Below, piece by piece: positions 1 through 64,000 of a stretch of 64,000 nt of DNA; positions within the stretch are counted from its first letter, which is position 1; each line of letters begins with the position of its first letter. Source of the DNA: a virus (lineage: Duplodnaviria > Caudoviricetes); IMG/VR virus record IMGVR_UViG_2873063797_000001, positions 25,659-89,658 of that record. One strand, 5' to 3'. The notes below the pieces were generated by a model. It worked only from the letters and a program-made list of their open reading frames with translations. It ran no database searches and was not told the origin of the DNA. The position numbers and the translations under genes were made by a program.

Positions 1-133
1 CCGTCGATCCGGCTGCGTGTCCCCACGACGATGTCATCGACGTCACCGAGATGGGGCAGGCGCGCGACATGGGCCTGTGTGAGCGCTGCGGCGCCGGGAT
101 GGTTGCCGACGACGAAGGAGGATGGCAGCGTCC

Positions 134-427
134 ATGACAGAAGAACCAGAGGAGGGGACGTACGAGCCGGTCATGCTGATCGTGCTCGCCAAGAGCAACG
201 GCGGCCCCTACGACGACGCAGCCGTAGTAGCCGGGATGACGTGCGGCGCCCTGGAGAAGGAACTCGCCATGACGGCGGCCTTGAACACGCTGCCTCACGA
301 GCGGTACATCGACGGCCCTCTGATCAAGCAGACGGATCTCATCGCCATGCGGCACGGGTACAAGCTCGTCGTGGGCGAGGTCGACGAGGCGTCCGGCTGG
401 CAGCACGTGGCGTTCGACTGGGCGTAG
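134..427 (+). CDS. hypothetical protein
   Basis: ORF with normal amino-acid composition and AAGGAGG upstream; start could be 122 or 134. Confidence 0.6.
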   Translation: MTEEPEEGTYEPVMLIVLAKSNGGPYDDAAVVAGMTCGALEKELAMTAALNTLPHERYIDGPLIKQTDLIAMRHGYKLVVGEVDEASGWQHVAFDWA

Positions 428-483
428 CGGGACCCCTTAGGCAGGGGGCAACACCGCGCCGGAATGTGCTGAGACTGAGGTGT

Positions 484-1251
484 ATGCCTCGCATACCCGC
501 ACGAACCCGCCCCCTCTGCACCCTCGGCGGGATACTCGCCGGCGTCCTCACCCTCACCGCCGCCACCCTCCCCACCCCCACCTACTCCGGGACCGGCTGG
601 AAAGCCCTCACCCAACACGGGATCTACAGCCTCCACCCCGGCCCGTACGACATCGTCTGGGCCGACACCACCGCCCGCACCACACTCACCCGGTACTTCA
701 AGCTGCCCGCAGCGCAGGTCACCCGGTCCGTCGGCGTCCGCATCAACATCACCACCACGCTCGACACCACGCCTCCGACCGCCTGCCCGGCCCGGCACCG
801 CATCGTCGTCCACTACACGCACCAGCCCATGGGCCAGCCCGGCATGAGCCAAGCCCTCCCCTGCCACGCCACCGGCAACAACTCCGCGTGGGGCGGGCAC
901 ATCCGCATGGACTCCGAGTACTGGACCGTGCCGACCTGGTTCGGGCCGTCCCCGACGGTGAACGAAGCCCGGAGGAAGGACGCGGCCGCGCACGAGCTGG
1001 GGCACATCCTCGGCCTCGACCACGCCAACACCGACATCGACCACGACGGGGTCGTGGAGGCCGGGGAGTGCGTCGCCAAGAACGGGCTGCGACCGTTGAT
1101 GTGCTCCCCGAACCGCGGCCTGCCACTGTCCAAGCCGGGCGGGGGCGCGGGCCCGTTCGTCCACACGCTGGAAGCCGGCCGGTTCTCCAAGGACTTCGAC
1201 CTGCCCGGCCTGCGGCAACTCCTCGCCAACTACACGCTGCGCCAGAGCTGA
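484..1251 (+). CDS. secreted zinc metalloprotease (metzincin, matrixin/M10-like)
   Basis: N-terminal basic-then-hydrophobic signal peptide; HELGHILGLDH = HExxHxxGxxH; downstream LMCSP Met-turn; start trimmed from ORF 31..1251. Confidence 0.85.
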   Translation: MPRIPARTRPLCTLGGILAGVLTLTAATLPTPTYSGTGWKALTQHGIYSLHPGPYDIVWADTTARTTLTRYFKLPAAQVTRSVGVRINITTTLDTTPPTACPARHRIVVHYTHQPMGQPGMSQALPCHATGNNSAWGGHIRMDSEYWTVPTWFGPSPTVNEARRKDAAAHELGHILGLDHANTDIDHDGVVEAGECVAKNGLRPLMCSPNRGLPLSKPGGGAGPFVHTLEAGRFSKDFDLPGLRQLLANYTLRQS

Positions 1252-1460
1252 GCTCGCGGTTCGGGGAACGGCTGTCAGTGGCGCGTGCCATGCTGAGCGT
1301 GGAACGTCTGCCGGGATCAGGCCGGGTCCGGGCAACCGCATCCCTCCCGCATCACGCCGCGCCCGTCGGGAATCACGCCGCAGCGGGGCAGAGGCCCCCG
1401 GAGACGTTCCCCGTCCGCCCCGCCCGCGCATCCCCCGTCGCGGCCGGGGCGGACGTACAT

Positions 1461-1646
1461 CTAGGCCTTCGGCGTCGGCAGCTCCCCCGGCTTCACCGGC
1501 ACCCGCTCCACTTCGGTCGCGCCGGCATCCTTCAGCACCTTCTCCTGCCGATCCGCGGACACCCTGTCGTAGGCGACAGCCGACGCCCGCCGGGTACCGC
1601 CCGGATCGGTCCACGTGAAGCCGAAGCTCTCCATCTTGATCGTCAT
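1461..1646 (-). CDS. small hypothetical protein
   Basis: C-terminal 61 aa of ORF 1461..1967 (MTIKMESFGFTWTDPGG...) has phage-like composition. Confidence 0.55.
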   Translation of the reverse strand: MTIKMESFGFTWTDPGGTRRASAVAYDRVSADRQEKVLKDAGATEVERVPVKPGELPTPKA

Positions 1647-1684
1647 ACCGGCATCCTGCCTGCTGCCACTGACAACGGCCTCTG

Positions 1685-2020
1685 CTACTCCCGCAGCCCC
1701 GGCTCGGGGTTGCATACCCCGCACATCTCCACGACCAGCGTCTCGTCCGCCAACGCCTCCCCCACCTCGTGCCGCTCGAGGTAGCCGTGCTCGCCCTTCC
1801 AGATCCCGCACCCGCCCCGGTGCAGCACCGACCGGCGATCCCGGGCCGGCTCCAGCTTCCACCGGGCCTCCGCATACGCACGCTGCGCCTGCCGCTTCGC
1901 CTGCTCCATCTCCGCCTCCAGGGTGCGGATCTTCGCCCGGGTGTTGTTCAGCTGCCAGGCCAGCCACTCCTCGAGGGCGTGCAGCTTCGCGAGACGTTCA
2001 TCCGGGGGCAGGTCGCTCAT
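1685..2020 (-). CDS. DUF6233-like protein (coiled coil plus H-x3-C...CxxC)
   Basis: LHRGGC...CGVCNP motif typical of this actinobacterial family; ATG 7 nt after TAGACT. Confidence 0.7.
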   Translation of the reverse strand: MSDLPPDERLAKLHALEEWLAWQLNNTRAKIRTLEAEMEQAKRQAQRAYAEARWKLEPARDRRSVLHRGGCGIWKGEHGYLERHEVGEALADETLVVEMCGVCNPEPGLRE

Positions 2021-2046
2021 ACGTTCGAGTCTACGGACACAAGAAA

Positions 2047-2084
2047 AAGGCCCGCCACCTGGGGTGAAACAGGTGGCGGGCCTT
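2047..2084 (-). terminator. intrinsic terminator
   Basis: Perfect 15-bp stem AAGGCCCGCCACCTG/CAGGTGGCGGGCCTT followed by a T-run on the minus strand. Confidence 0.8.
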
Positions 2085-2093
2085 CGGGGCGTA

Positions 2094-2441
2094 TCACGGA
2101 CGCGCTGCGGCGTACAGGGCTTCCACCTCGGCCTCGGCGGCATCCACGTGCGGGTTGTCGCGCAGGTGCCAGTAGTTCGCCGGCTCGTCCGGCAGCCACT
2201 TCAGGTGCCGCTCGTACAGGTCGAGACCGGCGGTCGTGGCGACGACGTCGCCGTCCTTCCGGCGGGCCAGGCCGCAGATCACGACGATACTCTCGTGCCA
2301 GTCGGCACCGAACAGGCTTTTCAGGTAGCGATGCCTGTCCACGTGTTCCTGGTCTGCCGCCTCCTCAATGAGGCCCCGCAGGATGGCCAGGGCATGGAGG
2401 ACGCTGATCCCTTTGGCATTTTCTGATCTCGCAGTCATCAC
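2094..2441 (-). CDS. hypothetical protein
   Basis: 115-aa ORF coupled to the upstream HTH gene by a 4-nt overlap. Confidence 0.6.
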   Translation of the reverse strand: MMTARSENAKGISVLHALAILRGLIEEAADQEHVDRHRYLKSLFGADWHESIVVICGLARRKDGDVVATTAGLDLYERHLKWLPDEPANYWHLRDNPHVDAAEAEVEALYAAARP

Positions 2442-2746
2442 TTGCCTCCCTTGCCCAGGGTGGGCTGCTTGTTCTGCTTCCCGGATTTGATGAGCTGGTC
2501 GACGAGCGCGATGGAGCTGCCGATCATCTCTGCGACCTGCTTGAGGGTGCGTCCTTCTTTGAGGCCGGCGACGGTTCGGGAGCGGTGGGCTTTGATTTCG
2601 CGGCCCATGTCAGGGAGGAGTTCCTCGAGTACGGTGCGTGCGGCCTGCTGGCGTTGTACGGGGTCTTCGATGGTGTCGAGGTCGTTGAGGACGGTGGTCG
2701 TGGTGTCGGTGATCTGGTGCCTGATCCGAGCGAGGGCGTCTTCCAT
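2438..2746 (-). CDS. HTH DNA-binding protein
   Basis: RTLKQVAEMIGSSIALVDQLI helix-turn-helix; ATG 6 nt after TACCCT. Confidence 0.7.
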   Translation of the reverse strand: MEDALARIRHQITDTTTTVLNDLDTIEDPVQRQQAARTVLEELLPDMGREIKAHRSRTVAGLKEGRTLKQVAEMIGSSIALVDQLIKSGKQNKQPTLGKGGK

Positions 2747-2775
2747 GGGATGAGGGTAGGCGCCCACCCAACCAA

Positions 2776-2819
2776 TTTCAAGGGGGGGCTTGACGTACTT
2801 CTAGACCCCCCTTTAAAGT
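2776..2819 (+). promoter_or_regulatory. promoter TTGACG-N18-TAAAGT embedded in a 15-bp imperfect inverted repeat (operator)
   Basis: TTTCAAGGGGGGGCT (2776-2790) and AGACCCCCCTTTAAA (2803-2817) between divergent genes. Confidence 0.65.
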
Positions 2820-2870
2820 GGAGTCATCGGAAAGCGGGACCGCCCCGCAACCCCACCCAAGGAGGACCCG

Positions 2871-3335
2871 ATGACCACCACCCGCCACCCCGCGATCCGC
2901 ACCCTCACCATCGCCGGCCAGCAGGTCACGGTCATCCCCATGACCACCACCGACCTCACCCACCACACCGAGGACATCGACGTCCTCGACCTCCCCAACG
3001 ACTACCACCACCTCGCCCCCCTCCGCGGCTGGAACATCTACGACGCCACCGGCCAGCACATCGGCCGGCTCTTCTCCCGCGGCGGCATCATGACCGCCGA
3101 GTGGTACGACGACATCGACGAGTTCGACTGGATCCTCGCCGAGTGGAACTGCCGCCGCATCGAACGCGGAATCCACCAGATCTTCCTCCTCCGTGACGAG
3201 CGCCTCCGTGCCGCCAAGCTGGCCGCACAGGCCAAGGTGCAGGAGCGCGAGGCTGCTTACCTTGTCGAGCTGGCCCACCAGGGCCTGACCCTCGACGAGG
3301 ACGGCCGCCAGGTCCCCCTCCACCTGGCAGCGTGA
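2871..3335 (+). CDS. hypothetical protein
   Basis: 154-aa ORF with AAGGAGG RBS, promoter upstream, terminator downstream. Confidence 0.75.
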   Translation: MTTTRHPAIRTLTIAGQQVTVIPMTTTDLTHHTEDIDVLDLPNDYHHLAPLRGWNIYDATGQHIGRLFSRGGIMTAEWYDDIDEFDWILAEWNCRRIERGIHQIFLLRDERLRAAKLAAQAKVQEREAAYLVELAHQGLTLDEDGRQVPLHLAA

Positions 3336-3345
3336 CCAACACCGC

Positions 3346-3377
3346 AAGGGCCCCACCCGCGTTCGGGTGGGGCCCTT
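3346..3377. terminator. bidirectional terminator hairpin
   Basis: Perfect 14-bp stem AAGGGCCCCACCCG/CGGGTGGGGCCCTT between convergent genes. Confidence 0.75.
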
Positions 3378-3393
3378 CGCTCTGGCACTCCGT

Positions 3394-4025
3394 CTACGCC
3401 GCACTCCCGTACTGGGGAAGCGTCTCCCGTACCCGGGCCGCCAGAGCGACCGCGGCGGGCTGTACCGGGCCCCTCCCGCCCGGCATGCCCGCCAACACAT
3501 CCACCAGCTGGTCCGCGCCGAGGACGTGCACGACGCGTTCCCACGCCGGCACCGGCACGTCCAGACGGCCCGTCCCGGCGACCGGGGAGCCGTGGACGAC
3601 GATCACCGGCATCACCATGCTGGCCGGCACCCCCAGCACAGCCGCAGTCCCCGACACGTACCCGGCGAACCTCACGATCTGCTCGTGCCGGTCCTGCGAC
3701 CCACAATGCACCCGACCCCGCACCAACGTCGTCGGACAGGGACGCCCCTCCCACGAACGCCGCCACTTCTTCGAGTCCAGCACGATCACCCCCAGACCGG
3801 AAGGAGGGATCAGCACGTGATCGAGGTTGAAGCGCCGGCCGGGCACGGCCAAGTCGTGAAGGACAGTCCACCCGGCCGGTAATCCGGTCAGGAGCTCCGC
3901 GGTCTCCTGCTCGCCGATGCTCCCCTGCTCCTGCCGCACCGCGGCCGCCTCGAGCCGCCTGTCCACGGTGTCGACGCCGCACGCAGCCGGGCGGCCTCAC
4001 GCGCCGTCGACCCACCCGCGGTCAC
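3394..4025 (-). pseudogene. NERD-domain nuclease-related protein, apparently frameshifted near the 5' end
   Basis: GEQETAELL...VLHDL...NLDHVLI...VLDSKKW NERD motifs in frame 3394..3966; the coupled GTG start at 4025 (overlapping the upstream TGA) is in a different frame, and the NERD frame has TGA at 3999-3997. Confidence 0.6.
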
Positions 4026-4240
4026 CGGCGGATCTCCAGACGCCAGAACATGAACGCCAGCATCGCCGCAGTCCCCAGGATCATCCCGGTGAAGAGGTTC
4101 CCCACCACGAGCAGGGTCTCGTCGATCCCGGGCCAGACCGCGGTCACTGCGAACGGCAAAGCGACCGGGATACCCGCCCCGATCACGACCAAGACCAGGC
4201 CCACGGTCCAGGAGGAAGCCTCCTCCAACCACGTGCGCAT
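4022..4240 (-). CDS. small membrane protein (2 TM)
   Basis: Two hydrophobic stretches; overlapping start/stop with both neighbours. Confidence 0.65.
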   Translation of the reverse strand: MRTWLEEASSWTVGLVLVVIGAGIPVALPFAVTAVWPGIDETLLVVGNLFTGMILGTAAMLAFMFWRLEIRR

Positions 4241-4638
4241 CAGCTCTGCTCCTTCAGTTCCGGCCTGTGCTTGCGGACGGCGTCCCAGAACCGGCGTGCT
4301 GCCTCGTCCGGGGTGTAGCCAGGCCCGTACTCCAGCCGTCCGTCGTCCAGGTGGATGGTGACGAGCGAACCGTTGGCGCCGTCGATGACGATCTGGGACG
4401 GCGGCAGCGTGAGGGCGCTGAACACGAGGCCGCTGCCCGCGTACAGGTCGCGGGCCGCTTCGGCGGCTTCGCCGACGATCCGTTCGTTGGCCGTGGTCCG
4501 CTGGTGCCCGGGGCAGATGAACGGGTAGTTCGGGTTCGGATCGACGCACAGGGCGCAGTCCTCGGCGTTGCCGTTGCAGCACCACGGGCCGTCGTCTGGT
4601 GCGGCGTCCAGGTCCTCGAAGGTGGGGCGGTCGGTCAC
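4240..4638 (-). CDS. hypothetical protein with N-terminal Cys cluster
   Basis: GTG start coupled to upstream stop; CC-x6-CxxC-x10-C. Confidence 0.65.
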   Translation of the reverse strand: MTDRPTFEDLDAAPDDGPWCCNGNAEDCALCVDPNPNYPFICPGHQRTTANERIVGEAAEAARDLYAGSGLVFSALTLPPSQIVIDGANGSLVTIHLDDGRLEYGPGYTPDEAARRFWDAVRKHRPELKEQS

Positions 4639-4874
4639 GGGGTGGTCCTTTCGGTGGGGTGGGGTCGGGCGTGGGCGCGGCGGGGCCGGCCGCGGCGGGC
4701 ACGGTGCACGGCCGTCTCCACGACCAGGGCGAGGGCGACGGAGATCAGGGTGCAGACGATGACCGCGCCCGGTGACAGGGCGCGGGATTCGGTGAGGGTG
4801 AGCCATCCGAAGGCGGTACCGAGGGCTATGCCGCCGACGAGGACGGCCTGGGCGAGGAGCGGGGGTATACGCAC
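4635..4874 (-). CDS. small membrane protein
   Basis: Two hydrophobic segments and a basic tail; GGGAGG RBS. Confidence 0.6.
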   Translation of the reverse strand: MRIPPLLAQAVLVGGIALGTAFGWLTLTESRALSPGAVIVCTLISVALALVVETAVHRARRGRPRRAHARPHPTERTTP

Positions 4875-4936
4875 GGGCCCTCCCGGGGCGTGATCGGTCT
4901 TTCCCGCCGGTGCGGGTGTCTAAGATGCCCGGATTT

Positions 4937-5275
4937 TCAGGCGTGTCGACGGGGCGTCAATCCCTCCTTCGACGGCTTCATCTCGTACGCCCGACGCGGA
5001 GCCCGCAGCTCCACCTCATCGGGCCGGATCAAACCCCTCACCAGGGCCATCGCAACCGCGTTCTCCCGGTTCTTCGCTCCCAGCCGGCGGTACACCTCCC
5101 GCCAGTAGTCGTTGACGGTGTGCGGAGACAGGAACAGCAGCTCAGCGATCTCTCGACTGGCGTGGCCGTTCGCGGCAAGCCGGAGCAGGGCCAGATGCTG
5201 GGGGAACAAGTGCAGGGGTGAAGGAGCGGGCCCGCTCCCCGAGAGGTGCGGGCCCGGTCGTGCAGGAGCGGTCAT
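4937..5275 (-). CDS. LuxR-type HTH protein (standalone)
   Basis: LLRLAANGHASREIAELLFLSPHTVNDYWREVYRRLGAKNR. Confidence 0.85.
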   Translation of the reverse strand: MTAPARPGPHLSGSGPAPSPLHLFPQHLALLRLAANGHASREIAELLFLSPHTVNDYWREVYRRLGAKNRENAVAMALVRGLIRPDEVELRAPRRAYEMKPSKEGLTPRRHA

Positions 5276-5829
5276 GCGGCCACCCCGTACTCCTCGAGGA
5301 CAGCCGCAGACGGCAGGTACAGCGGATGCCGCGGCTGCCCGGTAGCCGTACGGCCCAGGCAGTGCACGGTCACGCCCCGGGCCCGCAGAATGCCCGTCAC
5401 CGCATCCGCGCGGCCGCCTTGGACGCCAGCAGCACCCCAGGCGGCTATCACCCGGTGCGCGCCCGCGACGGTGCGGCGGATGAACGCGTCGTTGACGGGG
5501 CCGACGGGTTCGGGATGTCGGGTGAGGGCGCGGGGGTCGGCGGAGCGCAGCGCGAACAGGTTCACGACGATCAGACCGCCGGCGCCCTCCCGGACGGCGA
5601 AGGACCGGCAACGCCGGATGGTCGCATCGTCCGTCATCGCGTCCGCCGTGGACGGGTTCAGCATCACGTACACGACCGGCGGCACCGTGGGGTCCCAGAT
5701 CCGGGTGAGGAGGTACCGGTACTCGCGGCGGCTGCTGTCGAACACGGCGGCGGCCAGACCGGTCGGGGTGGACTGCTGCTCTACGTGCACGGACAGTTCA
5801 GTGTCGGGGAGCATCTGAAGGACGGTCAC
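5272..5829 (-). CDS. DUF1643 family protein
   Basis: YRYLLTRIW...VMLNPSTADA..DD.TIRRC...NLFALRS.DP...WG...HPLY signature. Confidence 0.85.
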   Translation of the reverse strand: MTVLQMLPDTELSVHVEQQSTPTGLAAAVFDSSRREYRYLLTRIWDPTVPPVVYVMLNPSTADAMTDDATIRRCRSFAVREGAGGLIVVNLFALRSADPRALTRHPEPVGPVNDAFIRRTVAGAHRVIAAWGAAGVQGGRADAVTGILRARGVTVHCLGRTATGQPRHPLYLPSAAVLEEYGVAA

Positions 5830-6146
5830 GCGCCCACCGCCCGCCGGTACACGGCCAGCAGCCGCTCCATCGCCTCCACGTGCTCCAGGGCCTCGGCGGT
5901 CTGCCCGGCCTTGGTGAGGGCGTACGCCCACGCTGCGGAGTCCTGCACGGCGTCCATGTACGCGTGCGGGGACTCGTCGGCGGGGGCGGTCTCGGCCGGG
6001 GACGGGAGGGCGGACGGCTCTCCGGCGGCGGGTGTGCGGATTCCGTCGGCCACGTTGTCGAGGAGGTTCACGGCGTCGTCGTCGCGGCCGGTGGCTTCCA
6101 GCAGGCGGGCGGCGCGCACCATCTCGCTGGCGGCGATGTCGGTCAT
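5826..6146 (-). CDS. hypothetical protein
   Basis: Coupled ORF within the early operon. Confidence 0.65.
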   Translation of the reverse strand: MTDIAASEMVRAARLLEATGRDDDAVNLLDNVADGIRTPAAGEPSALPSPAETAPADESPHAYMDAVQDSAAWAYALTKAGQTAEALEHVEAMERLLAVYRRAVGA

Positions 6147-6697
6147 CGGACGGACTCCTTCGTGATGGTGGCGCACGGGAAGACCTCCGGGTAGGCGGCC
6201 TTCCAGTCCAGCCAGTGCTGCATGACGTCGTCGACGATCGTGTGGCGGAGGTCCATGACCTGCTCCAGCGACAGCGGGCCGGGGTGCTTGGCGTACTCGT
6301 ACTCGCCGCCGCGCACCTTAGGGCCGGAGGGGACGTAGGTGGGCCCGTACTGCCAGGAGCAGAGCCGGTAGCCCCAGTCGTCGGTGCCGTACTTGATGAA
6401 GACTGTGGTGTTGCAGCCGGAGTCGACGTCCAGCGGGCGTCGCAGCAGCTTCGCCTTGTAGCCCGCGTTGAACCAGTGGTGCTTGTACTCGTCGATGAAG
6501 CTGGAGAGCATCGCGGCCTCGGCGTCGGTGGGCCGTTCGGCGCTGCCCCAGCTGTACGGCCCGGCGTCAACGTCGATGTAGGCGGCGACGTACTTCCACT
6601 GCGGATTGAAGCTGGTGACGACCGGGATGCGCAGTGCGGTGAGCGGGTCGTGTTCGGCGGCATCGGTGCCGAACGGCCATGTCTGGGTGCTGGTCAT
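6143..6697 (-). CDS. hypothetical protein
   Basis: 184-aa aromatic-rich ORF, coupled at both ends. Confidence 0.75.
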   Translation of the reverse strand: MTSTQTWPFGTDAAEHDPLTALRIPVVTSFNPQWKYVAAYIDVDAGPYSWGSAERPTDAEAAMLSSFIDEYKHHWFNAGYKAKLLRRPLDVDSGCNTTVFIKYGTDDWGYRLCSWQYGPTYVPSGPKVRGGEYEYAKHPGPLSLEQVMDLRHTIVDDVMQHWLDWKAAYPEVFPCATITKESVR

Positions 6698-7134
6698 CGG
6701 CTGGTCTCCTTGGTGGCGCGTCGGGTGTAGGGGAGGCGTGCGGAAGCGCGGGAGAGCAGCCCCTCACGGGCCTGTACGGGCCGTACAGGCTGGGCGGGGG
6801 CCGCGGGGAGGCTGGTGACGGTGTCGGGGTGCCACAGCTCCACCCACACCCCGCCAGACCGCCACACCAGAACCGTCCGACCGGGCACGTCCACGTCCCA
6901 GAACGGGCGCAGGTCCCCCGACTGAGGCAGGGCCAGGTAGTAGTTCCCGGCGAACAGGCGGAGGGCGTGCGCGGCGCCGGGGCCGGCGACTTCCGCCGAC
7001 AGGACCGGCCTGCCGTCGGCCGCGGTGCGGGTTCGCCAGTCGGGGACGACGGCCTTCAGGTTGCGGTCGGTGGTGAACGACTGCCAGGCGTGGACGGCCT
7101 GGAGTCTCGCGGCGGTTACGGTGCTGTCGGGCAT
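6694..7134 (-). CDS. hypothetical protein
   Basis: C-terminal part of ORF 6694..7539 from MPDSTV; GAGAAGG upstream. Confidence 0.65.
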   Translation of the reverse strand: MPDSTVTAARLQAVHAWQSFTTDRNLKAVVPDWRTRTAADGRPVLSAEVAGPGAAHALRLFAGNYYLALPQSGDLRPFWDVDVPGRTVLVWRSGGVWVELWHPDTVTSLPAAPAQPVRPVQAREGLLSRASARLPYTRRATKETSR

Positions 7135-7265
7135 GGGGCCTTCTCGGGCTGGTTGGGATGGGGGGGGGCCGCCCGCCGGCTGCGATCGTGCGGGCGGCCC
7201 GAACAAGGGGCGGGGGGAGACCGCGCAATCCCCGTAGGGGGCGTGGGGGGCTGCGCCGATGGAAC

Positions 7266-7919
7266 TTAAGCGGCTGTTGCAGCGGACAGCGTGGAGGTGA
7301 TGGTCTGCTCGGCGGGCACGTCGTCCATGGCGCGGATCAGCTCGCACCCGGAGCACTCGCAGCGCCCGCGGCCCGTGACGCCACGTTCGGCGTGGAAGCT
7401 CTGACCGAGGTCGGTGATGAATCCGCGGAGCCGAAGAATTTCCTCCCGCTGCTTCTCCACTAGGCTGATCTCCGGATTCTGCCGCCGGGCCTCTTCCAGC
7501 TGACCCTGCCGGTGACCGACCAGACCGGACATCGCCCACTTGGCCCGCTCGGCAGCAGACTTCAGTTCGCGTGCCTGCTCGACAGGAACCCGGCCGTCGG
7601 GGAGTTCGGCGGCACGGTGGATGACGGCGTTGATGCTGTGCGCGGACTGGGCAACCAGGTGGCCGAGGTACATGCCAGCCCAGGCGATTCGGTCCTCGGC
7701 GGCGGCGCGCCGGGCTGCGGCGTACACGGACTGGTCGTGCTTGACCTGGTCCTGAAGCAGCGAGTTGTAGGCGTTCTCGTGACGACGGGACTCGTTCGCC
7801 CAGCGCTCTACTTCTCGGTTGAGTAGGTCGATGTCGGACAGATGGTTGACGTTCTCGCCGAGCCGGGCGTACTCGTCGCGGAGGGAGGCGGCCCTTTCGG
7901 ATGCGCTCATGGACGTCAT
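7266..7919 (-). CDS. coiled-coil hypothetical protein with C-terminal Cys motif
   Basis: 217-aa ORF; CECSGC near the C-terminus. Confidence 0.7.
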   Translation of the reverse strand: MTSMSASERAASLRDEYARLGENVNHLSDIDLLNREVERWANESRRHENAYNSLLQDQVKHDQSVYAAARRAAAEDRIAWAGMYLGHLVAQSAHSINAVIHRAAELPDGRVPVEQARELKSAAERAKWAMSGLVGHRQGQLEEARRQNPEISLVEKQREEILRLRGFITDLGQSFHAERGVTGRGRCECSGCELIRAMDDVPAEQTITSTLSAATAA

Positions 7920-7943
7920 GTGGGACGCCTTCCTGTGGTTGGT

Positions 7944-8057
7944 CTACTGGCCGTAGTGGTCGGACGGGTCGTCGGGTGCGCTGTCGCGGCTGGTGCAGGG
8001 CGTGCCGTGGATGCCGGCGGCCTTGTCTTCGGGGGTGGCGTCGCAGTCGCAGTGCAT
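7944..8057 (-). CDS. very small hypothetical protein
   Basis: 37-aa ORF directly after the upstream stop (TGACATG). Confidence 0.35.
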   Translation of the reverse strand: MHCDCDATPEDKAAGIHGTPCTSRDSAPDDPSDHYGQ

Positions 8058-8058
8058 G

Positions 8059-8508
8059 TCAGGCCGCCTCTGCCAGTACCGACTCGTCGACAAGGCCCAT
8101 CTCCCGCAGGAAGGCCCGCGCGTCGTCCACCATGCCGTCCACGTCCGTGCGGTCGTGGTCACCGGCCTGCCAGACCAGGAGCCACTGCCCGGGGTTGAGC
8201 CGGTAGTCGTCGGCCAGCTCGGGGTCCGTCTCCTCGGTGGTCGGGAGACGGAACACGTCCACGCCGTACTCGAGGTAGGCGTTCGGCTGCCGGGTGGCGA
8301 CGATCAGCGTGGTGTCGGTGGCGACGGTGGTGAGGATCTCCGCGTTGGGGGTGCCGATCAGGGCGAGGGCCTGGCGGGCGGTGCTGCGTTGGGCGGCTTC
8401 GGCTTCGTTGCGGGCCTGGATGTCGAAGAGTTCGCGCTTGCAGCCGTAGCACTCGGCGAGGAAAGGGCCGGCTTCGGGGTGGCGGCGGCAGGTCTGGTAG
8501 GTCGGCAT
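8059..8508 (-). CDS. hypothetical protein
   Basis: MPTYQTCRRH... with AGGGG RBS, directly downstream of a promoter. Confidence 0.75.
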   Translation of the reverse strand: MPTYQTCRRHPEAGPFLAECYGCKRELFDIQARNEAEAAQRSTARQALALIGTPNAEILTTVATDTTLIVATRQPNAYLEYGVDVFRLPTTEETDPELADDYRLNPGQWLLVWQAGDHDRTDVDGMVDDARAFLREMGLVDESVLAEAA

Positions 8509-8552
8509 GGAGTGCCCCCTGGTGGTTCGGGTGGTGTGTTGTCGGCCCTGCC

Positions 8553-8585
8553 ACTCTAACCCATATTCCATGGCGTACGCCATAG
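8553..8585 (-). promoter_or_regulatory. promoter TGGCGT-N18-TAGAGT with 18-bp operator CCATGG-N6-CCATAG (8568-8585)
   Basis: Same geometry and sequence as the elements at 14497-14529 and 29660-29692. Confidence 0.7.
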
Positions 8586-8657
8586 TTCTACAGGGATTCC
8601 CGGACACGAAGAAGGGGCCCAGCCCGAAGACCAGACCCCTCCACGCTCAACCGCGGC

Positions 8658-9173
8658 TCAGAACGGCGGGCTATCGTCCCCACCCGCCCACGCGCCGGCG
8701 GCCTGCGTACCCGGCACCCCCGACGCCCACGGATCCTCACGACCCTCCTGGGACGTCTTCCGCTTCGTCTCCTCGTACTGCTGACGCCCCTGCCCGCCAC
8801 CACCCGAGCTGGTCTTCTCCACCTTCGCCGTGGCGCTGCGGAGCGAAACGGCCACCTCGTCCGCCTCCATCTCATAGACCGTCCGCTTGACCCCCTGCTT
8901 GTCCTCGTAGGACCGCTGCGACAACCGGCCCTGCACCACCACCCGCATCCCACGCGTCAACGTCTCCCCGCAGTTCTCTCCCTGCTGACGCCACACCGAC
9001 ACCGGCAGGTACAGCGTCTGGCCGTCCTCCCACGCCTGCTTGTCCCGGTTGTACGTCCGCGGGGTCGAAGCGACGGTGAACTTGCAGACCCCCGCCCCGG
9101 ACGGCGTGTAGCGCAGGGACACCTGCTCGTCCACGACGTTGCCAACAACGGTGATCACGGTCTCGCCACTCAT
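8658..9173 (-). CDS. ssb: single-stranded DNA-binding protein
   Basis: ITVVGNVV...[20 protein letters not shown]...VVVQGRL.QRSYE; acidic DDSPPF tail. Confidence 0.95.
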
Positions 9174-9188
9174 TTCAGCTCTCCTTCT

Positions 9189-10109
9189 CTACGCCGCGTA
9201 CCGGCGGATGGTCTTCGTGGACACTCCGTACTCGCCGGCCAGCTGCCGGACCGGCTCACCAGCCACAGTCCGCTCACGGACCTGGCTACGCTCCTGCGGC
9301 GTCAACCGCGCGTTCCCCGCCTGGTAGCCGCCCGCCAGGGACGTATCGGCGTGGCCGCACATGTGCTCCCGCGACGCCTTCAAGCTCTTCGCAGACCGTG
9401 CCGCCCGGATCGGGCCGCCACACGACGCGTACCGCTTCCCCGTCACGATCGACCGGATCGTCTCCCTGTTCGAGCTGTACGACATCGCCAGCTCCACGTC
9501 CGTCGCCCCGGCCAGAGCCTTCTCCCGGATCGCCACCACCTCCTCCGGCGTGAACGTCCGCAGACTCGGCTGCTTCAACGCCGGGAACGCACGGCCACTG
9601 CGCTGGTACTGCTTCCGCAGCCGGTTAACCCAGTTCTCCGTCGTCTTCCGCGGCCACCGGCGCAGATGATCGATGTCGAACAGCGTCATCCCGTTCGCCA
9701 CGCACTGCTGCACAGCCGTCAGGAACTCCGCATCCGTCAGATCGGTGACCCGGAAGCCCTTCATGAACTTGGCGACCGCGACCTGGTCCACGAAGTCCTC
9801 GTCCAGGTCACAGTCCGGCTCGGGGGCAAGGTCCCGTACCGAACGCTCCTCGGACCACGACGGGACGGTCAGGGAGCCGTGCTCGTCGTGGTCGAGCCAG
9901 CCCAGTGCTTTTCCCACCGGTTGGTCCGGGTCGACGAGGCCGGCGAGGACGACGATCAGGGCGTCCTTCTCCGGCCCGGTCAGACCAGACAGGACCTGGG
10001 CGACGTCCTCGGGTCCTCCGTCACCGTGGACGAGGACGGCGAGGTTCGCCGCTTCGGGCAGCATCCGCTCGGCGAGATCACCACGCTGCTCCGGGCTCAA
10101 ACGGTTCAT
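9189..10109 (-). CDS. multi-HTH DNA-binding protein
   Basis: HTH-like segments (ATDVELAMSYSSNRETIRSIV; VRQLAGEYGVSTKTIRRY). Confidence 0.7.
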   Translation of the reverse strand: MNRLSPEQRGDLAERMLPEAANLAVLVHGDGGPEDVAQVLSGLTGPEKDALIVVLAGLVDPDQPVGKALGWLDHDEHGSLTVPSWSEERSVRDLAPEPDCDLDEDFVDQVAVAKFMKGFRVTDLTDAEFLTAVQQCVANGMTLFDIDHLRRWPRKTTENWVNRLRKQYQRSGRAFPALKQPSLRTFTPEEVVAIREKALAGATDVELAMSYSSNRETIRSIVTGKRYASCGGPIRAARSAKSLKASREHMCGHADTSLAGGYQAGNARLTPQERSQVRERTVAGEPVRQLAGEYGVSTKTIRRYAA

Positions 10110-10615
10110 GCCGCCCGCACCTCCTCCGCCGCAGCACGCGCAGACGCCGCGATCATGTCGTTGACCCGGTTCACCGTCTGCACGTTCGTCGACAACGCCG
10201 ACGCCAACTCCAGGCCGTCCAGGCCCTGCGCCCGCAGCGTCAGGAACTCGTCCAACCTGGTTGCGTAGATGTGGTCAGCGACGTTCCTGGTCCGGCCGAA
10301 CGTCGTCCCGGACCGCCTCTTGTGCAGGGCCAGACGCTCCTTCTCAGTCAGTCCACCCCACACGCCCTGGTCCTGCCGCGTCTCCAACGCCCACGACAGG
10401 CAGCGGATCCGGACCGGGCAGCCAGCACAGATCGACTTGGCTTCCGCAGCCTGCATGCGCGCGTGGACGTTGTCGCCGACCGGGAACCAGAGTTCCGGGT
10501 CGTGGCGGCGGCATTCGGCTTCATCGCGCCAGTCGCCGGTGTCGGCGGGGGTGAGGGTGGGGGTGGGCGCGGCATTCGTCGTGGGGCGGCGGGTGAGGGT
10601 GGTGGTGGGGGTCAT
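10106..10615 (-). CDS. WhiB family transcription factor with C-terminal HTH-like extension
   Basis: WRDEAEC...DPELWFP...AKSICAGCPVRIRCL...GVWGGLTEKER. Confidence 0.92.
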   Translation of the reverse strand: MTPTTTLTRRPTTNAAPTPTLTPADTGDWRDEAECRRHDPELWFPVGDNVHARMQAAEAKSICAGCPVRIRCLSWALETRQDQGVWGGLTEKERLALHKRRSGTTFGRTRNVADHIYATRLDEFLTLRAQGLDGLELASALSTNVQTVNRVNDMIAASARAAAEEVRAA

Positions 10616-11208
10616 CGGGTGGCTCCGGGGAGGGTCGGCCAGGTCGCCTTGTCGAGGGCGGCCCGGTGGGTTTTGGGGAGGTCGGTAATGGGGTGTCCGA
10701 GCCAGTCGCGGCCGGCGGCCATGAGGGCGACGGCGTCGGCGGCGTTGTCGTTGCCGTCGGTGGTCCAGTCGGGGAAGCGGCGGCTGATTTGGTCGATGAC
10801 GGCGCCCTTGGGGGCGTTGCCTTTGCCGGTGGCGTAGAGGGCGCGGGCGTTGGGGGCCATGAGGCCGACGGGGATCTCTCGGGCGTTGAGGTAGTTGTAG
10901 ATCTCCCACCAGAGCCATCCGCGTTCGTGGGCTCCGCCTCCGCTGCGGGAGACGGCGGGGAGTTCGATGACGACGAGGTCGGGGCGGCCGATGGTGTCGA
11001 GGATGAGGGTGCGGACGTGCTGGAGGGCCTCGCGTCGTTCGGGATGGGGTAGGGCGGTGATGGGGCGCTTCTTGTCGGTCCAGCCGACGACGGTGCACCA
11101 GCCGTTGCTGGAGGCGATTCCGGTGGCTGTGAGGGAGGGGTCGACTCCGATGACGGTGTTCCAGGGGTCTCGGGGGATGTAGCGCTGGTCGGGGGCGGTG
11201 AGGGTCAC
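10612..11208 (-). CDS. RuvC-like Holliday junction resolvase
   Basis: VIGVDPSLTATG...LVVIE...YATGKGNAPK...DNAADA. Confidence 0.88.
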   Translation of the reverse strand: MTLTAPDQRYIPRDPWNTVIGVDPSLTATGIASSNGWCTVVGWTDKKRPITALPHPERREALQHVRTLILDTIGRPDLVVIELPAVSRSGGGAHERGWLWWEIYNYLNAREIPVGLMAPNARALYATGKGNAPKGAVIDQISRRFPDWTTDGNDNAADAVALMAAGRDWLGHPITDLPKTHRAALDKATWPTLPGATR

Positions 11209-11426
11209 AGGGGGATCTCCTGTACGGGTGTGGGGCCGGTTCGGGTGGTGCGGAGGTGGGTGGCGTGGCCGGGGCGGTTGCCGAGGTGGAGGTGGCCGCA
11301 CCAGGTGCAGCGGTATTGCTTGAAGTGGGGTCCGCCTTGGCCGCGTATTTGTCGGGCGCGTCGTCGGGCTGCTTTGCGGCTGGGGAAGGGGGTTTTGCCG
11401 TGGCAGGCGGCGAGGTAGGCGTTCAT
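11205..11426 (-). CDS. small zinc-finger-like protein
   Basis: CHGK..F...YRCTWCGHLHL. Confidence 0.7.
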   Translation of the reverse strand: MNAYLAACHGKTPFPSRKAARRRARQIRGQGGPHFKQYRCTWCGHLHLGNRPGHATHLRTTRTGPTPVQEIPL

Positions 11427-11623
11427 CGGGTGGGTTCGGGGAGGTGGAGGTCGCGGGCGAGGTTGAGGCGGATGTCGTGGGCGATGGCTTCGTTGTGGAG
11501 GAAGCGGACGACGATGGCGAGTCTGCGGCGGTGGCCGGCGAGGTCGTTCTCGGCGGAGACCAGGTCGGGGTGCCGGTGGTGGAGTTCGTCGGCGAGTTCG
11601 GTGACGTAGGCCTGGTCAGCCAT
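11423..11623 (-). CDS. hypothetical protein
   Basis: Coupled 66-aa ORF. Confidence 0.55.
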   Translation of the reverse strand: MADQAYVTELADELHHRHPDLVSAENDLAGHRRRLAIVVRFLHNEAIAHDIRLNLARDLHLPEPTR

Positions 11624-11924
11624 GGGGGTGCTCCCGCGTCCAGGGGCCGTATCCGATACCGAGGGCGAAGGCAACGCGTTGTGCTGCCTGGACGTCGAAG
11701 CAGGGCCAGGTGTCGCGGTCGCGCCAGCAGTGGTGTCCGGTTTCGTCGGGGCCGTGGAGTTCGGCTGTGTCGAGGAGCCAGAGGCTGAGTTGCCCTTCGA
11801 GGTATCCGTCGCGGCGGCGGAGTTCGGCTGCTGCGGTGTGGAGTTCGCTGCGGGGGCTGGTGGGGCCGATGTCGGCGGCGGGCGCCGCGTAGAGGGCTTC
11901 GAGCTGGTCTCGGGTGTCAGCCAT
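11616..11924 (-). CDS. hypothetical protein
   Basis: 102-aa ORF overlapping both neighbours. Confidence 0.6.
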   Translation of the reverse strand: MADTRDQLEALYAAPAADIGPTSPRSELHTAAAELRRRDGYLEGQLSLWLLDTAELHGPDETGHHCWRDRDTWPCFDVQAAQRVAFALGIGYGPWTREHPHG

Positions 11925-12486
11925 CGCGGTCTCCGTCCAGGGCTGCCCGGAGGCGGGAGACAGGGACGGTGTGGGACCAGTCGGTGCCCTCGTAGTCGTC
12001 CAGGACCTCGCGGGCCACGGCGATGCGGGCTTCGGCCTGCTGCCGGAACTCGTGCGGGGTGGGACGGCGGCGGCGCTGGATGGTGACGGTGTAGGAGTCG
12101 GCCGGGTTCTGTCCGTCCTGGAGGTCGAGAGCCACGGACGGCTCGTTGGCGACTATCTCGGTCTCGAGGTAGTTCTGTGCGCCGTAGCTGTTCAGCATGG
12201 TCCGCATGGAGGCGACGAGCGTCAGGAGGATCTCGCGGGCGGGTTCGGTTTCCAGGGTGACGACGCCGTTCTCGATGTTGAGGCCCTTGAAGAGGGTGCC
12301 GTCGGCGAGGATCTCGGCGGCGAGGTCTCCGAGGGCGTCCATGACGTGGTCGGCGGCCAGGGTGAAGTCGGGCTTGCGACCGGTGCGGCGCCATTCGGTC
12401 CAGGAGGCGGCGAGGGCGTTCTGAATGGCGGTGTGGGCCTGGTTGCGGCGGTGTTCGCGCTGGGTGTCGGTGAGGTCCGTGGTCAC
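11917..12486 (-). CDS. hypothetical protein
   Basis: GTG start coupled to upstream stop; ordinary composition compared with the Arg/Pro-rich upstream extension. Confidence 0.65.
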   Translation of the reverse strand: MTTDLTDTQREHRRNQAHTAIQNALAASWTEWRRTGRKPDFTLAADHVMDALGDLAAEILADGTLFKGLNIENGVVTLETEPAREILLTLVASMRTMLNSYGAQNYLETEIVANEPSVALDLQDGQNPADSYTVTIQRRRRPTPHEFRQQAEARIAVAREVLDDYEGTDWSHTVPVSRLRAALDGDRDG

Positions 12487-13097
12487 GGCTGCGGGTGCTC
12501 CTTGGGCTGGTCCTGGTCGGCGCGGGCGGTGAGGACGGCGGCTATCTCGGCGTGAGACAGGGGCTGGGTGTCGGCTGCGGCGGACCGGGCGCGGGTGAGG
12601 GCGTCTCCGAGGGCGCGTACCGCGGGGTTCGGTGCGGCCGGCGTGGGGGCGGTGTCGGTGCGCTGGTCGCAGAGGGCGGTGATCTGCCGGGCGCGGTGGA
12701 GTTCCTGCGCGGTGTGGATGGTGTAGACGTGGGCGGCGCCGTGGGGGCAGCGGATCGCGGCGTGGAAGGTGGGGGTGTGGTCGGTGGTGGCGTGGGCGGG
12801 GGTGTGGGTGATGACGGTGCCGTCGTTGAGTCGGGCGGTGGGGCCGTGCCAGGTGCGGACGGGGATGGGGAGGCGGGCGGTTGCGGAGGCGAGGGCGGCG
12901 CGGGCGGCGGCTTGTTCTTGGGCGCCCATGGGGCCGACGAACACGCGGCGGCGGACGGGGAGGGGTTCGCGAAGGTCGACGATGGTGGTGGCGTTGACGG
13001 GAGTGTTTTTGGGGCGGGCTTTGGTGGTGGTTTTGCGGGCCCGGGGGGTTGTCTTCTTCGCGGTTTGCTTGTTCGCGTTGCGTGTTCTGGTGGCCAT
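12483..13097 (-). CDS. hypothetical protein with basic Lys/Thr-rich N-terminus
   Basis: 204-aa ORF with GGAGG RBS. Confidence 0.7.
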   Translation of the reverse strand: MATRTRNANKQTAKKTTPRARKTTTKARPKNTPVNATTIVDLREPLPVRRRVFVGPMGAQEQAAARAALASATARLPIPVRTWHGPTARLNDGTVITHTPAHATTDHTPTFHAAIRCPHGAAHVYTIHTAQELHRARQITALCDQRTDTAPTPAAPNPAVRALGDALTRARSAAADTQPLSHAEIAAVLTARADQDQPKEHPQP

Positions 13098-13157
13098 CGT
13101 GGGCCTCCGTCCTGGGTTGGGGCTGGGTGGTGCTCCGGTGCTCGTGCTGGGCGGCTG

Positions 13158-13451
13158 CTAGAGGCCGGCTGCGGTCTGTTGGGCGGCGGCCACGATGCAG
13201 TCGGCGGCGTGCAGGTGGTCGGCGGGAAGGCGGTAGTCGTCGTGCTCCCGCTCCGGCTGGCACTGGCAGACCAGGGACTCGATGAAGGCGAGTTCCTTCT
13301 TGACGGCGGTCAGCTCGTCCAGGGCTTCGCCGAGTACCTCGGTGCGGACCGCGTTGTACAAGCGCTCCACGCGGGCATCGGTGGTTTCTCGGGGTGTCCA
13401 CATGTCGCTGAGGAGGCTGACGTACCGCCGGATCTCGTCGCGGGCGGTCAT
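13158..13451 (-). CDS. hypothetical protein
   Basis: MTARDEIRRY... coupled to upstream stop. Confidence 0.6.
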   Translation of the reverse strand: MTARDEIRRYVSLLSDMWTPRETTDARVERLYNAVRTEVLGEALDELTAVKKELAFIESLVCQCQPEREHDDYRLPADHLHAADCIVAAAQQTAAGL

Positions 13452-13681
13452 GCTGTCTGCTCGTTCTGCGCGAGGGCGTGGGTGACCTGGATCTGGTGGA
13501 GGTAGCCGTCGGCGTAGCCCTGGGCCCAGAGGCGGTCGTACTGGTCGGCCATGGAGGCACGGTCGTGGGCCTGGCGGGCGGGGAGCTTGCTGATGGCGTC
13601 GAGTTCGCCGTCGAAGTAGCCGGCGTTGTAGGAGTTGTCGTCGGCGGAGGTGGCGTCCGTGGTGAAGGTCGGCATGGTCAT
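13448..13681 (-). CDS. hypothetical protein
   Basis: 77-aa ORF with two GY.DG-type motifs; AAAGGG RBS. Confidence 0.65.
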   Translation of the reverse strand: MTMPTFTTDATSADDNSYNAGYFDGELDAISKLPARQAHDRASMADQYDRLWAQGYADGYLHQIQVTHALAQNEQTA

Positions 13682-13693
13682 GGTGTGGCCCTT

Positions 13694-14008
13694 TCAGGCG
13701 GCGTGGGGGGTGGGGAGGTCGGCGTCGGGCTGGTCCGTGTCGAGGGCCAGGGCGTGGACACGGATGCGAGGGGAGGCCGGGTTGTCGGGGTCGGTGCGGG
13801 TGTGGAGGGTCCACATGCAGACGCCGGAGCCGTGGGGGGCGTCCTGGCAGGTGATGCGGCCGCCGAGGGCGTACCACCAGGTGGTGAGGTCGTCGAGGCT
13901 GGTGGTGAAGACGTGGGCTTCGGTGCCGTGGTCGGTGATGCGGGCGTGGGGGAGGTTGTTGAGGTCGGCTGCGGTTTCGGCCTGGATGGCGGGGGTGAGG
14001 GTGTGCAT
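13694..14008 (-). CDS. hypothetical protein
   Basis: MHTLTPAIQ... with GGGAG RBS. Confidence 0.6.
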   Translation of the reverse strand: MHTLTPAIQAETAADLNNLPHARITDHGTEAHVFTTSLDDLTTWWYALGGRITCQDAPHGSGVCMWTLHTRTDPDNPASPRIRVHALALDTDQPDADLPTPHAA

Positions 14009-14093
14009 GCGGGGCTCCCTGGTGCGGAGGGTGGCTGCTGGGGGCCGGCCGCGCGGTGTCGGCTTCACGCGTGGCCGGCCCCGGTCTTGGGGG

Positions 14094-14426
14094 TCAGGCG
14101 GTTTCGCGGTGCTGGTCGGCGCACCAGGGGCACTGGTGGCGGCCGAGGTTGTAGCCGTCGCCGGGTTCGATGACGTGGGCGTCGGGGTCGGCGGCGTCGA
14201 AGATGGTGGGGCACCAGCAGGAGCAGCCGCAGCGGCGGATCTCGGTGCCGTAGGGGATGCGGAGGCCGGCGATGGACGCGGCGGCGAGCATGAGGGCGAC
14301 GTATTCGCCGTTGTCGGCGGTGTTGTCGGCGAGTTCCATGGCGTGGTCGAAGCGGTCCTGGTCGTCGGTGCTCAGGGTCCGGTAGTTGGCTTCGAGGCGT
14401 GCGGGGGCGTGCGTCATCAGGGCCAT
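14094..14426 (-). CDS. zinc-finger hypothetical protein
   Basis: CGCSCWC...CPWC; first gene after the promoter at 14497-14529. Confidence 0.65.
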   Translation of the reverse strand: MALMTHAPARLEANYRTLSTDDQDRFDHAMELADNTADNGEYVALMLAAASIAGLRIPYGTEIRRCGCSCWCPTIFDAADPDAHVIEPGDGYNLGRHQCPWCADQHRETA

Positions 14427-14496
14427 GGGTGGCTCCGGGTGTTGAAGGGGGGTACTCCGCCTGCCGGTTGAGGGGCTAGGCGTTGTCGGCCCATTC

Positions 14497-14529
14497 AAAG
14501 TAGCCCATATTCCATGGCGTTAGCAATAG
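14497..14529 (-). promoter_or_regulatory. promoter TTGCTA-N18-TACTTT with operator CCATGG-N6-CAATAG (14512-14529)
   Basis: Shares CCCATATTCCATGGCGT and flanks with 8560-8576. Confidence 0.7.
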
Positions 14530-14553
14530 GTCTACGGGTGTGGGCATGAGAAA

Positions 14554-14580
14554 AGCCCCGACCCGGTTCGGGTCAGGGCT
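14554..14580 (-). terminator. intrinsic terminator
   Basis: 12-bp stem (one G-U) followed by TTTC on the minus strand. Confidence 0.65.
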
Positions 14581-14606
14581 CTGTGTCTCGGTTGTGCCGG
14601 CGGTAG

Positions 14607-14876
14607 TCAGGGCCAGTCGGAGGACGCTCTGAGCTTGGCCGCGGTCCGCTTGAAGTGGGCGGTGAGGACGTCGGACCAGTCGACGTACTTTACGGATCCG
14701 GTGCGGCCACGGACGCTGACCGTTGTGATTCCGTCCTCTTTCACCCACCGGCGGATCGTGTCCGGGCGAGCGTCATGCCCGGTGCGGGCGAGGAGTGCGG
14801 ACGCCTCGTTGTACGTGACCGGTTGCTCGAGGTCCTCGATGGACTCGGGGCGCGGGCTGTGGTGCAGTGCGGCCAT
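14607..14876 (-). CDS. HTH DNA-binding protein (excisionase/MerR-like)
   Basis: VTYNEASALL...RPDTIRRWVKEDGI. Confidence 0.7.
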   Translation of the reverse strand: MAALHHSPRPESIEDLEQPVTYNEASALLARTGHDARPDTIRRWVKEDGITTVSVRGRTGSVKYVDWSDVLTAHFKRTAAKLRASSDWP

Positions 14877-15013
14877 GGTGGCGGCCTCCCAGATCAGCGG
14901 CCGCAGTTCGCAGCTCCAGCAGCCGATACGGGTGGATGGCGAGGCATCCGGTGTGGTGGTGGTGTCGTGCGTGTTCAGTTGTGGTGGTGGTTCTTAGACC
15001 GGCGGGTGGGGGT

Positions 15014-15553
15014 CTAGGTTGCGTTGCGGCGCCAGATTTCTGTGCGCTCGATTTTCTGGGCGGCGAGCCGGGCCAATGTCCAGCTGGTGGAGAGGCCTTC
15101 GGGGGTGGTGCAGCGGCGGTTGGTGCAGCGGGCGCGGCGTGCGGCCGAATCCCACATGAGACCCCAGTACCCGCAGCCGGGGCACGGCTGCTTGCAGACC
15201 TCGTCGGTCTCGCCGAGGCGTACGGCGTGCTCGAGGCGCTGCTTTTCGAAGAGGTGCTCGCGGTGTGCCTGCTGGGCCTGGTCGGCGTCGCCGGTCGCGT
15301 TGATCGACCACTCGTAGAGGTCGGCGCGGGTGGCGGGCATGGGGCCGGCGTCGGGGGCTATCTCGCGGGTGAGCGCGATGACTTCGCCGGCCTTCTCGGC
15401 GAGGTAGTCGACGAGGCCGATGTTCAGTGGTGCGCCGGCCGTGGTGGAGGGGTTGCGGCGTTCCTGGGGTCCGTTGGCGGGGTGGTGTCGGAGTTCGGGG
15501 GAGTCGAGCAGGCGGAGGGCTTTTGCTGCGGCTGTGGCGGTGTCTTGGCCCAT
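15014..15553 (-). CDS. zinc-ribbon phage protein
   Basis: CPGCGYWGL...CTNRRC; start chosen at MGQDT after AGGGG. Confidence 0.7.
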   Translation of the reverse strand: MGQDTATAAAKALRLLDSPELRHHPANGPQERRNPSTTAGAPLNIGLVDYLAEKAGEVIALTREIAPDAGPMPATRADLYEWSINATGDADQAQQAHREHLFEKQRLEHAVRLGETDEVCKQPCPGCGYWGLMWDSAARRARCTNRRCTTPEGLSTSWTLARLAAQKIERTEIWRRNAT

Positions 15554-15785
15554 GTGTCCCCGTCCCCTGTTGCTGGCCGTCCCGTGGGGGCGCATGCGGG
15601 GCCTGTGTGGGGCAGGGGCGTGCGCGGGTGGCCGGATGCTGTTGCTCCGGGTGTTCCGGACGCCCCATCGTGCCACGAACTGGTCGCGTGTTGAACAGAG
15701 TGTGGCAAAGGATCAACGGTTGGTTGCTGTTGTTGCAGTTTGGTGACTGGCGGTAACTGTCAAAACCCCCGGCATATGCGGATGT

Positions 15786-16139
15786 TCAGGCGAGGAGCCC
15801 TGGTGCCGCGGCCATTCCATCGAGCATTCCGACGAGGTCGGCGTGCGCCGGCTTGTCGATGAGGCCCTGGGCGAGAGCGCCGTCCAGGGTGCGGCGCATC
15901 AGGCTGAGGCTGATCAGGAACGCTTCGGCGGTGTCCTCGTCGGTGAGAGTCCTTCGGTGGTCGGCGAAGGCTTTCTCGATGGTGGCGGCGAGGCGCTGCT
16001 GGGGGGTGAGGTCGCCGGACGGTTCGGGCATGGCCGCCTCCTGGTGGCGGCGGGTACGGCGGGGGCGCCGGAACGCGAACACGGTGGCGGTGCAGCCGTC
16101 GCCGGGGTCGGGTCCGGTGTGGGCGGGTTCTGCGGACAT
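15786..16139 (-). CDS. hypothetical protein
   Basis: GGAG RBS before MSAEP; alternative start at 16031. Confidence 0.6.
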   Translation of the reverse strand: MSAEPAHTGPDPGDGCTATVFAFRRPRRTRRHQEAAMPEPSGDLTPQQRLAATIEKAFADHRRTLTDEDTAEAFLISLSLMRRTLDGALAQGLIDKPAHADLVGMLDGMAAAPGLLA

Positions 16140-16493
16140 GGGGCGTCTCCGCTCCTCCGGCAGATTCGGGAAGGTCCTCGTACAGCCTGGTATTCGCAGT
16201 ACCGGGCCCTGTAGGTTGCACGCCGACTGCCAGTCCGGTGTGCGGGTGCTTACTGTGTCACTTTGTACGGTAGGTGGGGTAGACACGTCTGAGTATTGAG
16301 CAGGTAATGACGCGTGTTCTGGCCAAAGTGTGACGTGCTGTAGGCCGAATCCCAACACCCGGTGACTACTTGCGGGTTGCATGAAAAATGCCCCGCACTG
16401 GCTGCGGTGGGGGTGCGGAGTTGCCGACAACACACCGCCCGGCTTCCAGTGGGGGCCGAGACCTCACGGGCGCAGGCCCGTCCGGTAGACGTC

Positions 16494-16520
16494 AGTCTAG
16501 TGCGGAAGCCCTTTGCGGGG
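16494..16520 (-). promoter_or_regulatory. putative promoter CCCCGCAAAGGGCTTC-N5-TAGACT
   Basis: Identical 16-mer, spacing and -10 hexamer at 30551-30577. Confidence 0.55.
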
Positions 16521-16830
16521 GAGCCCCTTGCTGCCCCTGGCCGTCTCAGTTGCGGCCGGTGGGGTGTGGGGGTGGCCGGGAGTGGCGCGGGTTCTGCCGC
16601 GGTGGCCGGGATACGGCCGGTGGGCTGCGATCCACGCGGCCGCTCCCGGCCGTGCGGCCACCAACCGGATCGGTGTGGTGGCGGGTTCCACCCAACCCGC
16701 AGATATATGCACCATGGAAGTCCGGTCTGGGGGAGATCACTCGTGTGAGTGACGCAGAAACCCCGGCAAGAGTGGGCAACTGACCCAGATTCAAGACGGC
16801 AGGTCGGGCCGTGTCCGGAACGCAGAAAGG

Positions 16831-16870
16831 GGGCCCCGCCCTCCCGTCGGTGGACGGGGAGGCGGGGCCC
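16831..16870 (-). terminator. terminator after parB
   Basis: 18-bp near-perfect stem just downstream of the parB stop, followed by CCTTTCT. Confidence 0.65.
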
Positions 16871-16879
16871 TCGGGCTGT

Positions 16880-18007
16880 TCAGTGGGCGGTGTCGGCAGT
16901 CTCGTCGACCAGGCCCCGGGCCAGCTCTTGCAACCGCTGCGGAGCGCGGTCCCGGGCCATCCTGTTGATGATCTCCACCAGTTCGAAGAACAGGTCCTCG
17001 TCGGGCATCTTCGCCCCGACGAGCATGGCGACCGCGCCGGGCTTGTCCCACTCGATCGGCCGCGGGGACCGGGCCTCGGCGGGCGTGGACCGCGGTTCGG
17101 GGATCACCTCCGTCGCGGGCGGTCGGACGGAAGTCGGTGCAGTTGTCTTCTCTTCTGACGGCGTCGGGTCGACGGACCCACTAGGTGGGGAAGGCGTCGG
17201 CGCCGGCGTGAGGGCAGGCGCCGGAGCCGTTTCCGGCCGGTCGGCGTATACCGCGGTATACGCGTCGGGCGTCTTCTCGGGCTCGGCGGCCGTCGTCTTC
17301 GGCGCGCGGGTGACCGGAACCGGTGTCGGTGCCTGGGGCTGCTCTTGGTCTGCCTTCCACGCGGCGTACTGCTCTGCGGCGGGCAGGGAGGCGTAGCGGC
17401 GCATGTCCCGGAACGCGGTCAGCTTCCCCTCGAGGACGAGCTGCACCATCTCATCGGAGAGCCGCAGCAGGCCGATCCGCTGGTTGAACCACGCCTTGGA
17501 CTTGCCCATGGCGCGGGCGGCCGCGGCCTGGTTCCCGTCGTGGAGTTCAAGCATGGCGCGCAGGCCGTCGGCTTCTTCGATGGGATTGAAGTTGGCGCGC
17601 TGCACGTTCTCGGACAGGACCGCGGCAAGGAACCGGATCCGGGACTCGGTGAGGTCGTGCCGCAGGAGCAGGTCGACGGTGCCGAGGCCGACCTGACGTG
17701 CTGCGCGCCAGCGTCGTTCGCCGGCGGCCATCACGTACCGGCAACTGTCGGGCAGCTGGCCGGCGTGCTCCGGGTACAGCTTGAGGTAGGCGGCCTTGTT
17801 CACGGCGACGCACGGCTGGAGCTGCCCGCCGCGCATGTCCTCGCCGAGTTCGGTGAGCTCGGTGTCGTCGAACGCCCGCCGCGGGTTGAGGGGGGTGGGG
17901 GCGACGGTGTCCGGGTGTACATGGATCAGGTCGGGGCGGCTGGCCCCGGGTACGGCCTCTACCTTGCTTCCGGCGAGCGAGGCGAGGGAGACGCGCTTGC
18001 CGGCCAT
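16880..18007 (-). CDS. parB: ParB/Spo0J family partition protein
   Basis: NPRRAF, GQLQP, GERRWRAA (CTP-binding motif), ENVQRANFNPIEEA, HTH NQAAAARAMGKSKAWFNQRI. Confidence 0.92.
   Translation of the reverse strand: MAGKRVSLASLAGSKVEAVPGASRPDLIHVHPDTVAPTPLNPRRAFDDTELTELGEDMRGGQLQPCVAVNKAAYLKLYPEHAGQLPDSCRYVMAAGERRWRAARQVGLGTVDLLLRHDLTESRIRFLAAVLSENVQRANFNPIEEADGLRAMLELHDGNQAAAARAMGKSKAWFNQRIGLLRLSDEMVQLVLEGKLTAFRDMRRYASLPAAEQYAAWKADQEQPQAPTPVPVTRAPKTTAAEPEKTPDAYTAVYADRPETAPAPALTPAPTPSPPSGSVDPTPSEEKTTAPTSVRPPATEVIPEPRSTPAEARSPRPIEWDKPGAVAMLVGAKMPDEDLFFELVEIINRMARDRAPQRLQELARGLVDETADTAH
17244..17263. promoter_or_regulatory. parS-like palindrome, copy inside parB
   Basis: Perfect 20-bp palindrome GCGTATACCGCGGTATACGC. 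Confidence 0.65.
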
Positions 18008-18669
18008 CAGCGGCGCCCTCCGTAACCGCGCTCCAGGGCGAGACGGAAGTAGTCCTCGCGGGCCCGGAGGGTGGTGCCGTTGTCGGCGTACTGGGTGACG
18101 ACCTTGCCTTCGGACGCCGCACGAGTGTGGATCTTGTAGCGGCGGATGACGGTCTTCGCCCGGGGCCAGCCCATCGCGTCGATGTAGGCGATGGTGTCCT
18201 CGAGGTCGGCTTTGCCGTCGCGGGGGTCCCAGGCGTTGATGACGACCGTGTACGGCAGGCCGCGGGGGACGATGACCCGTTCGATGGTGCGGGCGGTCGG
18301 GTCGAAGGCGAGCGGCTCCGGAGGCATGGGGACGAGGACGTCATCGGCGATGTCGAGGGCGGCGGCGAGGATGTGCTCGTTCTCGAGGCTGCCGGGGGTG
18401 TCGATGAAGATGTGCTGCCGGTCGTCGCTCTGGCCGAGGACGTCGTGGGTGACGGCGGCCAGGTTCACGGCGGTCGTGGTCTTACCGACGCCGCCCTTCT
18501 GGTTGGCGATGACGTGGATTTGCGCGCCGAGGTTTTTGAGGTCGGCGAGGCTGTCGGGGTCTTCGTGGGCGGCGGCGAAGTCGAAGGGGAGGTTGTCGCC
18601 GACGCGGTCGGCCCACCAGATGGTTGACCCTTGGGGGTCGGTGGACACGACGAGGACTGAGGACGGCAT
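18007..18669 (-). CDS. parA: ParA family ATPase with permuted N-terminal segments
   Basis: QKGGVGKTT (Walker A), VSTDPQG (A'), FIDTPG (Walker B) and conserved C-terminal half; A' precedes Walker A. Confidence 0.88.
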   Translation of the reverse strand: MPSSVLVVSTDPQGSTIWWADRVGDNLPFDFAAAHEDPDSLADLKNLGAQIHVIANQKGGVGKTTTAVNLAAVTHDVLGQSDDRQHIFIDTPGSLENEHILAAALDIADDVLVPMPPEPLAFDPTARTIERVIVPRGLPYTVVINAWDPRDGKADLEDTIAYIDAMGWPRAKTVIRRYKIHTRAASEGKVVTQYADNGTTLRAREDYFRLALERGYGGRR

Positions 18670-18793
18670 GGGTGCTCCGTTTCCGTGTGCTTCCCGGGGC
18701 GTGGCGCTCCGGTACTCGGACGGGGCATAGCTTCTCAGATGGCCCGGGTGGGGTGTGGGATTGGGCCGGTTTCGGGCGGTGCCGTCGGCCCGG

Positions 18794-18815
18794 GGCGTAT
18801 ACCGCGGTATACGCC
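18794..18815. promoter_or_regulatory. parS-like palindrome upstream of parA
   Basis: Perfect 22-bp palindrome GGCGTATACCGCGGTATACGCC. Confidence 0.7.
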
Positions 18816-18873
18816 GGGGCTGTTCGTCTGGGCCTGCGATCACGGTCTGTTCGCCGGCGCGTGGGGCGGGAGG

Positions 18874-18889
18874 GTATACCGCGGTATAC
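18874..18889. promoter_or_regulatory. parS-like palindrome upstream of parA
   Basis: Perfect 16-bp palindrome GTATACCGCGGTATAC. Confidence 0.7.
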
Positions 18890-18907
18890 GCGCAGAGGGC
18901 TCTCCAA

Positions 18908-19072
18908 TCAGTTCAGTGGTTCGTCCTCGTCGTCCTCGAGGAGTTCGTCGGCGTAGGGCTGCCCGTCCTGGTAGGCGGCTTCACGGAACAGGGCGCGGTG
19001 GTCGCGGGTGAGCGGGGGCCGCGGGTAGGTGATGCGCGGCTTGGCGGCCCGGACGGGGGTGGGGGCGGTCAT
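18908..19072 (-). CDS. small hypothetical protein
   Basis: 54-aa ORF coupled to upstream stop; acidic tail. Confidence 0.55.
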   Translation of the reverse strand: MTAPTPVRAAKPRITYPRPPLTRDHRALFREAAYQDGQPYADELLEDDEDEPLN

Positions 19073-19224
19073 CGCGGGCTCCCGGCGGTGGTTAGGAGCA
19101 CCGGCATGTCGACGGGCTCGGGTTGGAGGGTGGGTGCGTTGTGGAGGCGGGCCCATTGGTCGAGCCAGGCGCGTTCGTCGGCTTCTTCGGCGGCGTGCCA
19201 GGCGGGGGTGTGGGTGAGGACCAT
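19069..19224 (-). CDS. small hypothetical protein
   Basis: GGAG RBS before MVLTH; coupled to the next gene. Confidence 0.5.
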   Translation of the reverse strand: MVLTHTPAWHAAEEADERAWLDQWARLHNAPTLQPEPVDMPVLLTTAGSPR

Positions 19225-19337
19225 GGGCGGCTCCGATCGTGCGGGGTGATCGCGACCACGGTGCACCAGGAACCGCCAGCGTGTTGCCCCCTGCCGTGGA
19301 CCTTCGTTGTTCACAGCAACCTGCGTAGGAGGACGGG

Positions 19338-19550
19338 ATGAGTAGGAACAAGGACGCAGTCCGGCTGGCCGTGCTGAAGGGTGTGTCGTACAGCATGGCT
19401 TTGCGGGTAATCCGTGAGGCCCATGCTGAGTCGCCGGACGAGTCGCATCATGCGGTAGCGGTGCGTCTGATTGAGGCGGAGGAGACCCGGTTGGCAGCCG
19501 TTCCGGTCAAGACTGTTACGGCGATGTTCCTGGAGCCGAGGGCCCAGTAG
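19338..19550 (+). CDS. small hypothetical protein, opposite strand to its neighbours
   Basis: AGGAGG RBS; 70-aa helical ORF. Confidence 0.7.
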   Translation: MSRNKDAVRLAVLKGVSYSMALRVIREAHAESPDESHHAVAVRLIEAEETRLAAVPVKTVTAMFLEPRAQ

Positions 19551-20339
19551 TCAGGCGGCGCCGAAGAGCCGGCGGGGTCCACTGCCGCCTGCCTTCTCGC
19601 GGCGGGCTCGGGCGATGGCGGCCTGGCGGACGGCTTCCCGTTCGTCGACCTGGGCGGCCTCGAGTCGGTCGGTCTCCCACACGGCGTCGCGGTGCTCGGT
19701 TTCGGGTTGGCGGCCGGCGCGGAGGGCGGCTTCCTGTCGGGTGCGGGCTTCGATCTCGTAGGGGTCGATGCGCTGGTGTTGGGTGCCGCGGTGCTCGAGG
19801 GCGAGGGCGAGCGTGTGTTGGTAGCCGGGGTGGGCGGTGTCGCGGGTCTTCACGGGCCCGGCCGGTACGGGGGCCTGCTCGGGGTCGAGGGCGTCGGCTG
19901 CGGTCCGGTGGTCGCCGCCGGGGGCGAGGACGCGGATGCTGCGGACGGCGGGCTTGCCGAGCTGCCGGTTGAGGTGGGCGACGAGTTGCTGCTGGAAGAG
20001 CCGTATCTGGGTGGCGTAGGCCGGGGAGGACGGCCGGAGTTCGAGGATGCCGCGGTCGGGGTCGTAGGCGACGGCTTGGACGGTGGTCGCGAGTTCGGTG
20101 GGGGCGATGGTGGCCCACTGGTCGAGGAGGTTGCCGCCGTTGAGGCCGGCGTCCCAGCCTTGTTCGGCTTGGAGGCGTCCGAGGATGTTGCCGAGTCCTT
20201 GGGGGTCGCGTCCTTCGCCGCGTACGGGTCGGGGTCCACGGCGGGTCTTCTTCGCGGGCGCGGGTGCGGTTTTGGCGTTGGCGCGGGCGGCGGCGAGCGC
20301 CATGCGGGCCAGATCAGCACCGGAACCCTGCTCGGTCAC
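19551..20339 (-). CDS. DciA/DUF721 family helicase-loader-like protein
   Basis: DLARMALAAARANAK...RDPQGLG.IL.RL..E.GW...LLDQW..IAP...AYATQIRL...L...L....VRSIRV matches the actinobacterial DUF721 pattern; GGAGG RBS. Confidence 0.8.
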   Translation of the reverse strand: MTEQGSGADLARMALAAARANAKTAPAPAKKTRRGPRPVRGEGRDPQGLGNILGRLQAEQGWDAGLNGGNLLDQWATIAPTELATTVQAVAYDPDRGILELRPSSPAYATQIRLFQQQLVAHLNRQLGKPAVRSIRVLAPGGDHRTAADALDPEQAPVPAGPVKTRDTAHPGYQHTLALALEHRGTQHQRIDPYEIEARTRQEAALRAGRQPETEHRDAVWETDRLEAAQVDEREAVRQAAIARARREKAGGSGPRRLFGAA

Positions 20340-20542
20340 TGGGCACCTCCGTTGATCGCTCGGGCGACGGCAAGGGCGTGTTGAGCGTCTTCGGGCAGTG
20401 CAGCGTCCTCGCGGAGTTCGACGCCTTCCCAAGAGGCCAGCCAGCGGGTCACGGGGACCCTCAGCCTGGCCAGGTCAGCGGCAGTGGTGTGGTGGCTTTG
20501 GAGGGTCCGAACAGCGGCAGCGATCTCGTCGGCAATGATCAT
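20336..20542 (-). CDS. hypothetical protein
   Basis: Coupled ORF between rep and the DciA-like gene. Confidence 0.6.
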   Translation of the reverse strand: MIIADEIAAAVRTLQSHHTTAADLARLRVPVTRWLASWEGVELREDAALPEDAQHALAVARAINGGAQ

Positions 20543-20553
20543 GGCGGGTCTCC

Positions 20554-21834
20554 TCAGAAGGCGGGGGCGAGGGTGTCGCGGCGGGCGTTGATGGCTTCGA
20601 GAGCGAGGGTCTGGTCGACGAGCCGGTTCGTGTACAGGCGGCGGGCGTATACCTCTCCGCGCATTTCGATCGCGAGGAAGATCAGGCTGGGGTTCTTCAT
20701 AGCGTCCACGCGCATGTCGACGACCTGCTGCTTGGTGAGGTCTTCGAGCGCCAGCGGCGACTCGTCGACCGGCGCATTGCCGGGTGCCAGGTGCTCCCGG
20801 ATGGCGGCGAACGCCTCGTCGATGGCGCGGCGGGCAGCAAGGCTGCGGGGGCCAGCAACGGGGGCGTCATCGAAGCCGGTGTGACGGTCCTTGGCAGCGG
20901 CCCGGGACTCTTCCCACATGGTCACGTAGCCGGCGCGCATCGTGGCGGTCATGCCTGCCTTGCCGCGGAGGCGGTCGGCAAGCATCCCGGAGGGGCGGCG
21001 GACGCCGTGGGCGGGCATGGGAATGGATTCGGCGACGGCCTGGACTTCGCGGACAGTCCAGCCCGCGTCTGAGAAGTCCTTCAGCACCCAGGAGACCCTC
21101 GGGACCGAAGCGCCGTGCAGCCACGGAATGGTGGTGACGGCTTCCTTGCCGAACTGGTAGCGGCGGCCGACCTTGTTCAGGGTTCGCGGTCCGCGGTTGG
21201 ACTTCTTCGGGGTGGGGGACTTGCTTGGCCCGCTTGCGAGCTTGCTCTCAGGGGGGGAGTAAGTGCGGTCCGCAGAAGAAGTGCCAGAAGTACCCACCTG
21301 CATTGGGGTGCAACGGGTACGGCCCGAAACGGGGGTACGGCGGGGTCGGCGGCGGGTCTTCCGGGCGGCCTTCTTGGCGAGCTTTCCGAGGAGGGGACGG
21401 TGCTCGGGGGCGGCGCCGACGGGACGGCGTTGCACCCCTTCACCGGTGGTGCGGATACCGAGGGCGGTGTCGAAGACGGTGGGGATGGTGCGCTCGTACA
21501 CGGACGCCTGGTTGCCCTCGCCGCGGACACGGGTGCCCTTGCTGCGGTACACGAGGAGGCCGGCCTCCCGCAGCATGCGCAGGTGGTACTTCACGGACCG
21601 TTCGGACACCTTCGTCTTGCGGGCGAGGTAGGCGATGCCGGGGCGGCACTCCTTGAGAGCGGAGATTTCCTGGGCGATGGCGAGGGTGGTGTCGTTCATG
21701 GCGCGGGGGCCGTCGGTGTGGGGGGAGGTGTAGATGCCGCTGCCGTGGACCCAGTGGACGGCCTGCATCCAGGAGTGGGCGCAGGTGGTGATGCGGCCGG
21801 TGGTGGTGTGCAGCCACTGGTGCGTTGTGGGCAC
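20554..21834 (-). CDS. winged-HTH replication initiator-like protein
   Basis: CRPGIAYLARKTKVSERSVKYHLRMLREAGLL HTH, basic linker and helical C-terminal domain, next to dciA-like and parAB genes; start uncertain (GTG 21834). Confidence 0.7.
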   Translation of the reverse strand: MPTTHQWLHTTTGRITTCAHSWMQAVHWVHGSGIYTSPHTDGPRAMNDTTLAIAQEISALKECRPGIAYLARKTKVSERSVKYHLRMLREAGLLVYRSKGTRVRGEGNQASVYERTIPTVFDTALGIRTTGEGVQRRPVGAAPEHRPLLGKLAKKAARKTRRRPRRTPVSGRTRCTPMQVGTSGTSSADRTYSPPESKLASGPSKSPTPKKSNRGPRTLNKVGRRYQFGKEAVTTIPWLHGASVPRVSWVLKDFSDAGWTVREVQAVAESIPMPAHGVRRPSGMLADRLRGKAGMTATMRAGYVTMWEESRAAAKDRHTGFDDAPVAGPRSLAARRAIDEAFAAIREHLAPGNAPVDESPLALEDLTKQQVVDMRVDAMKNPSLIFLAIEMRGEVYARRLYTNRLVDQTLALEAINARRDTLAPAF

Positions 21835-22167
21835 GGCGAGACGGGTTTCGGGGCACTGGGTGTCGTCCGTGCGGGGGGATGTTCCTCGCGAAACGGGCGC
21901 CGAGGAAGCGCCAAGCTGACAAGAAGGGGTGCGCTGAGGCACTATGTACCTGCCGTCCTGCGGACATGAGAAAGCCCGCCTGGTGGTGAAGGTGGTTCGG
22001 AGAGAACCTGGAAGTCGCTCGCTCGGGTTGGCGCCCGGCGGGCCTTAGATCGGCATTGGCGTGCTGATCCGTGGTACGAGGGCCGCAAGGGCCGGGTAGG
22101 TGTTGGCGCACCAAACCGGGGAAGCGGCCAGGGCGGTCGAGGAATCTCCCGCCCGACAGTGGCTACG

Positions 22168-22431
22168 TCATTCGAACCTCAGCTCCGTCTTGTCGGGGTC
22201 GATCAGGTCGGCCGCATCCTGGTAAGCCAGGTGAATCGGGCCGACCTCTCCGGGGTCGTAGTCGTGGTCGCGGATCCGGTCCGCCAGTTCCCGGGCGTAG
22301 GCGCGGAGCATGTAGTCGGCAGCTTGGAGGTCGCGGTGTCCCTGCTCGTTGGTCCAGGGCTCCAGCGCACCGAGCAGGGCGCGCTCGGCGGGGCCGCGAG
22401 TGTGGGAGTGGACGAACTGGCTGTCGCTCAT
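22168..22431 (-). CDS. hypothetical protein
   Basis: GGAGG RBS; AADLIDP ending. Confidence 0.6.
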   Translation of the reverse strand: MSDSQFVHSHTRGPAERALLGALEPWTNEQGHRDLQAADYMLRAYARELADRIRDHDYDPGEVGPIHLAYQDAADLIDPDKTELRFE

Positions 22432-22694
22432 CGCTCGACCTCCGTCAAGCCGTAGCCCTCGGCGAGAAGCGGGCCATGCAGCCGCTCCACGTCGCGGCGA
22501 AGCATCATCGGCATGTCGCCTGCCGAAGGCAGGAGCACGCTGTCGCCGTCGTAGGAACGCCCGGTCGACCACCAGACTTCCGCGTCGCGGTCCACGAGCC
22601 TGACCCAGTCGCTGGGTACACCCACGAGGCAGTCCTCGCAGATGTCGCTGACCATGTCCTCGGGGACGGGAGTCGTCCCGCCCGGGGCGGTCAT
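22428..22694 (-). CDS. hypothetical protein
   Basis: Coupled ORF; LVDRDAEVW...HGPL pattern. Confidence 0.55.
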   Translation of the reverse strand: MTAPGGTTPVPEDMVSDICEDCLVGVPSDWVRLVDRDAEVWWSTGRSYDGDSVLLPSAGDMPMMLRRDVERLHGPLLAEGYGLTEVER

Positions 22695-23037
22695 GCGACT
22701 GTGGGGGTAGTGGGGACAGGGCCCGGCTGCGTCGGCGGTGTGATCTTCACGCCGTATACGCACAAACTTCGGGTGGACCTGTCTACGGGGTCGAGTCCCC
22801 GGGTACTCTTGGCCATCGTCGGCACCTTCGTGGAAGTTGAGTGTCGGCCCGGCCCCGCTCCTGGTGTTACCAGCACCAGGGAAGCAGCGGGGCCGTTCCT
22901 TATTGTCTTGTGGCCAGCGACCGAAACTGAGTGGCCGTCTGACGTGTACCACATGCTACCGGTTACGCCCATCGCCTGTCCCACCTTCCTTCCCCCGTGT
23001 CTCTAGTACTACTGGTCACACCACAAGTGACGGCCAG

Positions 23038-23472
23038 TCAGTGCCCGCGCTCCGCCTCGCCGTCCGCCGGATGCTCCGGAGCCACCAGACGCCGCGACCG
23101 CGCCACCGAACCCGCCATCGCATGGAACCCCGCCTCCGTCAACCGGCTGTGCAGAACATGCAACCGGTCCCCCCGCGCACGGTCGTCCCCCGCCACCTGA
23201 GCCGCCCGCCAACCCACCACCACAGCCCGCTCCCACACCGCCTGCAACACCACCGGATCCAGATCCGGCCACAAGTCCCGCGGCAACTTCTCCGGACAGC
23301 CCACGGTGTCCAGCTCCGCAGCCGCCAGCACACCAGCCAGATACTCGCCCGACGACATCGCCCGCCCGGTCAGTACCGCGTCCGCGCGCATCACCTCGAA
23401 CCCCGCATCATCGAACGGGACGCCCTGAGCGTCATCGGACGAGGCGGGCGTGGTGGCAGGGGTGTTGCTCAT
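23038..23472 (-). CDS. hypothetical protein
   Basis: MSNTPA... coupled to upstream stop. Confidence 0.6.
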   Translation of the reverse strand: MSNTPATTPASSDDAQGVPFDDAGFEVMRADAVLTGRAMSSGEYLAGVLAAAELDTVGCPEKLPRDLWPDLDPVVLQAVWERAVVVGWRAAQVAGDDRARGDRLHVLHSRLTEAGFHAMAGSVARSRRLVAPEHPADGEAERGH

Positions 23473-24305
23473 GCGGCGGTCTCCAGGCTCGTGGTGGTGG
23501 GGTACAGGGTGGTGACCGAGGCGCCGGCGGCCTGGTCGTCGAAGTCGAAAGCGAGCTGCCCGGGGACGGACACGACCCGCCGGCCACGGCGCCCGGCCCG
23601 GCGGCGGCCCGACCGGAACGGCGAGGACTCGGCAGGACCCGCGGCGCCCGGCCCAGCGGCAGCCTCCGCGGCCGCCACCTCCTGGCGGTCCAGCAGCCCC
23701 CGATCGACCGCCGCGTCCAGCAGCTCCGCACGCGACGCCGACTTCGGCAAACTCAGCTGCGTCTTCAGCCGGGCTATCTGCCACTTCGCCGTCCGCAGCC
23801 CCTCCAGCCCCGCACCCAGCCCCGCAGCCACAGCCACCAGCTCCGGGTCCGCGTGCCGGGCCAGGCCGCGCAGCACCGCGAGCTTCTGCTCCGTCCGCAG
23901 TTGCTCCACCGGCACCGGCACGGGAGCCGCCACCGGCACCGGCGCCGCCTGCCGCTCCTGCACCAGAGCCTTCGTCCGCTCCAGCGCCGTCCGCCCGCCC
24001 AGGATCGCGAACGGCTCCGGCAGTTTCCCCTCCGGCGTCAGGCTCGATCCGTAGGCGAGGCACTGCACCATCACCGGGCAGCCCACGCACACGTCGACCG
24101 CGGCAGACTCCCGCGCCTCCCGCACCTCCCGCTCCTCGCCCCCGTCCACGTCCGGGGCCTGCCACGCGTCCACCGACACGGAGTTGTCGCCGGCCGCCAC
24201 ACGCGGGTTGTCGGGGTCCGGGGCACACCCCCGATACCGGTAGTACGGATGATCCGACAGCGCGGCCAGGGCGACCGCAGCACTCAAACGCTCGGGCTGG
24301 CTCAC
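23469..24305 (-). CDS. divergent WhiB-like protein with C-terminal HTH
   Basis: RGC...AVDVCVGCPVMVQCL...ILGGRTALER; long insert after the first Cys; C-terminal helical DNA-binding-like region. Confidence 0.75.
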   Translation of the reverse strand: MSQPERLSAAVALAALSDHPYYRYRGCAPDPDNPRVAAGDNSVSVDAWQAPDVDGGEEREVREARESAAVDVCVGCPVMVQCLAYGSSLTPEGKLPEPFAILGGRTALERTKALVQERQAAPVPVAAPVPVPVEQLRTEQKLAVLRGLARHADPELVAVAAGLGAGLEGLRTAKWQIARLKTQLSLPKSASRAELLDAAVDRGLLDRQEVAAAEAAAGPGAAGPAESSPFRSGRRRAGRRGRRVVSVPGQLAFDFDDQAAGASVTTLYPTTTSLETAA

Positions 24306-24595
24306 AGGGAACCCCCTTCCGGGTCATGGGCAGAAAGAACAGAGTCGAGAACCTGGTCGGCCTCGCACAGAACCGCGCCGGCCAACACCGCGGGACCGAG
24401 CCGCCGGTTCAACCGGTCGACGATCACCGACATGTCGTGGTGATGCAGACCGTCCGCCAGACGACGCGCGGCGCGCTCCGCATCCAGAGCGCGCCGCAAC
24501 CGCACCAACCGGACCACCCCCACCGCCACCCCGAGGGCGGCGAGCGCGGCAACCACAGGTCTTGCAGGTATCGAGCATGCTGGCACTGCACTCAC
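24302..24595 (-). CDS. membrane-anchored hypothetical protein
   Basis: One TM segment followed by a coiled region; GGAGG RBS before GTG. Confidence 0.6.
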   Translation of the reverse strand: MSAVPACSIPARPVVAALAALGVAVGVVRLVRLRRALDAERAARRLADGLHHHDMSVIVDRLNRRLGPAVLAGAVLCEADQVLDSVLSAHDPEGGSL

Positions 24596-24642
24596 CTCCC
24601 TCGGTGGTGTGCCAGACGGATGGACAGAAACCAGGGCCCGGG

Positions 24643-24897
24643 TCAGGGCCGGTACAGGGCGTTCGACCGGGCCGCGACGTTCTCCGCAGCCTCCGCGGCA
24701 TCCAGGACCGCCACGTCGTGCGCGGCCTGCGCCTTCGCGGACATGGTCCGCCACTCGGCCATCTCGGCCTCCCACCTCCGCCGATACGACGACGGCTTCC
24801 GCCGCTCCCACCACAAGGCCAGGACCGTGCCGACAGCGGAAACCAGGAGGATCACCGGGATCACCCAGCGCTGCGGTTCAGACAGGAAATCGGGCAT
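24643..24897 (-). CDS. membrane-anchored hypothetical protein
   Basis: One N-terminal TM segment. Confidence 0.6.
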   Translation of the reverse strand: MPDFLSEPQRWVIPVILLVSAVGTVLALWWERRKPSSYRRRWEAEMAEWRTMSAKAQAAHDVAVLDAAEAAENVAARSNALYRP

Positions 24898-25011
24898 GAC
24901 GGAGCTCCGTTCGGCGATAGCCGGGAAGGGAGGGATGGTTCGGATGCCCCAGGCGGGGACTTCAGGGAGGACGAGCCTCCAAAGGGCCGCAGAACGCGGG
25001 CCCGAAGTGGT

Positions 25012-26064
25012 TCAGGCGGCGACGGTAGAGCCGTCCGAAGCAACCGCCGGAATACCGAAGGCCGCAGCAATCACGTGCTGAGCCAGCAGACAGGGGACAG
25101 CATTCCCCACCTGTTCCAGTTGCTTGGTGCGACTCCCCTGGAACGGATGGTCCGCCGGGAAGGACTGGAGAACGGCAGCGTCCCGGACAGACAAGCGGAT
25201 CGTGTCGCGCCGACCGCCCCGGTAGGCGGGCAACTCTTCGGCAGGCACAAGCCGCTTGCAGTCGATCCACCGACCGGCATCGCGCTCGCCGTAGAGGGTG
25301 GCTCGGGCGCCGGAACCACCAACGCAGGAGGGATCCGGACCGCCTGCCGCAGTCCCGACCATCACGGTCAGGGCCGGCCGGTGCGTCATGCCCCATCCGA
25401 TGGCCTCGGCCATCGACACCCATGGCTTCAGTCCAAAGCCTTCTTGGACGTTGGTGGCGCCCTTGCGGTAGCGATGGTGGGTCGGCTCCGGAAGCCGGGC
25501 TGTGCCGTCCAGTGTGGCGACGAGGAACGCCCGAGTACGGGTCTGGGGGACGCCGTACTCCTCGGCGGACAGTCGACCGGTGGCGACGCTGTAGCCCTCC
25601 GGTTGCAGGAGCTCAGCGAACTCCTCCCACACCGAAAGAACGGTGGGCACCTGCTCCAGGAGCAGCGTCCGGTACGGGCGCCCACCGTCCACCGCAGCCA
25701 GAGCCCAGCGCAGTGGCTCCAGGACCAGCCCGGTCCGCTCATCATCGAACCCGGCCAGCGCTTCGGTGATGGCCTGCCGGGCCGCCAGCCGCCGCGCAAG
25801 GTCGAGGATGGTGTCCAAGGCGGCCCGACCGCGGCCCTTCCCGCTGACCGAGAACGTCTGGCAGGGCGGGGAACCGATGAGGTCCGTGGCGTCCGGGAAG
25901 TCGGCGGGCCCATATGTCCGGACATCGCCCTCCACCGTGGCCAGACCCGCAGCGCGGCGGGTCTCGCAGGCGGCATGATCGCGTTCGATGCCGATCACGT
26001 CCAAGCCGAGCCGGGTCGCCCCAACATCCCAGCCGCCGGGGCCAGCGAACAGGTCGACCATCAT
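25012..26064 (-). CDS. DNA (cytosine-5)-methyltransferase
   Basis: DLFAGPGG, SPPCQ, EQV, QTRTR, EQVGNAVP. Confidence 0.92.
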   Translation of the reverse strand: MMVDLFAGPGGWDVGATRLGLDVIGIERDHAACETRRAAGLATVEGDVRTYGPADFPDATDLIGSPPCQTFSVSGKGRGRAALDTILDLARRLAARQAITEALAGFDDERTGLVLEPLRWALAAVDGGRPYRTLLLEQVPTVLSVWEEFAELLQPEGYSVATGRLSAEEYGVPQTRTRAFLVATLDGTARLPEPTHHRYRKGATNVQEGFGLKPWVSMAEAIGWGMTHRPALTVMVGTAAGGPDPSCVGGSGARATLYGERDAGRWIDCKRLVPAEELPAYRGGRRDTIRLSVRDAAVLQSFPADHPFQGSRTKQLEQVGNAVPCLLAQHVIAAAFGIPAVASDGSTVAA

Positions 26065-27317
26065 GCGGCGGCCTCCAAGGCCACGCCGACCGGGATGCCA
26101 GTAGCGGCCGAGACGACGTGCGCCGCCAAGAGCGGCGGAACGGCGTTGCCGACCTGCTCGAACTGCTTCGTCTTCGTGCCCTGGAACGGGTAGTCCGGGC
26201 GGAACGACTGAAGGACAGCGGCCTCGGCGACGGTGATGCGCACGGTGTCGGGGCTGGCGAACTGGGACTCGCCGCCGGCGTCGCGGTTGCGGTGGCCGGG
26301 CGGCGCGATCCGGTTGGTGGCGCACACCGTGGTGGCCGGGCGCTGCTGGACCCACTCAATTCGAGCCGAATTGTTGCCGAAAGCCATGGTCGGCGCGGGC
26401 TCCTCAATGCCGCGTATCGCGGCCCGCTCCTGGTTGCCGTTGCGCAGCACCCACTGCCCACCCGACTTCGAGGTGAAGGCGGGCGCCGGCGCGGTGTACG
26501 GGTCGGCGGTCTGGCGGCTGCCGTCGGCGCGCTGGTCGCGATTCGTGTGGAGCACCCACGAACGGGCCTTCTCAGTGAGCGCCCACGACGGCCGGTCGGC
26601 GGGAAACTCGTTCCCCCCAGCAGTCTTCCGGTCCCCGCGGGTGTTCACGGTCAGCCCCTCGACCCATCCGAGCGCTTCCGCCATGGACACCCACTGCTCC
26701 AGGCGCTCACCGAACAAGTCGTCCGCCGGCTCCTTCGCATGCGTCGGCGCCGGCGCGGTCACCGGCCGAACCCGGGAGGCGATGAGGATCGCCCGCTTGC
26801 GGGTCTGCGGGACGCCGTAGTCGGCAGAGTTGAGGACCCCCACCCACGTGCTGTAGCCCCACTGCTGGAGGTACAGAGCGTACTGACGCCAAAGCGGGAG
26901 AACGTCGGGGACTTCCTCCATGCACACCCACTCGGGGCGGAGGTCGTACAGCCAGCGCATCGGCTCCGCGGCCAGCAACGACCGTTCGTCCTTGCACTGG
27001 GCGACGAGTTCGGCCCGACTGTCCCGGCCGTGCGCCAGGTCGTGGGCCGCCTGGTGCACCAGCGGCTGGTCCGCCAGGCCCCCACGCTTCCCCGCCCGGG
27101 ACCACGCCTGGCACGGCGGTGACGCGATCAGACCCTTGATCCGACCCACGAACGGGGAGGTGGGGTAGGCGGCGACGTCGGTCTGGATGACAGGGTGCCC
27201 GGCGGCGTGCGCGGTCAGGCACGCCGCCCGGTCCCACTCAAGACCGATGTCCGTCAGCCCCAGCAGGCGCAGGCCCTCAGACCAGCCCCGCGGACCGGCG
27301 AACAGGTCGACGATCAC
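26061..27317 (-). CDS. DNA (cytosine-5)-methyltransferase
   Basis: DLFAGPRG, SPPCQ, EEV, QTRKR, EQVGNAVP; longer variable region. Confidence 0.92.
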   Translation of the reverse strand: MIVDLFAGPRGWSEGLRLLGLTDIGLEWDRAACLTAHAAGHPVIQTDVAAYPTSPFVGRIKGLIASPPCQAWSRAGKRGGLADQPLVHQAAHDLAHGRDSRAELVAQCKDERSLLAAEPMRWLYDLRPEWVCMEEVPDVLPLWRQYALYLQQWGYSTWVGVLNSADYGVPQTRKRAILIASRVRPVTAPAPTHAKEPADDLFGERLEQWVSMAEALGWVEGLTVNTRGDRKTAGGNEFPADRPSWALTEKARSWVLHTNRDQRADGSRQTADPYTAPAPAFTSKSGGQWVLRNGNQERAAIRGIEEPAPTMAFGNNSARIEWVQQRPATTVCATNRIAPPGHRNRDAGGESQFASPDTVRITVAEAAVLQSFRPDYPFQGTKTKQFEQVGNAVPPLLAAHVVSAATGIPVGVALEAAA

Positions 27318-28546
27318 GCGGCGCTCCTCTCCGTGTCGCCGCCCTGTGCGGCCTTCTGCTGCTTCACAGCCGTCTCCAGCAGGTCCAGCAGCTCACGGAA
27401 CGGCATCTGCTCCCTTGCCGGCGGCGGGCCCTCCACGTACAGGTCGATGACTTCCTTCACCGTCGCCTCACCACGAATCTGGGTGAGCGCATCAGCGTTC
27501 ATGCGCATGTCGATCGCCTGGAGATACAGCCTGTCCAGGACCTCGTCATCACCACCCTCAGCAAGAACCTCGGCCTCCACGATCCCGCCGTTGCGGGGCC
27601 CGTCGTACGCGGCCTCGGCGGCGGGGTCGATGTCGGAGGGCTCCGGGTCGCCAGACTCGGCGGCGGCCATGGCTTCGGCCCGGGAGGCGACCTGGCGACC
27701 GATGGCGGTGATCTGGTCGAGATACTCCGTCGGGGCACCAGCGTTCTTCGCCTCCTGCCACAGGGCGCGGACCGCGTCGGCGGACTTGGCGGCCTGGGCC
27801 TCGGCAAGGTAGTCGCGGCGCTCCCGCTGCACCGGCGGCGTGTTCGGCGTCGACTGCACAACGCTCATACGCGGCTGCTCCTGGTCGGCGTTGTCCGCCT
27901 GCGCCATCTCCTCGGCCGTGTAGACGCCGGCGAGGTCGTGCGGGAACGCCTTCCGAAGCGCCAACGCTTCGGCGCACTTGGCGATCTGCCCGGCGGGCAT
28001 CTTTGCCCACAGGCCCTTGGGGTTGCCGTCCGGAAACGTCTGCACGTACTCGCGGAACGTGGCGACCGCGGAGAAACGCTGCCCATTGCGGACCACGGTC
28101 ACCTTTGCGGCCGCCGGCGGCTCGTCGGCCAGCCACACGTCACGCCACCGACCGGACGGGTCGCACCACACGGTGTCCTCGTAGCCGTACGTGCCGCCGG
28201 TCTGCGCGGTCACGCGCTGGGCGATGACGCGGTACCCGTCGATGCCGGTCTGCGGCGTGTAGACCTCGCGGCCGTCCTTCTTGCTGAACCGGCCGATGAG
28301 GTAGATCTGCCGGGAGAACGGGTCGAGGCCGGTGCGCTGGCACAGGTGCAGGAAGCCGGACAGTTCGGCGGCGGTCACCTGGTCCTTGATGCCGGATTGG
28401 CGGAGGACGGCGGCCTGCTCGGGCGTCCAGTTGGTCTGGTCGGGGCGGATGGCGAGGGCGCCGCCGGTCTTGGTGGGCTGGTTTTGGGTGTGCGAGGTGG
28501 GGCCCTCCGCCGTGCTGCTGGCGAGGGCCTCGGTGGTAGCAACCAC
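27314..28546 (-). CDS. bet: phage recombination protein Bet (RecT/Redbeta family annealase)
   Basis: FLHLCQRTGLDPFSRQIYLI...QTGIDGYRVIA...LW.KMP...IAKCAEALALRKAFP. Confidence 0.92.
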   Translation of the reverse strand: MVATTEALASSTAEGPTSHTQNQPTKTGGALAIRPDQTNWTPEQAAVLRQSGIKDQVTAAELSGFLHLCQRTGLDPFSRQIYLIGRFSKKDGREVYTPQTGIDGYRVIAQRVTAQTGGTYGYEDTVWCDPSGRWRDVWLADEPPAAAKVTVVRNGQRFSAVATFREYVQTFPDGNPKGLWAKMPAGQIAKCAEALALRKAFPHDLAGVYTAEEMAQADNADQEQPRMSVVQSTPNTPPVQRERRDYLAEAQAAKSADAVRALWQEAKNAGAPTEYLDQITAIGRQVASRAEAMAAAESGDPEPSDIDPAAEAAYDGPRNGGIVEAEVLAEGGDDEVLDRLYLQAIDMRMNADALTQIRGEATVKEVIDLYVEGPPPAREQMPFRELLDLLETAVKQQKAAQGGDTERSAA

Positions 28547-28630
28547 GTGAGGTCTCCAATGTGGGGTTGTACGAGATACCGGAGGGCGGGTCTGGTTGTC
28601 GGCGTCCAGACCGGCCCCGCCGGCCGATGC

Positions 28631-29494
28631 CTACTCGGCCCGGTCGGCTTCGATCCCGAGCTGGTCCAGCAGATAGTCGATCGCCAGCACGTTCGGGCCC
28701 GTCTTCGCGTTCAACACCGGGTGGCCCTTGCAGGCCTCCTTCACCCGGTCATGCAGAGCATCGTTCGGACGCATCCGCATCGGAACCATGTCCGCCGCAT
28801 CCTCAGCACTCCACACCACCGGCTGCGGATCGAACTCGCCGTCCAAGAACTTCTGAAAGCCCTCGTTGACGATGTCGTGCACCCGCTCACCCGAAGCCGC
28901 GGACAGCTCACGAATCAGATCCCGCACCCGGCGAGGCACCTCCGGATTACGCTCCGCGCCCTGCGGCAGAGCCACACGAGCACCCGGCGCATACCGGCCC
29001 AGCTTGTACGTGAACATCAGATACTCGGCAGCCACCCGCGCCGACGACGCACGCCGGTCGTGGGTCTCCTGCCGGATCTTCTCCGTCGCCTGCGTCGACA
29101 GCAGCTTGGACGCCATCACGTTCAGGTTCACCCGGGCCTCCGGCTGAACGGAGCGGCGGTCGACCCAGCGCGGCATCTTGAACCGGCCGGCCAGGTACTC
29201 CGCCAGACCCTCGTTCACCTTCGCCGTCAGCGTCGTCGCCGCCGGATCAGCCGCCGCAGCAGCCTTGATCTGATCGCGGATGCTCTCCGGGATGTTCATC
29301 GCCAGGTTGTGGCTGCCCTCCACACGGGAGGGGTCAGTGGCGCGGAGCTGCTCCCAACCGCCCGGCGCCAGGGCCGCGTCCACGAAGGCAGCGAGGTCGG
29401 CTCGCTGCGTGCCGGCGACGAACGCCGACACTTCGGCGAGTCCGTCACGCAGCGACGGGCGTGTGGTGGAACGGTCGGCGGGAGTGCGGGCCAC
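28631..29494 (-). CDS. DNA-binding regulator candidate with repeated ribbon-helix-helix-like segments
   Basis: Segments such as NLAMNIPESIRDQIKAAA, NPEVPRRVRDLIRE and MRMRPNDALHDRVKEAC; divergent from the WYL gene. Confidence 0.6.
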   Translation of the reverse strand: MARTPADRSTTRPSLRDGLAEVSAFVAGTQRADLAAFVDAALAPGGWEQLRATDPSRVEGSHNLAMNIPESIRDQIKAAAAADPAATTLTAKVNEGLAEYLAGRFKMPRWVDRRSVQPEARVNLNVMASKLLSTQATEKIRQETHDRRASSARVAAEYLMFTYKLGRYAPGARVALPQGAERNPEVPRRVRDLIRELSAASGERVHDIVNEGFQKFLDGEFDPQPVVWSAEDAADMVPMRMRPNDALHDRVKEACKGHPVLNAKTGPNVLAIDYLLDQLGIEADRAE

Positions 29495-29583
29495 GAGGGG
29501 TCCTTTCGGCGGTGTACGCCGCCGTGATCCTGCATGACCCGGCGGGCGTGTGGGGGCGTTGACCACGCCAGTTTCCTCCATTC

Positions 29584-29601
29584 GTATTGCGGATGCCATA
29601 G
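29584..29601. promoter_or_regulatory. operator GTATTG-N6-CCATAG
   Basis: Fourth copy of the 18-bp operator, in the divergent intergenic region. Confidence 0.55.
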
Positions 29602-29659
29602 GGCTATGGCGGTGGTTGAGGTGCGCTGTTTCCTAGCAACACCAACCATACCCGCAGAC

Positions 29660-29692
29660 CTATTGTGCATGCAATAGCTTCGTGGGTATGGT
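29660..29692 (+). promoter_or_regulatory. promoter TTGTGC-N18-TATGGT with perfect operator CTATTG-N6-CAATAG
   Basis: Palindromic arms; preceded by ACCCGCAGAC, matching ACCCGTAGAC at the 14.5-kb promoter. Confidence 0.7.
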
Positions 29693-29724
29693 GGAACCAT
29701 CACCACACGGCGAGGGGACACCGA

Positions 29725-30123
29725 ATGCGCATCACCAAGAACCAGACCACCCGCAAGACCCTCGCCGACCTCTACCGCAGCATCGACCGCGCCACCGTCG
29801 TCACGATCACCTACCGCGACGAGAAAGGCGAGGAGACGATCCGTAGCATCGAGCCGTACGAGATCCGCACCACCAAAGCCGGCCGCATCCAGGTCCGCGC
29901 CATGTGCCGCCTCCGCGGCGACGCCCGCTCCTTCTACGTCGACCAGGTCGTGTCCTACACCTGCCACCGGATGGCGTTCGTCCTCGACCGGCCGGAGGCA
30001 ACGACCCCCGCCGGACAGGGCATCGTGGTCCGTAGCGCCGCACAGCTCATCGCCCGCGAACTCGGACGCGACTACCTCCCCGCACGCCGCCTTGCACGTA
30101 CCGACCTCGCACCCGCCGCCTAG
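29725..30123 (+). CDS. standalone WYL-domain protein
   Basis: VTITYRDEKGEETIRSIEPY...RAMCRLRGDARSFYVDQV. Confidence 0.85.
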   Translation: MRITKNQTTRKTLADLYRSIDRATVVTITYRDEKGEETIRSIEPYEIRTTKAGRIQVRAMCRLRGDARSFYVDQVVSYTCHRMAFVLDRPEATTPAGQGIVVRSAAQLIARELGRDYLPARRLARTDLAPAA

Positions 30124-30133
30124 GGAGAATCCC

Positions 30134-30481
30134 ATGTCGAACACCGACAAGCCCTACGAAGTTCTGATCACTGGAGCCGGGTTCTCCCAGCCCGCCAGGT
30201 TCGCCACCGTAGAAGAGGCCTACGCCGAAGCCCACCGTGTCCGCAAGGACGCCGAAGCTGGCGAACGCGTGACCTTCACCAACCTGATCGGACAGACAGG
30301 CGCGCACCTCGTCCTCGGCATCCGCATCAACGGCTGGAACCCGATCACCAACACCTGGCTCACCCACGCCGACCTTTGGAGCGCGAGGAAGCCCTCGCCC
30401 GACGCCCTCACCCCGATCCCCGCAGACTGGCACGGCGTTCCACTGCCCGACGACTGGTACGGCAAGTCGACGGCCGTCTGA
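30134..30481 (+). CDS. hypothetical protein
   Basis: GGGAG RBS; follows the WYL gene. Confidence 0.7.
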   Translation: MSNTDKPYEVLITGAGFSQPARFATVEEAYAEAHRVRKDAEAGERVTFTNLIGQTGAHLVLGIRINGWNPITNTWLTHADLWSARKPSPDALTPIPADWHGVPLPDDWYGKSTAV

Positions 30482-30498
30482 CCTCCGCTCAGCAGGAA

Positions 30499-30526
30499 GG
30501 CCACCGCCCTGTGTTGGGTGGTGGCC
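30499..30526 (+). terminator. terminator hairpin
   Basis: 11-bp stem GGCCACCGCCC/GGGTGGTGGCC after the WYL operon. Confidence 0.55.
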
Positions 30527-30550
30527 GAGTCGTAGAGATCGCGCAGACGG

Positions 30551-30577
30551 AGTCTAACCTTGAAGCCCTTTGCGGGG
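30551..30577 (-). promoter_or_regulatory. putative promoter CCCCGCAAAGGGCTTC-N5-TAGACT, second copy
   Basis: Exact 16-mer and hexamer repeat of 16494-16520. Confidence 0.5.
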
Positions 30578-30602
30578 CTACCGCCTCTGACGAACCCGCA
30601 GA

Positions 30603-31133
30603 ATGGAGCCCGTGACCGTGACCCACCAGACCGCCCTCTTCGGCCAGCACCAGATGGCTCTGGTCCGCCAGGACAGCGTCGCGCGGCGCTGGCAGTGCAC
30701 CGAGTGCGGCGTGCGAGCGGAGCACTGGTTCAACGCGCAGTCCCGGTACGAGACCCGGCGGTGGATCGACTGGACGGCTCCCGACGGGCGTACCTGGTAC
30801 ACGGACTTCCGCGACGGGTACGCCGATCCGCCGGCCTGCCCCCTGCCCGGTATCCCCGCCGTGTGCCCGTGGGAGACGCCGTTCGTCCAGCTGTACCGCG
30901 GGGCGTGGGGCGACGTGCACCTGGACACGGCGATGCGGACCTGGTGTGAGCGGCATCAGCAGGCGATCAGCGAGTGCACCGACCCCGGCCCGTACTGCCC
31001 CGGATGGCAGGCACACGAGGACGGGGAGCCCGGCATGCCCGGACCGTGCACCGGTCGGGAGAACTCCTGCAAGTGCATGTGCCCGGCCTGCTGCGGCGAC
31101 ACCCCCGACGTGTGGGGCGCCCCCGTCTACTGA
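30603..31133 (+). CDS. Cys/Trp-rich hypothetical protein
   Basis: CTEC, CxxxxxxxxC and CKCMCPACC motifs. Confidence 0.7.
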   Translation: MEPVTVTHQTALFGQHQMALVRQDSVARRWQCTECGVRAEHWFNAQSRYETRRWIDWTAPDGRTWYTDFRDGYADPPACPLPGIPAVCPWETPFVQLYRGAWGDVHLDTAMRTWCERHQQAISECTDPGPYCPGWQAHEDGEPGMPGPCTGRENSCKCMCPACCGDTPDVWGAPVY

Positions 31134-31243
31134 CGGACACGCCGCCCCGGCAGGGGGGAACGCGGGCCGGTCTTCCGTCATACGGTGCCTCTACGACCTG
31201 CGGAACCCCGCCCGGACCGCCCTCCCACCACCATGCTGATCTT

Positions 31244-31362
31244 TCAGTAAAACCTCGGGACACCCCCACCCAGCAGCCCCATCGTGGTGTACGGCGCGGA
31301 CCCAGCCCACCCCTCGCCCACGCGACATCCCCTAGTGGGTGGTGGTCCCGAGGTTTTACTGA
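31244..31362. repeat. perfect 17-bp inverted repeat with 85-bp spacer
   Basis: TCAGTAAAACCTCGGGA (31244-31260) and TCCCGAGGTTTTACTGA (31346-31362). Confidence 0.9.
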
Positions 31363-31402
31363 GGATCTTGATCTGGTGTGGGGTGCGGGCACAATAGGGC
31401 CC

Positions 31403-32260
31403 ATGGAACCCCGCGCACTCCTCGACACCTGGCTGGACACCGCAACCAACCTGCGATCCTCCAGCCGCATCGAGTACCGGCGCGAGGTCACCCGCTGGCT
31501 CACCTGGTGCGAAGATCAGCGTCCCCCGGTCAACCCCTACCGGTGCGGCATCGAGGACATCGCCGCCTGGGCCGGCACCCTCCTCACCGACCACCTGGAC
31601 GGACGGCCCTTCGACGGGCCCGACGCCCTCACCCACGTCGCCGAACACCATCGCGCCGCCGCGTTGACCCACGACCGGCGGATCACCGCCATCACCCAGT
31701 ACTACGAAGCCGCCAAAGACCGCGGCGCCATCCGCCTCGCCCCCGACCTCACCATGCTCCGCTCCGGCGTCGACCGCGACGCCGGCACCCCCCGCCGGCT
31801 CACCCCCATGGAACGCAACGTCCTCCTCATCTGCATCGGCATGTGGGGACCCGACCGCGCCCGCCACTACCGCCGCGACCGCCTCATCGCCTACCTCCTC
31901 CTCGAGGGCCTGCGCCCGGCGGAGGTCGCCCGCGTCGACATGCGCCACCTCTACGACCTCGGCACCGGCGTCTGGGAAGTCCGCGCCCCCGACTACGAGT
32001 ACGAAGCCGTCGGCAAGAAACACGTCCTGGAGCCGCTGACCGTGGCCGCGCTGATCGAATACCTGCCGCACCGCATCAAGCCCGCCGACGGAGTCCACAC
32101 CCTCATCACCGTCCAAGGCGGCGGCCCCCTCGACTCCGGATACCCCAACCTGATCATCCGGCAGATCGCCGCCCTCCACCCCCTCCTCGCACAGCGCACC
32201 CCACCCGTCACCGCCGACACCATCGCCCACACCGGGTACTGGGAGACGCCCCCCGGCTGA
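31403..32260 (+). CDS. degenerate tyrosine-recombinase-fold protein, probably catalytically inactive
   Basis: SAM-like core-binding N-terminus and LLLEGLRPAEV, but TADTIAHT replaces H-x-x-R and the protein ends before box II and the tyrosine helix. Confidence 0.7.
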   Translation: MEPRALLDTWLDTATNLRSSSRIEYRREVTRWLTWCEDQRPPVNPYRCGIEDIAAWAGTLLTDHLDGRPFDGPDALTHVAEHHRAAALTHDRRITAITQYYEAAKDRGAIRLAPDLTMLRSGVDRDAGTPRRLTPMERNVLLICIGMWGPDRARHYRRDRLIAYLLLEGLRPAEVARVDMRHLYDLGTGVWEVRAPDYEYEAVGKKHVLEPLTVAALIEYLPHRIKPADGVHTLITVQGGGPLDSGYPNLIIRQIAALHPLLAQRTPPVTADTIAHTGYWETPPG

Positions 32261-32298
32261 GTAGGATCACAACCCACACACCGGGGAGAGGTGCCGCG

Positions 32299-32523
32299 AT
32301 GACGCTGGTAGCGGGCGAGTACGAGTTCACGTGCGACGAATGCGACGGGGACGGGAACCTGCAATACATCCGCATTACGACCGAGGGCGACGACGAGCCC
32401 GAACTCGTCTGGGACAAGTGCGACGACTGCCACGGCGAAGGCCGGCTCCTGGTCGACGAGGAAGAAGCGGCCGAGAAGATCCGCTGGGGGCAGACCCCGA
32501 CACGCACCCCTGCCGCCGCCTAG
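32299..32523 (+). CDS. small DnaJ-type zinc-finger protein
   Basis: CDECDGDG and CDDCHGEG (two CxxCxGxG). Confidence 0.7.
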   Translation: MTLVAGEYEFTCDECDGDGNLQYIRITTEGDDEPELVWDKCDDCHGEGRLLVDEEEAAEKIRWGQTPTRTPAAA

Positions 32524-33596
32524 TCTTCGTCCCCGCCCGGAAGACGCTCGGCAATTCGGGCGGCGATGCGGTAGCCGGGGCTGTTGTCGAGGCGGCCGCG
32601 CCGGCGGTCGTAGCGTCGGGTGGTCCGCGGGTCCTTGTGGTCGGCGAAGTCCTGCACGTGGTGGAGCTTGGCGTCGGGCGCGTCCAGGGCGTGGGTGACG
32701 GCGTCGTGCTTGAGGACGTGCGGGTGGAAGGTGGCCGCGTTGGCGATACCCGCCTTGGCCGCTAGGCGCCGCACGAGGCGCCACACGTAGGCCGGGTCCA
32801 GTGGGTTGCCGTTGCGGGTCTGGAACAGTGGTCCCGTGGTGCGGCCCGCGAGGTAGACGTCGATGGCGTGCCCGGTGGCCGGTGGGACGACCTTCGGTTT
32901 GCGGCGGCCACCCTTCAGGCGGACGTTGAGAATGCGGTGCCCCTTGTCGTAGCCGAGGTCGTCGGCTTGGGCGCCGAGGGCGGAGTCGAGGCGTAGCGCC
33001 ACGGTGTAGATGGCGAGCAGGAGGGCGTAGGAGCGGGGTCCGTCCTCGTAGGCCGCGGCGAGCAGGCGCGCGGACTCTTCTTCGGTGCTGCCTTGGGTGT
33101 CGGAGCCGTCCTGGTCCAACTCGGGGCGGGCGACGAGGTCGAAGGGGTCGATGCCGTCTCCGAGGGCACGGACCGCGTACTTGTGGAAGCTGGAGCAGGC
33201 GGAGAGCAGGTTGGCGCGGGCGGCGTCGGAGCGGGGCGGACCGGTGGGGGCCTTCTGCCCGCGGTGGCCGCCCTTGACGGGGACCATGGTGGGTGCGGTT
33301 TCGAGGTGGCGGGAGAACGCTTCGGCGAGGGGGAAGCGGGCTTGGAGCGGGTGGGTGCCGGTCTCGCGGGCGTAGGTGTCCCACACCCGGTATTGGCGGA
33401 CGTACGTCTGCCGGGTGTTCTTCGTCTTCTGCCGGGCAATCCAGGCGCCTACGAGACCGGGGTATGGGTCGCCTGCCGGGTAGTGGCCAGCCAACTCGGT
33501 GGCGAAGTCGAGGGCTTCGGAGGGCCAGTCGTCGGCGGCGCTGCGGGTGCGCGCGGCGAGTTGGCCGCCGCGCGCTCTCGGGACGAGCTCGGTCAT
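32520..33596 (-). CDS. XerC/D-like tyrosine recombinase
   Basis: ALRLDS (R), RLKGG (K), HPHVLKH (H-x-x-K instead of H-x-x-R), ADH, TTRRY (Tyr). Confidence 0.88.
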   Translation of the reverse strand: MTELVPRARGGQLAARTRSAADDWPSEALDFATELAGHYPAGDPYPGLVGAWIARQKTKNTRQTYVRQYRVWDTYARETGTHPLQARFPLAEAFSRHLETAPTMVPVKGGHRGQKAPTGPPRSDAARANLLSACSSFHKYAVRALGDGIDPFDLVARPELDQDGSDTQGSTEEESARLLAAAYEDGPRSYALLLAIYTVALRLDSALGAQADDLGYDKGHRILNVRLKGGRRKPKVVPPATGHAIDVYLAGRTTGPLFQTRNGNPLDPAYVWRLVRRLAAKAGIANAATFHPHVLKHDAVTHALDAPDAKLHHVQDFADHKDPRTTRRYDRRRGRLDNSPGYRIAARIAERLPGGDED

Positions 33597-34018
33597 GGCC
33601 GAAGCTCCGTCGGAAAGTCGTGGTGATCCGTGTATGAAGCGGCTACGTCACGGACGTCGGGGCATGGCCACGCCCGTTGGCAGTGATTGCAGACCAGCAC
33701 ACCCCAGTGCGGTGCTTCGCACTCTGTGCACTGTCCCATGGAGTGCGGGGTGTGCCGGGCCAGCATGCGTCGCTTGGCCTCGACCTCGACAAGCACGCGT
33801 TCGGCTTCGCCTGGCGCTCGGGTTCCTGTGCCAGTGAAGAGGGTGAGAGCGGCGGCGGTGTCGGGGTCGTTCCGGACGACCTCCGCCAGAGCGAAGGCGC
33901 CCTCTGTGGCTTCGGTGGAGGTGACGATGGCTCCGCTCTCGCGGAGTCGGATGGCGGCCCGCATGAACGTCTCGTCGTCGTTCAGTCGGTCTTGCAGGAA
34001 GCGCAGCGGGTCGTCCAC
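33593..34018 (-). CDS. DUF6221-like protein
   Basis: LRFLQDRLNDDE...ERVLVEVEAKRRML...WPC..VR.VA..Y.DH.DF pattern. Confidence 0.7.
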   Translation of the reverse strand: MDDPLRFLQDRLNDDETFMRAAIRLRESGAIVTSTEATEGAFALAEVVRNDPDTAAALTLFTGTGTRAPGEAERVLVEVEAKRRMLARHTPHSMGQCTECEAPHWGVLVCNHCQRAWPCPDVRDVAASYTDHHDFPTELRP

Positions 34019-34059
34019 GGATGGCCCCTTGGTTGGTTCGGTCCCCCGCCCATACGGGA

Positions 34060-34087
34060 GATCCACATAACAGTAATTATGTAGTAG
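34060..34087. promoter_or_regulatory. dif/Xer-like recombination site (11-6-11)
   Basis: GATCCACATAA-CAGTAA-TTATGTAGTAG; inner CATAA-N6-TTATGT is the same as in bacterial dif. Confidence 0.65.
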
Positions 34088-34149
34088 GTGAGGGCCCGAG
34101 GTTCCCTTGACACCTGTTCAGGGACCTGTTCGACGTGTTCGATTCTTCG

Positions 34150-34410
34150 TCAGGAACGATTCTGAGCAAGCGCCTCGGGGTCACGCAGATGCTCCAGCAC
34201 CGCGCGTTGGATCTCCCTGGCCAGCAGGCTGTACTCGTCATCGTCCGGTTCCATCGTGAGCGTCGCGACAAGCCAGCGCAGGACTACTGCCATCGGAACG
34301 TCCACGAGTCCGACGTTCTCGGCTGCTTGCTGCGACCACGCCTTCAGCTTGCGATGCTGCTGGCGATCCAGATCAAGCGTTAGCCGGGACATCCTCTGTT
34401 GCTGCGGCAC
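34150..34410 (-). CDS. ribbon-helix-helix-like DNA-binding protein
   Basis: RLTLDLDRQQHRKLKAWS...MAVVLRWLV; GGAGG RBS before GTG. Confidence 0.65.
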   Translation of the reverse strand: MPQQQRMSRLTLDLDRQQHRKLKAWSQQAAENVGLVDVPMAVVLRWLVATLTMEPDDDEYSLLAREIQRAVLEHLRDPEALAQNRS

Positions 34411-34517
34411 GGCGCCTCCTGTTGCACGTATCGGCAACCGTGGAACGACTGAGTGCAGCGCCCGTCACGCGGAACACACGTTATGCGCTTCTCCTGGAGC
34501 GATTCTGCCGCAGGACG

Positions 34518-35351
34518 CTAGCGGGCCGGATACAGGACGTCGAACTCTGGCGGCTCCCACCGGCCGAAGGTCGACACGTCGTCCTCGGTGAAGTCGGACG
34601 CCCCGCGAAGGGTCACTCTTCCCATGCGGAGACTTCGGAAGCTGATCCCCGGAGCTTCCATGCCCGCTGCTTTGGCTCGGCTGCGCACGACAATGTCGAT
34701 GCCACCGGGCAGCAGAGCCTTCGCGGCGATGTTCCCCCAGCGGTCGATCTGCCGGAACAAGGGTCCTTCGGCCTGGCCGAGGCCGGCCAGCGTTCCCAGC
34801 CAGCCATCGGTGAACCTGAGCACGCTGGTCGTCTGGTCGCCGCTGTCACGCACAAAGACGCTGGTCTCTGCTCCAGGTAGCCGGACCCGGACGCCGTCGT
34901 GCATCAGGTGTACGGCGTCGGCCGTGCACCGTGACAGCTCCCCTGCCTGGTTGGCCGTGCCCCATGCCAACGTGAGAAGGCAGCCATCCCGCAGGCCAGC
35001 AGGATCGTCACGGCAGGTGGACAGCATGGCCCGCAGCCCAGCCTCGTCGATCGGCACGCTTTTCGGGGTGCGCCGGGTGGACGACGACTCCCACTCCATC
35101 TTCCAGCGGGTACACATCTCCCGAGTCAACGTGGTGTCGAACCAATGCCCGTGGGGCTGCCAGGTTCGTATTGCGTACCAAGCCAGATCCACCGTGTTAG
35201 GGGACATCCGGCGCACCTTGATCAGGTACTCGATGTAGGCGGAAAACGCTTCCATCGTGCAGGGCCTAGGGCTTTCGCTCCGGCTCTCACACCAGTCCTG
35301 GAACTTACGACGCTGGAAGTCGTAGGCCCGCTGCGTCTCTGGCGTCGTCAT
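34518..35351 (-). CDS. degenerate Cre-like tyrosine-recombinase-fold protein
   Basis: TQRAY..WC, LRDGCLLTLAWGTANQAGEL (catalytic R to Q), GPLFRQIDRWG, FRSLRMG (H to R), GRW with Y nine residues later. Confidence 0.75.
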   Translation of the reverse strand: MTTPETQRAYDFQRRKFQDWCESRSESPRPCTMEAFSAYIEYLIKVRRMSPNTVDLAWYAIRTWQPHGHWFDTTLTREMCTRWKMEWESSSTRRTPKSVPIDEAGLRAMLSTCRDDPAGLRDGCLLTLAWGTANQAGELSRCTADAVHLMHDGVRVRLPGAETSVFVRDSGDQTTSVLRFTDGWLGTLAGLGQAEGPLFRQIDRWGNIAAKALLPGGIDIVVRSRAKAAGMEAPGISFRSLRMGRVTLRGASDFTEDDVSTFGRWEPPEFDVLYPAR

Positions 35352-35968
35352 GCAGCACCTCCAGATTGGGCGTTCCACAGCAGGGCGACGACGGTTGATT
35401 CGTACGGCCAGCGCGCCACTCCGCCGTGCTTGATCAGGTGTAGAAGGGTCCGGCTGGGGAGGGTCGCCCCAACCTCCAAGGGGACGCAACCGGGAGGAAT
35501 CTCGCAGGGGCCTATCTCGGCCCGACTGCGTCCGTCATCGGTTTGCGTAGGTGCCGAACCAGTTGAGCGCTGCGCCCGAATGGGCTGAGTCCAGCACAGT
35601 TCCCCGTCAGCATCCGCTCCGGCTTGGTCGGCGTTCAATCGTGCGGAGAAGGCAGGGTGCAGTCGTTTCAGCCGCTCGGCGTTCGTCTCTCGTGCGGCGT
35701 CGGCTAGCGGTATCTCCCCTACCTCCAGAAGCGATACGGCGAATTCGCCCGACATTAGGCCGGTGTGCACGCGCAGGAAGGCCGCAGCCTGCACCGGGGG
35801 CCAATAGGCAGCCCGGCGGAGCGTCTGGCCGATGCGATCCCTGTATGCGGCGGGTATCCGGTCACCGCGCAGATCCTGGCGGGTCTGAGCCAAAGCCTGC
35901 GCGGCGCTTGGGCTGTAGAGCATCTGGTCCAGCAGGCTGCCGGCCATCCGTTCGTGCAGTGTCCTCAT
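35348..35968 (-). CDS. hypothetical protein
   Basis: Coupled to the Cre-like gene; AAGGA upstream. Confidence 0.65.
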   Translation of the reverse strand: MRTLHERMAGSLLDQMLYSPSAAQALAQTRQDLRGDRIPAAYRDRIGQTLRRAAYWPPVQAAAFLRVHTGLMSGEFAVSLLEVGEIPLADAARETNAERLKRLHPAFSARLNADQAGADADGELCWTQPIRAQRSTGSAPTQTDDGRSRAEIGPCEIPPGCVPLEVGATLPSRTLLHLIKHGGVARWPYESTVVALLWNAQSGGAA

Positions 35969-35996
35969 GCCCGTCCTTCCGGAGTGCAGACACATT

Positions 35997-36041
35997 GGAG
36001 TAGTTGAGATACTCTAAGCGTAGCAGTAGTCAAGCTACTCC
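35997..36041. promoter_or_regulatory. inverted repeat in the divergent promoter region
   Basis: GGAGTAG-TTGA ... TCAAGCTACTCC (one bulge); TACGCT -10 lies 6 nt before the alpA-like ATG. Confidence 0.55.
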
Positions 36042-36061
36042 GCCCCGCCTACGCTGAACCC

Positions 36062-36283
36062 ATGGACCTGACCGGCTACCTGACCTCCGACGAAGCAGCA
36101 GAACGGCTCGGCATCAACCGCCAGAGCCTGTACAACCTGGCCAACCGCTCACCGGATTTCCCGAAGCCCAAGAAGGTTGGGCGGACGTCCCTCTGGCCAG
36201 AGCACGGCGTAGACGAGTGGCGCGAGAAGCACCCGAAGCGACAGACGAGAAAGGGGACAGAGGATGCCGACCAAGCCCCGTAA
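36062..36283 (+). CDS. AlpA/excisionase-like HTH protein
   Basis: LTSDEAAERLGINRQSLYNL...FPKPKKVGRTSLW. Confidence 0.88.
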   Translation: MDLTGYLTSDEAAERLGINRQSLYNLANRSPDFPKPKKVGRTSLWPEHGVDEWREKHPKRQTRKGTEDADQAP

Positions 36284-36509
36284 GCCGTGGCGTGTGATCG
36301 TGACGGGTCCGGACGTGCGTGCCGAGTCGGACCACACCAGCGAGGCCAAGGCGTACGCGCTGGTTCGTGCCTCCCTCGGTGAGGAAAGCCCCGCCGACAC
36401 TGCGCGGGTTGAGCAGTGGGAGGGCGGCCGGTGGTGGCACTTCGAGACCGTGCGCGCCGACGAGATCCGCGCGGCCCAGGCCGCCATCCGCAACATCGAC
36501 GAGAAGTGA
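36264..36509 (+). CDS. array gene 1, hypothetical
   Basis: 81 aa, ends DEK-stop within repeat 1. Confidence 0.75.
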   Translation: MPTKPRKPWRVIVTGPDVRAESDHTSEAKAYALVRASLGEESPADTARVEQWEGGRWWHFETVRADEIRAAQAAIRNIDEK

Positions 36510-36520
36510 GGACACCGACC

Positions 36521-36811
36521 ATGCTGACCCTGCACCCGATCACCGGCGGCATCCGCGACGGACGCCACCAGCAGTACCCCACCCCCAACCTCCCGGCCCG
36601 CCCGGTCGCTTCGCAGGCGGAAGCTGAGGAGTCCGCCGTCCGTCTGTTCCGCGCCTACGGGGCGATCAGCTACCTGCGGCTCACCGACAGCGCTGGGGAG
36701 GAGGTCCGGGAGTACCGTCGCGGCGACTTCTTCCAGTCCACGTCGCCCCTACGGGACGTACACCGCCGCGTGGTCGACCAGGACCTCGGGTGCCGCGCCA
36801 CCGAGAAGTGA
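36521..36811 (+). CDS. array gene 2, hypothetical
   Basis: 96 aa, ATG in repeat 1, ends RATEK. Confidence 0.75.
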   Translation: MLTLHPITGGIRDGRHQQYPTPNLPARPVASQAEAEESAVRLFRAYGAISYLRLTDSAGEEVREYRRGDFFQSTSPLRDVHRRVVDQDLGCRATEK

Positions 36812-36822
36812 GGGAACCGACC

Positions 36823-36999
36823 ATGAGCGAGATGGAGTCACGGATCGCGTCGCTGGAAGCAACGAACAGCGACCTGCGGAGCGAGAACCGGGAGATCCGA
36901 AGGGAGATCTTGCGCGCGCTGCGGTTCATCGAGAAGGGTGACGTCGGCTCCGCGCAGACCCTCATGCACCGCCTGTCCCTCAGCGTCGCCGAGAAGTGA
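36823..36999 (+). CDS. array gene 3, short coiled-coil protein
   Basis: 58 aa, ends VAEK. Confidence 0.7.
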   Translation: MSEMESRIASLEATNSDLRSENREIRREILRALRFIEKGDVGSAQTLMHRLSLSVAEK

Positions 37000-37006
37000 G
37001 GCCATC

Positions 37007-37177
37007 ATGAGCACTCCGACCGAACTCCGGACCCGTGCCGCCGAGCTGGAGAACCGCGTGCCTCCGGTCACGGCCGGCCCCCGTACCGACGACGAGCGGA
37101 TGTGGCTGGAGAAGGCCGCCGCCCTCCGCGACGAGGCCGACCAGCTCGACGCCGCCGACCGCGCCACCGAGAAGTGA
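37007..37177 (+). CDS. array gene 4, short helical protein
   Basis: 56 aa, ends RATEK. Confidence 0.7.
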   Translation: MSTPTELRTRAAELENRVPPVTAGPRTDDERMWLEKAAALRDEADQLDAADRATEK

Positions 37178-37188
37178 GGACACCGATC

Positions 37189-37350
37189 ATGGCCTACACC
37201 GCCTACATGCCGCCCGTGGGTGGTGGCAAGCAGAGCCACCCCGAGATCACCGACCACTGCCGCCCTGACAACGAGCCCACCCACCCGGAGCACGACTACC
37301 CGACTGCCGGTCCCGCGCGCTGCAATCGCTGCGGCGCCACCGAGAAGTGA
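37189..37350 (+). CDS. array gene 5, small Cys/His protein
   Basis: 53 aa, HC...H...CNRC, ends GATEK. Confidence 0.7.
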   Translation: MAYTAYMPPVGGGKQSHPEITDHCRPDNEPTHPEHDYPTAGPARCNRCGATEK

Positions 37351-37360
37351 GGACACGACC

Positions 37361-37543
37361 ATGACCACGAGCTGGCCGGAGCGGGTGCGACTCCCGCGCG
37401 GCCGCCACACTCACGCCGTCGGCTACGCGGCTGGCCACGCCGACCGCGTCACCGCCTGCGCCCGGAACGCCGAACCCGGGGACTTCCTGGACGACGACAG
37501 CCCCATCACCTGCCCCGCCTGCCAACGCGTCACCGAGAAGTGA
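37361..37543 (+). CDS. array gene 6, small zinc-knuckle-like protein
   Basis: 60 aa, H...C...CPAC, ends RVTEK. Confidence 0.7.
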   Translation: MTTSWPERVRLPRGRHTHAVGYAAGHADRVTACARNAEPGDFLDDDSPITCPACQRVTEK

Positions 37544-37554
37544 GGACACCGACC

Positions 37555-38448
37555 ATGGGACGAGAGATCCGCCGCGTACCGCTCGACTTCGAATGGCCGC
37601 TCAACAAGGTCTGGGAGGGCTTCCTGATGCCCGACCGCTTCGACGAAGTCGACTGCTCCGACTGCAAGAACGGCTACTCGCCGCAGGCCCAGAACTTGTA
37701 TGACCTCTGGTACGGCTACCTGCCGTTCGACCCGGCCAGCACCGGGTCGACGCCGTGGCGCCACGACAGCCCAGGCGTGAGGGCGTTCGCCGAGCGCAAC
37801 GTCACCCAGGCGCCGGACTACTACGGCAGCGGCGAGGCCGCCATCGTGCGCGAAGGTCAGCGGCTGGCGAGCCTGTGGAACGGCCAGTGGTCCCACCACC
37901 TCTCCCAAGAGGACGTGGATGCGCTGGTCGCCGCTGACCGGCTTCGCGACTTCACTCACACCTGGAGCCGCGAGGACGGCTGGCAGCCGAAGGAACCGTC
38001 GGTCGCACCGACGGCCGCCGAGGTCAACGAGTGGTCACTGCGCGGCATGGGACACGACAGCATCAACGCCCACGTGGTGATCGAAGCCCGCTGCGAGCGC
38101 GAGGGTGTCGAGACCCGGTGCCCGACCTGCAAGGGCCACGGCAGTATGGAGAAGTACGAGGGACAGCGCGCCGAGGCCGAAGCGTGGGAGCCCACGGACC
38201 CGCCGAAGGGCGACGGCTGGCAGCTCTGGGAGACCGTGAGCGAAGGCTCGCCCGTCAGCCCCGTGTTCGCGACAGCCGATGATCTGGCCGGTTGGATGTC
38301 TGACCCGGAGCGCGGCGACCGTTGGGTGCCGGGCGACGTGGCCCGCAAGTTCATCGACGACGGTTGGGCGCCGACAGGAGTTGTCACGCCGGGACGTGGC
38401 TACTCGTCCGGCGTTGAGGCCGTTGGATGGTCTGAGAGTCAGTACTGA
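37555..38448 (+). CDS. array gene 7, conserved-looking phage hypothetical protein
   Basis: 297 aa; MGREIRRVPLDF.WP, CSDC.NG, CPTCKGHG, GWQLWETVSEGSPVSPVF. Confidence 0.85.
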   Translation: MGREIRRVPLDFEWPLNKVWEGFLMPDRFDEVDCSDCKNGYSPQAQNLYDLWYGYLPFDPASTGSTPWRHDSPGVRAFAERNVTQAPDYYGSGEAAIVREGQRLASLWNGQWSHHLSQEDVDALVAADRLRDFTHTWSREDGWQPKEPSVAPTAAEVNEWSLRGMGHDSINAHVVIEARCEREGVETRCPTCKGHGSMEKYEGQRAEAEAWEPTDPPKGDGWQLWETVSEGSPVSPVFATADDLAGWMSDPERGDRWVPGDVARKFIDDGWAPTGVVTPGRGYSSGVEAVGWSESQY

Positions 38449-38459
38449 CCACCGCGCGA

Positions 38460-38496
38460 ACGGGGCCCCGGCTGAGGAAAGCAGCCGGGGCCCCGT
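38460..38496. terminator. bidirectional terminator closing the array
   Basis: Perfect 15-bp stem ACGGGGCCCCGGCTG/CAGCCGGGGCCCCGT. Confidence 0.8.
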
Positions 38497-38507
38497 CACG
38501 TCTGACC

Positions 38508-39089
38508 CTATCTGGGCAGGTCGGTATGGTGGAAGTTCTGCCAGGAGCGGGAGGCGGTCGGCCCGCGCTGGCCCTGATACCGGGAGCCGCGTAGCGCGCT
38601 CCCGTACGGGTGCTCCGCCGGGCTGGTCATCTGAATCACCGCAAGCTGCCCGATCTTCATGCCCGGCCACAGCAGCAGGGGCAGGGTGGCCTGGTTCGAC
38701 AGCTCCAGCGTGACGTGGCCCTCGAACCCGGGGTCGATGAACCCGGCCGTGGAGTGCGTGGCCAGGCCCAGCCGCCCCAGCGAACTCTTGCCCTCCAATC
38801 GGGCTGCCAGGTACCGGGGCAGCCGGACCCGCTCGTAGGTGGAGGCGAGGACGAACTCGTCGGGGTGCAGGATGAACGGTTCGCCGTCGGGGACCTCGAC
38901 CAGGCGCGTCAGGTCGTCCTGCTGGACCGCGGGGTCGATGTGGGACGCCCGGTGGTTCTCGAACACTCGGAAGGTGCGGTCGAGGCGGACGTCGATGCTG
39001 GCCGGCTGGAGCATCGCCTCCTCGTACGGGGTGACGCCGAGCTGGCCGCGGGATATCGCGTCGTGGAGGTCTCTGTCGGAGAGGAGCAC
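38508..39089 (-). CDS. dcd: dCTP deaminase
   Basis: MLLSDRD...[10 protein letters not shown]...[30 protein letters not shown]...YQGQRGPT. Confidence 0.95.
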
Positions 39090-39127
39090 GCCGCGAGCCT
39101 ACGACCGGCTCGGGCGCCGCCTTCCCC

Positions 39128-39301
39128 CTACTTCTTCTGCTGCTCCCGCCACGCCTCCAGTTCCTTCTTGCAGAGCACGCACAGGGGGTTCCCGCCGGGC
39201 CCGTACCGGTGGGTGGGGTGCTGGCATTTCACGCAAGGCCCGACGTACGACGGTGCGCACTCGGGGGCCGGCGGGGCGGGTCTCTCAGCGGTGACGTTCA
39301 C
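39128..39301 (-). CDS. small zinc-finger protein
   Basis: CVKC...CVLC; GTG 6 nt after TACGAT. Confidence 0.6.
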   Translation of the reverse strand: MNVTAERPAPPAPECAPSYVGPCVKCQHPTHRYGPGGNPLCVLCKKELEAWREQQKK

Positions 39302-39393
39302 CCTGGAATCGTACGACTGTGCAGGGGGAACACCGGCCGACCATCGCCGGGACACTGGGGGTACCGCCCTTCCCCGTGATCGGAGCCCTTCCC

Positions 39394-40128
39394 ATGCCCG
39401 AGCAGCCCCCGGTTGAGCCCACGTTTCGCAGCGACGTCACCGTGCAGCTGGTCAAGGCGACCGCGGAGGACGCGCACGTCCTCTGGTCCGCCCGCGTCTC
39501 CACCCTCGGCGAGCAGTCCCTCGACCAGATCGGCACCGACCCCGAGCGCTCCAAGGGCCTCATCAACTACCTCATGCGAGATCGTCATGGGAGCCCGTTC
39601 GAGGCGACTAGCATGACGTTTTTCATCAGCGCCCCGATCTTCGTGTTCCGGGAGTTCATGCGGCACCGCGTCGGCTGGTCCTACAACGAGGAATCAGGCC
39701 GCTACCGGGAGCTGGAGCCCGTCTTCTACGTCCCCGGCTACGACCGGAAGCTGGTCCAGGAGGGCAAGCCGGGCCAGTACCGGTTCGTGGAGGGCAGCCC
39801 GGATCAGCACTATGCGATGCGGAAGGCGATGAAGGCGTCGTACCGGCAGGCGTACGCCTTCTACCAGCGGCTCCTCTGTGAGGGGATCGCCCGGGAGGTG
39901 GCCCGGTCGGTACTGCCGGTGGGCCTGTACTCGTCGGCCTACGCGACGTGCAACGCGCGGTCGCTGATGCACTTCCTCGGCCTGCGCACCACCCACCCCG
40001 ACGCGGCCACACCCTCGTACCCGCAGCGGGAGATCGAGATGGTCGGCGAGGCCATGGAAGCCGAGTGGGCCAAGCTCATGCCCCTCACGCACGCGGCGTT
40101 CAACGCGAACGGCCGCGTCGCCCCCTAG
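39394..40128 (+). CDS. thyX: FAD-dependent thymidylate synthase
   Basis: RHGSPFE, RHR-x3-SYNEESGRY ThyX signature, NARSLMHFL. Confidence 0.95.
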   Translation: MPEQPPVEPTFRSDVTVQLVKATAEDAHVLWSARVSTLGEQSLDQIGTDPERSKGLINYLMRDRHGSPFEATSMTFFISAPIFVFREFMRHRVGWSYNEESGRYRELEPVFYVPGYDRKLVQEGKPGQYRFVEGSPDQHYAMRKAMKASYRQAYAFYQRLLCEGIAREVARSVLPVGLYSSAYATCNARSLMHFLGLRTTHPDAATPSYPQREIEMVGEAMEAEWAKLMPLTHAAFNANGRVAP

Positions 40129-41451
40129 TCAGGCCGTCGTCGTATCCGTGACCAGGCCGAGCGCGACCAGAGCCGCCAGGACACTCTGTGCCGCGGTCCC
40201 GTCCGCCCACGAACCCGACACCACCGGCCGGGCCACCGCCGCAACCCCGAAGAAGCCCAGCTTCCCGCCCGCCGCATCCAGGTCGAACACGACGTCGTAC
40301 GGATTCGTGCCGACCTGCACCCGGCCGATCAGGTGCGGGCCCGCGGGCTCCCAGCGCATCATCGCGTTCTGGGCGCCGGTGAAGTCCGGGTTGGCCCAGG
40401 TGGAGACGATGACGTCCATGCCGGCGACCTCGAGGTCCATGCCGCCGCCGGTGACCCGGAACCGGTAGGCGCCCTCTCCGTCGCCGCGGGCCACGGTGAG
40501 GTTGTCGCCAGCCACGTTGACGGGCCCGGTGAATGTGGCGCCGGCCTTGTCGGCTTTCCCGGCGAGGGAGGTCTCCACCTCCGTGACTGAGGCTTCCACG
40601 GCTGTGGCCCGGTTCTCGAGGCCGAACTCGCCGCCGACACGGACTTGCAGGTCGGTGACGTAGGTGTTGAGGGTGTTGCCGTCGGCGGCTGGGTAGGCGC
40701 CGATGCTGGCCGGGGTGATCGGGTCGCTGCCTGCGGTGGCGTGCGATGCGGCGTGGGCTGTGGGGGTGCGGGGGTTGGTGGTGGTGGGGTCGTCGGAGCG
40801 CAGCGCAACGGTGGGGCCGGTGCCGGCGGCGCCGAGGGGCGGCTGAGGACCCGCGGGTCCTTCCGGTCCGGTCTCGCCCGGGTCGCCCTTCGGGCCGGGG
40901 TCTCCCTGCGGTCCCTGGGGGCCGGTGTCTCCGGTGTCGCCCTTGGGGCCGGGCTCTCCCTGGGGGCCGGGATCGCCCTGCTCGCCCTGGAGTCCGGTGG
41001 CGCCCGTGGGGCCCGGGTCGCCTTGCGGTCCTGTCTCGCCTGCGGGTCCGGCCGGTCCTTGCGGGCCTGCGGGTCCGGGGGCGTAGACGACGGTGCCCTG
41101 CCCGGTCTGAGTGTCGGACAGGTCGACGCGCAGGTCCCCCACCCACCAGGTGCCGGTGTCCGGGACCAGGACGTGCGTGATGATCGGGGTGCCGTCCAGA
41201 GCACGCCCTTCCTGGACCGCCCACAGTGTGTCCCCGACCACCGACTCGACACCGGCGTTCGGGGTGAGGTCCACCTGCCACGCCCCGTCTTCCTCGGGCG
41301 TGATGGCCACCGGCCGGACCAGCTCCCCCGGGCCCGGCGCGGCCGCGACGTAGCCGACCGCGGGCTTCCCGGTCACGTCGACCAGCGTTGCCCGCATCTC
41401 CACCCGCTGCGGAGACGCCGCCCCGATCAGTTTCCCGGTCACCGTGGTCAT
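40129..41451 (-). CDS. collagen-like tail fibre/minor virion protein
   Basis: About 25 G-X-Y triplets between N- and C-terminal domains. Confidence 0.8.
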
Positions 41452-41453
41452 GG

Positions 41454-41816
41454 TCAGACTCCAGTTCGGTTGTACTCATCGACCAGAGGATGAGCGGGCT
41501 CGGGTTCGATACCGGCGTGGTGCATCTGCCGCGCCCACCGGTCCGTCGTCCACGCGAACGCCCGCAGCAGCGTCTCCAGCCGGGACTGCCGCAGGCGGAG
41601 CTTGCCGTTCTCCTCGTCGACCCGCTGCACCGTCGCCTGAAGAACAGCGAAGTCCTGGGCCTTGGCCTGCGGATTCGCCTGGATCGTGGCAACGGCCTCA
41701 TTCGCTCGAGCGGTCGCCTGGGATGCCTTCACCGTGGCCCGTGCCACGAAGAAGCCGCCACCGCCGAGGATGCTCCCTGCGGCCGTGATGAGACCGATCC
41801 ACTCGGTCACGTTCAT
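41454..41816 (-). CDS. lysis-cassette membrane protein (TM plus coiled coil)
   Basis: N-terminal TM helix followed by a coiled coil; position after holins. Confidence 0.7.
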
Positions 41817-42259
41817 GCGCCCTCGCTTTTCTGGGCGCGCCGCGGAGCTGGGGGGACCGAATGCTCGGGGACCGTGGACGCCCAAAGAATGACCCCCACG
41901 TGGGAGGTCAGGTACCAGATAGCGACATAGGCGCCGCGTGAGTAGTGGCCGCTGATGACTGCGGCCCCGTAGGCGAGTGCCCACACTGTGGGGGGAAGTA
42001 GCGCGGTCCAGAAGCCGAGCCGGTCACGGCCGATCTTCATGAACGCTGACATGGTCGTGACGATCCCGCAGACGATCCACAGCCAGGACCAGTGCTCGAG
42101 GTCGCAGATGCTCGTCAGGAGTTCGAGGCCGGCTGGGCTTGGTGGGGCTACGAGGAAGCTGACGCCCCAGCAGGTCTTTCCGACGCCGAGGATCAGCAGG
42201 AACTTGCCGCGGCGGCCCAGATGCGCACTGAGCCACCGGGCCGCGCGGCAGGGGGGCAT
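41813..42259 (-). CDS. membrane protein (4 TM), holin-associated
   Basis: Four hydrophobic helices. Confidence 0.75.
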   Translation of the reverse strand: MPPCRAARWLSAHLGRRGKFLLILGVGKTCWGVSFLVAPPSPAGLELLTSICDLEHWSWLWIVCGIVTTMSAFMKIGRDRLGFWTALLPPTVWALAYGAAVISGHYSRGAYVAIWYLTSHVGVILWASTVPEHSVPPAPRRAQKSEGA

Positions 42260-42266
42260 CCGGGGG

Positions 42267-42641
42267 TCAGACCTCTCGGACTGCGGAGACGACCTTGACG
42301 CTCTCGCGCGCTACGGGGGCCGTGACCTGGGTACGGACGAAGGCCTGCGCGATAACGGTGACGGCGGCCATCACCGCGGCCTGCCGGTCGGCGGACCAGT
42401 CCAGGCCCAGGTTCATGCCGAGGGCGAGGGCGGCCTGGGCGAAGCCGGTGAGGGCGGCGACCTGCCCGTCACCGACCTTGAACGCGACCAGCAGGCCCAG
42501 GAGTGCGGCCGCGGTGACGTTCACGGCGGTCTGGGTGTCCTGGTTGACGTCGATGACGAACGCGGCGACGAACTGGACGGCGACGGCGACGAGGCCGGCC
42601 CAGACTGCGGGCTCACGCCCGAGCAGGGTGGTGGTCTTCAC
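42267..42641 (-). CDS. holin
   Basis: GREPA start, four TM segments, RTQVTAP end; directly after the endolysin. Confidence 0.75.
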   Translation of the reverse strand: MKTTTLLGREPAVWAGLVAVAVQFVAAFVIDVNQDTQTAVNVTAAALLGLLVAFKVGDGQVAALTGFAQAALALGMNLGLDWSADRQAAVMAAVTVIAQAFVRTQVTAPVARESVKVVSAVREV

Positions 42642-42672
42642 AGGTCTCTCCTAGTGAGCAGGGGTGGGATGG

Positions 42673-43620
42673 TCAGACGACGACGGTGAAGCCGTACTTG
42701 TTGCCGAGGCGGGTCAGGGAGTCCCTGCCGGGGATGCCGTCGGCGTTCTTGCCGCGGTAGCTGCCACCAGCCTTGGACCGCTGCCAGGCGGCGTACGCAG
42801 TGACGGTCGTGGTGCCGAAGTGACCGTCCGAGTAGCTCTTGGAGAGGAGTCCGGCGTCTACGAGGGCGGCTTCGACGGTGCGGACGCCGCTGTACGTGAC
42901 CGGGGTGCCCTTGGCGGCGGGGTCGGAGCGGGCGGCGGCAACCAGCTTGGACAGGTCGACGACGGGCTTGGTCGGCTTCGGCAAGGGCTTGGGCTCCGAA
43001 GGCTTCGGGGGCCTGGTGGTGGGCGTGCCGTTGTCCAGGCGACTGCTGATCCGCTGCCGCATGGAGGTCATGGTGAAGCCGCGCGGGTCGACTTTTCCGG
43101 GCTGCCACTCAAGGTGGCCGATGACGGATCGTTCGTCCCAGCCGTGGTGGCGGCAGACGGCGGCCGCCGCACGTTCGATCGCCTCGAGTTGGGCGGCGGG
43201 CCAGGGATCGTCGCCGTCGCCGAGGTTCTCGCACTCGAAGCCGTAGAAGTGGCGGTTGCCGTCGACGGTCGCTTCGTTGTCGGCGGGGAGTGTCTTCTCA
43301 TCGATGACGGCGCGCAGTACGTCGGGATCGCCCAGTCCTGCGTGGTTCGCTCGGCCGTAGCCGACGAGGTGGACCTTGCCGTCCTTGGTGATGACGCCGT
43401 GGCACAGCGGGCCGGGTAGGGCGCTGTGTCCTCTGCGGCAGAGGTCGACGGTCCGGGCGCTGCCCTTGGTGACGGTGTGGTGGATCGTCACGCCGTGGAC
43501 AGGGCCCCAGGGGCCCTTGCTGTTGCGGTTGTGGTTGCGCCAGTTGCCGATTTCGACGACGGTGAGGCCTTCGGCCTTGAGCGCCCTTATGAATGCGTCG
43601 GCGGACATGGGTGTGGCCAT
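42673..43620 (-). CDS. endolysin, N-acetylmuramoyl-L-alanine amidase with C-terminal PG-binding domain
   Basis: GVTIHHT, ANHAG, GFECEN, IGHLEW..GKVDP; DGHFG..T..AY..WQ...DGIPG. Confidence 0.92.
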   Translation of the reverse strand: MATPMSADAFIRALKAEGLTVVEIGNWRNHNRNSKGPWGPVHGVTIHHTVTKGSARTVDLCRRGHSALPGPLCHGVITKDGKVHLVGYGRANHAGLGDPDVLRAVIDEKTLPADNEATVDGNRHFYGFECENLGDGDDPWPAAQLEAIERAAAAVCRHHGWDERSVIGHLEWQPGKVDPRGFTMTSMRQRISSRLDNGTPTTRPPKPSEPKPLPKPTKPVVDLSKLVAAARSDPAAKGTPVTYSGVRTVEAALVDAGLLSKSYSDGHFGTTTVTAYAAWQRSKAGGSYRGKNADGIPGRDSLTRLGNKYGFTVVV

Positions 43621-44016
43621 TCAGGACTCCTTGGGAAGGGGACTGACGCGCGGGACGTGGAGGCGGTTCCATGCGGTCTCGTCCGGGATGCCGCTGGTGT
43701 CGCCGCCGCTCTTGGGCCGCAGTTCCTGCTGGAACGACTTCCAGGCGTCGCGGTGTGCGGTCGTCCAGTCCGGTCCGAGGGTCTTGCCTGCCGGGTTGTG
43801 GCCTTCGCGGGTGAGGCGGGCGCCGGCTGCGGCGATGACGGGGCTGTAGCGGCCGCCGTGGAAGAACTCCGGGCCCGGGTACGGCTCGAGCCTGCCGCTG
43901 TGGTCGCTGGCTTCTACCGGGGCGGGCGCCGGTGCGACGGCGGGTGTGGCGGTGGGAGCAGAGTCGTCCTGCTTACGGGCGGCCGTCTGATCGTCTTGCC
44001 GCTTCGGATCGGGCAT
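43621..44016 (-). CDS. standalone peptidoglycan-binding-domain protein
   Basis: PYPGPEFF...SPVI...GPDWT..HRDAW..FQQ...GIPDETAW.RL; AGGAG RBS. Confidence 0.7.
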   Translation of the reverse strand: MPDPKRQDDQTAARKQDDSAPTATPAVAPAPAPVEASDHSGRLEPYPGPEFFHGGRYSPVIAAAGARLTREGHNPAGKTLGPDWTTAHRDAWKSFQQELRPKSGGDTSGIPDETAWNRLHVPRVSPLPKES

Positions 44017-44146
44017 CGCCCGTACTCCTGAACTCCCCGCGCCCAGGTTTGCAGTGTGGCGGGCCGCTGTGGTGCGGCCGTCCCTCGGGGGTGGAGCGTG
44101 TGGATGGAGGGTCACCCGGTTGATCTCAGAGTAGAGGGCTAGCCCG

Positions 44147-44341
44147 TCATTCGTTCCCCTCGTCATCGTCGGGGATGGGTGAGAGGTCGGTTATGGTCTG
44201 CATGCATTCACCACAGACTGCCCGGTAGGTCGGTTCGGTGGCGTTCGGGTAGTAGGGTGCTGTGATCGACAGCCCTTCGATGGAGCATCCGCTGGTGCGG
44301 CAGGTTGCTACGAGCATGACGGGGGTGGGTTCTTCGTTCAT
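44147..44341 (-). CDS. small Cys-containing protein after the tail gene
   Basis: C-x4-C...CGEC; GGGAG RBS. Confidence 0.6.
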   Translation of the reverse strand: MNEEPTPVMLVATCRTSGCSIEGLSITAPYYPNATEPTYRAVCGECMQTITDLSPIPDDDEGNE

Positions 44342-44346
44342 TTGAG

Positions 44347-46782
44347 TTATCTCCCTATGACTTGCCAGCTGACGCTCGTGGCGTTGGTGTCGGTTCGGGT
44401 CATCCATACGACCGCTGACGTTGCGGACACGGCAGACATGGAAACTCCGGTGACGCGAGTTCCGGGGACTGTGGTGGCTGAGCAGGCGAACCCGTCGAAG
44501 GTCGTGCCCTTGAGTTGGGCGTAGGTGACGGTGGTACTGGTGGGCGTATTCGCCGCTGATGGTGTGATGGTGACGCGGCCAACGGCCTGATTTCCGGTCG
44601 TCAGCATTCCGGAGACGGTGGTGTTGCCGTCCTTGTCGACGGTGAACCGGTTCGCTGAGTCCCGGAAGAGGCGCAACAGGTAGCCGGTGTGGGCAACCCC
44701 AGCTTCCACGTACAGGGCGCTGAAGGAGCTGGCGGGTGCGGAGACGGCCAGGCGGCCATTGCCGACGGTCGCCAGGTTCGGCTCCGCGATGAAGGTGGTG
44801 GTTTCGGCGGGCGTGTCTTCGTTGACGTAGCCGAAGTTGGCCAAGGCTCCGTTCATGAAGATCCGTCCGCCGATGCGGCGGGCGGACGGGGTGGCGTCTG
44901 CGGCGAGACGTTCGATGACTGCCGCGTCGCGGGCCAGGACGGAACGCCACACCATCTGGTTGTAGCCGTTGGCGGAGAACGGGCCGGAGACCATCTCCAG
45001 GTTGGCGTCCCCGGTTACCGGCTCCGAGACGGCGACGTTCGCTGCCTTTGTGCCGGCCGCGTTGTACAGGAGGAGCGCCGGGTAGGTGAGGTTGGGGGCG
45101 AGCCACATCACGGCGCCGCTGGTGCCCTGTACGAGGAGTCCCCGGGCGGACAGTTCGTTGATTGCGACGTTGTCGTCGTTGTAGACGAGGACCTTGTTGG
45201 CGTCGGCCTCGTTGAGGGTGATCCGTTCGCCGGTCGCCTCGGTCTGGATGAGGGCGCCGGTGATGGTGGATCCGTTGATCTCACCGCCGGTGATGGTCTT
45301 ACCGGTGATGGCGTCCGCGTCGAGCTTGACGGCTGTGATGGCCCCGTCGGCGATGTTCACGGAGTTGACGACGCCGGTGGGGACGGTCTCCACGGCCACC
45401 AGGTCGACCTGCTGCACGCCGCCCGCTGTCGACCCGTACAGCAGACGGATCAGGGGCCGGATGTAGCGGACGCCGGCGTGGGCCAGGCCCGGCGTCTTCG
45501 GGTCGGGACGCGGCGTGTTCGTGCCGTTCACGCCTACCGCGGCGTGGCCTCGGAGGTAGCCGGTGATCGTCGTCCATGCGGTGCCTACGGCGATCGTCTG
45601 GTTGCTGGCCACCACGTAGTGCTGAAGCGCCACGTCGTTCGCGCCTGTGACATTGACGCGCGTCGTGCCGTCCGCGGCGATACCTGCCAGGCCCAGGTAG
45701 ACGGTGGGCGTTCCGGTGGTCGGGGCGACCGTGGTGCGCACCCGGACCGTGACCTTGTAGAGGGCATCCGGGTCGAAGGGGATGTTCTGCCGGTGCTCCA
45801 GGGCGGTGCGGCCGGTCACCTCGAAGACGGTGCCGCCGGTGCCCGCGTCGGTGACGCCGGTGAGGACCTGCCACGTGCCCGAGTCCGCGACCTGCTGCCA
45901 CGCGGTGGCATCGGCCATGGAGTCGGTGAGCTTCTGCCCGATGGACTGGGCGATGCCAACGGTGAGGGCGTTGGTGGTGACGGCCCCGGCGGCGATCTTC
46001 CCTGCGGTGACGGCGTTCGCGGCGAGAACGTCTGCCGTTACTGCGAGGGCGGCCAGCTTCAGGGTGGTCACCGACCCTGCCGCGAGCTTGTCGGTGTTCA
46101 CCGCTCCGGCGTCGATCTGAGCCGTCTGTACAGCCCCTGTCACGATCTTCGGGGTGGTGATCGCATTGTCGGTGATCTCGGTGGTGCCGATGGCGCCGGC
46201 GGCGACCTTCGCCTGCGTGACCGCATCATCGGCGAGCTTCACGGTAGTGACGATGCCGTCGAGGATGTCCGTGGCGACGACCGGCGACGGGCCGAGCGGC
46301 CCCGCCTGCGCCGTCGGCTCCGAGGCGGTCCCGGAGGTGTTCCGGGCGATCAGCCGCACATACACGGGCTCGTCACAGGCGACGACGACCGTGCCGCCCT
46401 GCGGAGTCTCGAACGTGCTCTTCAGCGTCTCCAGGCTGGCGATAAAGCCGTCCTCGGTGGAGGCGTGGACTTCGACGCGCTGCCAGTCCAGCGGCGGCAC
46501 CGCGCCATCGGCGAAAGTCCCGTTCCAGGAGACGGTGATCCCGCCGAGGACGGAGCCGAGGATCGGCGCGGCCGGCACGGGTGGCGGGGGCCCGTTGACG
46601 ATGTTCACGGCGGTCGTGCCGTCGCTCTGCACGCCGAGGATCGCGCGGAGGCTGCCGTCGCCGTCCCTCACCTGGAGGGCGTTGTTCTCGATGCTGCCGC
46701 CGTGTGCGTACCGCTGCCCCTTCTCGATGTTCTTGATGCGCTGGTCGAGTCGGGCGAGTTCCGTTGCGAAGTCTCGGGCCAT
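44347..46782 (-). CDS. large minor tail/receptor-binding protein
   Basis: Fn3-like segment, repeated IT..KL.A.AVT units and beta-rich domains; GGAGG RBS at MARDF. Confidence 0.8.
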   Translation of the reverse strand: MARDFATELARLDQRIKNIEKGQRYAHGGSIENNALQVRDGDGSLRAILGVQSDGTTAVNIVNGPPPPVPAAPILGSVLGGITVSWNGTFADGAVPPLDWQRVEVHASTEDGFIASLETLKSTFETPQGGTVVVACDEPVYVRLIARNTSGTASEPTAQAGPLGPSPVVATDILDGIVTTVKLADDAVTQAKVAAGAIGTTEITDNAITTPKIVTGAVQTAQIDAGAVNTDKLAAGSVTTLKLAALAVTADVLAANAVTAGKIAAGAVTTNALTVGIAQSIGQKLTDSMADATAWQQVADSGTWQVLTGVTDAGTGGTVFEVTGRTALEHRQNIPFDPDALYKVTVRVRTTVAPTTGTPTVYLGLAGIAADGTTRVNVTGANDVALQHYVVASNQTIAVGTAWTTITGYLRGHAAVGVNGTNTPRPDPKTPGLAHAGVRYIRPLIRLLYGSTAGGVQQVDLVAVETVPTGVVNSVNIADGAITAVKLDADAITGKTITGGEINGSTITGALIQTEATGERITLNEADANKVLVYNDDNVAINELSARGLLVQGTSGAVMWLAPNLTYPALLLYNAAGTKAANVAVSEPVTGDANLEMVSGPFSANGYNQMVWRSVLARDAAVIERLAADATPSARRIGGRIFMNGALANFGYVNEDTPAETTTFIAEPNLATVGNGRLAVSAPASSFSALYVEAGVAHTGYLLRLFRDSANRFTVDKDGNTTVSGMLTTGNQAVGRVTITPSAANTPTSTTVTYAQLKGTTFDGFACSATTVPGTRVTGVSMSAVSATSAVVWMTRTDTNATSVSWQVIGR

Positions 46783-46784
46783 CG

Positions 46785-47879
46785 TTACGCCTCCGCGGGG
46801 CCATAGTGGAAGGAATCGGCGCGCTTCAGGGTGAGCACCGCCTGATCTGGGCTTTCGGTAGGCCGGTAGGAGTCGGACAGGATCCGCGCCCAGCCCGACC
46901 ATCTGGTCCATTGGTTGTTGACGGTGACGTGGACGTCGTCGCCGATCTGCCACGACCCCAGGGGTGCGTTGGGGTGGTGTCGGACGGTGATGGATTCGAC
47001 CTGGCCCATGACCTTGCGGCGTTTCAGCTCTGCGGCCGCGCGCTTCCCCAGAACATCGGTGCCGTTGACGGTAGGCAGGGCCAGGAGGGACTCCATGCGC
47101 AGGCCTCCGTCGCGGGAGGGGGCTTCTGCCCGCTTGGTGGCGGTGCCTTCCCCGGAGCCGGTCGCGATGATGACGTTGGCGAAGTCGTCGCCGCTGTAGG
47201 TGACGGGCGGGGCGTCGATGATGTTCACGCCCGTCCGGAAGCTGATGTCGGTGCGGCGGGCCCCCAGCCGCGGGTAACCCAGCTTCAGACGCTTCTCCAC
47301 CAGGCCGTTCGTGAGGTATCGGCAGGTGTTCGTGTACTGCGGAGCGCCCTCCTCCGACACCAGATCGTCCAGGTGGTCGCCGAGATTCGGGTTCTCGTAC
47401 CAGTACGAGTGCCACAGCTCCGCGGGCGTGCCCACCGTGATCTGCGAAGTGGTCGAGTCGACAACGACGCCGAGGTTGCCGTCGGGCTGCTCCTGCGCAT
47501 ACGCCCACACGTCGCGGATGATTTTGCACGGGTCCGTGTACACGTAAGGGCCACGGGCCTTGAGCTCGCCGTGGGTGTCGTGGCGCTTCGTCAGATACGA
47601 CGACCAGCCGGCCGCCTCAATCTGGCACTCGCCGTCCTGCGCGGTGATGTCCCAGATCAGGCCACCCCATCGGAGGTACCCGTCAGCCTCCGCGTAGATG
47701 ACCGCCTTGCCGGGTATGAGCGAGGCCACGTTGGCTTTCACGAACCGCGGGGAGAGCGTGCCGCGCAGCTCCCCGGGGCCGTTCAACTCGTTGCCGAACT
47801 CGGCTTTCGCGAGGGGCAGGGCAGGGTGGAGCTGCACGCCGGTCAGAGCGTGCTGTGTCCAGAACCGCCAGTGGCTCAT
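46785..47879 (-). CDS. minor tail protein (baseplate hub-like)
   Basis: ELNGPGEL...RWGG.IW...AAGWSSY; position after Dit. Confidence 0.8.
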   Translation of the reverse strand: MSHWRFWTQHALTGVQLHPALPLAKAEFGNELNGPGELRGTLSPRFVKANVASLIPGKAVIYAEADGYLRWGGLIWDITAQDGECQIEAAGWSSYLTKRHDTHGELKARGPYVYTDPCKIIRDVWAYAQEQPDGNLGVVVDSTTSQITVGTPAELWHSYWYENPNLGDHLDDLVSEEGAPQYTNTCRYLTNGLVEKRLKLGYPRLGARRTDISFRTGVNIIDAPPVTYSGDDFANVIIATGSGEGTATKRAEAPSRDGGLRMESLLALPTVNGTDVLGKRAAAELKRRKVMGQVESITVRHHPNAPLGSWQIGDDVHVTVNNQWTRWSGWARILSDSYRPTESPDQAVLTLKRADSFHYGPAEA

Positions 47880-48829
47880 CAGAGCGCGGCTTCTTCGAAT
47901 TCGACGTCTGCGATGAACGTCGTTGCGATGTCGACGCCGATGTTGCCCTGATTGTTGGACGCGGTCCGCATCCGCGACTTCAGGATGATGTTGGTGCCGC
48001 GCATTGCCGCGCCCAGAGTGTCTGTGAGAGACATGGTGTCCGCGTTTACGAGCGTGATACGTCGCACTCCGGCGTTCTGGTTGTCGTCGATGTGGACGTC
48101 CTGCGCGGCTTGCTTGGCCCCAAAGGTGAAGGTCAGACCGCCGACGACATTGGCGTTGGTGAGACGTAGTCCTGCCACGGTGAAGACGACTTTCACACGG
48201 CCAGCCCACGCGGGTACGGCAATCTGCCAGTTCGCGGTGGTTGGGAAATCCTTCCACGTGGTGCTTGTTCCGGTGAGTTCGACGAGGCTTCCGGAATAGA
48301 AGTGCTGGTACAGGGAGCGTTCACGGCGCGGGTTGGCGACCTTCCGCAGATCCTTGATCATGGTGTTGGTGATGGTGGCCGTGGAAGCCGGGATGTCGAT
48401 CCGGGCCAGCGGGATCGCCGAGTAGCCGGCCGGGACCGTGGTCGCGCTGGAGGACACGTTGGGGATGACCTCGAAGAACACGATCGGGTCCACCGCCGGG
48501 TCGCGGGTGCCCTCGTACTCGGGGTCCTCGACCCGCAGCACCAGCATGTCGGAGCGGCCCGTGCCGCCCGTCGCGGATATATCTACGGTGTCGGCGCCGA
48601 TGTTGTAGGCGTTGTAGTAGCCCTGAACGGGGCTGACCTTCCCGGCGATGACCGCGGACCCGTCACCGATCTGCACGCCCGCGCCGGGCGTCGACAGGGC
48701 CGTCACCTTGAGGTCGCTGCCGGTGGTGACGCCCTGGTTGTCCCGCGCCAGGTCTTTGATCATCATGCGGAACTGCTGCGCGGAGTGCTCCGCCCCGAGC
48801 GTCGCGATGGGGACAGGTACGAGTGCCAT
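47879..48829 (-). CDS. minor tail protein
   Basis: R.D..VLRVEDP...IPLARIDIPA motif; tail module position. Confidence 0.8.
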   Translation of the reverse strand: MALVPVPIATLGAEHSAQQFRMMIKDLARDNQGVTTGSDLKVTALSTPGAGVQIGDGSAVIAGKVSPVQGYYNAYNIGADTVDISATGGTGRSDMLVLRVEDPEYEGTRDPAVDPIVFFEVIPNVSSSATTVPAGYSAIPLARIDIPASTATITNTMIKDLRKVANPRRERSLYQHFYSGSLVELTGTSTTWKDFPTTANWQIAVPAWAGRVKVVFTVAGLRLTNANVVGGLTFTFGAKQAAQDVHIDDNQNAGVRRITLVNADTMSLTDTLGAAMRGTNIILKSRMRTASNNQGNIGVDIATTFIADVEFEEAAL

Positions 48830-48836
48830 CAGTGCC

Positions 48837-49730
48837 TCACAGGGCCTTGTACGCCGGCCACCAGGTGACGGCGAGAGAGCTGGTCAGGGTGGGGTCGGTC
48901 GCGTTCCAGTGGATTTCGTTCAGGCCCGGGTCGAGACGGAACTGGTCGATGCGGGACTGCGCCGTGAGGGGCATGCCGCCGCCGTTGTTGCGGAGGACGG
49001 TCCGCCAGCCGGGCCGGGTGTCGATCTCCACCCACTCCCCCGCGAGGAGAGAGCCCTGCACGGTCAGCGTCCTGCCCGTCCCGACATGCTTGATCGTGGG
49101 GTTGGCGCACGGCCCGGTGATCCGCAGCACCGGCCATGTCGGCGCCGTGCCCGCGGTGTCAATGAACCCGGGCCGGCCCACCGCGCCCGCCGTGTACTCG
49201 ATCGTGAACGGGAACACCAAGGGGAACGTCAGGCCGCCCTGGGTGAGGCCGCCGAGGGGCATGGACGTGGTCTGCTGCTCGTCGTAGAACAGGCTGTCCT
49301 GGCCGGTGAACTCGATGTCCAGGGGGATCCAGCCGTGGATGGCCTTGGTGAGGTCGGCGTCCAGGGTGCGGATACGGCCGCGGACGATCCGGGCCGGGCG
49401 GCCGGGGAACTTCAGGCGGAGGTCGGTGGTGGCGCCACCGGCAAGCCGGACGGCCTCGTCGTCGGCGGCGTCCTGGAGCTCGGCGTGAACGGCGAGCGCA
49501 CCGGCCTCATCGCCCGGAACCTTGATGCCGGCGTCGATCCGAATCGTCCGCCCGGCAAAATAGTCGGGGCCCAGCCACAGCCCGTCCTCGCCCGGCGGCT
49601 CCACGTCCGCGGTGCGCTGCGGCGCCCGCCCGAGCCCTTCGATCGCCGCGATGACCACGGGCGTGCCCTTGCCGATGAGGACGCCGGCTAGCTCGTGCTG
49701 GCCGTCGATCAGCTCCACAGGTGTACTCAT
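48837..49730 (-). CDS. distal tail protein (Dit-like)
   Basis: First gene after the tape measure; WPVLRITGPC.NP. Confidence 0.8.
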   Translation of the reverse strand: MSTPVELIDGQHELAGVLIGKGTPVVIAAIEGLGRAPQRTADVEPPGEDGLWLGPDYFAGRTIRIDAGIKVPGDEAGALAVHAELQDAADDEAVRLAGGATTDLRLKFPGRPARIVRGRIRTLDADLTKAIHGWIPLDIEFTGQDSLFYDEQQTTSMPLGGLTQGGLTFPLVFPFTIEYTAGAVGRPGFIDTAGTAPTWPVLRITGPCANPTIKHVGTGRTLTVQGSLLAGEWVEIDTRPGWRTVLRNNGGGMPLTAQSRIDQFRLDPGLNEIHWNATDPTLTSSLAVTWWPAYKAL

Positions 49731-52700
49731 CCGCGTGCCCCCACTCCTCCGCGGGCGAGGCGCCGCAGCTGGTATCCCTGCCGTGTTTCGATCGTGCGGG
49801 CCAGGTCCCGGTCGGACTGGCGGTCGCCGATGTGGAAGTGGGACTCGCCAACAAGGGGGCCCTGCTCACGGATGACGACGACCCGGCCGGCCTGCCCGTC
49901 CGTGAGGCCGAGACCGAACCTGCTGGCGACGTCGCCGAGGACCCTTGTGGCGGAGCCCCGCTTGTTCTGCCCGAGGGGGATGTAGGCCTCGCCTCGAGTG
50001 GAGGGCTCCGCGAAGCGCACGATGCCGCCCTGGGTGGCGTACAGGCCCGCCCGAATGCCGCCGTTCTCGTACGCCTGACCCTTGTTCGCCTTGATCAGGT
50101 CGGAGAGGAACCGGGCAGCCTTACCGCCCAGGAGCTGATGCAGGCGAGTCTTCGACTTGTTGCCGACCTCGATGATCTCGTCCTCACCCAGGCCGGTCTT
50201 GTCCGCGACCTGGTGGATACCGACGTTCTTGTTGGTGATCGCGGCGATGATCTCGATGAGCTTGCTCATCTCATCTGGGGTGAGCTGCGCTTTCGCCTGC
50301 TTGACCTCGTCGTTGGCCTTCTTCGCCTTCGACGGGCTCTTCGCGGCCTCCGCGGCGAGCTCCATCGACGCCTGGTCGCCCTTGCCCGCGAGATGGGAGG
50401 CGAGGTCGCCGTAGCCCATCGCGGCCAGCTTCGCGAGGTTGTCCTGGAAGATCCGGTTGCTGCCGGTGGCGTGGTCGAGCTGCTCGGTGAAGTCGGACAG
50501 CTGGGCGCGGGCTTCCTGCATCATCCGCCGCAGCGCGATCGACATGGAGGCGACGTACTTGTCGGTGCCCTTGGCCATCTTCGCGGCGAGCGCCATACCC
50601 TCATCGCCCATGGAGGCGAGAGCGCGGGCCACGTCACCGCCGGCCCGGTCGGCGACCTTCTCCAGGTTCCGGTTCCAGGCGACGGTGGCCTCGCCCATCT
50701 TCCAGAGTTTCTTCTCCACCGCGGCGAGGTCGAAGTACTCGACTTCCTTGCCCTTGACCTTCTTCGTCTTCTTCCCGGCCGCGATGGCGTCGGACGGCGA
50801 GTACAGGGACCCGGAGACCGGGTCGTACTGCCAGTTGGAGATGCCGCCTTCGGCGTACCAGTCGATGCTGCGCGGGTCTCCGCCCAACCGGGACACGATC
50901 TCCTCGGTGATCCGTCGGGACCGAGGGCGCGCTGACCGTCGGAAAGGCACATACCCCTCGCCCTGAGTCTCCCGCTCACCCCACACCCGGTACGAGCCGG
51001 CCGGGGCGATCTGCGCCTGGTGCTGGTCGGGGCGGTCGTCACTGCCGTTGGCGAAGAACGACACGTTGCCCGCCCGGATGCCGCCCTTGGCGTAGTAGTC
51101 AACGATCCCGCCCTGGGCGTAGCCGTTCATCTTGGCGTTGTTCCGGCCGACGGTCCCCTCGATACCGATGGTCCGGTAGCGGGCGGTGATGGTGACCTGC
51201 TTGGACTTCACCGCAGCGATCGCGGCCGCAGCGGCTCGGGCGGCCTGGGATGCGGCGTCCCGGGCAGAGATGGTGATCGTCTTGTTCTTCAGGGCGTCCC
51301 GTGCGGCCTGAACGGCGGCGAGGCGTTCCTTGGCCGTGGCGGTGTTGGCCGTCACCGTGAACTTGCCGTTGGGTAGCCGTGTGACGGTGAAACCAAGCTC
51401 CTCGAGGAGCGCGACCGCGTCCGACGTGAGCGCGTTGACCGTGACACTCTTCGACCCGGGCGTCCTCTTGATCGCGGAGATCACCGATTCGAGGCCGACG
51501 ATCGCGTCCTCGGTGCGCATCTCGAACGTCGTCGTCTTCGAGTCCGGGATCTTCAAATATGAGGAGGCGAGCGCTTCGGCCTGGGCCTTCGACAGGCCCA
51601 TCGCGGAGGCCGCATCGACGAATGCCGCCTTGCCACGTTCCTGAATGCCAGTGACGTACTCCCAGGACCGGCCCTGCTCCCGGGCCGCTGTCGCGGCCGC
51701 GTCGGTGTTCGCGGCGAGTGCGCTCAGGACTTCCTCGGCGTCCCGGGCCTTCTGCGAGCCGAGGTCGAGTTCCCCGTCCCGCATTCTCAGGGCGCTGCCG
51801 TGTTCCTTGGCCGCGGCGGTCGCGTCGTCGATGGACTGCTCGAACGCCGACATCGCGGACCCGGCGGCCCGGTTGACGTCGTTCAGGGCGACGATGGCCT
51901 GCCGCAGGCCGTCGGCGCTGGCCTTCTGCGCTTCCAGCTTCGAGGCGGTCTGCTGGGCCGCTTCACCGAAGATGCCCTGGGACTGGGCGGCCATCTCCTG
52001 TTCGAACTTGTGGTCGGCGAGAGCGTTGGTGTAGCCGGTGGTGGCCTCCTTCAGCTCCCCCATGTCGCCGCCGGCGGTCTTCCACAGCTTCACCAGCAGG
52101 TCGTACTGCTCCTTGGCCTGCTTGAGGTTCCCGGACTTGACGAGGTTGGCCATCGACTGGTCCCACGCGTCGATGTTCTTCTTCGCCGTGGAGATACCGG
52201 GCCCCTCGGCGATACCCACCCACGTCCCGAAGTCGGACGTCCATTGGGCGAGCTTGTTGTCGGAGGCGCCCTTGGACACCATCGCGATGGACGCGGCCAT
52301 CTCGTCCAGGTTCGTGCTCAGGACGCCGGTGGTCTTCCCCGTGGAGATCAGGGTGTTCAGGCTGGTGGACAGCTCGTCGACCTGGACGGCGGGTTTGTTG
52401 TCGGACAGCTCGTGCAGGGCGAAGACGATCGCGGCGATACCGGCGGCGGCCGCACCGAACCGGGCTCCGGCCGACAGGGAGGCGACCGCGGCCCGGAAGC
52501 CTGCGATGCCTCCACCGGCGGCGGCGGACGTGGCGCCGAGTGTCGCGATCGACGTGGACAGGCGGCCCACCGCACCGGACACCGCGGCGGCACCGAGCCC
52601 GGCAAGCTGGATCAACTTCAGGCCCGCCGCGACCTGGAGGAGGATCCCCACGAGTTCCGGCGGAAGCGCCGCTACCAGGTTGGCGACGGCGGTGACGAGG

Positions 52701-54097
52701 GTGAGCATCGACGGTCCGGCCTCGGCCGCTCCCGCTGCCAGGGTGCTGATCGCGTCACCGATCGCGTCGATCGCCGCACGGGCTTCGGGCCCGTTCTCAC
52801 GGGCGTAGTCGAGGATCTGACCGAGAGCACCATCAGTGGAGCCGCCCTCGGACACGACACGCAGCAGGTGGATGACCTGGTCGGTGAAGGAATCGAGGCT
52901 GGAGTCGGTGAGAGCCGCGACCTTGTCCGACAGGGCATCGAAGCCCGGGGTACTGATGGCGCCGCCGGCGACGTCCAGCAGCCGGTCCATCGACCCGGAG
53001 AACGACTCCACCTGCGGGCTGAGGTGGGGCAGCAGCTCCTGGAGGATGGCGAAGCTCTTGGTGACGGGCTCCATGGTGAAGGCGGCCATGTCGTCCGACC
53101 AGTCACCGAACTGGGTCTTCAGGTTCGACAGGGCGGCCGCGGCCTTCTGTGTCTCCGGGGGCAGGGCGGCGATCTGCCGCTGGTAGGCGAGCTGCGCCTC
53201 GGCCGCTTCGGCGGAGGCGGCACCGTGGTCACGGACGGCGTCCTTGTACGCCTTCTCCGCTTCGGCGGCTTCCTTCAGCGGGCCGATCTGCCCGGCCAAC
53301 GCGACGCCGAACGCGGTCGCTGCGCCTCCGGTGGCGGTGAGGATCCCGGCCAGCGGTGCGAGGGTGGCGGCCAGGCCCGCGATGAGGGGGATCGCGGCGG
53401 TTGCGATGGGCAGCAGTCCGGCGAGGCCGAAGTTCGCTCCTCCACCCGATCCGCCGCCGATGCTGGAGCCGAGACCGCGGAGGGCGCTGGTGTCGGGGGT
53501 GACGCGGACGGTGATGGTCTGCGACATGGACGCCCACCGCACGGCGTCGGAGACGTCCCGGCGCAGCTGCATCGGGTCGCGGAGACCGATGGGAATCTCG
53601 ATGCGGTGCCCCCATGCCGCCCACCGGACGGCGTCCTCGACTTCCCGCCTGAGCTGCATGGCGTTGCCGAGGCGCAGGTTCACGGCGAGGCCCTGGCCGG
53701 CGCCTGCTGTGGTCAGGGCGGACGTGACTTCGCTGCGGAGGTGGTCGGCGTCCAGGTCCAGCCGAATGCGGATGCTCTGCCCGTCGCCTGCCCTCGTAAG
53801 GGCCGCGTTGACGTCGTCGCGGAGATGAGCAGCGTCGATGTCGAGGCGGACGCCGAGACCCTGCCCGGATCCCGCTGCGCTGAGCGCATCAGTGACATCG
53901 GAGCGGAGGTGCGCTGCGTCAACGTCCAGCCGGACGGTGATGTCGTCTGCTGCAGCGGCCCGCAGGAGGGCGAGTTCTTGGCGGGCTTCCTTGATGCGGC
54001 GCTTGAGCTTGCGGGCCTCCTTCGCACTATCGCGGAGGGTCGATGCCAGGTCGGAGCCCTGACCGGTCAGCCGGACACTGAGATTCCACTCGGACAC
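49727..54097 (-). CDS. tape measure protein
   Basis: 1456-aa Ala-rich helical protein with two GG...F.E..T.GE.Y.P motifs near the C-terminus. Confidence 0.92.
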   Translation of the reverse strand: MSEWNLSVRLTGQGSDLASTLRDSAKEARKLKRRIKEARQELALLRAAAADDITVRLDVDAAHLRSDVTDALSAAGSGQGLGVRLDIDAAHLRDDVNAALTRAGDGQSIRIRLDLDADHLRSEVTSALTTAGAGQGLAVNLRLGNAMQLRREVEDAVRWAAWGHRIEIPIGLRDPMQLRRDVSDAVRWASMSQTITVRVTPDTSALRGLGSSIGGGSGGGANFGLAGLLPIATAAIPLIAGLAATLAPLAGILTATGGAATAFGVALAGQIGPLKEAAEAEKAYKDAVRDHGAASAEAAEAQLAYQRQIAALPPETQKAAAALSNLKTQFGDWSDDMAAFTMEPVTKSFAILQELLPHLSPQVESFSGSMDRLLDVAGGAISTPGFDALSDKVAALTDSSLDSFTDQVIHLLRVVSEGGSTDGALGQILDYARENGPEARAAIDAIGDAISTLAAGAAEAGPSMLTLVTAVANLVAALPPELVGILLQVAAGLKLIQLAGLGAAAVSGAVGRLSTSIATLGATSAAAGGGIAGFRAAVASLSAGARFGAAAAGIAAIVFALHELSDNKPAVQVDELSTSLNTLISTGKTTGVLSTNLDEMAASIAMVSKGASDNKLAQWTSDFGTWVGIAEGPGISTAKKNIDAWDQSMANLVKSGNLKQAKEQYDLLVKLWKTAGGDMGELKEATTGYTNALADHKFEQEMAAQSQGIFGEAAQQTASKLEAQKASADGLRQAIVALNDVNRAAGSAMSAFEQSIDDATAAAKEHGSALRMRDGELDLGSQKARDAEEVLSALAANTDAAATAAREQGRSWEYVTGIQERGKAAFVDAASAMGLSKAQAEALASSYLKIPDSKTTTFEMRTEDAIVGLESVISAIKRTPGSKSVTVNALTSDAVALLEELGFTVTRLPNGKFTVTANTATAKERLAAVQAARDALKNKTITISARDAASQAARAAAAAIAAVKSKQVTITARYRTIGIEGTVGRNNAKMNGYAQGGIVDYYAKGGIRAGNVSFFANGSDDRPDQHQAQIAPAGSYRVWGERETQGEGYVPFRRSARPRSRRITEEIVSRLGGDPRSIDWYAEGGISNWQYDPVSGSLYSPSDAIAAGKKTKKVKGKEVEYFDLAAVEKKLWKMGEATVAWNRNLEKVADRAGGDVARALASMGDEGMALAAKMAKGTDKYVASMSIALRRMMQEARAQLSDFTEQLDHATGSNRIFQDNLAKLAAMGYGDLASHLAGKGDQASMELAAEAAKSPSKAKKANDEVKQAKAQLTPDEMSKLIEIIAAITNKNVGIHQVADKTGLGEDEIIEVGNKSKTRLHQLLGGKAARFLSDLIKANKGQAYENGGIRAGLYATQGGIVRFAEPSTRGEAYIPLGQNKRGSATRVLGDVASRFGLGLTDGQAGRVVVIREQGPLVGESHFHIGDRQSDRDLARTIETRQGYQLRRLARGGVGARG

Positions 54098-54112
54098 GGC
54101 GGGCTCCTTCCT

Positions 54113-54490
54113 CTAGTGCTGGTGGGACTGCTGGAATGCGAGGGCTGCGTGGACGCTGGTGGGGATGAGGGCGACCTTCACGCCGTGCCCCTCATCGCCG
54201 TCGGGGACTTCCTTCTGCCGGTCCTGGAGGAGCTGGCAGCCGATGCAGCGGTGGGTGGTGGCCCGGTAGGCGTCCTCGTCGCCGCCGGCGTCCTCGTCCC
54301 ACTCCTCGGGGCGGGTGCCGCAGGTCGGGCAGACCTGCCGGAGGTAGTGCTCGTAGGCGCGGGCTTTGCGGCGGTCGAGGTCCGACCAGGTGCCGTCTCC
54401 GTGACCGCGGTAGAAGCTGTGCGGGATGCGGTACTGGCGGCACAGCTCCATCTCGGCACGGAAATCCGGGGCATCGATCAGCCTTTTCCC
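54113..54490 (-). CDS. tail assembly chaperone, -1 frameshift extension (gpGT-like)
   Basis: Open -1 frame from the slippery GGGAAAA (54490-54484) to the stop at 54113. Confidence 0.75.
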   Translation of the reverse strand, partial: GKRLIDAPDFRAEMELCRQYRIPHSFYRGHGDGTWSDLDRRKARAYEHYLRQVCPTCGTRPEEWDEDAGGDEDAYRATTHRCIGCQLLQDRQKEVPDGDEGHGVKVALIPTSVHAALAFQQSHQH

Positions 54491-55002
54491 AGGTCGGTCC
54501 GCTGCTGGTGCTGGATCCCCCAGGCGGCCCGCCACAGGGCGGTCGCGTCGGCGGACGACCACGACTCCAGGCAGTGCTGGGCGTACTCGACCGGCATGCC
54601 GTCCAGGGACGCGGCGGAGATCAGGGCGGGGGCGAAGGTGTCCAGCAGGAAGTCCTCGCCGTCGGCTTCGCCCTGCTCCGTCGGCGGGTGCGCCTTCTGG
54701 AGGTCCTCCAGGGCCTTCCGCTCCAATGCCGTGAACTTGAGCGTCACGGACGCCTTGTCGAATGCCTTCTGTGCCGCGGCCAGGTCCGTCTTCGCTGTGT
54801 CGGCGTCCCGCTGCACCAGCGCTTTGACGTCGGGGTCGGCGTCGTCGGCGAGCGCGTTGAGGCGGTCGGTGGCCTGCTGGTTGGCGGCCTTGGCGCGGAG
54901 GAGCTGCTGGCGCAGGTCGGGGTCTTCGCAGATGGTGAACGTGGCGGTGGGCAGCTTGATGCTGTCGAGGCGCTTCTGGAGGGCGTCCCAGCTGCTGGTC
55001 AT
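54478..55002 (-). CDS. tail assembly chaperone (gpG-like)
   Basis: Between major tail and tape measure; ends LGKG over GGGAAAA. Confidence 0.85.
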   Translation of the reverse strand: MTSSWDALQKRLDSIKLPTATFTICEDPDLRQQLLRAKAANQQATDRLNALADDADPDVKALVQRDADTAKTDLAAAQKAFDKASVTLKFTALERKALEDLQKAHPPTEQGEADGEDFLLDTFAPALISAASLDGMPVEYAQHCLESWSSADATALWRAAWGIQHQQRTDLGKG

Positions 55003-55096
55003 GTGGCGGGTCTCCTGTGGGAAGGCCCGGCCGGGCGCGCGGCGCCCTTCCCGAGTACGTCGGGCCCGGCCGGGGGATTGTGGGGTGCGGCCGGGA

Positions 55097-55570
55097 TCAG
55101 GTCAGGGTCGGGACGGTGCCGTTGAACAGCGGCCGGTCCGTGATCGTGAACTGAACTGTGATCTTCGCGGCCTCGTTGTCCGTGGTGTATGCCTTGGAGT
55201 TGCTGACCACGGTGGCCGGGTAGATGTCCATCCCCTTGTTGCCGGTCGTCAGGCCCTTGGAGAAGATGCCGACGAAGCCGCTGGTTCCCTTGGCGAGGTC
55301 AGTCTCGATGTCGTCGAGGGAGCTGTCCTCGTAGAAGGTCAGGCTGGAATCGGCTGCCGAGTCGTCGCCGCCGATCTTCGACACGAAGGTGGACTCCATG
55401 TCGGGGGTCTCGATCGGCGTGTTCTCGAGGCTGAAGCCGTCGATGGCGTTGATCTGCCCGGTGTAGTCGGTGCCGGCGTCGATCTCCGCGCCGGTCGGGA
55501 TGAGCGTCGGCGCGGCGATGGCGGGGATCCAGTAGATCTTCGTGACGCCCTTGCGGTTGAACCTTGCCAT
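55097..55570 (-). CDS. major tail protein
   Basis: Beta-rich acidic 157-aa protein upstream of the chaperones. Confidence 0.85.
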   Translation of the reverse strand: MARFNRKGVTKIYWIPAIAAPTLIPTGAEIDAGTDYTGQINAIDGFSLENTPIETPDMESTFVSKIGGDDSAADSSLTFYEDSSLDDIETDLAKGTSGFVGIFSKGLTTGNKGMDIYPATVVSNSKAYTTDNEAAKITVQFTITDRPLFNGTVPTLT

Positions 55571-55631
55571 GTTGGCCCCTTGCGGATACGGGGCCAATGC
55601 GTGGGGCCCCTGCTACACGTGTGGTGTGGCG

Positions 55632-55663
55632 GCCACCTGTGGTGGTGGCGTCCGCGTGGGGTC
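55632..55663 (-). promoter_or_regulatory. conserved leader element with hairpin, copy A (upstream of major tail gene)
   Basis: 28/30 identity to 60868-60897; stem GCCACC/GGTGGC. Confidence 0.65.
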
Positions 55664-55698
55664 CCGCCGCGGTGCGGTGTTGCCCAACCCGTGGGGGG

Positions 55699-56163
55699 TC
55701 AGGCGGGGGTCAGGTTGAACCTGAACCTCTGCACATAGGTCATTATCGCGGCTTCCTGCTCGGACGTTCCCCCTGGCACTGCCCCCCACTCCACGTCCAG
55801 AGACCGGGCCATGCAGGTGTAGCCGGGGACGGCCAGCGGGTGCAGCCACTGGCCGGTGACCGGGTTACGCCCGAGGAAGACGGTCCGGGCCTTGTCGGCC
55901 ATCCACTCCAGCTGGTCCTGCGTCGCCGTGGACTGGGGCTTCGTCGGGTCCGGACCGGAGACACTGGTGATCTGATAGACGAACGATCCGTCCTCGTGCA
56001 GGTCGGTGTAGGGCGCTCCGGATACCTGGGTGTCGACGGAGTACAGCAGGTAGTAGGGGGGTGCTTGCCCGTCGGCTGGGGCGCGGCCGCGGCCGACGGG
56101 CTTCCCGGAGCCGGCGGCCAGCGTGGTCGCCACCCAGTTCGTCACGAGCCGTTTCTCGATCAT
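55699..56163 (-). CDS. tail terminator-like protein
   Basis: PYYLLY...YQITSV...QLEWMADKAR; position in the neck module. Confidence 0.75.
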   Translation of the reverse strand: MIEKRLVTNWVATTLAAGSGKPVGRGRAPADGQAPPYYLLYSVDTQVSGAPYTDLHEDGSFVYQITSVSGPDPTKPQSTATQDQLEWMADKARTVFLGRNPVTGQWLHPLAVPGYTCMARSLDVEWGAVPGGTSEQEAAIMTYVQRFRFNLTPA

Positions 56164-56546
56164 GCGAGTAGCTCCCCTACGGCGGCCAGCATCTGCTCGT
56201 GCAGGGTGTCCTCGATGTGGCCGAGGGCGGGCTGCACGTGCGGGAAGGGCGGCTGGTTGTAGACGCGTCCCAGGGAGTCGGGCCCGACGAAGCCGAACTC
56301 CAGGCGCCGACCTTGGGGGGCGTTCGTGCCGATGGTGCATTCGGCGCCGTACGGGATGCCGCTGGTGACGGCCCGCCAGGACGCCCGGTACTGCCCGGTG
56401 ATGACGTTCGGGCCGGGCCGGCCGGAGGCGTTCGCGCGGATCCTGGCCACGCCGGCGCTGCCGACGCGCCGCACCCGGCGTTCGATGGTGTCGCCCAGTT
56501 CGTCGGCCGCGGCGTCGAGCCGGTCGGCGAGGTCGTCGAGGTTCAC
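56160..56546 (-). CDS. HK97 gp10-like neck protein
   Basis: VITGQYRASW...LEFG...PH.QPA. Confidence 0.8.
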   Translation of the reverse strand: MNLDDLADRLDAAADELGDTIERRVRRVGSAGVARIRANASGRPGPNVITGQYRASWRAVTSGIPYGAECTIGTNAPQGRRLEFGFVGPDSLGRVYNQPPFPHVQPALGHIEDTLHEQMLAAVGELLA

Positions 56547-56995
56547 GACGCACCTCCGCGGGGGGCCTGCTTCATGTCCAAGGGGGTGACGCGGACGACT
56601 TCGACGGTGGAGGCGCGGCCCGGGTCCTGGCAGAACCACGTCCGGCCGATCAGGGCCGTGTTGGCGGGGTTGTGGACGGTGATGACAGTGACGAGGTCGT
56701 CGCGGGCGGGCATCGGCGCCGACAGGGGGGTGAAGAGGCGGGCCGGGGACATGGTCTCTTCCGCCCACGGCAGCGTCGACGACGGGAGAGAGCTGATGCC
56801 GCCCGGGGCGCCGGCCGCGACGACTCCCCCGACGCCCTCGTAGACCAGCTCAGGCTCCGGGTACTCGAGGTCTCCGGTGTCCGGGTTGAGGACGGGATCG
56901 CCGGAGACGGGGCGGACGACGCGCACGACGTCGATCATCAAGTTGTTGAGGAGCCACGCGCTGACAGGTGCGAGCGCGTCATCGAGGCCGGCCAT
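56543..56995 (-). CDS. head closure-like protein (DUF6093-like)
   Basis: D.VRV.R...NPDTG...VYEG; neck position. Confidence 0.7.
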   Translation of the reverse strand: MAGLDDALAPVSAWLLNNLMIDVVRVVRPVSGDPVLNPDTGDLEYPEPELVYEGVGGVVAAGAPGGISSLPSSTLPWAEETMSPARLFTPLSAPMPARDDLVTVITVHNPANTALIGRTWFCQDPGRASTVEVVRVTPLDMKQAPRGGAS

Positions 56996-57378
56996 CAGTG
57001 TTCCCCTCTGGCCCAGTCGGCGGCCTGCCGGAGCATGGCCCGGGTCAGGTCGTACTGGTTGTTGCCGAGGTCGTCCCGGTTCAGGGCGGCGTTCTCGAGT
57101 TCGGCGGGGTCGAGCTGGGCGAGGAACGCGGCGACGATGTCACCAGGGGTGTCGGGGATGCCGACGGCGACCCGGGCAAGGCCTTCGAAGACCAGGCCAT
57201 CGGGCTGCCGGGTGTGGAGGACGGCGAGGGGCAGACCGCCGGCGATGTCGTGCTGGAGTGTGTAGCCAGTGACGGTGCCGGACGGGAGAGCTTCGCCTTC
57301 GATGCGGATGGTGGCGTGGCCGGGCTGGGCGTCGATACGGAGGTGGTGGGCCTGCGGCTCGGTGGGCTGATCGGTCAC
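56995..57378 (-). CDS. hypothetical protein in the head-neck module
   Basis: Coupled ORF. Confidence 0.7.
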   Translation of the reverse strand: MTDQPTEPQAHHLRIDAQPGHATIRIEGEALPSGTVTGYTLQHDIAGGLPLAVLHTRQPDGLVFEGLARVAVGIPDTPGDIVAAFLAQLDPAELENAALNRDDLGNNQYDLTRAMLRQAADWARGEH

Positions 57379-58217
57379 AGGGGCGCTCCGGTGCGGATCT
57401 CGGTTCGGCCGATGAGGTCGAGGCGGGGCAGGAACTCCCGGATGCAGTGGGCGTGCGAGGTGGGGTGCGCGAGGGCGTCCTGCACGGTGCGGAGGGTCCG
57501 GTGCGCCTTGTCCTCGTCCTGGTGATCACGCCATCCGCAGCCGTTACCGTCTCGGACTTCCACCCACTCGGTGCCGAGCTCGTCGAAGGTGGTGCGGGCG
57601 GCGGCAGTGTTCGCGGTGGTCGCGGTCTGCCAGGTGATCGCGGCGGACGCCCACGCCTCGACCGGGTGCTTCGCGTTGTTGGCGTACACCACGGTGTCCA
57701 GGGGGTGGTCCCGGCGGAGCGCGACTGCGTCGAAGCGGGCGGATTGGGTGTCGCGGGCGGCGTCCTGCGCGGCGCGGAGGAACGCGCGGGCCCGTCGGAG
57801 AGCTTCCTGGATGCGGCTGGTGATGTCGGCGTAGTACTGCGCGGACAGGGCCGTCACCTGGGCTTGGTGGCGGGCGGTCCAGGTGAACAGGCGGTTGGGT
57901 CGGTCGACGTGGTCGAGTGTGGTGTGGGCGCCTTCCCGGTAAATCAGGGGGAGGTCGGTGGCGGCCCAAGACTCGGCGAAGGCCATCGCTGCCCGGTTGA
58001 AGGTGGCCAGGGCGGTGTTGAAGGCGGCGGTCGCGGTCCTCAGGCGGGTGCCGGTGGAGCCGCTGCGGCCGGGTCGGGTGCGGGTGAGGGCGTGCAGGAG
58101 GGTGGTCTGGGCGTTGATGAGGATCCGCCAGGCTTTGGTGAGGCGGCCGACGCCGGAGGTGATGTAGCCGAGGAGGCGTTGCCGGAGGCTGCGGCCGCGG
58201 CGGACGGGGGTGGTCAT
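57375..58217 (-). CDS. minor capsid/MuF-like protein
   Basis: EVRDG..CGW..H.D.D.A...HPT.H.HC.R C-terminal motif. Confidence 0.7.
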   Translation of the reverse strand: MTTPVRRGRSLRQRLLGYITSGVGRLTKAWRILINAQTTLLHALTRTRPGRSGSTGTRLRTATAAFNTALATFNRAAMAFAESWAATDLPLIYREGAHTTLDHVDRPNRLFTWTARHQAQVTALSAQYYADITSRIQEALRRARAFLRAAQDAARDTQSARFDAVALRRDHPLDTVVYANNAKHPVEAWASAAITWQTATTANTAAARTTFDELGTEWVEVRDGNGCGWRDHQDEDKAHRTLRTVQDALAHPTSHAHCIREFLPRLDLIGRTEIRTGAPL

Positions 58218-58558
58218 CGTCGTGGCCGCTCTACGAGCCGGAACACGCCGAGCTGGACGCTGCCGTCGTTGGTTCCGGTGCCGGGCGGGTCGTCCGGTGC
58301 GGGCGGCTCCCCTGCTTCAAGGAGGGCGATCTGGCGTTCTAGGGCCTTGATGTTCTCGGTGAAGGCGACGGCGACGACACCGGAGACGTTGACGCTGGCC
58401 GGCTGCTGGATGAGAGCGGCCTTGCGTTCGTAGAGGACCTCGATGGCGACGGCGCGGGCGGTGCCGAGGCGGGCGTAGCGGGGTTCCAGGTCGGCTACCG
58501 GTGTGGTGGGGCCGAGCTGGGAGAGGAGCCAGGCTTGCACGCTGGCGGTGAGTGCCAT
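58214..58558 (-). CDS. head-tail adaptor-like protein
   Basis: Small helical protein downstream of the capsid gene; GGAGG RBS. Confidence 0.7.
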   Translation of the reverse strand: MALTASVQAWLLSQLGPTTPVADLEPRYARLGTARAVAIEVLYERKAALIQQPASVNVSGVVAVAFTENIKALERQIALLEAGEPPAPDDPPGTGTNDGSVQLGVFRLVERPRR

Positions 58559-58653
58559 GGCTGGTGTCCTCCAGGGGCTGGGTTTGGGAAGGGGTGGTGC
58601 GGGTGCGGGCCCGCCTGTTGGCGCCCCCACCACAGGGGCGGGCCCGCACTCCG

Positions 58654-59010
58654 CTAGTCGCCGCTGCTGCCCTCGTCAGCGGCGCCCCGGCCCCGGGCCG
58701 GCTTGCTGGCCGCGGTCCTGCGTGCGGCGGTCTTCTTGGCCGTGGGGGCGGCCTGGTCGTCACCGGCGACGGAGGTGGCGCCAGAGGCGTCGTCCTGGCC
58801 GTCGCCGGTAGGGCCGGCGTCCTCCGGGCTGTCCGGCTTCTGGTCCGTCTGCGTCTTCGGCAGGCGGGGGAGCTTGCCGTCGACCCAGGCGGACGGGCTC
58901 TTCACCAGGGCGGCCAGGCGCGGCTCCGGGCTGGTGCCCTGGTGCAGCGTGACCGTCTGGTGCGTATCCGGATCCGTCACATACACCGTGGCTGCGAGTC
59001 GGGCGGCCAT
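58654..59010 (-). CDS. hypothetical protein after the major capsid gene
   Basis: 118 aa with a low-complexity C-terminus. Confidence 0.7.
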   Translation of the reverse strand: MAARLAATVYVTDPDTHQTVTLHQGTSPEPRLAALVKSPSAWVDGKLPRLPKTQTDQKPDSPEDAGPTGDGQDDASGATSVAGDDQAAPTAKKTAARRTAASKPARGRGAADEGSSGD

Positions 59011-59013
59011 GGG

Positions 59014-60075
59014 TTACCACACCGTCGCGGCGATGTGGATGTCCGGGACGTACATGACGGGCAGCGCGGCCGCGGAACCCTTCGTCCACACCTGCGGCGG
59101 GTCGTCCTGGACGCCGCGGGTGACGACGATGCCGGGGGCCTCTTCCCGCACGATGGACGGGTTGCCGCCCTGGGACAGGAGCAGGCCGTCGGCGGTCAGC
59201 CCGTACTGGGTCTCCGCCCACTGCTGCGGGTTGGGCGGCAGGAGGAAGAACATGTTCTCCGGCAGCGCGCGGACGTCCGAACCGGTGTCCAGTTCGATCT
59301 TCACGTCGTAGGTGGTGATCGGCGGGAGGTTGTAGCGGGCGCGGACGACGTTGACCTCGTTCGGGGCGAGGACCGCGGTGGGCGTCGCCGACGGGCTGAC
59401 CGAGCCGTAGTAGGCGGCGCGGTAGGAGTTGTTGCCCATCATCAGCGCGGCCGTCTTGTACGACGTCAGCACCCGGGCCGGCGCGGGGGCGCCCGAGGAC
59501 CGGAGGACCTCGATCCACCGCTGCTCGTCGGCGAGGATGTCCGCGGTCGGGTCGGTCCAGTCGACCGGGGCGGTCGGCATGTTCGCGGACGGCACCGAGT
59601 AGTCGGCCTCAAGGGTGAGGCCGTTCTCGCCGACGAGGGAGAACTTGCCGTCGATCAGGAGGTCGGCGACGGCGAGCTCGAGGCGCTTCTTGATGGACAG
59701 GACGTGCGCGGCGACGTCGTCGTAGACGGCGTCGACGAGGTCCCGGGAGTCCATGCCGCGGTCGACGTTCTCGAGGATCGTCTCGAACTCGCCGACGATG
59801 TACTTCTGACCGAGCGGGAGGAGCTTGCCGGAGGTCGCGAACTGCGTGATCTCACGCGTGGCGACCTTCGTCTGGGCGTCCCACGCCCGGTAGGAGGCGG
59901 CGGCGACCCGACGGCGGGTTCCTCGCGTCTCCCACTTCACCGAGTTGATGGTTCGCTCCGGCATCACCGTGCGGGTGAGCTCGTAGTCGGCGGGAGTCTG
60001 GATCTCACGCGCGAACGCGTTGATCTCGGTGACGCTGATGTCGCGGAGCAGGAGCTCCAGCATGTCGTTCGGCAT
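59014..60075 (-). CDS. major capsid protein (lambda gpE-like)
   Basis: 353 aa after scaffold and decoration genes; AASYRAWDA, KKRLELA..D.L..G pattern. Confidence 0.88.
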   Translation of the reverse strand: MPNDMLELLLRDISVTEINAFAREIQTPADYELTRTVMPERTINSVKWETRGTRRRVAAASYRAWDAQTKVATREITQFATSGKLLPLGQKYIVGEFETILENVDRGMDSRDLVDAVYDDVAAHVLSIKKRLELAVADLLIDGKFSLVGENGLTLEADYSVPSANMPTAPVDWTDPTADILADEQRWIEVLRSSGAPAPARVLTSYKTAALMMGNNSYRAAYYGSVSPSATPTAVLAPNEVNVVRARYNLPPITTYDVKIELDTGSDVRALPENMFFLLPPNPQQWAETQYGLTADGLLLSQGGNPSIVREEAPGIVVTRGVQDDPPQVWTKGSAAALPVMYVPDIHIAATVW

Positions 60076-60090
60076 GTCGGTGTCTCCTGA

Positions 60091-60825
60091 TCAGACCTTG
60101 TAGACGAACTGGGTGTTGGAGCCGTCCGCGACGTCCGTGGGGTCGAAGGCCACGGGCAGCTTCGCCACGTCGATCTGGCCGTGGACCATGAGGGGCGCTG
60201 CGACCTTGGTGGCGCCGGGGTGGAAGGCGACCTCGGTGAACAGGAACCCGGCGAAGACCTGGGAGCCGTCCGTTGCGGTGGCGGTTCCGCCGGCGGTGGT
60301 GGTGGCGATGGTGATGTCCGGGGTGGTGCCGCCGGTGAACGACTCGGTGGTGGTGACGGAGGAGACGTTCTCACCGAGGTACTGGCCGCCCCAGGTCAGG
60401 GTGTAGGGGCCGCCGGCGTTGCCGGTGACGGTGACGTCGCCCGGGTTGACGTTGGAGAGGCCTTCGAGGGCCGTCTGGACCTGGGCGGCGGTGGCGTTGT
60501 AGGCGACCGCGGCGGTGGTCTGGCCGTCGAAGGTGATGGTGAACGTGCCGCCGGTGGGTCCGCCGGTCACGGTGAGGGTCTGGACCTCGTTGGTGACGGC
60601 GGAGTACGGGGCGAACAGGCCCGTCGCGGAGACCTTGCCGAGGGGGATGCCGGACTTCAGCTTCCGCTCGGGCTGGTACTTGGACGCCTCCGTCCAGTGC
60701 AGGTTCTCGTCGAACTGGGTGAGGTCGAGGGTGACGGACTGGTTGGCTTCGATGCCGAGCATGCTCATGAGCCACGGGCGGCCGACAGCGAGCGTCTCGG
60801 TGCTGGTGTACGGCTGGATGTCCAC
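60091..60825 (-). CDS. head decoration protein with inserted Thr/Gly-rich beta domain
   Basis: N- and C-terminal decoration halves (LKSGIPLGK...GFLFT...HGQID..KLP) flank NEVQTLTV...TTTAGG. Confidence 0.75.
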   Translation of the reverse strand: MDIQPYTSTETLAVGRPWLMSMLGIEANQSVTLDLTQFDENLHWTEASKYQPERKLKSGIPLGKVSATGLFAPYSAVTNEVQTLTVTGGPTGGTFTITFDGQTTAAVAYNATAAQVQTALEGLSNVNPGDVTVTGNAGGPYTLTWGGQYLGENVSSVTTTESFTGGTTPDITIATTTAGGTATATDGSQVFAGFLFTEVAFHPGATKVAAPLMVHGQIDVAKLPVAFDPTDVADGSNTQFVYKV

Positions 60826-60865
60826 GCCGTAGCCCCTTTCGCGATGTACGCGGGTGTGTGGTGAG

Positions 60866-60897
60866 GGCACCTGTGGTGGTGCCGTCCACGTGGGGTC
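60866..60897 (-). promoter_or_regulatory. conserved leader element with hairpin, copy B (upstream of decoration/capsid genes)
   Basis: Stem GGCACC/GGTGCC with the same loop as copy A. Confidence 0.65.
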
Positions 60898-60935
60898 AGG
60901 GCGTGGTCCCTAGGCCGTGCTGGTCGTGCGGTCGG

Positions 60936-61793
60936 TCAGGCTGCGTTGTCGTGGCGCAGGCCCATGGCTTCGGCGCGCTTGCGGGCGGCTTTTTGGAGGG
61001 CGTCCTTGGTGCTGGCGGGCTGCCGGGGGGCGTTGCCTCCGGCGGGTCCACCGGACGGGGCCGGCGGGAGAGTCTGGGGGGCGGTCGGGGCGCCGAACAG
61101 TTCGGGGCGGCGCTTCTTCAGCGCCTCCGCTGCCGTGGTGAGGGCCGTGGCGTCGGCGTCCGGGGTGTCGCGGAGGTCCCGCTCGAGCATGGCGAGTGCG
61201 TCCTGAAGGTTCGGGGCGGTCACGTTGCCCTGCTCGTCGACCTGGTCGAGGGCGCCGAGGCGGGTGAGGGCCTGCTCCCGGGCCAGCGCACGTCGCTCAG
61301 CCTGGATCGCGGCGCGTTCCTGTTCCGCCTTGGCCTTCTCCGCCTGGACCGCCTGCTGAACCTTGTTGAGTTCCTCAGTGCGGCGCTGCTCGTCGGTGAG
61401 GACCTGCTGCCTGGCCTCGTGGCCTTCCTTGAGGGTGGCCTTGAACGCCTCGAGGTCGAACGTCTCGGGGTCGAAGGTCAGGCCGAGGGACTCGGCCATC
61501 TCCCGGTAGGCGGCGTTGCGGGACTTCTCGTACTGCCGCGTCATGATCCGGTTGAAGCGGTCCTGGGTCATCGCGACGCCGGTTTCCTTGTCGATGACCG
61601 GCTGTGGTCCCGGGGGTGTGGCGGGGGTCTGGGGGGCCCGGTTGGCGAGGTCGGCCGGGGAGGGCACCGGCGGCTGATTGCCGTCGCCATGGCCGCCGTC
61701 GTTGTAGAAGACGGCGATGCCGGGCAGGCCGGTGTAGGGGTGGGTCCAGCCGGGGGCGGCGGGACGGCGGGTGTGCTGCGTGGGGCGACGCAT
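60936..61793 (-). CDS. capsid scaffolding protein
   Basis: TQDRFNRIM, coiled coil, LKKRRPELFG, P-rich tail; GGGAGG RBS. Confidence 0.8.
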   Translation of the reverse strand: MRRPTQHTRRPAAPGWTHPYTGLPGIAVFYNDGGHGDGNQPPVPSPADLANRAPQTPATPPGPQPVIDKETGVAMTQDRFNRIMTRQYEKSRNAAYREMAESLGLTFDPETFDLEAFKATLKEGHEARQQVLTDEQRRTEELNKVQQAVQAEKAKAEQERAAIQAERRALAREQALTRLGALDQVDEQGNVTAPNLQDALAMLERDLRDTPDADATALTTAAEALKKRRPELFGAPTAPQTLPPAPSGGPAGGNAPRQPASTKDALQKAARKRAEAMGLRHDNAA

Positions 61794-61823
61794 CTGTACA
61801 AGTCCTCCCAGACTCGCTCGTAC

Positions 61824-61839
61824 TCCAGGCCCCGCGCCT
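61824..61839 (-). promoter_or_regulatory. 16-bp element AGGCGCGGGGCCTGGA upstream of scaffold gene
   Basis: Exact copy at 63773-63788. Confidence 0.5.
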
Positions 61840-61864
61840 AGATCCAAGTTCAGCACAGATCCCG

Positions 61865-63754
61865 TCACGTGTTCCCCCCTCCCTCTCCCGACCCGTTCGG
61901 GTGGGCTTCCTCGAGGTCCTCCTGGCCCGGGTTGAGGCCGGCCGGGGGAAGGACGACCGCGGGCGCTTCGGGCTCGTCGGGGGCCTTCCGGCCGAGGAAG
62001 GAGGCGACTTCCTTCGGGTTGCCGAGGGCGTCGGCGAGGTTCCGGGCGTCCTCGAAGGACCGGGCGTCGATCCGCTTGATCTCCTCTTCGGCGTCCTCGA
62101 TGGGCCAGCCGATCTCCTGCAACCGTCGGATGGCGGTCTCCAGGGAGATGAGGCCGGCTTCGCGGGCGTCTTTCACCTCGGCGAGGACGGCGGCCTTGTC
62201 GGTGGGGGTGTAGGCGCCGCGCATCAGCTTCGCCGGCAAGACCGGGAGGCCGGCCCAGTCGGGATGCTGCCCGGCCTGGAAGAGGCGCTGCACCATTTTG
62301 GGGAGGAGCCGGTCGGCGTGGTCGCGGGCCAGGCGCATCCCGGAGATGAGGGAGTCCAGCGGGCCGAGGGCCAACTCGAGCTGGTAGCCGGACGTGAACT
62401 GGGCGGGGTCGGAGGTGCCGAGGGCGACGGCGGGCAGGCGGGCGGTGGTCGCGGCCCGGTCCTTGAGGTCGTGGACGTGGTTGCGGAGCTCGGCGAGGTT
62501 GCCGCTGGTCTCCACGCTGGTGATGGCGCCGCCCTCGCCGAGGGTGAAGACCATGCCGGGGCCGGCGGTGTACTGCGTCTGCCCGTTCACAGCCTTCCCG
62601 GAGATCGCGAGGATCGGGGAGCCGGTGGTGGCGGAGGCGCGGGAGGAGTCGGTGTCGGAGCCGGACAGCTCGTCGAAGACTTGCAGGACCTTCGCCAGGG
62701 ACGACTGCCCCCAGTGCTCGCCGGGCTCGGGGACGGTGTTGGGGACGTGGATGACGGGGACGAAGTCCTGGTAGAGGTCGAGTTGGTCGAGGATCTCGCC
62801 CTGGCTGTTCGTCGCGAAGTGCGCCTTGTCCATCGGCAGGGAGTCGATGTCGATGGGTGCTTTGAGGTCGCCGAGTTCCCAGATGGCGTCGGTGAGGTAG
62901 CACGTCTTGTAGGACGGCTGCTCGGACCACGGGTAGAGGCGGGTGATCGACCCGTTGGGGTCGAGGGTGTCGCCGCGGCCGAGGATGGGCTGGGCGGGCT
63001 GGTCGTCGGTGGGGTCGGACATGACGGTGGCGCGGACGGGCCGGCTGGTGCGGTCGACGCCGTTCGCGGTCTGCGGGCGGATCCAGTCCAGGTGGTAGGT
63101 GATCCGCCGCAGGCGTGCGGGGAGCCGGCGGGCCTTGTCCTCGGGGAGTTCCCAGGCGAAGTGGATCCGGTCGGGGAAGTCGGAGCCGTCGGAGTCCTCG
63201 TCGATGATCGGGAAGTAGAAGCCGGGGTCGAAGGTCTTGAGGCGGACGCGTTGCTTGTCGCCGTCCCAGTGGAGGAGGTAGACGCCGTCGCCGAGGCTGA
63301 CCGCCTTGCGTTCGACCTGGAGGAGTCGCATGGGGAGGAGTTCCTCGTCGGCCCACTCCCGTAGCAGCGTCTGGACCTTCTCCGCGGTTTCGGCGTCGGG
63401 GCCGCCGCCGTCGCCGGCTTTCTCGGCGCCGGGGACGGTGATGGTCTGCTCCTCACCGAGGACGTGGGAGGTGATCGTGTCGACGAACATCGACGGGTCG
63501 CCGAACTCGCGGCGTTCGCGGGCTTCGTCTCCGTCGCGGAACGCGGTGAGCTCGGCGACCTGGTTTCCGTCGTAGGCCTTGAGCATCTTGTACGCGGCGA
63601 GGCGGCGTTCGTCGGCGGCGGGGACCCAGGTGGCGTGGGCTTCGGGGAAGGCCCGGCGGTTGGGCATGCCGAGCTGGTCGCTGTACAGCGGCTTGTAGTT
63701 CAGCCACGACCAGGCGTCGATGACGACGGCCTTGGCGCTGGCGAAGAGACCCAC
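61865..63754 (-). CDS. portal protein
   Basis: 629 aa at the head of the structural operon; ERKAVSLGDGVY, SGYQLEL..GPL, LISLETAIRRL. Confidence 0.8.
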   Translation of the reverse strand: MGLFASAKAVVIDAWSWLNYKPLYSDQLGMPNRRAFPEAHATWVPAADERRLAAYKMLKAYDGNQVAELTAFRDGDEARERREFGDPSMFVDTITSHVLGEEQTITVPGAEKAGDGGGPDAETAEKVQTLLREWADEELLPMRLLQVERKAVSLGDGVYLLHWDGDKQRVRLKTFDPGFYFPIIDEDSDGSDFPDRIHFAWELPEDKARRLPARLRRITYHLDWIRPQTANGVDRTSRPVRATVMSDPTDDQPAQPILGRGDTLDPNGSITRLYPWSEQPSYKTCYLTDAIWELGDLKAPIDIDSLPMDKAHFATNSQGEILDQLDLYQDFVPVIHVPNTVPEPGEHWGQSSLAKVLQVFDELSGSDTDSSRASATTGSPILAISGKAVNGQTQYTAGPGMVFTLGEGGAITSVETSGNLAELRNHVHDLKDRAATTARLPAVALGTSDPAQFTSGYQLELALGPLDSLISGMRLARDHADRLLPKMVQRLFQAGQHPDWAGLPVLPAKLMRGAYTPTDKAAVLAEVKDAREAGLISLETAIRRLQEIGWPIEDAEEEIKRIDARSFEDARNLADALGNPKEVASFLGRKAPDEPEAPAVVLPPAGLNPGQEDLEEAHPNGSGEGGGNT

Positions 63755-63772
63755 AGCGTTCCTTCCCGCTGA

Positions 63773-63788
63773 TCCAGGCCCCGCGCCT
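63773..63788 (-). promoter_or_regulatory. 16-bp element AGGCGCGGGGCCTGGA upstream of portal gene
   Basis: Exact copy of 61824-61839; TACCCT lies just upstream on the minus strand. Confidence 0.5.
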
Positions 63789-64000
63789 TGTGATCAGGGT
63801 ACGGGCCGGGGCGGGAGGGGATTCCCCCCTGGGTTCGGGGTCTGTTCACCGGAACGGGCGGGGGGAGCGGTCGCGTGTTCGGCCGTCAGACCACCCGAAG
63901 GGGTGGCGAATCGTGGCTCTTCGCGATCATCTGGGCCATAAGAGGCCGGAGTTGCGGGGGATTGTCCACAGGGATGGTCGGGAGGACCGTCCGGGACGCT

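Follow-up and report, generated by a model that had tools for sequence, protein, structure and literature searches.

A ParA homolog with a relocated P-loop block in a family of actinobacterial plasmids and phage-plasmids

The parAB Locus and Its Motifs

The window analyzed here is a stretch of 64,000 nucleotides from a genome made of two contigs, the smaller of which carries the window and is a plasmid of at least 89.7 kb. On its minus strand lies a parA gene followed by parB (table 1). Translation places Met1 of ParA at 18669-18667, and the alignment of homologs shows this start methionine to be conserved. The encoded protein can be divided into three blocks, A, B, and C, which occur in the chain order B-A-C. 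Block B contains the A′ motif VLVVSTDPQG, with D11 as the catalytic aspartate; block A contains the deviant Walker A motif NQKGGVGKTT (K58-G-G-V-G-K63-T64, in which K58 is the signature lysine); and block C opens, from residue 84 onward, with the Walker B motif HIFIDTPG, whose aspartate is D90.

Table 1. Features of the parAB locus and their positions in the window
Feature	Position	Strand	Evidence
parB, 375 aa, ParB_N and HTH_ParB domains	16880..18007	-	ORF list and Pfam
Palindrome GTATACCGCGGTATAC, copy 3, inside parB	17246..17261	.	
parA CDS, 220 aa plus stop, chain order B-A-C	18007..18669	-	ORF and translation
Block C, residues 84-220: Walker B strand IFID90TPG and remaining ParA fold	18010..18420	-	
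Block A, residues 49-83, 35 aa: strand 1, deviant Walker A P-loop, helix 1	18421..18525	-	
Block B, residues 2-48, 47 aa: Walker A′ strand, helix, short strand LPFDF, helix	18526..18666	-	
GGAG ribosome-binding site, 5 nt 5′ of the ATG	18675..18678	-	Read off the sequence
parA transcript 5′ end, ~42 nt upstream of the ATG	18711..18712	-	Stranded RNA-seq
Palindrome GTATACCGCGGTATAC, copy 1, perfect 16 bp, upstream of parA	18797..18812	.	
Palindrome GTATACCGCGGTATAC, copy 2, upstream of parA	18874..18889	.	

In canonical ParA/MinD ATPases, the Walker A motif comes first, followed by A′ and then by Walker B. The plasmid protein satisfies the motif criteria of this class, namely a deviant Walker A of the form KGGxxGK[ST] with its signature lysine, an A′ motif in which a hydrophobic strand leads to the catalytic Asp and DPQ, and a Walker B strand of the form hhhhD. 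It fails the criterion of linear order, as its chain runs A′, Walker A, Walker B. It also fails the criterion met by the circularly permuted GTPases (termini joined and the chain cut elsewhere), because B-A-C is no cyclic rotation of A-B-C. The homology of the protein to ParA/MinD is not in doubt; its chain topology is unlike that of every described member.

The stop codon of parA and the ATG of parB overlap as TGATG (18005-18009), which implies that the two genes are translationally coupled. The N-terminus of ParB, MAGKRVSLASL, resembles the N-terminal peptides by which other ParBs activate ParA; the protein also contains a GERRWRA box. Stranded RNA-seq shows that parA is transcribed, with a fall in read depth from ~90 to ~4 at 18711/18712, where 28 molecules end; a simple consensus scan for promoters and terminators detected neither a sigma-70-like promoter upstream of parA nor a terminator. 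The palindrome GTATACCGCGGTATAC occurs in three exact copies in the window, compared with 0 expected, two of them at a distance of 86-178 nt 5′ of the start of the parA transcript. We regard these palindromes as candidate parS sites, for which there are no ParB-binding data. With this reservation, the criterion of a ParABS system is satisfied (an adjacent ParB with ParB_N and HTH domains, and centromere repeats nearby); that of a type Ib (ParF-ParG) system, which pairs a small ParA with a small ribbon-helix-helix partner, is failed, as the partner here is a large ParB_N/HTH protein.

Evidence for the Permuted Order and Its Distribution

Three kinds of sequence comparison bear on the order of the blocks. 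The Pfam models AAA_31 (E 3e-10) and CbiA (E 2e-8) match only residues 51-73 of ParA, which they place at model positions 3-25, the N-terminus of the family. A phmmer comparison with the ParA structure 3CWQ gives three pieces in swapped order (query 52-73 on 3-24, 4-30 on 30-54, and 84-200 on 68-182). When the B-A-C family was aligned with its canonical near relatives by hhalign, query 2-220 matched target 38-220 over 183 columns (E 4e-110), with block A as an insertion within this alignment of B and C; block B aligned to positions 38-80 of the canonical relatives, contiguous with block C, and a second alignment put block A on the canonical N-terminus (query 49-89 on target 3-43, E 2e-20). As judged from these alignments, the difference between the two forms is a clean cut-and-paste of a unit of ~35 aa, comprising a strand, the P-loop, and a helix, and the swapped order is inherited and far beyond chance.

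A search of 5.8 billion proteins returned at least 120 matches that are 64-98% identical to the plasmid ParA; the matches listed span 95-100% of the query, with the exception of two shorter partial records at 75-76%. All homolog alignments inspected have the same block order. The named sources are Streptomyces, Kitasatospora, Actinomadura, Actinoallomurus, Actinocorallia, Embleya, and Yinghuangia, and many of the homolog contigs measure 85-97 kb. DNA searches found the locus on plasmids of 86-94 kb, including pSLE1, and on the plasmid-phage pZL12, and the annotated ParAs of both pZL12 (pZL12.17c) and pSLE1 have the B-A-C order. Classification of 358 fetched relatives by block HMMs gave 133 B-A-C, 164 canonical, and 8 B-C-A proteins, the remainder being fragments; a full-length filter left 131, 153, and 8, respectively. 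The closest canonical relatives are 57-60% identical over the matched stretches. A full-length B-A-C match in one piece was present in 31 of the 401 genomes sampled from the same family; two of these 31 genomic copies have an internal in-frame TGA (G245:C30:83179-83832 and G272:C43:30834-31487) and may be decaying genes. A second, divergent B-A-C protein, P0137 (234 aa, ~50% identical), is represented by a single Logan record.

The first-pass annotation of this DNA had proposed that the A′ and Walker A segments of ParA are swapped. Its coordinates and its block lengths of 47 and 35 aa are exact to the base when checked by translation, and the swap itself is borne out by the Pfam, phmmer, and hhalign comparisons. 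The same annotation had allowed that the protein might be unique to a single isolate and suggested looking for homologs of the same order. At least 131 were found, in many assemblies including finished plasmids, and the order is therefore not peculiar to this isolate.

In a full HMMER scan of 1.84 billion representatives, the match to most near relatives was broken into three stretches, the mark of the canonical order. In P0123, P0125, and P0143, block A was found instead at the extreme C-terminus, after a linker of 9-12 residues, with the chain ending directly after it. Five further proteins (P0214, P0272, P0273, P0276, and P0284) bring the total of B-C-A proteins to eight; they are 30-65% mutually identical, come from three sources, and have invariant catalytic residues. 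Unlike B-A-C, they fit the criterion of a circular permutation. These close relatives with a C-terminal P-loop block had been missed in the first-pass annotation. An AlphaFold2 model of P0123, built with only eight sequences, has a pLDDT of 89.1 and a pTM of 0.88, and its blocks B and C superpose on ParF 28-206 (Z 18.0, rmsd 2.6 over 174 residues). The B-C-A forms rest on metagenome and Logan protein records only: scans of viral sequences (IMG/VR, with P0143 and P0123), of metagenomes (with P0123), and of genome contigs (with P0125) found canonical or B-A-C loci and no B-C-A locus, and a B-C-A profile run over 401 genomes of the class matched none of them at full length. PLSDB tblastn matches of P0123 that seemed to reach the C-terminal block (H29 and H31) proved canonical once translated. 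At the level of available sequences, and for B-C-A from protein records alone, this ParA clade holds three chain orders, A-B-C, B-A-C, and B-C-A.

Phylogenies were inferred from alignments in which every sequence had been re-ordered to A-B-C. Canonical relatives surround the main B-A-C group, which is recovered as one clade (SH-aLRT 95). In quick trees, P0137 fell outside this clade and the B-C-A forms were scattered over four places. We rejected this scatter as a sign of repeated origins of B-C-A, as approximately unbiased (AU) tests on 47 rows under LG+G4 do not exclude one clade, whether it is imposed on the B-A-C forms (p 0.96), on the B-C-A forms (p 0.56), or on the two combined (p 0.65). 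B-A-C would arise most simply if the 5′ part of the gene were duplicated in tandem, giving A-B-A-B-C, and the first A and the second B were then lost; B-C-A could have arisen by classical gene duplication and fusion. The duplication-plus-deletion origin of B-A-C remains an inference, and no protein with two P-loop blocks, as expected of a duplication intermediate, was found among the 358 relatives.

Predicted Fold, Selection, and Alternative Explanations

The AlphaFold2 model of the plasmid ParA, built with 52 homologs, has a pLDDT of 93.1 and a pTM of 0.91, with the first 48 residues at 88-91, and it has the secondary-structure elements of a small ParA, arranged in the swapped order. The top Foldseek matches are ParF, 3CWQ, and Soj. 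By VIA-align, model residues 49-220 superpose on residues 1-206 of ParF (4dzz_A; Z 18.4, rmsd 2.0 over 160 residues), and further matches are Soj (Z 16.2) and MinD (Z 15.0). The criterion of a three-layer ParA/MinD fold is satisfied by prediction only, and it is at this level that the earlier suggestion that the rewired chain can still fold is supported. Sequential structural aligners left block B unaligned because blocks A and C superpose on ParF in order; its canonical placement is inferred from the pTM, the pLDDT, and the match of blocks B and C in the model of the B-C-A relative. AlphaFold may also be biased toward the common ParA fold.

Conservation was assessed in 52 sequences, whose alignment columns are on average 67% identical. 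K58, K63, T64, D11, and D90 are invariant, as are S9, D11, P12, and Q13 in the A′ motif, D90, T91, P92, and G93 in Walker B, and the whole of N56-T65 except V61, which is nearly invariant. In pairwise comparisons with the closest B-A-C genes, dN/dS is 0.03-0.17 at dS 0.21-0.46. The B-A-C order is inherited, expressed, and under purifying selection across the whole family. The permuted ParA is the sole ParA-family match on the plasmid contig. On the basis of this conservation, the dN/dS values, the transcription, its status as the only ParA of the plasmid, and the presence of parB and the palindromes, the permuted ParA is probably functional, its ATPase and partition activities being inferred; we found no biochemical or genetic test of this ParA or of any family member in the literature.

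That the real gene is canonical and its order an artefact of assembly or sequencing had been raised as a caveat in the first-pass annotation; beyond this caveat we found nothing in its favor, and the idea deserves virtually no credit. Logan contigs from three other runs, one of DNA filed under a different organism label, one of an "other" library with a third label, and one of RNA, span positions 17900-19000 unbroken and with 0 differences. Raw stranded RNA-seq reads cover parA at a depth of 90-390 on the strand of the gene and contain no joints at 18421, 18526, or 18666, and the more than 130 homologs with this order come from independent assemblies. These three lines of evidence rule the caveat out. 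The only irregularities in the reads are loose ends at 18475/18505 and a minority of A>G at 18484. A hidden junction or editing at these positions was considered and rejected, as the reads involved stem from a canonical parA paralog on the chromosome (G000:C1:1886093-1886633). Reads of this gene cross-map onto a P-loop-coding stretch of 30 nt (18475-18505) that it shares with the plasmid gene, which accounts for both the loose ends and the false A>G minority; the consensus of the loose ends is identical to C1:1886604-1886633 in the chromosomal parA.

Two further alternatives accept the order and question what the protein does with it. In a segment-swapped dimer, block B of one chain would complete blocks A and C of its partner, and the monomer alone would not have the canonical fold. 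ParAs do act as dimers, block B remains unaligned in the sequential superposition, and the coordinates of the model were not inspected; however, AlphaFold2 packs residues 1-48 confidently within a monomer, the linkers at both new junctions are short and of the same length class as in canonical proteins, and the B-C-A relative matches ParF with blocks B and C within one chain. We consider such an exchange improbable. Still somewhat harder to defend is a pseudo-enzyme that folds without hydrolyzing ATP and is kept for some other role, such as regulating the par operon or serving as an adaptor that binds ParB or DNA. The absence of activity data, the recognition of only 23 residues by Pfam models, and the replacement by Ser9 of the first Asp of the usual DxD would all be compatible with it, but Ser or Gly occupies the same position in canonical relatives of the clade, and neither the invariance of K58, K63/T64, D11, and D90, nor the low dN/dS, nor the lack of any other ParA on the plasmid is what an inactive protein would lead one to expect. 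The proposal of a naturally permuted P-loop ATPase, made at the first pass, is thus supported by the exclusion of an artefact and by the order shared among at least 131 homologs, in the absence of enzymatic and partition data.

Proposed Mechanism and Comparison with Known Systems

We consider it highly probable that this ParA is the working partition ATPase of a pZL12-like Streptomyces phage-plasmid of ~90 kb, in which relocation of block A produced the B-A-C order by a non-circular permutation. In the ancestral step, which would have taken place within a clade of small actinobacterial plasmid ParAs, block A would have been cut from the N-terminus and re-inserted between blocks B and C. All three blocks would enter the parallel sheet from the same edge, where each begins, so that short new linkers would suffice. 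The three nucleotide-binding elements would still meet in space as they do in ParF and Soj, and the protein would be expected to dimerize as an ATP sandwich, by way of the signature Lys58, and to associate with the nucleoid. The trigger for its ATPase would be the Lys/Arg-rich N-terminus (MAGKR...) of the ParB translated along with it, when that ParB occupies the 16-bp palindromes.

A broader reading is that the strand/P-loop/helix unit of ~35 aa is a relocatable module, found at the N-terminus, in the middle, or at the C-terminus of proteins of one clade (identical at up to 60% of positions) and functional in all three positions; we lean toward it only slightly. If true, the clade would provide the ParA/MinD class with its first natural series of permutations, and with a natural experiment in favor of the view that the beta-(P-loop)-alpha element is an ancestral building block in its own right. 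ParA/MinD ATPases rank with the best-studied positioning machines of bacteria, and the order of their motifs is regarded as fixed; non-circular permutations seldom occur in nature. A large B-A-C family that is selected and expressed means that the P-loop fold can accommodate re-threading of the element that matters most to it, and the canonical, swapped, and circularly permuted ParAs constitute a ready system for the study of folding order, P-loop modularity, and the evolution of topology by duplication and deletion. There is also a practical side. Profile models, in Pfam and in genome-wide family searches alike, recognize only 23 residues of ParA, with scores of 28-41 bits, near the detection limit of standard annotation profiles, and permuted ParAs may therefore be missed, mis-scored, or called fragments in the annotation of plasmids and phage-plasmids.

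Among characterized proteins, the closest in build are small, type Ib-like ParAs such as ParF of plasmid TP228, the best structural match, and Synechocystis ParA (3CWQ), which of all solved structures matches best in sequence (E 4e-10): both, like the permuted ParA, are of ~206-220 aa, lack an N-terminal DNA-binding domain, and contain the deviant Walker A, A′, and Walker B motifs. They differ from it in order, which is Walker A-A′-Walker B in their case and A′-Walker A-Walker B in ours. TP228 differs further in the partner protein, which is ParG, a ribbon-helix-helix protein, and not a ParB_N/HTH ParB. Canonical actinobacterial plasmid ParAs of the same clade (such as P0124, P0126, and P0128, and those of Pseudonocardia and Rhodococcus plasmids) share the same three blocks with the same boundaries at up to 60% identity over the matched stretches, but have block A at the N-terminus, whereas it lies between B and C in the permuted family. 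The ParAs of pZL12 and pSLE1, phage-plasmids of 86-93 kb, belong to this family, have the B-A-C order and the parA-parB arrangement, and show no essential difference from the protein described here. Both carry the plain annotation ParA, and the pSLE1 paper (PMC4487206) makes no comment on the permutation.

Permutations that displace the P-loop are known in nature from the GTPases YlqF/RbgA and YjeQ/RsgA of the TRAFAC class, in which the P-loop (G1) is moved away from the start of the domain and the motifs follow the order G4-G5-G1-G2-G3. These are circular and belong to another class, whereas the permuted ParA results from a non-circular swap in the SIMIBI/ParA-MinD class, where only the B-C-A relatives are circular permutants. 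Of the few non-circular permutations known from structure, a natural one that keeps the three-dimensional fold has been described in the HK97-like capsid protein of Bordetella phage BPP-1 (PMC3863775); its fold is unrelated, and the permutation was recognized from structure alone, whereas permuted and unpermuted ParAs are still ~60% identical. No description of a permuted ParA or MinD was found in the literature, and in a survey of the ParA clade from 2026 only FHA domains are mentioned in connection with permutation. On this literature, the permuted order appears to be new to ParA/MinD, while natural permutation of a P-loop NTPase and non-circular permutation each have precedents.

Follow-up and report, generated by a model that had tools for sequence, protein, structure and literature searches.

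The seven small, unrelated genes that stand head to tail in a Streptomyces phage-plasmid are linked by a repeated joint of about 35 bp, which combines the end of one gene, a stretch complementary to 16S rRNA and the start of the next gene. The joint is conserved in a family of related replicons, where it links chains of other genes, and similarity between arrays ends inside the joints. As the same joint surrounds different genes in relatives, it looks like a coupling linker that permits in-register swaps. We therefore consider it probable that the joint acts as a coupling element resembling a start-associated sequence (SAS) and also supplies short homology for in-register exchange. Translational coupling, the mechanism of recombination and the enzymes acting in it are what we infer from these observations. 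The DNA analysed (the window) is a 64,000-nucleotide part of the 89,658-bp (89.7-kb) phage-plasmid C2.

The joint and the array that it links

The exact 11-mer GAGAAGTGAGG was found on the plus strand at 36501, 36803, 36991, 37169, 37342 and 37535, with spacings of 302, 188, 178, 173 and 193 bp; the six copies and intervals listed in an initial annotation of this DNA were thus borne out by exact matching. With one mismatch allowed, the 64-kb window contained no further copy, and shuffled windows gave a mean of 0.81 matches and reached six in 0 of 100 shuffles. The rest of the plasmid held two one-mismatch matches, both lacking the spacer and the start codon, and the 8.3-Mb chromosome (8.39-Mb genome in all) held no exact copy. 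No antisense or second partner of the joint was found elsewhere on the plasmid.

At each joint in the window the upstream open reading frame (ORF) ends in GAG AAG TGA, followed by GG, 5–9 nt and ATG. The codons for -EK and the TGA belong to the upstream gene, and the GAGG, the spacer and the ATG to the downstream gene, just as first proposed, at six of six joints. The C-terminal tails are IDEK, ATEK, VAEK, ATEK, ATEK and VTEK, confirming that six unrelated proteins end in -EK; the seven proteins of the array fall into seven similarity clusters.

The family consensus is GACCGCGCCACC-GAGAAGTGAGG-ACACCGACC-ATG, or, by codon, GAC CGC GCC ACC GAG AAG TGA GG ACACCGACC ATG. It can also be read to hold an internal direct repeat, CACCGA-N10-CACCGA. 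In the family alignment, conservation ends sharply after the ATG and decays upstream from about -14. Each position of the non-coding spacer is 70–88% conserved among 120 distinct copies; the loci were fetched with the core (core plus spacer) as search pattern, so that conservation of the core across loci is partly by construction, and a spacer-based search used as a check on this ascertainment is still biased in the same way.

Table 1. Features of the joint array and its surroundings in the window (HTH, helix-turn-helix; SSAP, single-strand annealing protein).
Feature	Position	Strand	Remarks
RecT-like SSAP	27314–28546	-	
Putative promoter TAGTCA-N17-TACGCT	36027–36061	+	Ends 6 nt before first ATG; read by eye
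Leader gene, 73-aa HTH_17/excisionase-like DNA-binding protein	36062–36283	+	Pfam HTH_17, 1.1e-8
Degenerate joint GAGAAAGGGGACAGAGGATG	36247–36266	+	Stop lost
81-aa gene (cluster 3)	36264–36509	+	Ends ...NIDEK-TGA; homologues in L049, L054, L062, L080, L097, L108
Joint 1 (tail codons, GAGAAGTGAGG, ACACCGACC, ATG)	36489–36523	+	
96-aa cargo gene (cluster 15)	36521–36811	+	Ends CRATEK
Joint 2	36791–36825	+	
58-aa coiled-coil-like cargo gene (cluster 28)	36823–36999	+	Ends LSVAEK; singleton cluster
Joint 3	36979–37009	+	Short spacer CCATC
56-aa cargo gene (cluster 4)	37007–37177	+	Ends DRATEK
Joint 4	37157–37191	+	Nearest of the window copies to the family consensus
53-aa Cys-containing cargo gene (cluster 8)	37189–37350	+	Ends CGATEK
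Joint 5	37330–37363	+	
60-aa Cys-rich cargo gene (cluster 9)	37361–37543	+	Ends QRVTEK
Joint 6	37523–37557	+	
297-aa terminal cargo gene (cluster 16)	37555–38448	+	No EK tail; large family
G+C-rich hairpin	38454–38501		Between array and convergent dcd gene

The claim that an AlpA/Xis-like gene heads the array agrees with the match of the leader protein to Pfam HTH_17 and to DNA-binding/excisionase families in PHROGs; its TIGR01764 score was under the cut-off. The leaderless promoter proposed upstream of this gene is readable as a pair of hexamers but was not detected by a consensus promoter and terminator scan of 35300–38700, which made no call and whose rules do not cover Streptomyces promoters or tail-less hairpins; a transcript from it would possibly be leaderless. 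The copy at 36247, described as degenerate, has indeed lost its TGA, so that the HTH ORF runs on and overlaps the next gene by 20 nt, but it is the positional homologue of a true joint: in L049, L062 and L039/pCQ3 an intact joint ends the HTH gene at this place.

At the other end of the array lies a hairpin with a 14-bp G+C stem (38461–38495, -40.4 kcal/mol, z -4.8), which is kept at the array ends in L047, L078 and L106 and is likely to be a bidirectional terminator. It had been called a perfect terminator; the stem is strong, but it lacks a U-tract and the scan did not call it. In Rfam, the region 35500–38800 matched nothing but a chance miRNA (E 0.48).

All seven proteins show Streptomyces coding bias (GC3 0.86–0.92). 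No cargo gene matched Pfam, PHROGs or NCBIfam, and the anti-defence role first suggested for the cargo is putative. The 297-aa protein has 2,942 homologues, all 'hypothetical', and its Atlas clusters are unnamed; its confident AF2 model (pLDDT 83) gave no PDB match at E ≤ 0.001.

Joint arrays across Streptomyces phage-plasmids

The plasmid C2 encodes a major head protein, portal, tape measure, endolysin, ParA, ParB, a RecT-like protein and an integrase. In its size (within the 85–93 kb range) and its virion, lysis and partition genes it fits the pZL12/pSLE1 type of Streptomyces phage-plasmid, and its nucleotide similarity to pSLE1, pCQ3 and others is patchy. The joint carrier pSLE1 has been described as syntenic with the plasmid-phage pZL12 (PMC4487206). 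Joint arrays, with 2–8 copies each, occur in about 35 Streptomyces replicons, mostly of 85–93 kb, including pSLE1 and pCQ3. The joint was present in 22 Streptomyces plasmids of PLSDB and none of 50,697 phage records, in 43 IMG/VR stretches, mostly on contigs of 85–93 kb, and at 26 genome_contigs loci, 20 of them from Streptomyces; each of the other six, in unrelated taxa, is a lone 18-mer match of the kind expected by chance. All joint copies share one orientation and sit in non-structural operons. The joint is a marker of a family of Streptomyces phage-plasmids.

The cargo of these arrays is a mosaic. Across the family, 149 ORFs fell into 71 clusters, whose order and neighbours differ between elements. 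Every cassette of the window has a separate homologue elsewhere, and the similarity stops inside the flanking joints. For example, the 96-aa gene is 88% identical in nucleotides to L047, confined to 36500–36829, and the 56-aa gene is 88.6% identical to L077 across 36989–37194; homologues of the 53-aa gene in L075 and L108 are likewise bounded by joints. The 60-aa cassette is 94.6% identical to L037 (37336–37558), compared to 76.8% for the adjacent dcd-thyX backbone. More generally, islands of cassette size with 90–98% identity lie between otherwise diverged loci. Paralogues occasionally share an array (cluster 21 occurs twice in L057). Thus, at the level of the family, relatives do not carry the same genes in the same order, the outcome that had been named in advance as telling against exchange at the repeats: genes and order vary, and the blocks end at the joints.

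No rearranged copy of this plasmid itself was seen. All 13 of the Logan contigs fetched (of at least 23 read) matched the window at 100% identity, with the genes in the same order, and gave no support to rapid shuffling at the joints. The species-level collections contained no closely related pairs that differ by one cassette, and L065 and L093, the only two loci that are nearly identical, do not differ in their arrays. Joints of one array showed no sign of having evolved in concert (permutation p 0.33). An apparent association of spacer variants with the upstream cargo (1.86 vs 3.49 differences) was driven by conserved leader families; the variants did not robustly track either the upstream or the downstream cargo.

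Probable coupled translation and exchange, and other readings

The arrays are organised as chains: of 83 pairs of consecutive joints, 72 enclose an ORF that starts from the first joint and ends at the TGA of the second. The 3' end of 16S rRNA reads ...GGATCACCTCCTTTCT, and by our reading it forms eight Watson–Crick pairs, one G–U pair and one mismatch with AGAAGUGAGG. The energy of the joint–16S duplex is -9.5 to -10.6 kcal/mol, compared to -6.5 ± 3.4 kcal/mol for random 25-mers. As Shine–Dalgarno (SD) sequences, the joints are merely average to good (rank about 17–21 among 69 plasmid genes), so translation alone leaves the conservation of the exact 11 nt and the spacer unexplained. The joints are unstructured and slightly more accessible than the remainder of the operon. 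Exceptional SD strength or RNA accessibility was rejected as the sole explanation, both being just moderate.

At the RNA level, the UGA stop would lie within the 10-nt pairing stretch, at a fixed distance of about 9 nt between this stretch and the next AUG, so that a ribosome finishing one gene would be held at the start of the next. In this way a single transcript, perhaps leaderless, would yield all proteins of the operon through a chain of coupled translation events. As DNA, the 23–35 bp that are identical at every gene boundary may allow relatives that share a cell, whether resident or co-infecting, to undergo homologous recombination; two joints of the same array may recombine likewise. 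Such recombination would replace, add or delete whole genes in register, and joint-to-joint exchange would account for the mosaic arrays of the family; set against this, the Logan contigs contain no recombination product. Illegitimate recombination followed by selection could likewise leave blocks of similarity that end at gene boundaries.

A more far-reaching form of the coupling and exchange reading, which we regard as a tentative possibility, is that the joint is maintained as a recombinase-independent cassette joint: a shared, standard 35-bp interface that would allow exchange through short homology, immediate coupled translation of the incoming gene and perhaps binding of a dedicated factor. 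If so, gene-cassette platforms would come in three kinds: integrons, the promoter-early stem-loop (PeSL) cassettes of T4-type phages and the in-register joint.

The joint might instead be purely regulatory or translational, an SAS bound by a phage or host factor that switches accessory genes together. One could think of the HTH leader protein, of a translational repressor or of a nuclease as this factor; the mosaicism would then stem from ordinary illegitimate recombination, the motif being kept because each gene needs expression. This would suit the single orientation of the copies, their place in non-structural operons, their absence from the host chromosome and conservation beyond what SD pairing needs, an argument that Pope et al. 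likewise made for the SAS motifs of Cluster K (PMC3203893). The CACCGA direct repeat is also a candidate protein-binding site. We nevertheless think such a purely regulatory role unlikely, as terminal copies persist without a downstream gene, no candidate factor was identified, and uniform junctions over more than 70 unrelated cargo families, with blocks stopping inside the joints, are hard to obtain from random breakpoints.

Could the peptide be what is conserved? The joint would then encode a C-terminal tag, (D/G)R(A/T/D)(T/D)EK, for a common partner, protease or export route, with the spacer serving as no more than an efficient ribosome-binding site. The core is translated as a C-terminus in most arrays, and DRATEK and DRTTEK are the most frequent tails (121 copies). 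However, tail positions 1–4 vary widely (A/T/D/V/N, T/D/N/A/S/I), through single-base changes, and the non-coding spacer is as conserved as the tail. Some copies sit past the ORF's own stop, terminal copies have no downstream start or gene, and untranslated copies exist (L038 3878, L045 515 and L102 2362). One cargo family occurs both with the tail and without it: the L072 homologue of the 297-aa protein ends in HADDEK plus a joint, and the window protein does not. The preference for a role at the DNA or RNA level expressed in the initial annotation was therefore upheld by the spacer and by the copies placed past a stop or without a downstream gene. Its appeal to synonymous sites was weak, because all six tail codons are preferred Streptomyces codons. 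We consider a peptide tag quite improbable.

We judge it very improbable that a dedicated, integron-like site-specific system, in which a tyrosine recombinase and the AlpA/Xis-like protein would move units of ORF plus joint, works at the joints. Tyrosine recombinase genes do lie 0.6–3.5 kb upstream of the array and divergent from it (in the window, L037, L038 and L039), and the joint may ride at the 3' end of a cassette, to judge from the terminal copies that no gene follows. Yet the consensus has no inverted repeat and the joints have no hairpin potential: folded as single-stranded DNA, the six joints gave -2.7 to -7.5 kcal/mol, with z between +0.2 and +1.3 for five joints and -0.66 for the sixth. 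The recombinase at 32520–33596(-) scored 19.2 bits against TIGR02249, compared to a cut-off of 265 bits, the one at 34518–35351(-) had no match to this model, and these neighbouring recombinases were under all Xer cut-offs. No recombinase lies near the arrays of a 639-kb plasmid or the second arrays of pCQ3 and pSLE1 (L109, L123, L124), and the identical re-sequenced copies included no variant array. Thus the integron-like function first suggested found no support in the joints, the recombinases or their distribution. A link to an annealase fared similarly: the gene named as a Bet annealase is present, but is of the RecT-like type, and with this plasmid's gene as query it was found in just one of five array-bearing relatives.

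That the genes descend from a single ancestor by old tandem duplication, with only their ends staying similar, has next to no credibility despite the occasional paralogues within an array: the seven proteins of 53 to 297 aa have no mutual similarity, conservation stops exactly at the ATG, and the same cassettes occur in different arrays with different neighbours.

Comparison with known systems

The acquisition and shuffling of small accessory phage genes are usually ascribed to rare illegitimate recombination, and boundary sequences fit for homologous exchange have seldom been documented. Here, in about 35 replicons, the boundaries of the mosaic coincide with one 35-bp interface, which unrelated genes of more than 70 families have in common. 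The arrays allow the matter to be tested on a definite example, in a host amenable to genetics, and indicate a reservoir of phage-plasmid accessory genes that annotation leaves without function. Those who build translationally coupled operons in high-GC actinomycetes might also use the joint as a standard part supplied by nature.

With integrons, the arrays share a one-way order of unrelated, promoterless small genes with a 3' repeat behind a single upstream promoter, and, in the window, upstream and divergent recombinase genes. Variable promoterless cassettes were found in about 35 replicons, the single promoter in front of them being putative. However, an attC-type hairpin, an IntI-type integrase and attI are missing; the joints are 35 bp long and conserved in sequence rather than structure, and some arrays have no adjacent recombinase.

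The stoperators of Cluster A mycobacteriophages are likewise asymmetric gene-boundary repeats, of the 13-bp class, oriented with transcription. They are repressor-binding sites spread genome-wide, whereas the joints lie in one or two operons, fixed relative to stop and start, and have no known link to a repressor.

In the PeSLs of T4-type phages, repeated regulatory motifs surround small ORFan genes in hyperplastic regions, and the insertions, deletions and replacements that distinguish related phages are put down to recombination from one repeat to another (PMC2839356; PMC4122927). Differences between related genomes are bounded by these repeats, as blocks end at the joints here. In contrast, a PeSL is a promoter-plus-terminator unit, so that each gene is its own transcription unit; the joints are translational and non-palindromic, lie inside one transcript and keep register. 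The scan of 35300–38700 found neither a promoter-like nor a terminator-like site that would make up such a unit of sigma-70 promoter and stem-loop, and the joints are unstructured. Mini-circles have been shown for PeSLs; the joints are known from assembled sequences.

The SAS and ESAS motifs of Cluster K mycobacteriophages and Microbacterium cluster EF phages (PMC3203893; PMC7302621) share with the joint a short, asymmetric motif with an SD core just upstream of an ATG, in one orientation, found only at small genes of non-structural function from many unrelated families, practically lacking in the host genome and conserved beyond the needs of rRNA pairing. Some SAS copies also include the upstream stop (PMC3203893; PMC7302621). 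In the arrays, an SD-core motif precedes mostly ATG starts by 3–9 nt, in one orientation, at six of six joints in the window and nearly all of the 120 family copies; the cargo comprises unrelated non-structural families (71 clusters), and the chromosome has no copy of the core. The Cluster K consensus is GGGATAGGAGCCC, compared to GAGAAGTGAGG plus ACACCGACC here, which makes the two analogous, not homologous. ESAS carry inverted repeats, and none like them occur here. SAS copies are scattered over half a genome, whereas the joints form tight, uninterrupted chains on phage-plasmids, and mosaicism bounded by the motif is documented for the joints. Furthermore, the joint always embeds the stop and the last 2–6 codons of the upstream gene, and therefore the proteins share an EK tail.

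The array and its joints

Eight ORFs, all in the same direction, lie at 36062-38496. An exact 11-mer, GAGAAGTGAGG, occurs at six gene boundaries (36501, 36803, 36991, 37169, 37342 and 37535) and joins each stop to the next start, as the initial annotation had described. At each of these joints the upstream ORF ends in GAG AAG TGA, and the next opens via GG, 5-9 nt and ATG. No further copy with up to one mismatch was found in the 64-kb window, and shuffled sequences gave a mean of 0.81 copies, with six reached in 0 of 100. The genome consists of two contigs, C1 (8.30 Mb, 72% GC) and C2 (89,658 bp, 69% GC), and the window sits on C2, extending to its final base. No exact copy occurs beyond the array in the whole 8.39-Mb genome, and the two one-mismatch matches elsewhere on C2 both lack the spacer and start codon.

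The seven array products fall into seven unrelated clusters, all with a GC3 of 0.86-0.92, the Streptomyces coding signature. The degenerate copy proposed at 36247, at the end of the leader HTH gene, matches the position of an intact joint in relatives, but its TGA is lost here. The terminator called perfect is a real hairpin 3' of the array (14-bp stem, -40.4 kcal/mol, z -4.8) but lacks a U-tract. A putative leaderless promoter before the array is proposed from inspection of the sequence only.

The terminal cargo protein, of 297 aa, has 2,942 homologues, a very large and unannotated family, and jumbo phages of Caulobacter and Microbacterium give matches at the DNA level. Two cysteine pairs (C34/C37 and C189/C192) and C180 are invariant, and the protein's confident AF2 model (pLDDT 83) had no fold match in the PDB. 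Its final ~20 residues are disordered; relatives have the EK joint in their place.

Replicons that carry the joint

C2 encodes virion and lysis proteins (major head protein, portal, tape measure, tail-fibre-like proteins and endolysin) and partition and replication proteins (ParA, ParB and a replication initiator), and is therefore a phage-plasmid. A DNA methyltransferase, tyrosine recombinases and a RecT-like annealing protein are also encoded. In PLSDB its relatives are 85-100 kb Streptomyces plasmids, among them pCQ3 and pSLE1; for the latter, high synteny with the plasmid-phage pZL12 has been described (PMC4487206). The dcd and ThyX genes directly 3' of the array, whose position is conserved in many relatives, are a dUMP/dTMP supply module borne by the phage-plasmid.

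The joint is a trait of a family of replicons. Pattern scans returned 26 genome loci, 20 of them in Streptomyces and the other six single, chance-level matches, as well as 43 IMG/VR stretches, most on 85-93 kb contigs; arrays of 2-8 joints occur in ~35 distinct replicons. A 38-nt joint query matched 22 Streptomyces plasmids in PLSDB and no entry among 50,697 deposited phage genomes. The consensus of 120 distinct copies spans ~35 bp (GAC CGC GCC ACC / GAG AAG TGA GG / ACACCGACC / ATG), with conservation ending abruptly after the ATG and fading upstream of -14. In 72 of 83 consecutive joint pairs, the ORF that begins at the first joint has the TGA of the second as its stop.

A family-level genome search also returned two other junctions: GAGAAGTGAGGTCGGATG(ATG), recurrent at a single chromosomal locus across many genomes in a related genus, and GAGAAGTGAGGGGCTCACGACGATG, recurrent in many genomes of another genus. 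Each marks one conserved gene boundary and forms no array.

Features of the window, C2 and related arrays
Feature	Position	Strand	Remark
RecT-like annealing protein	27314-28546	-	C2
Two tyrosine-recombinase-like genes	32520-35351		upstream of array; far below NCBIfam Xer and integron cut-offs
Second recombinase-like gene	34518-35351	-	only N-terminal half of XerC models matched
Similarity block	36500-36829		relative L047
Similarity block	36989-37194		relative L077
Similarity block	37152-37372		relative L075; L108 over 37153-37358
Similarity block	37336-37558		relatives L037 (94.6%) and L092
Similarity block	37526-38372		relative L072; L105 over 37535-38373
297-aa terminal cargo	37555-38448
dCTP deaminase (dcd), ThyX thymidylate synthase	38508-40128	-, +	directly 3' of array
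Second array, L124	pSLE1 48.1-48.5 kb		no dcd/recombinase nearby
Second array, L123	pCQ3 83.1-83.9 kb		no dcd/recombinase nearby
639-kb plasmid array, L109	NZ_CP109461.1 606.9-608.6 kb		no dcd/recombinase nearby; TGA to GGA in one core, ORF continuing to an ATGA overlap

Translation and the level of conservation

The 16S rRNA 3' end reads ...GGAUCACCUCCUUUCU. Its last ten bases can pair with AGAAGUGAGG (eight Watson-Crick pairs, one G-U, one mismatch). This places the stop codon within an extended Shine-Dalgarno sequence, and the next AUG follows ~9 nt later. This predicted layout is compatible with termination-coupled re-initiation. By computed duplex energy (-9.5 to -10.6 kcal/mol) the joints stand only at about rank 17-21 among 69 plasmid genes, and their local accessibility is raised only moderately. 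The exact conservation of the joint exceeds what Shine-Dalgarno function alone explains, an argument that has also been put forward for Cluster K mycobacteriophages and their start-associated sequences (PMC3203893). The consensus also contains an internal direct repeat, CACCGA-N10-CACCGA, either side of GAAGTGAGGA (e.g. 37165-37186), which may be a protein-binding site or chance.

Several results favour the nucleic acid of the joint, rather than a peptide tag, as what is conserved. Conservation is equally strong in the non-coding spacer and in the coding tail, and single-base changes freely alter tail residues 1-4. A few copies follow the ORF's own stop (loci L038, L045, L050, L057 and L102), and eight terminal copies have no downstream start and abut the terminator hairpin. 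The 297-aa cargo gene has no tail in the window, while its L072 homologue carries one. The DNA- or RNA-level role first proposed is thus upheld by spacer conservation and untranslated copies; the accompanying synonymous-site argument carries little weight, since every one of the tail codons is the one preferred in the genus.

Mosaicism and comparison with known systems

The 149 array ORFs form 71 clusters, 43 of them singletons, and the common cargo families differ in neighbours and order between arrays. For every cassette of the window there is a separate homologue, and the similarity starts and stops inside the flanking joints. Between the window and L037, the cassette is 94.6% identical and the adjoining dcd-thyX backbone 76.8%, which argues for recent transfer of this cassette. 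In other locus pairs, stretches about one cassette long reach 90-98% identity where the surrounding sequence stays below 90%; of 32 such blocks, 17 terminate no more than 12 nt from the ATG of a joint.

This mosaicism would be explained most simply by homologous recombination inside the joint (23-35 bp), as register would then be kept automatically. Joints are no more similar within arrays than between them, and spacer variants do not locate a crossover point. All 13 Logan contigs aligned (at least 23 read) are 100% identical to the window over up to 6.5 kb, with the same gene order, so there have been many sequencings of the plasmid or of its strain; exact array proteins are indexed in ~40 blocks of public sequencing runs. 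The exchange of cassettes that had been suggested is partly supported, in the sense of mosaicism that arose in evolution at a translational joint; no recombination product was seen in those 13 contigs. Dependence on the Bet annealase is not supported: of five relatives with arrays, only one gave a match to the RecT-like gene.

The array shares the layout of an integron but not its defining features, and integron-like machinery is not supported: the joints do not fold, the C2 tyrosine recombinases score far below IntI and Xer cut-offs, and no recombinase lies near the second arrays of pSLE1 and pCQ3 or the 639-kb plasmid array.

No earlier description of the joint was found in the searchable literature, a scope outside which the pZL12 paper falls. 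The joint functions similarly to a start-associated sequence, and its part in modular shuffling is like that of PeSL elements (PMC2839356). Unlike either, it embeds the stop and last codons, forms uninterrupted, in-frame chains and is carried by phage-plasmids.
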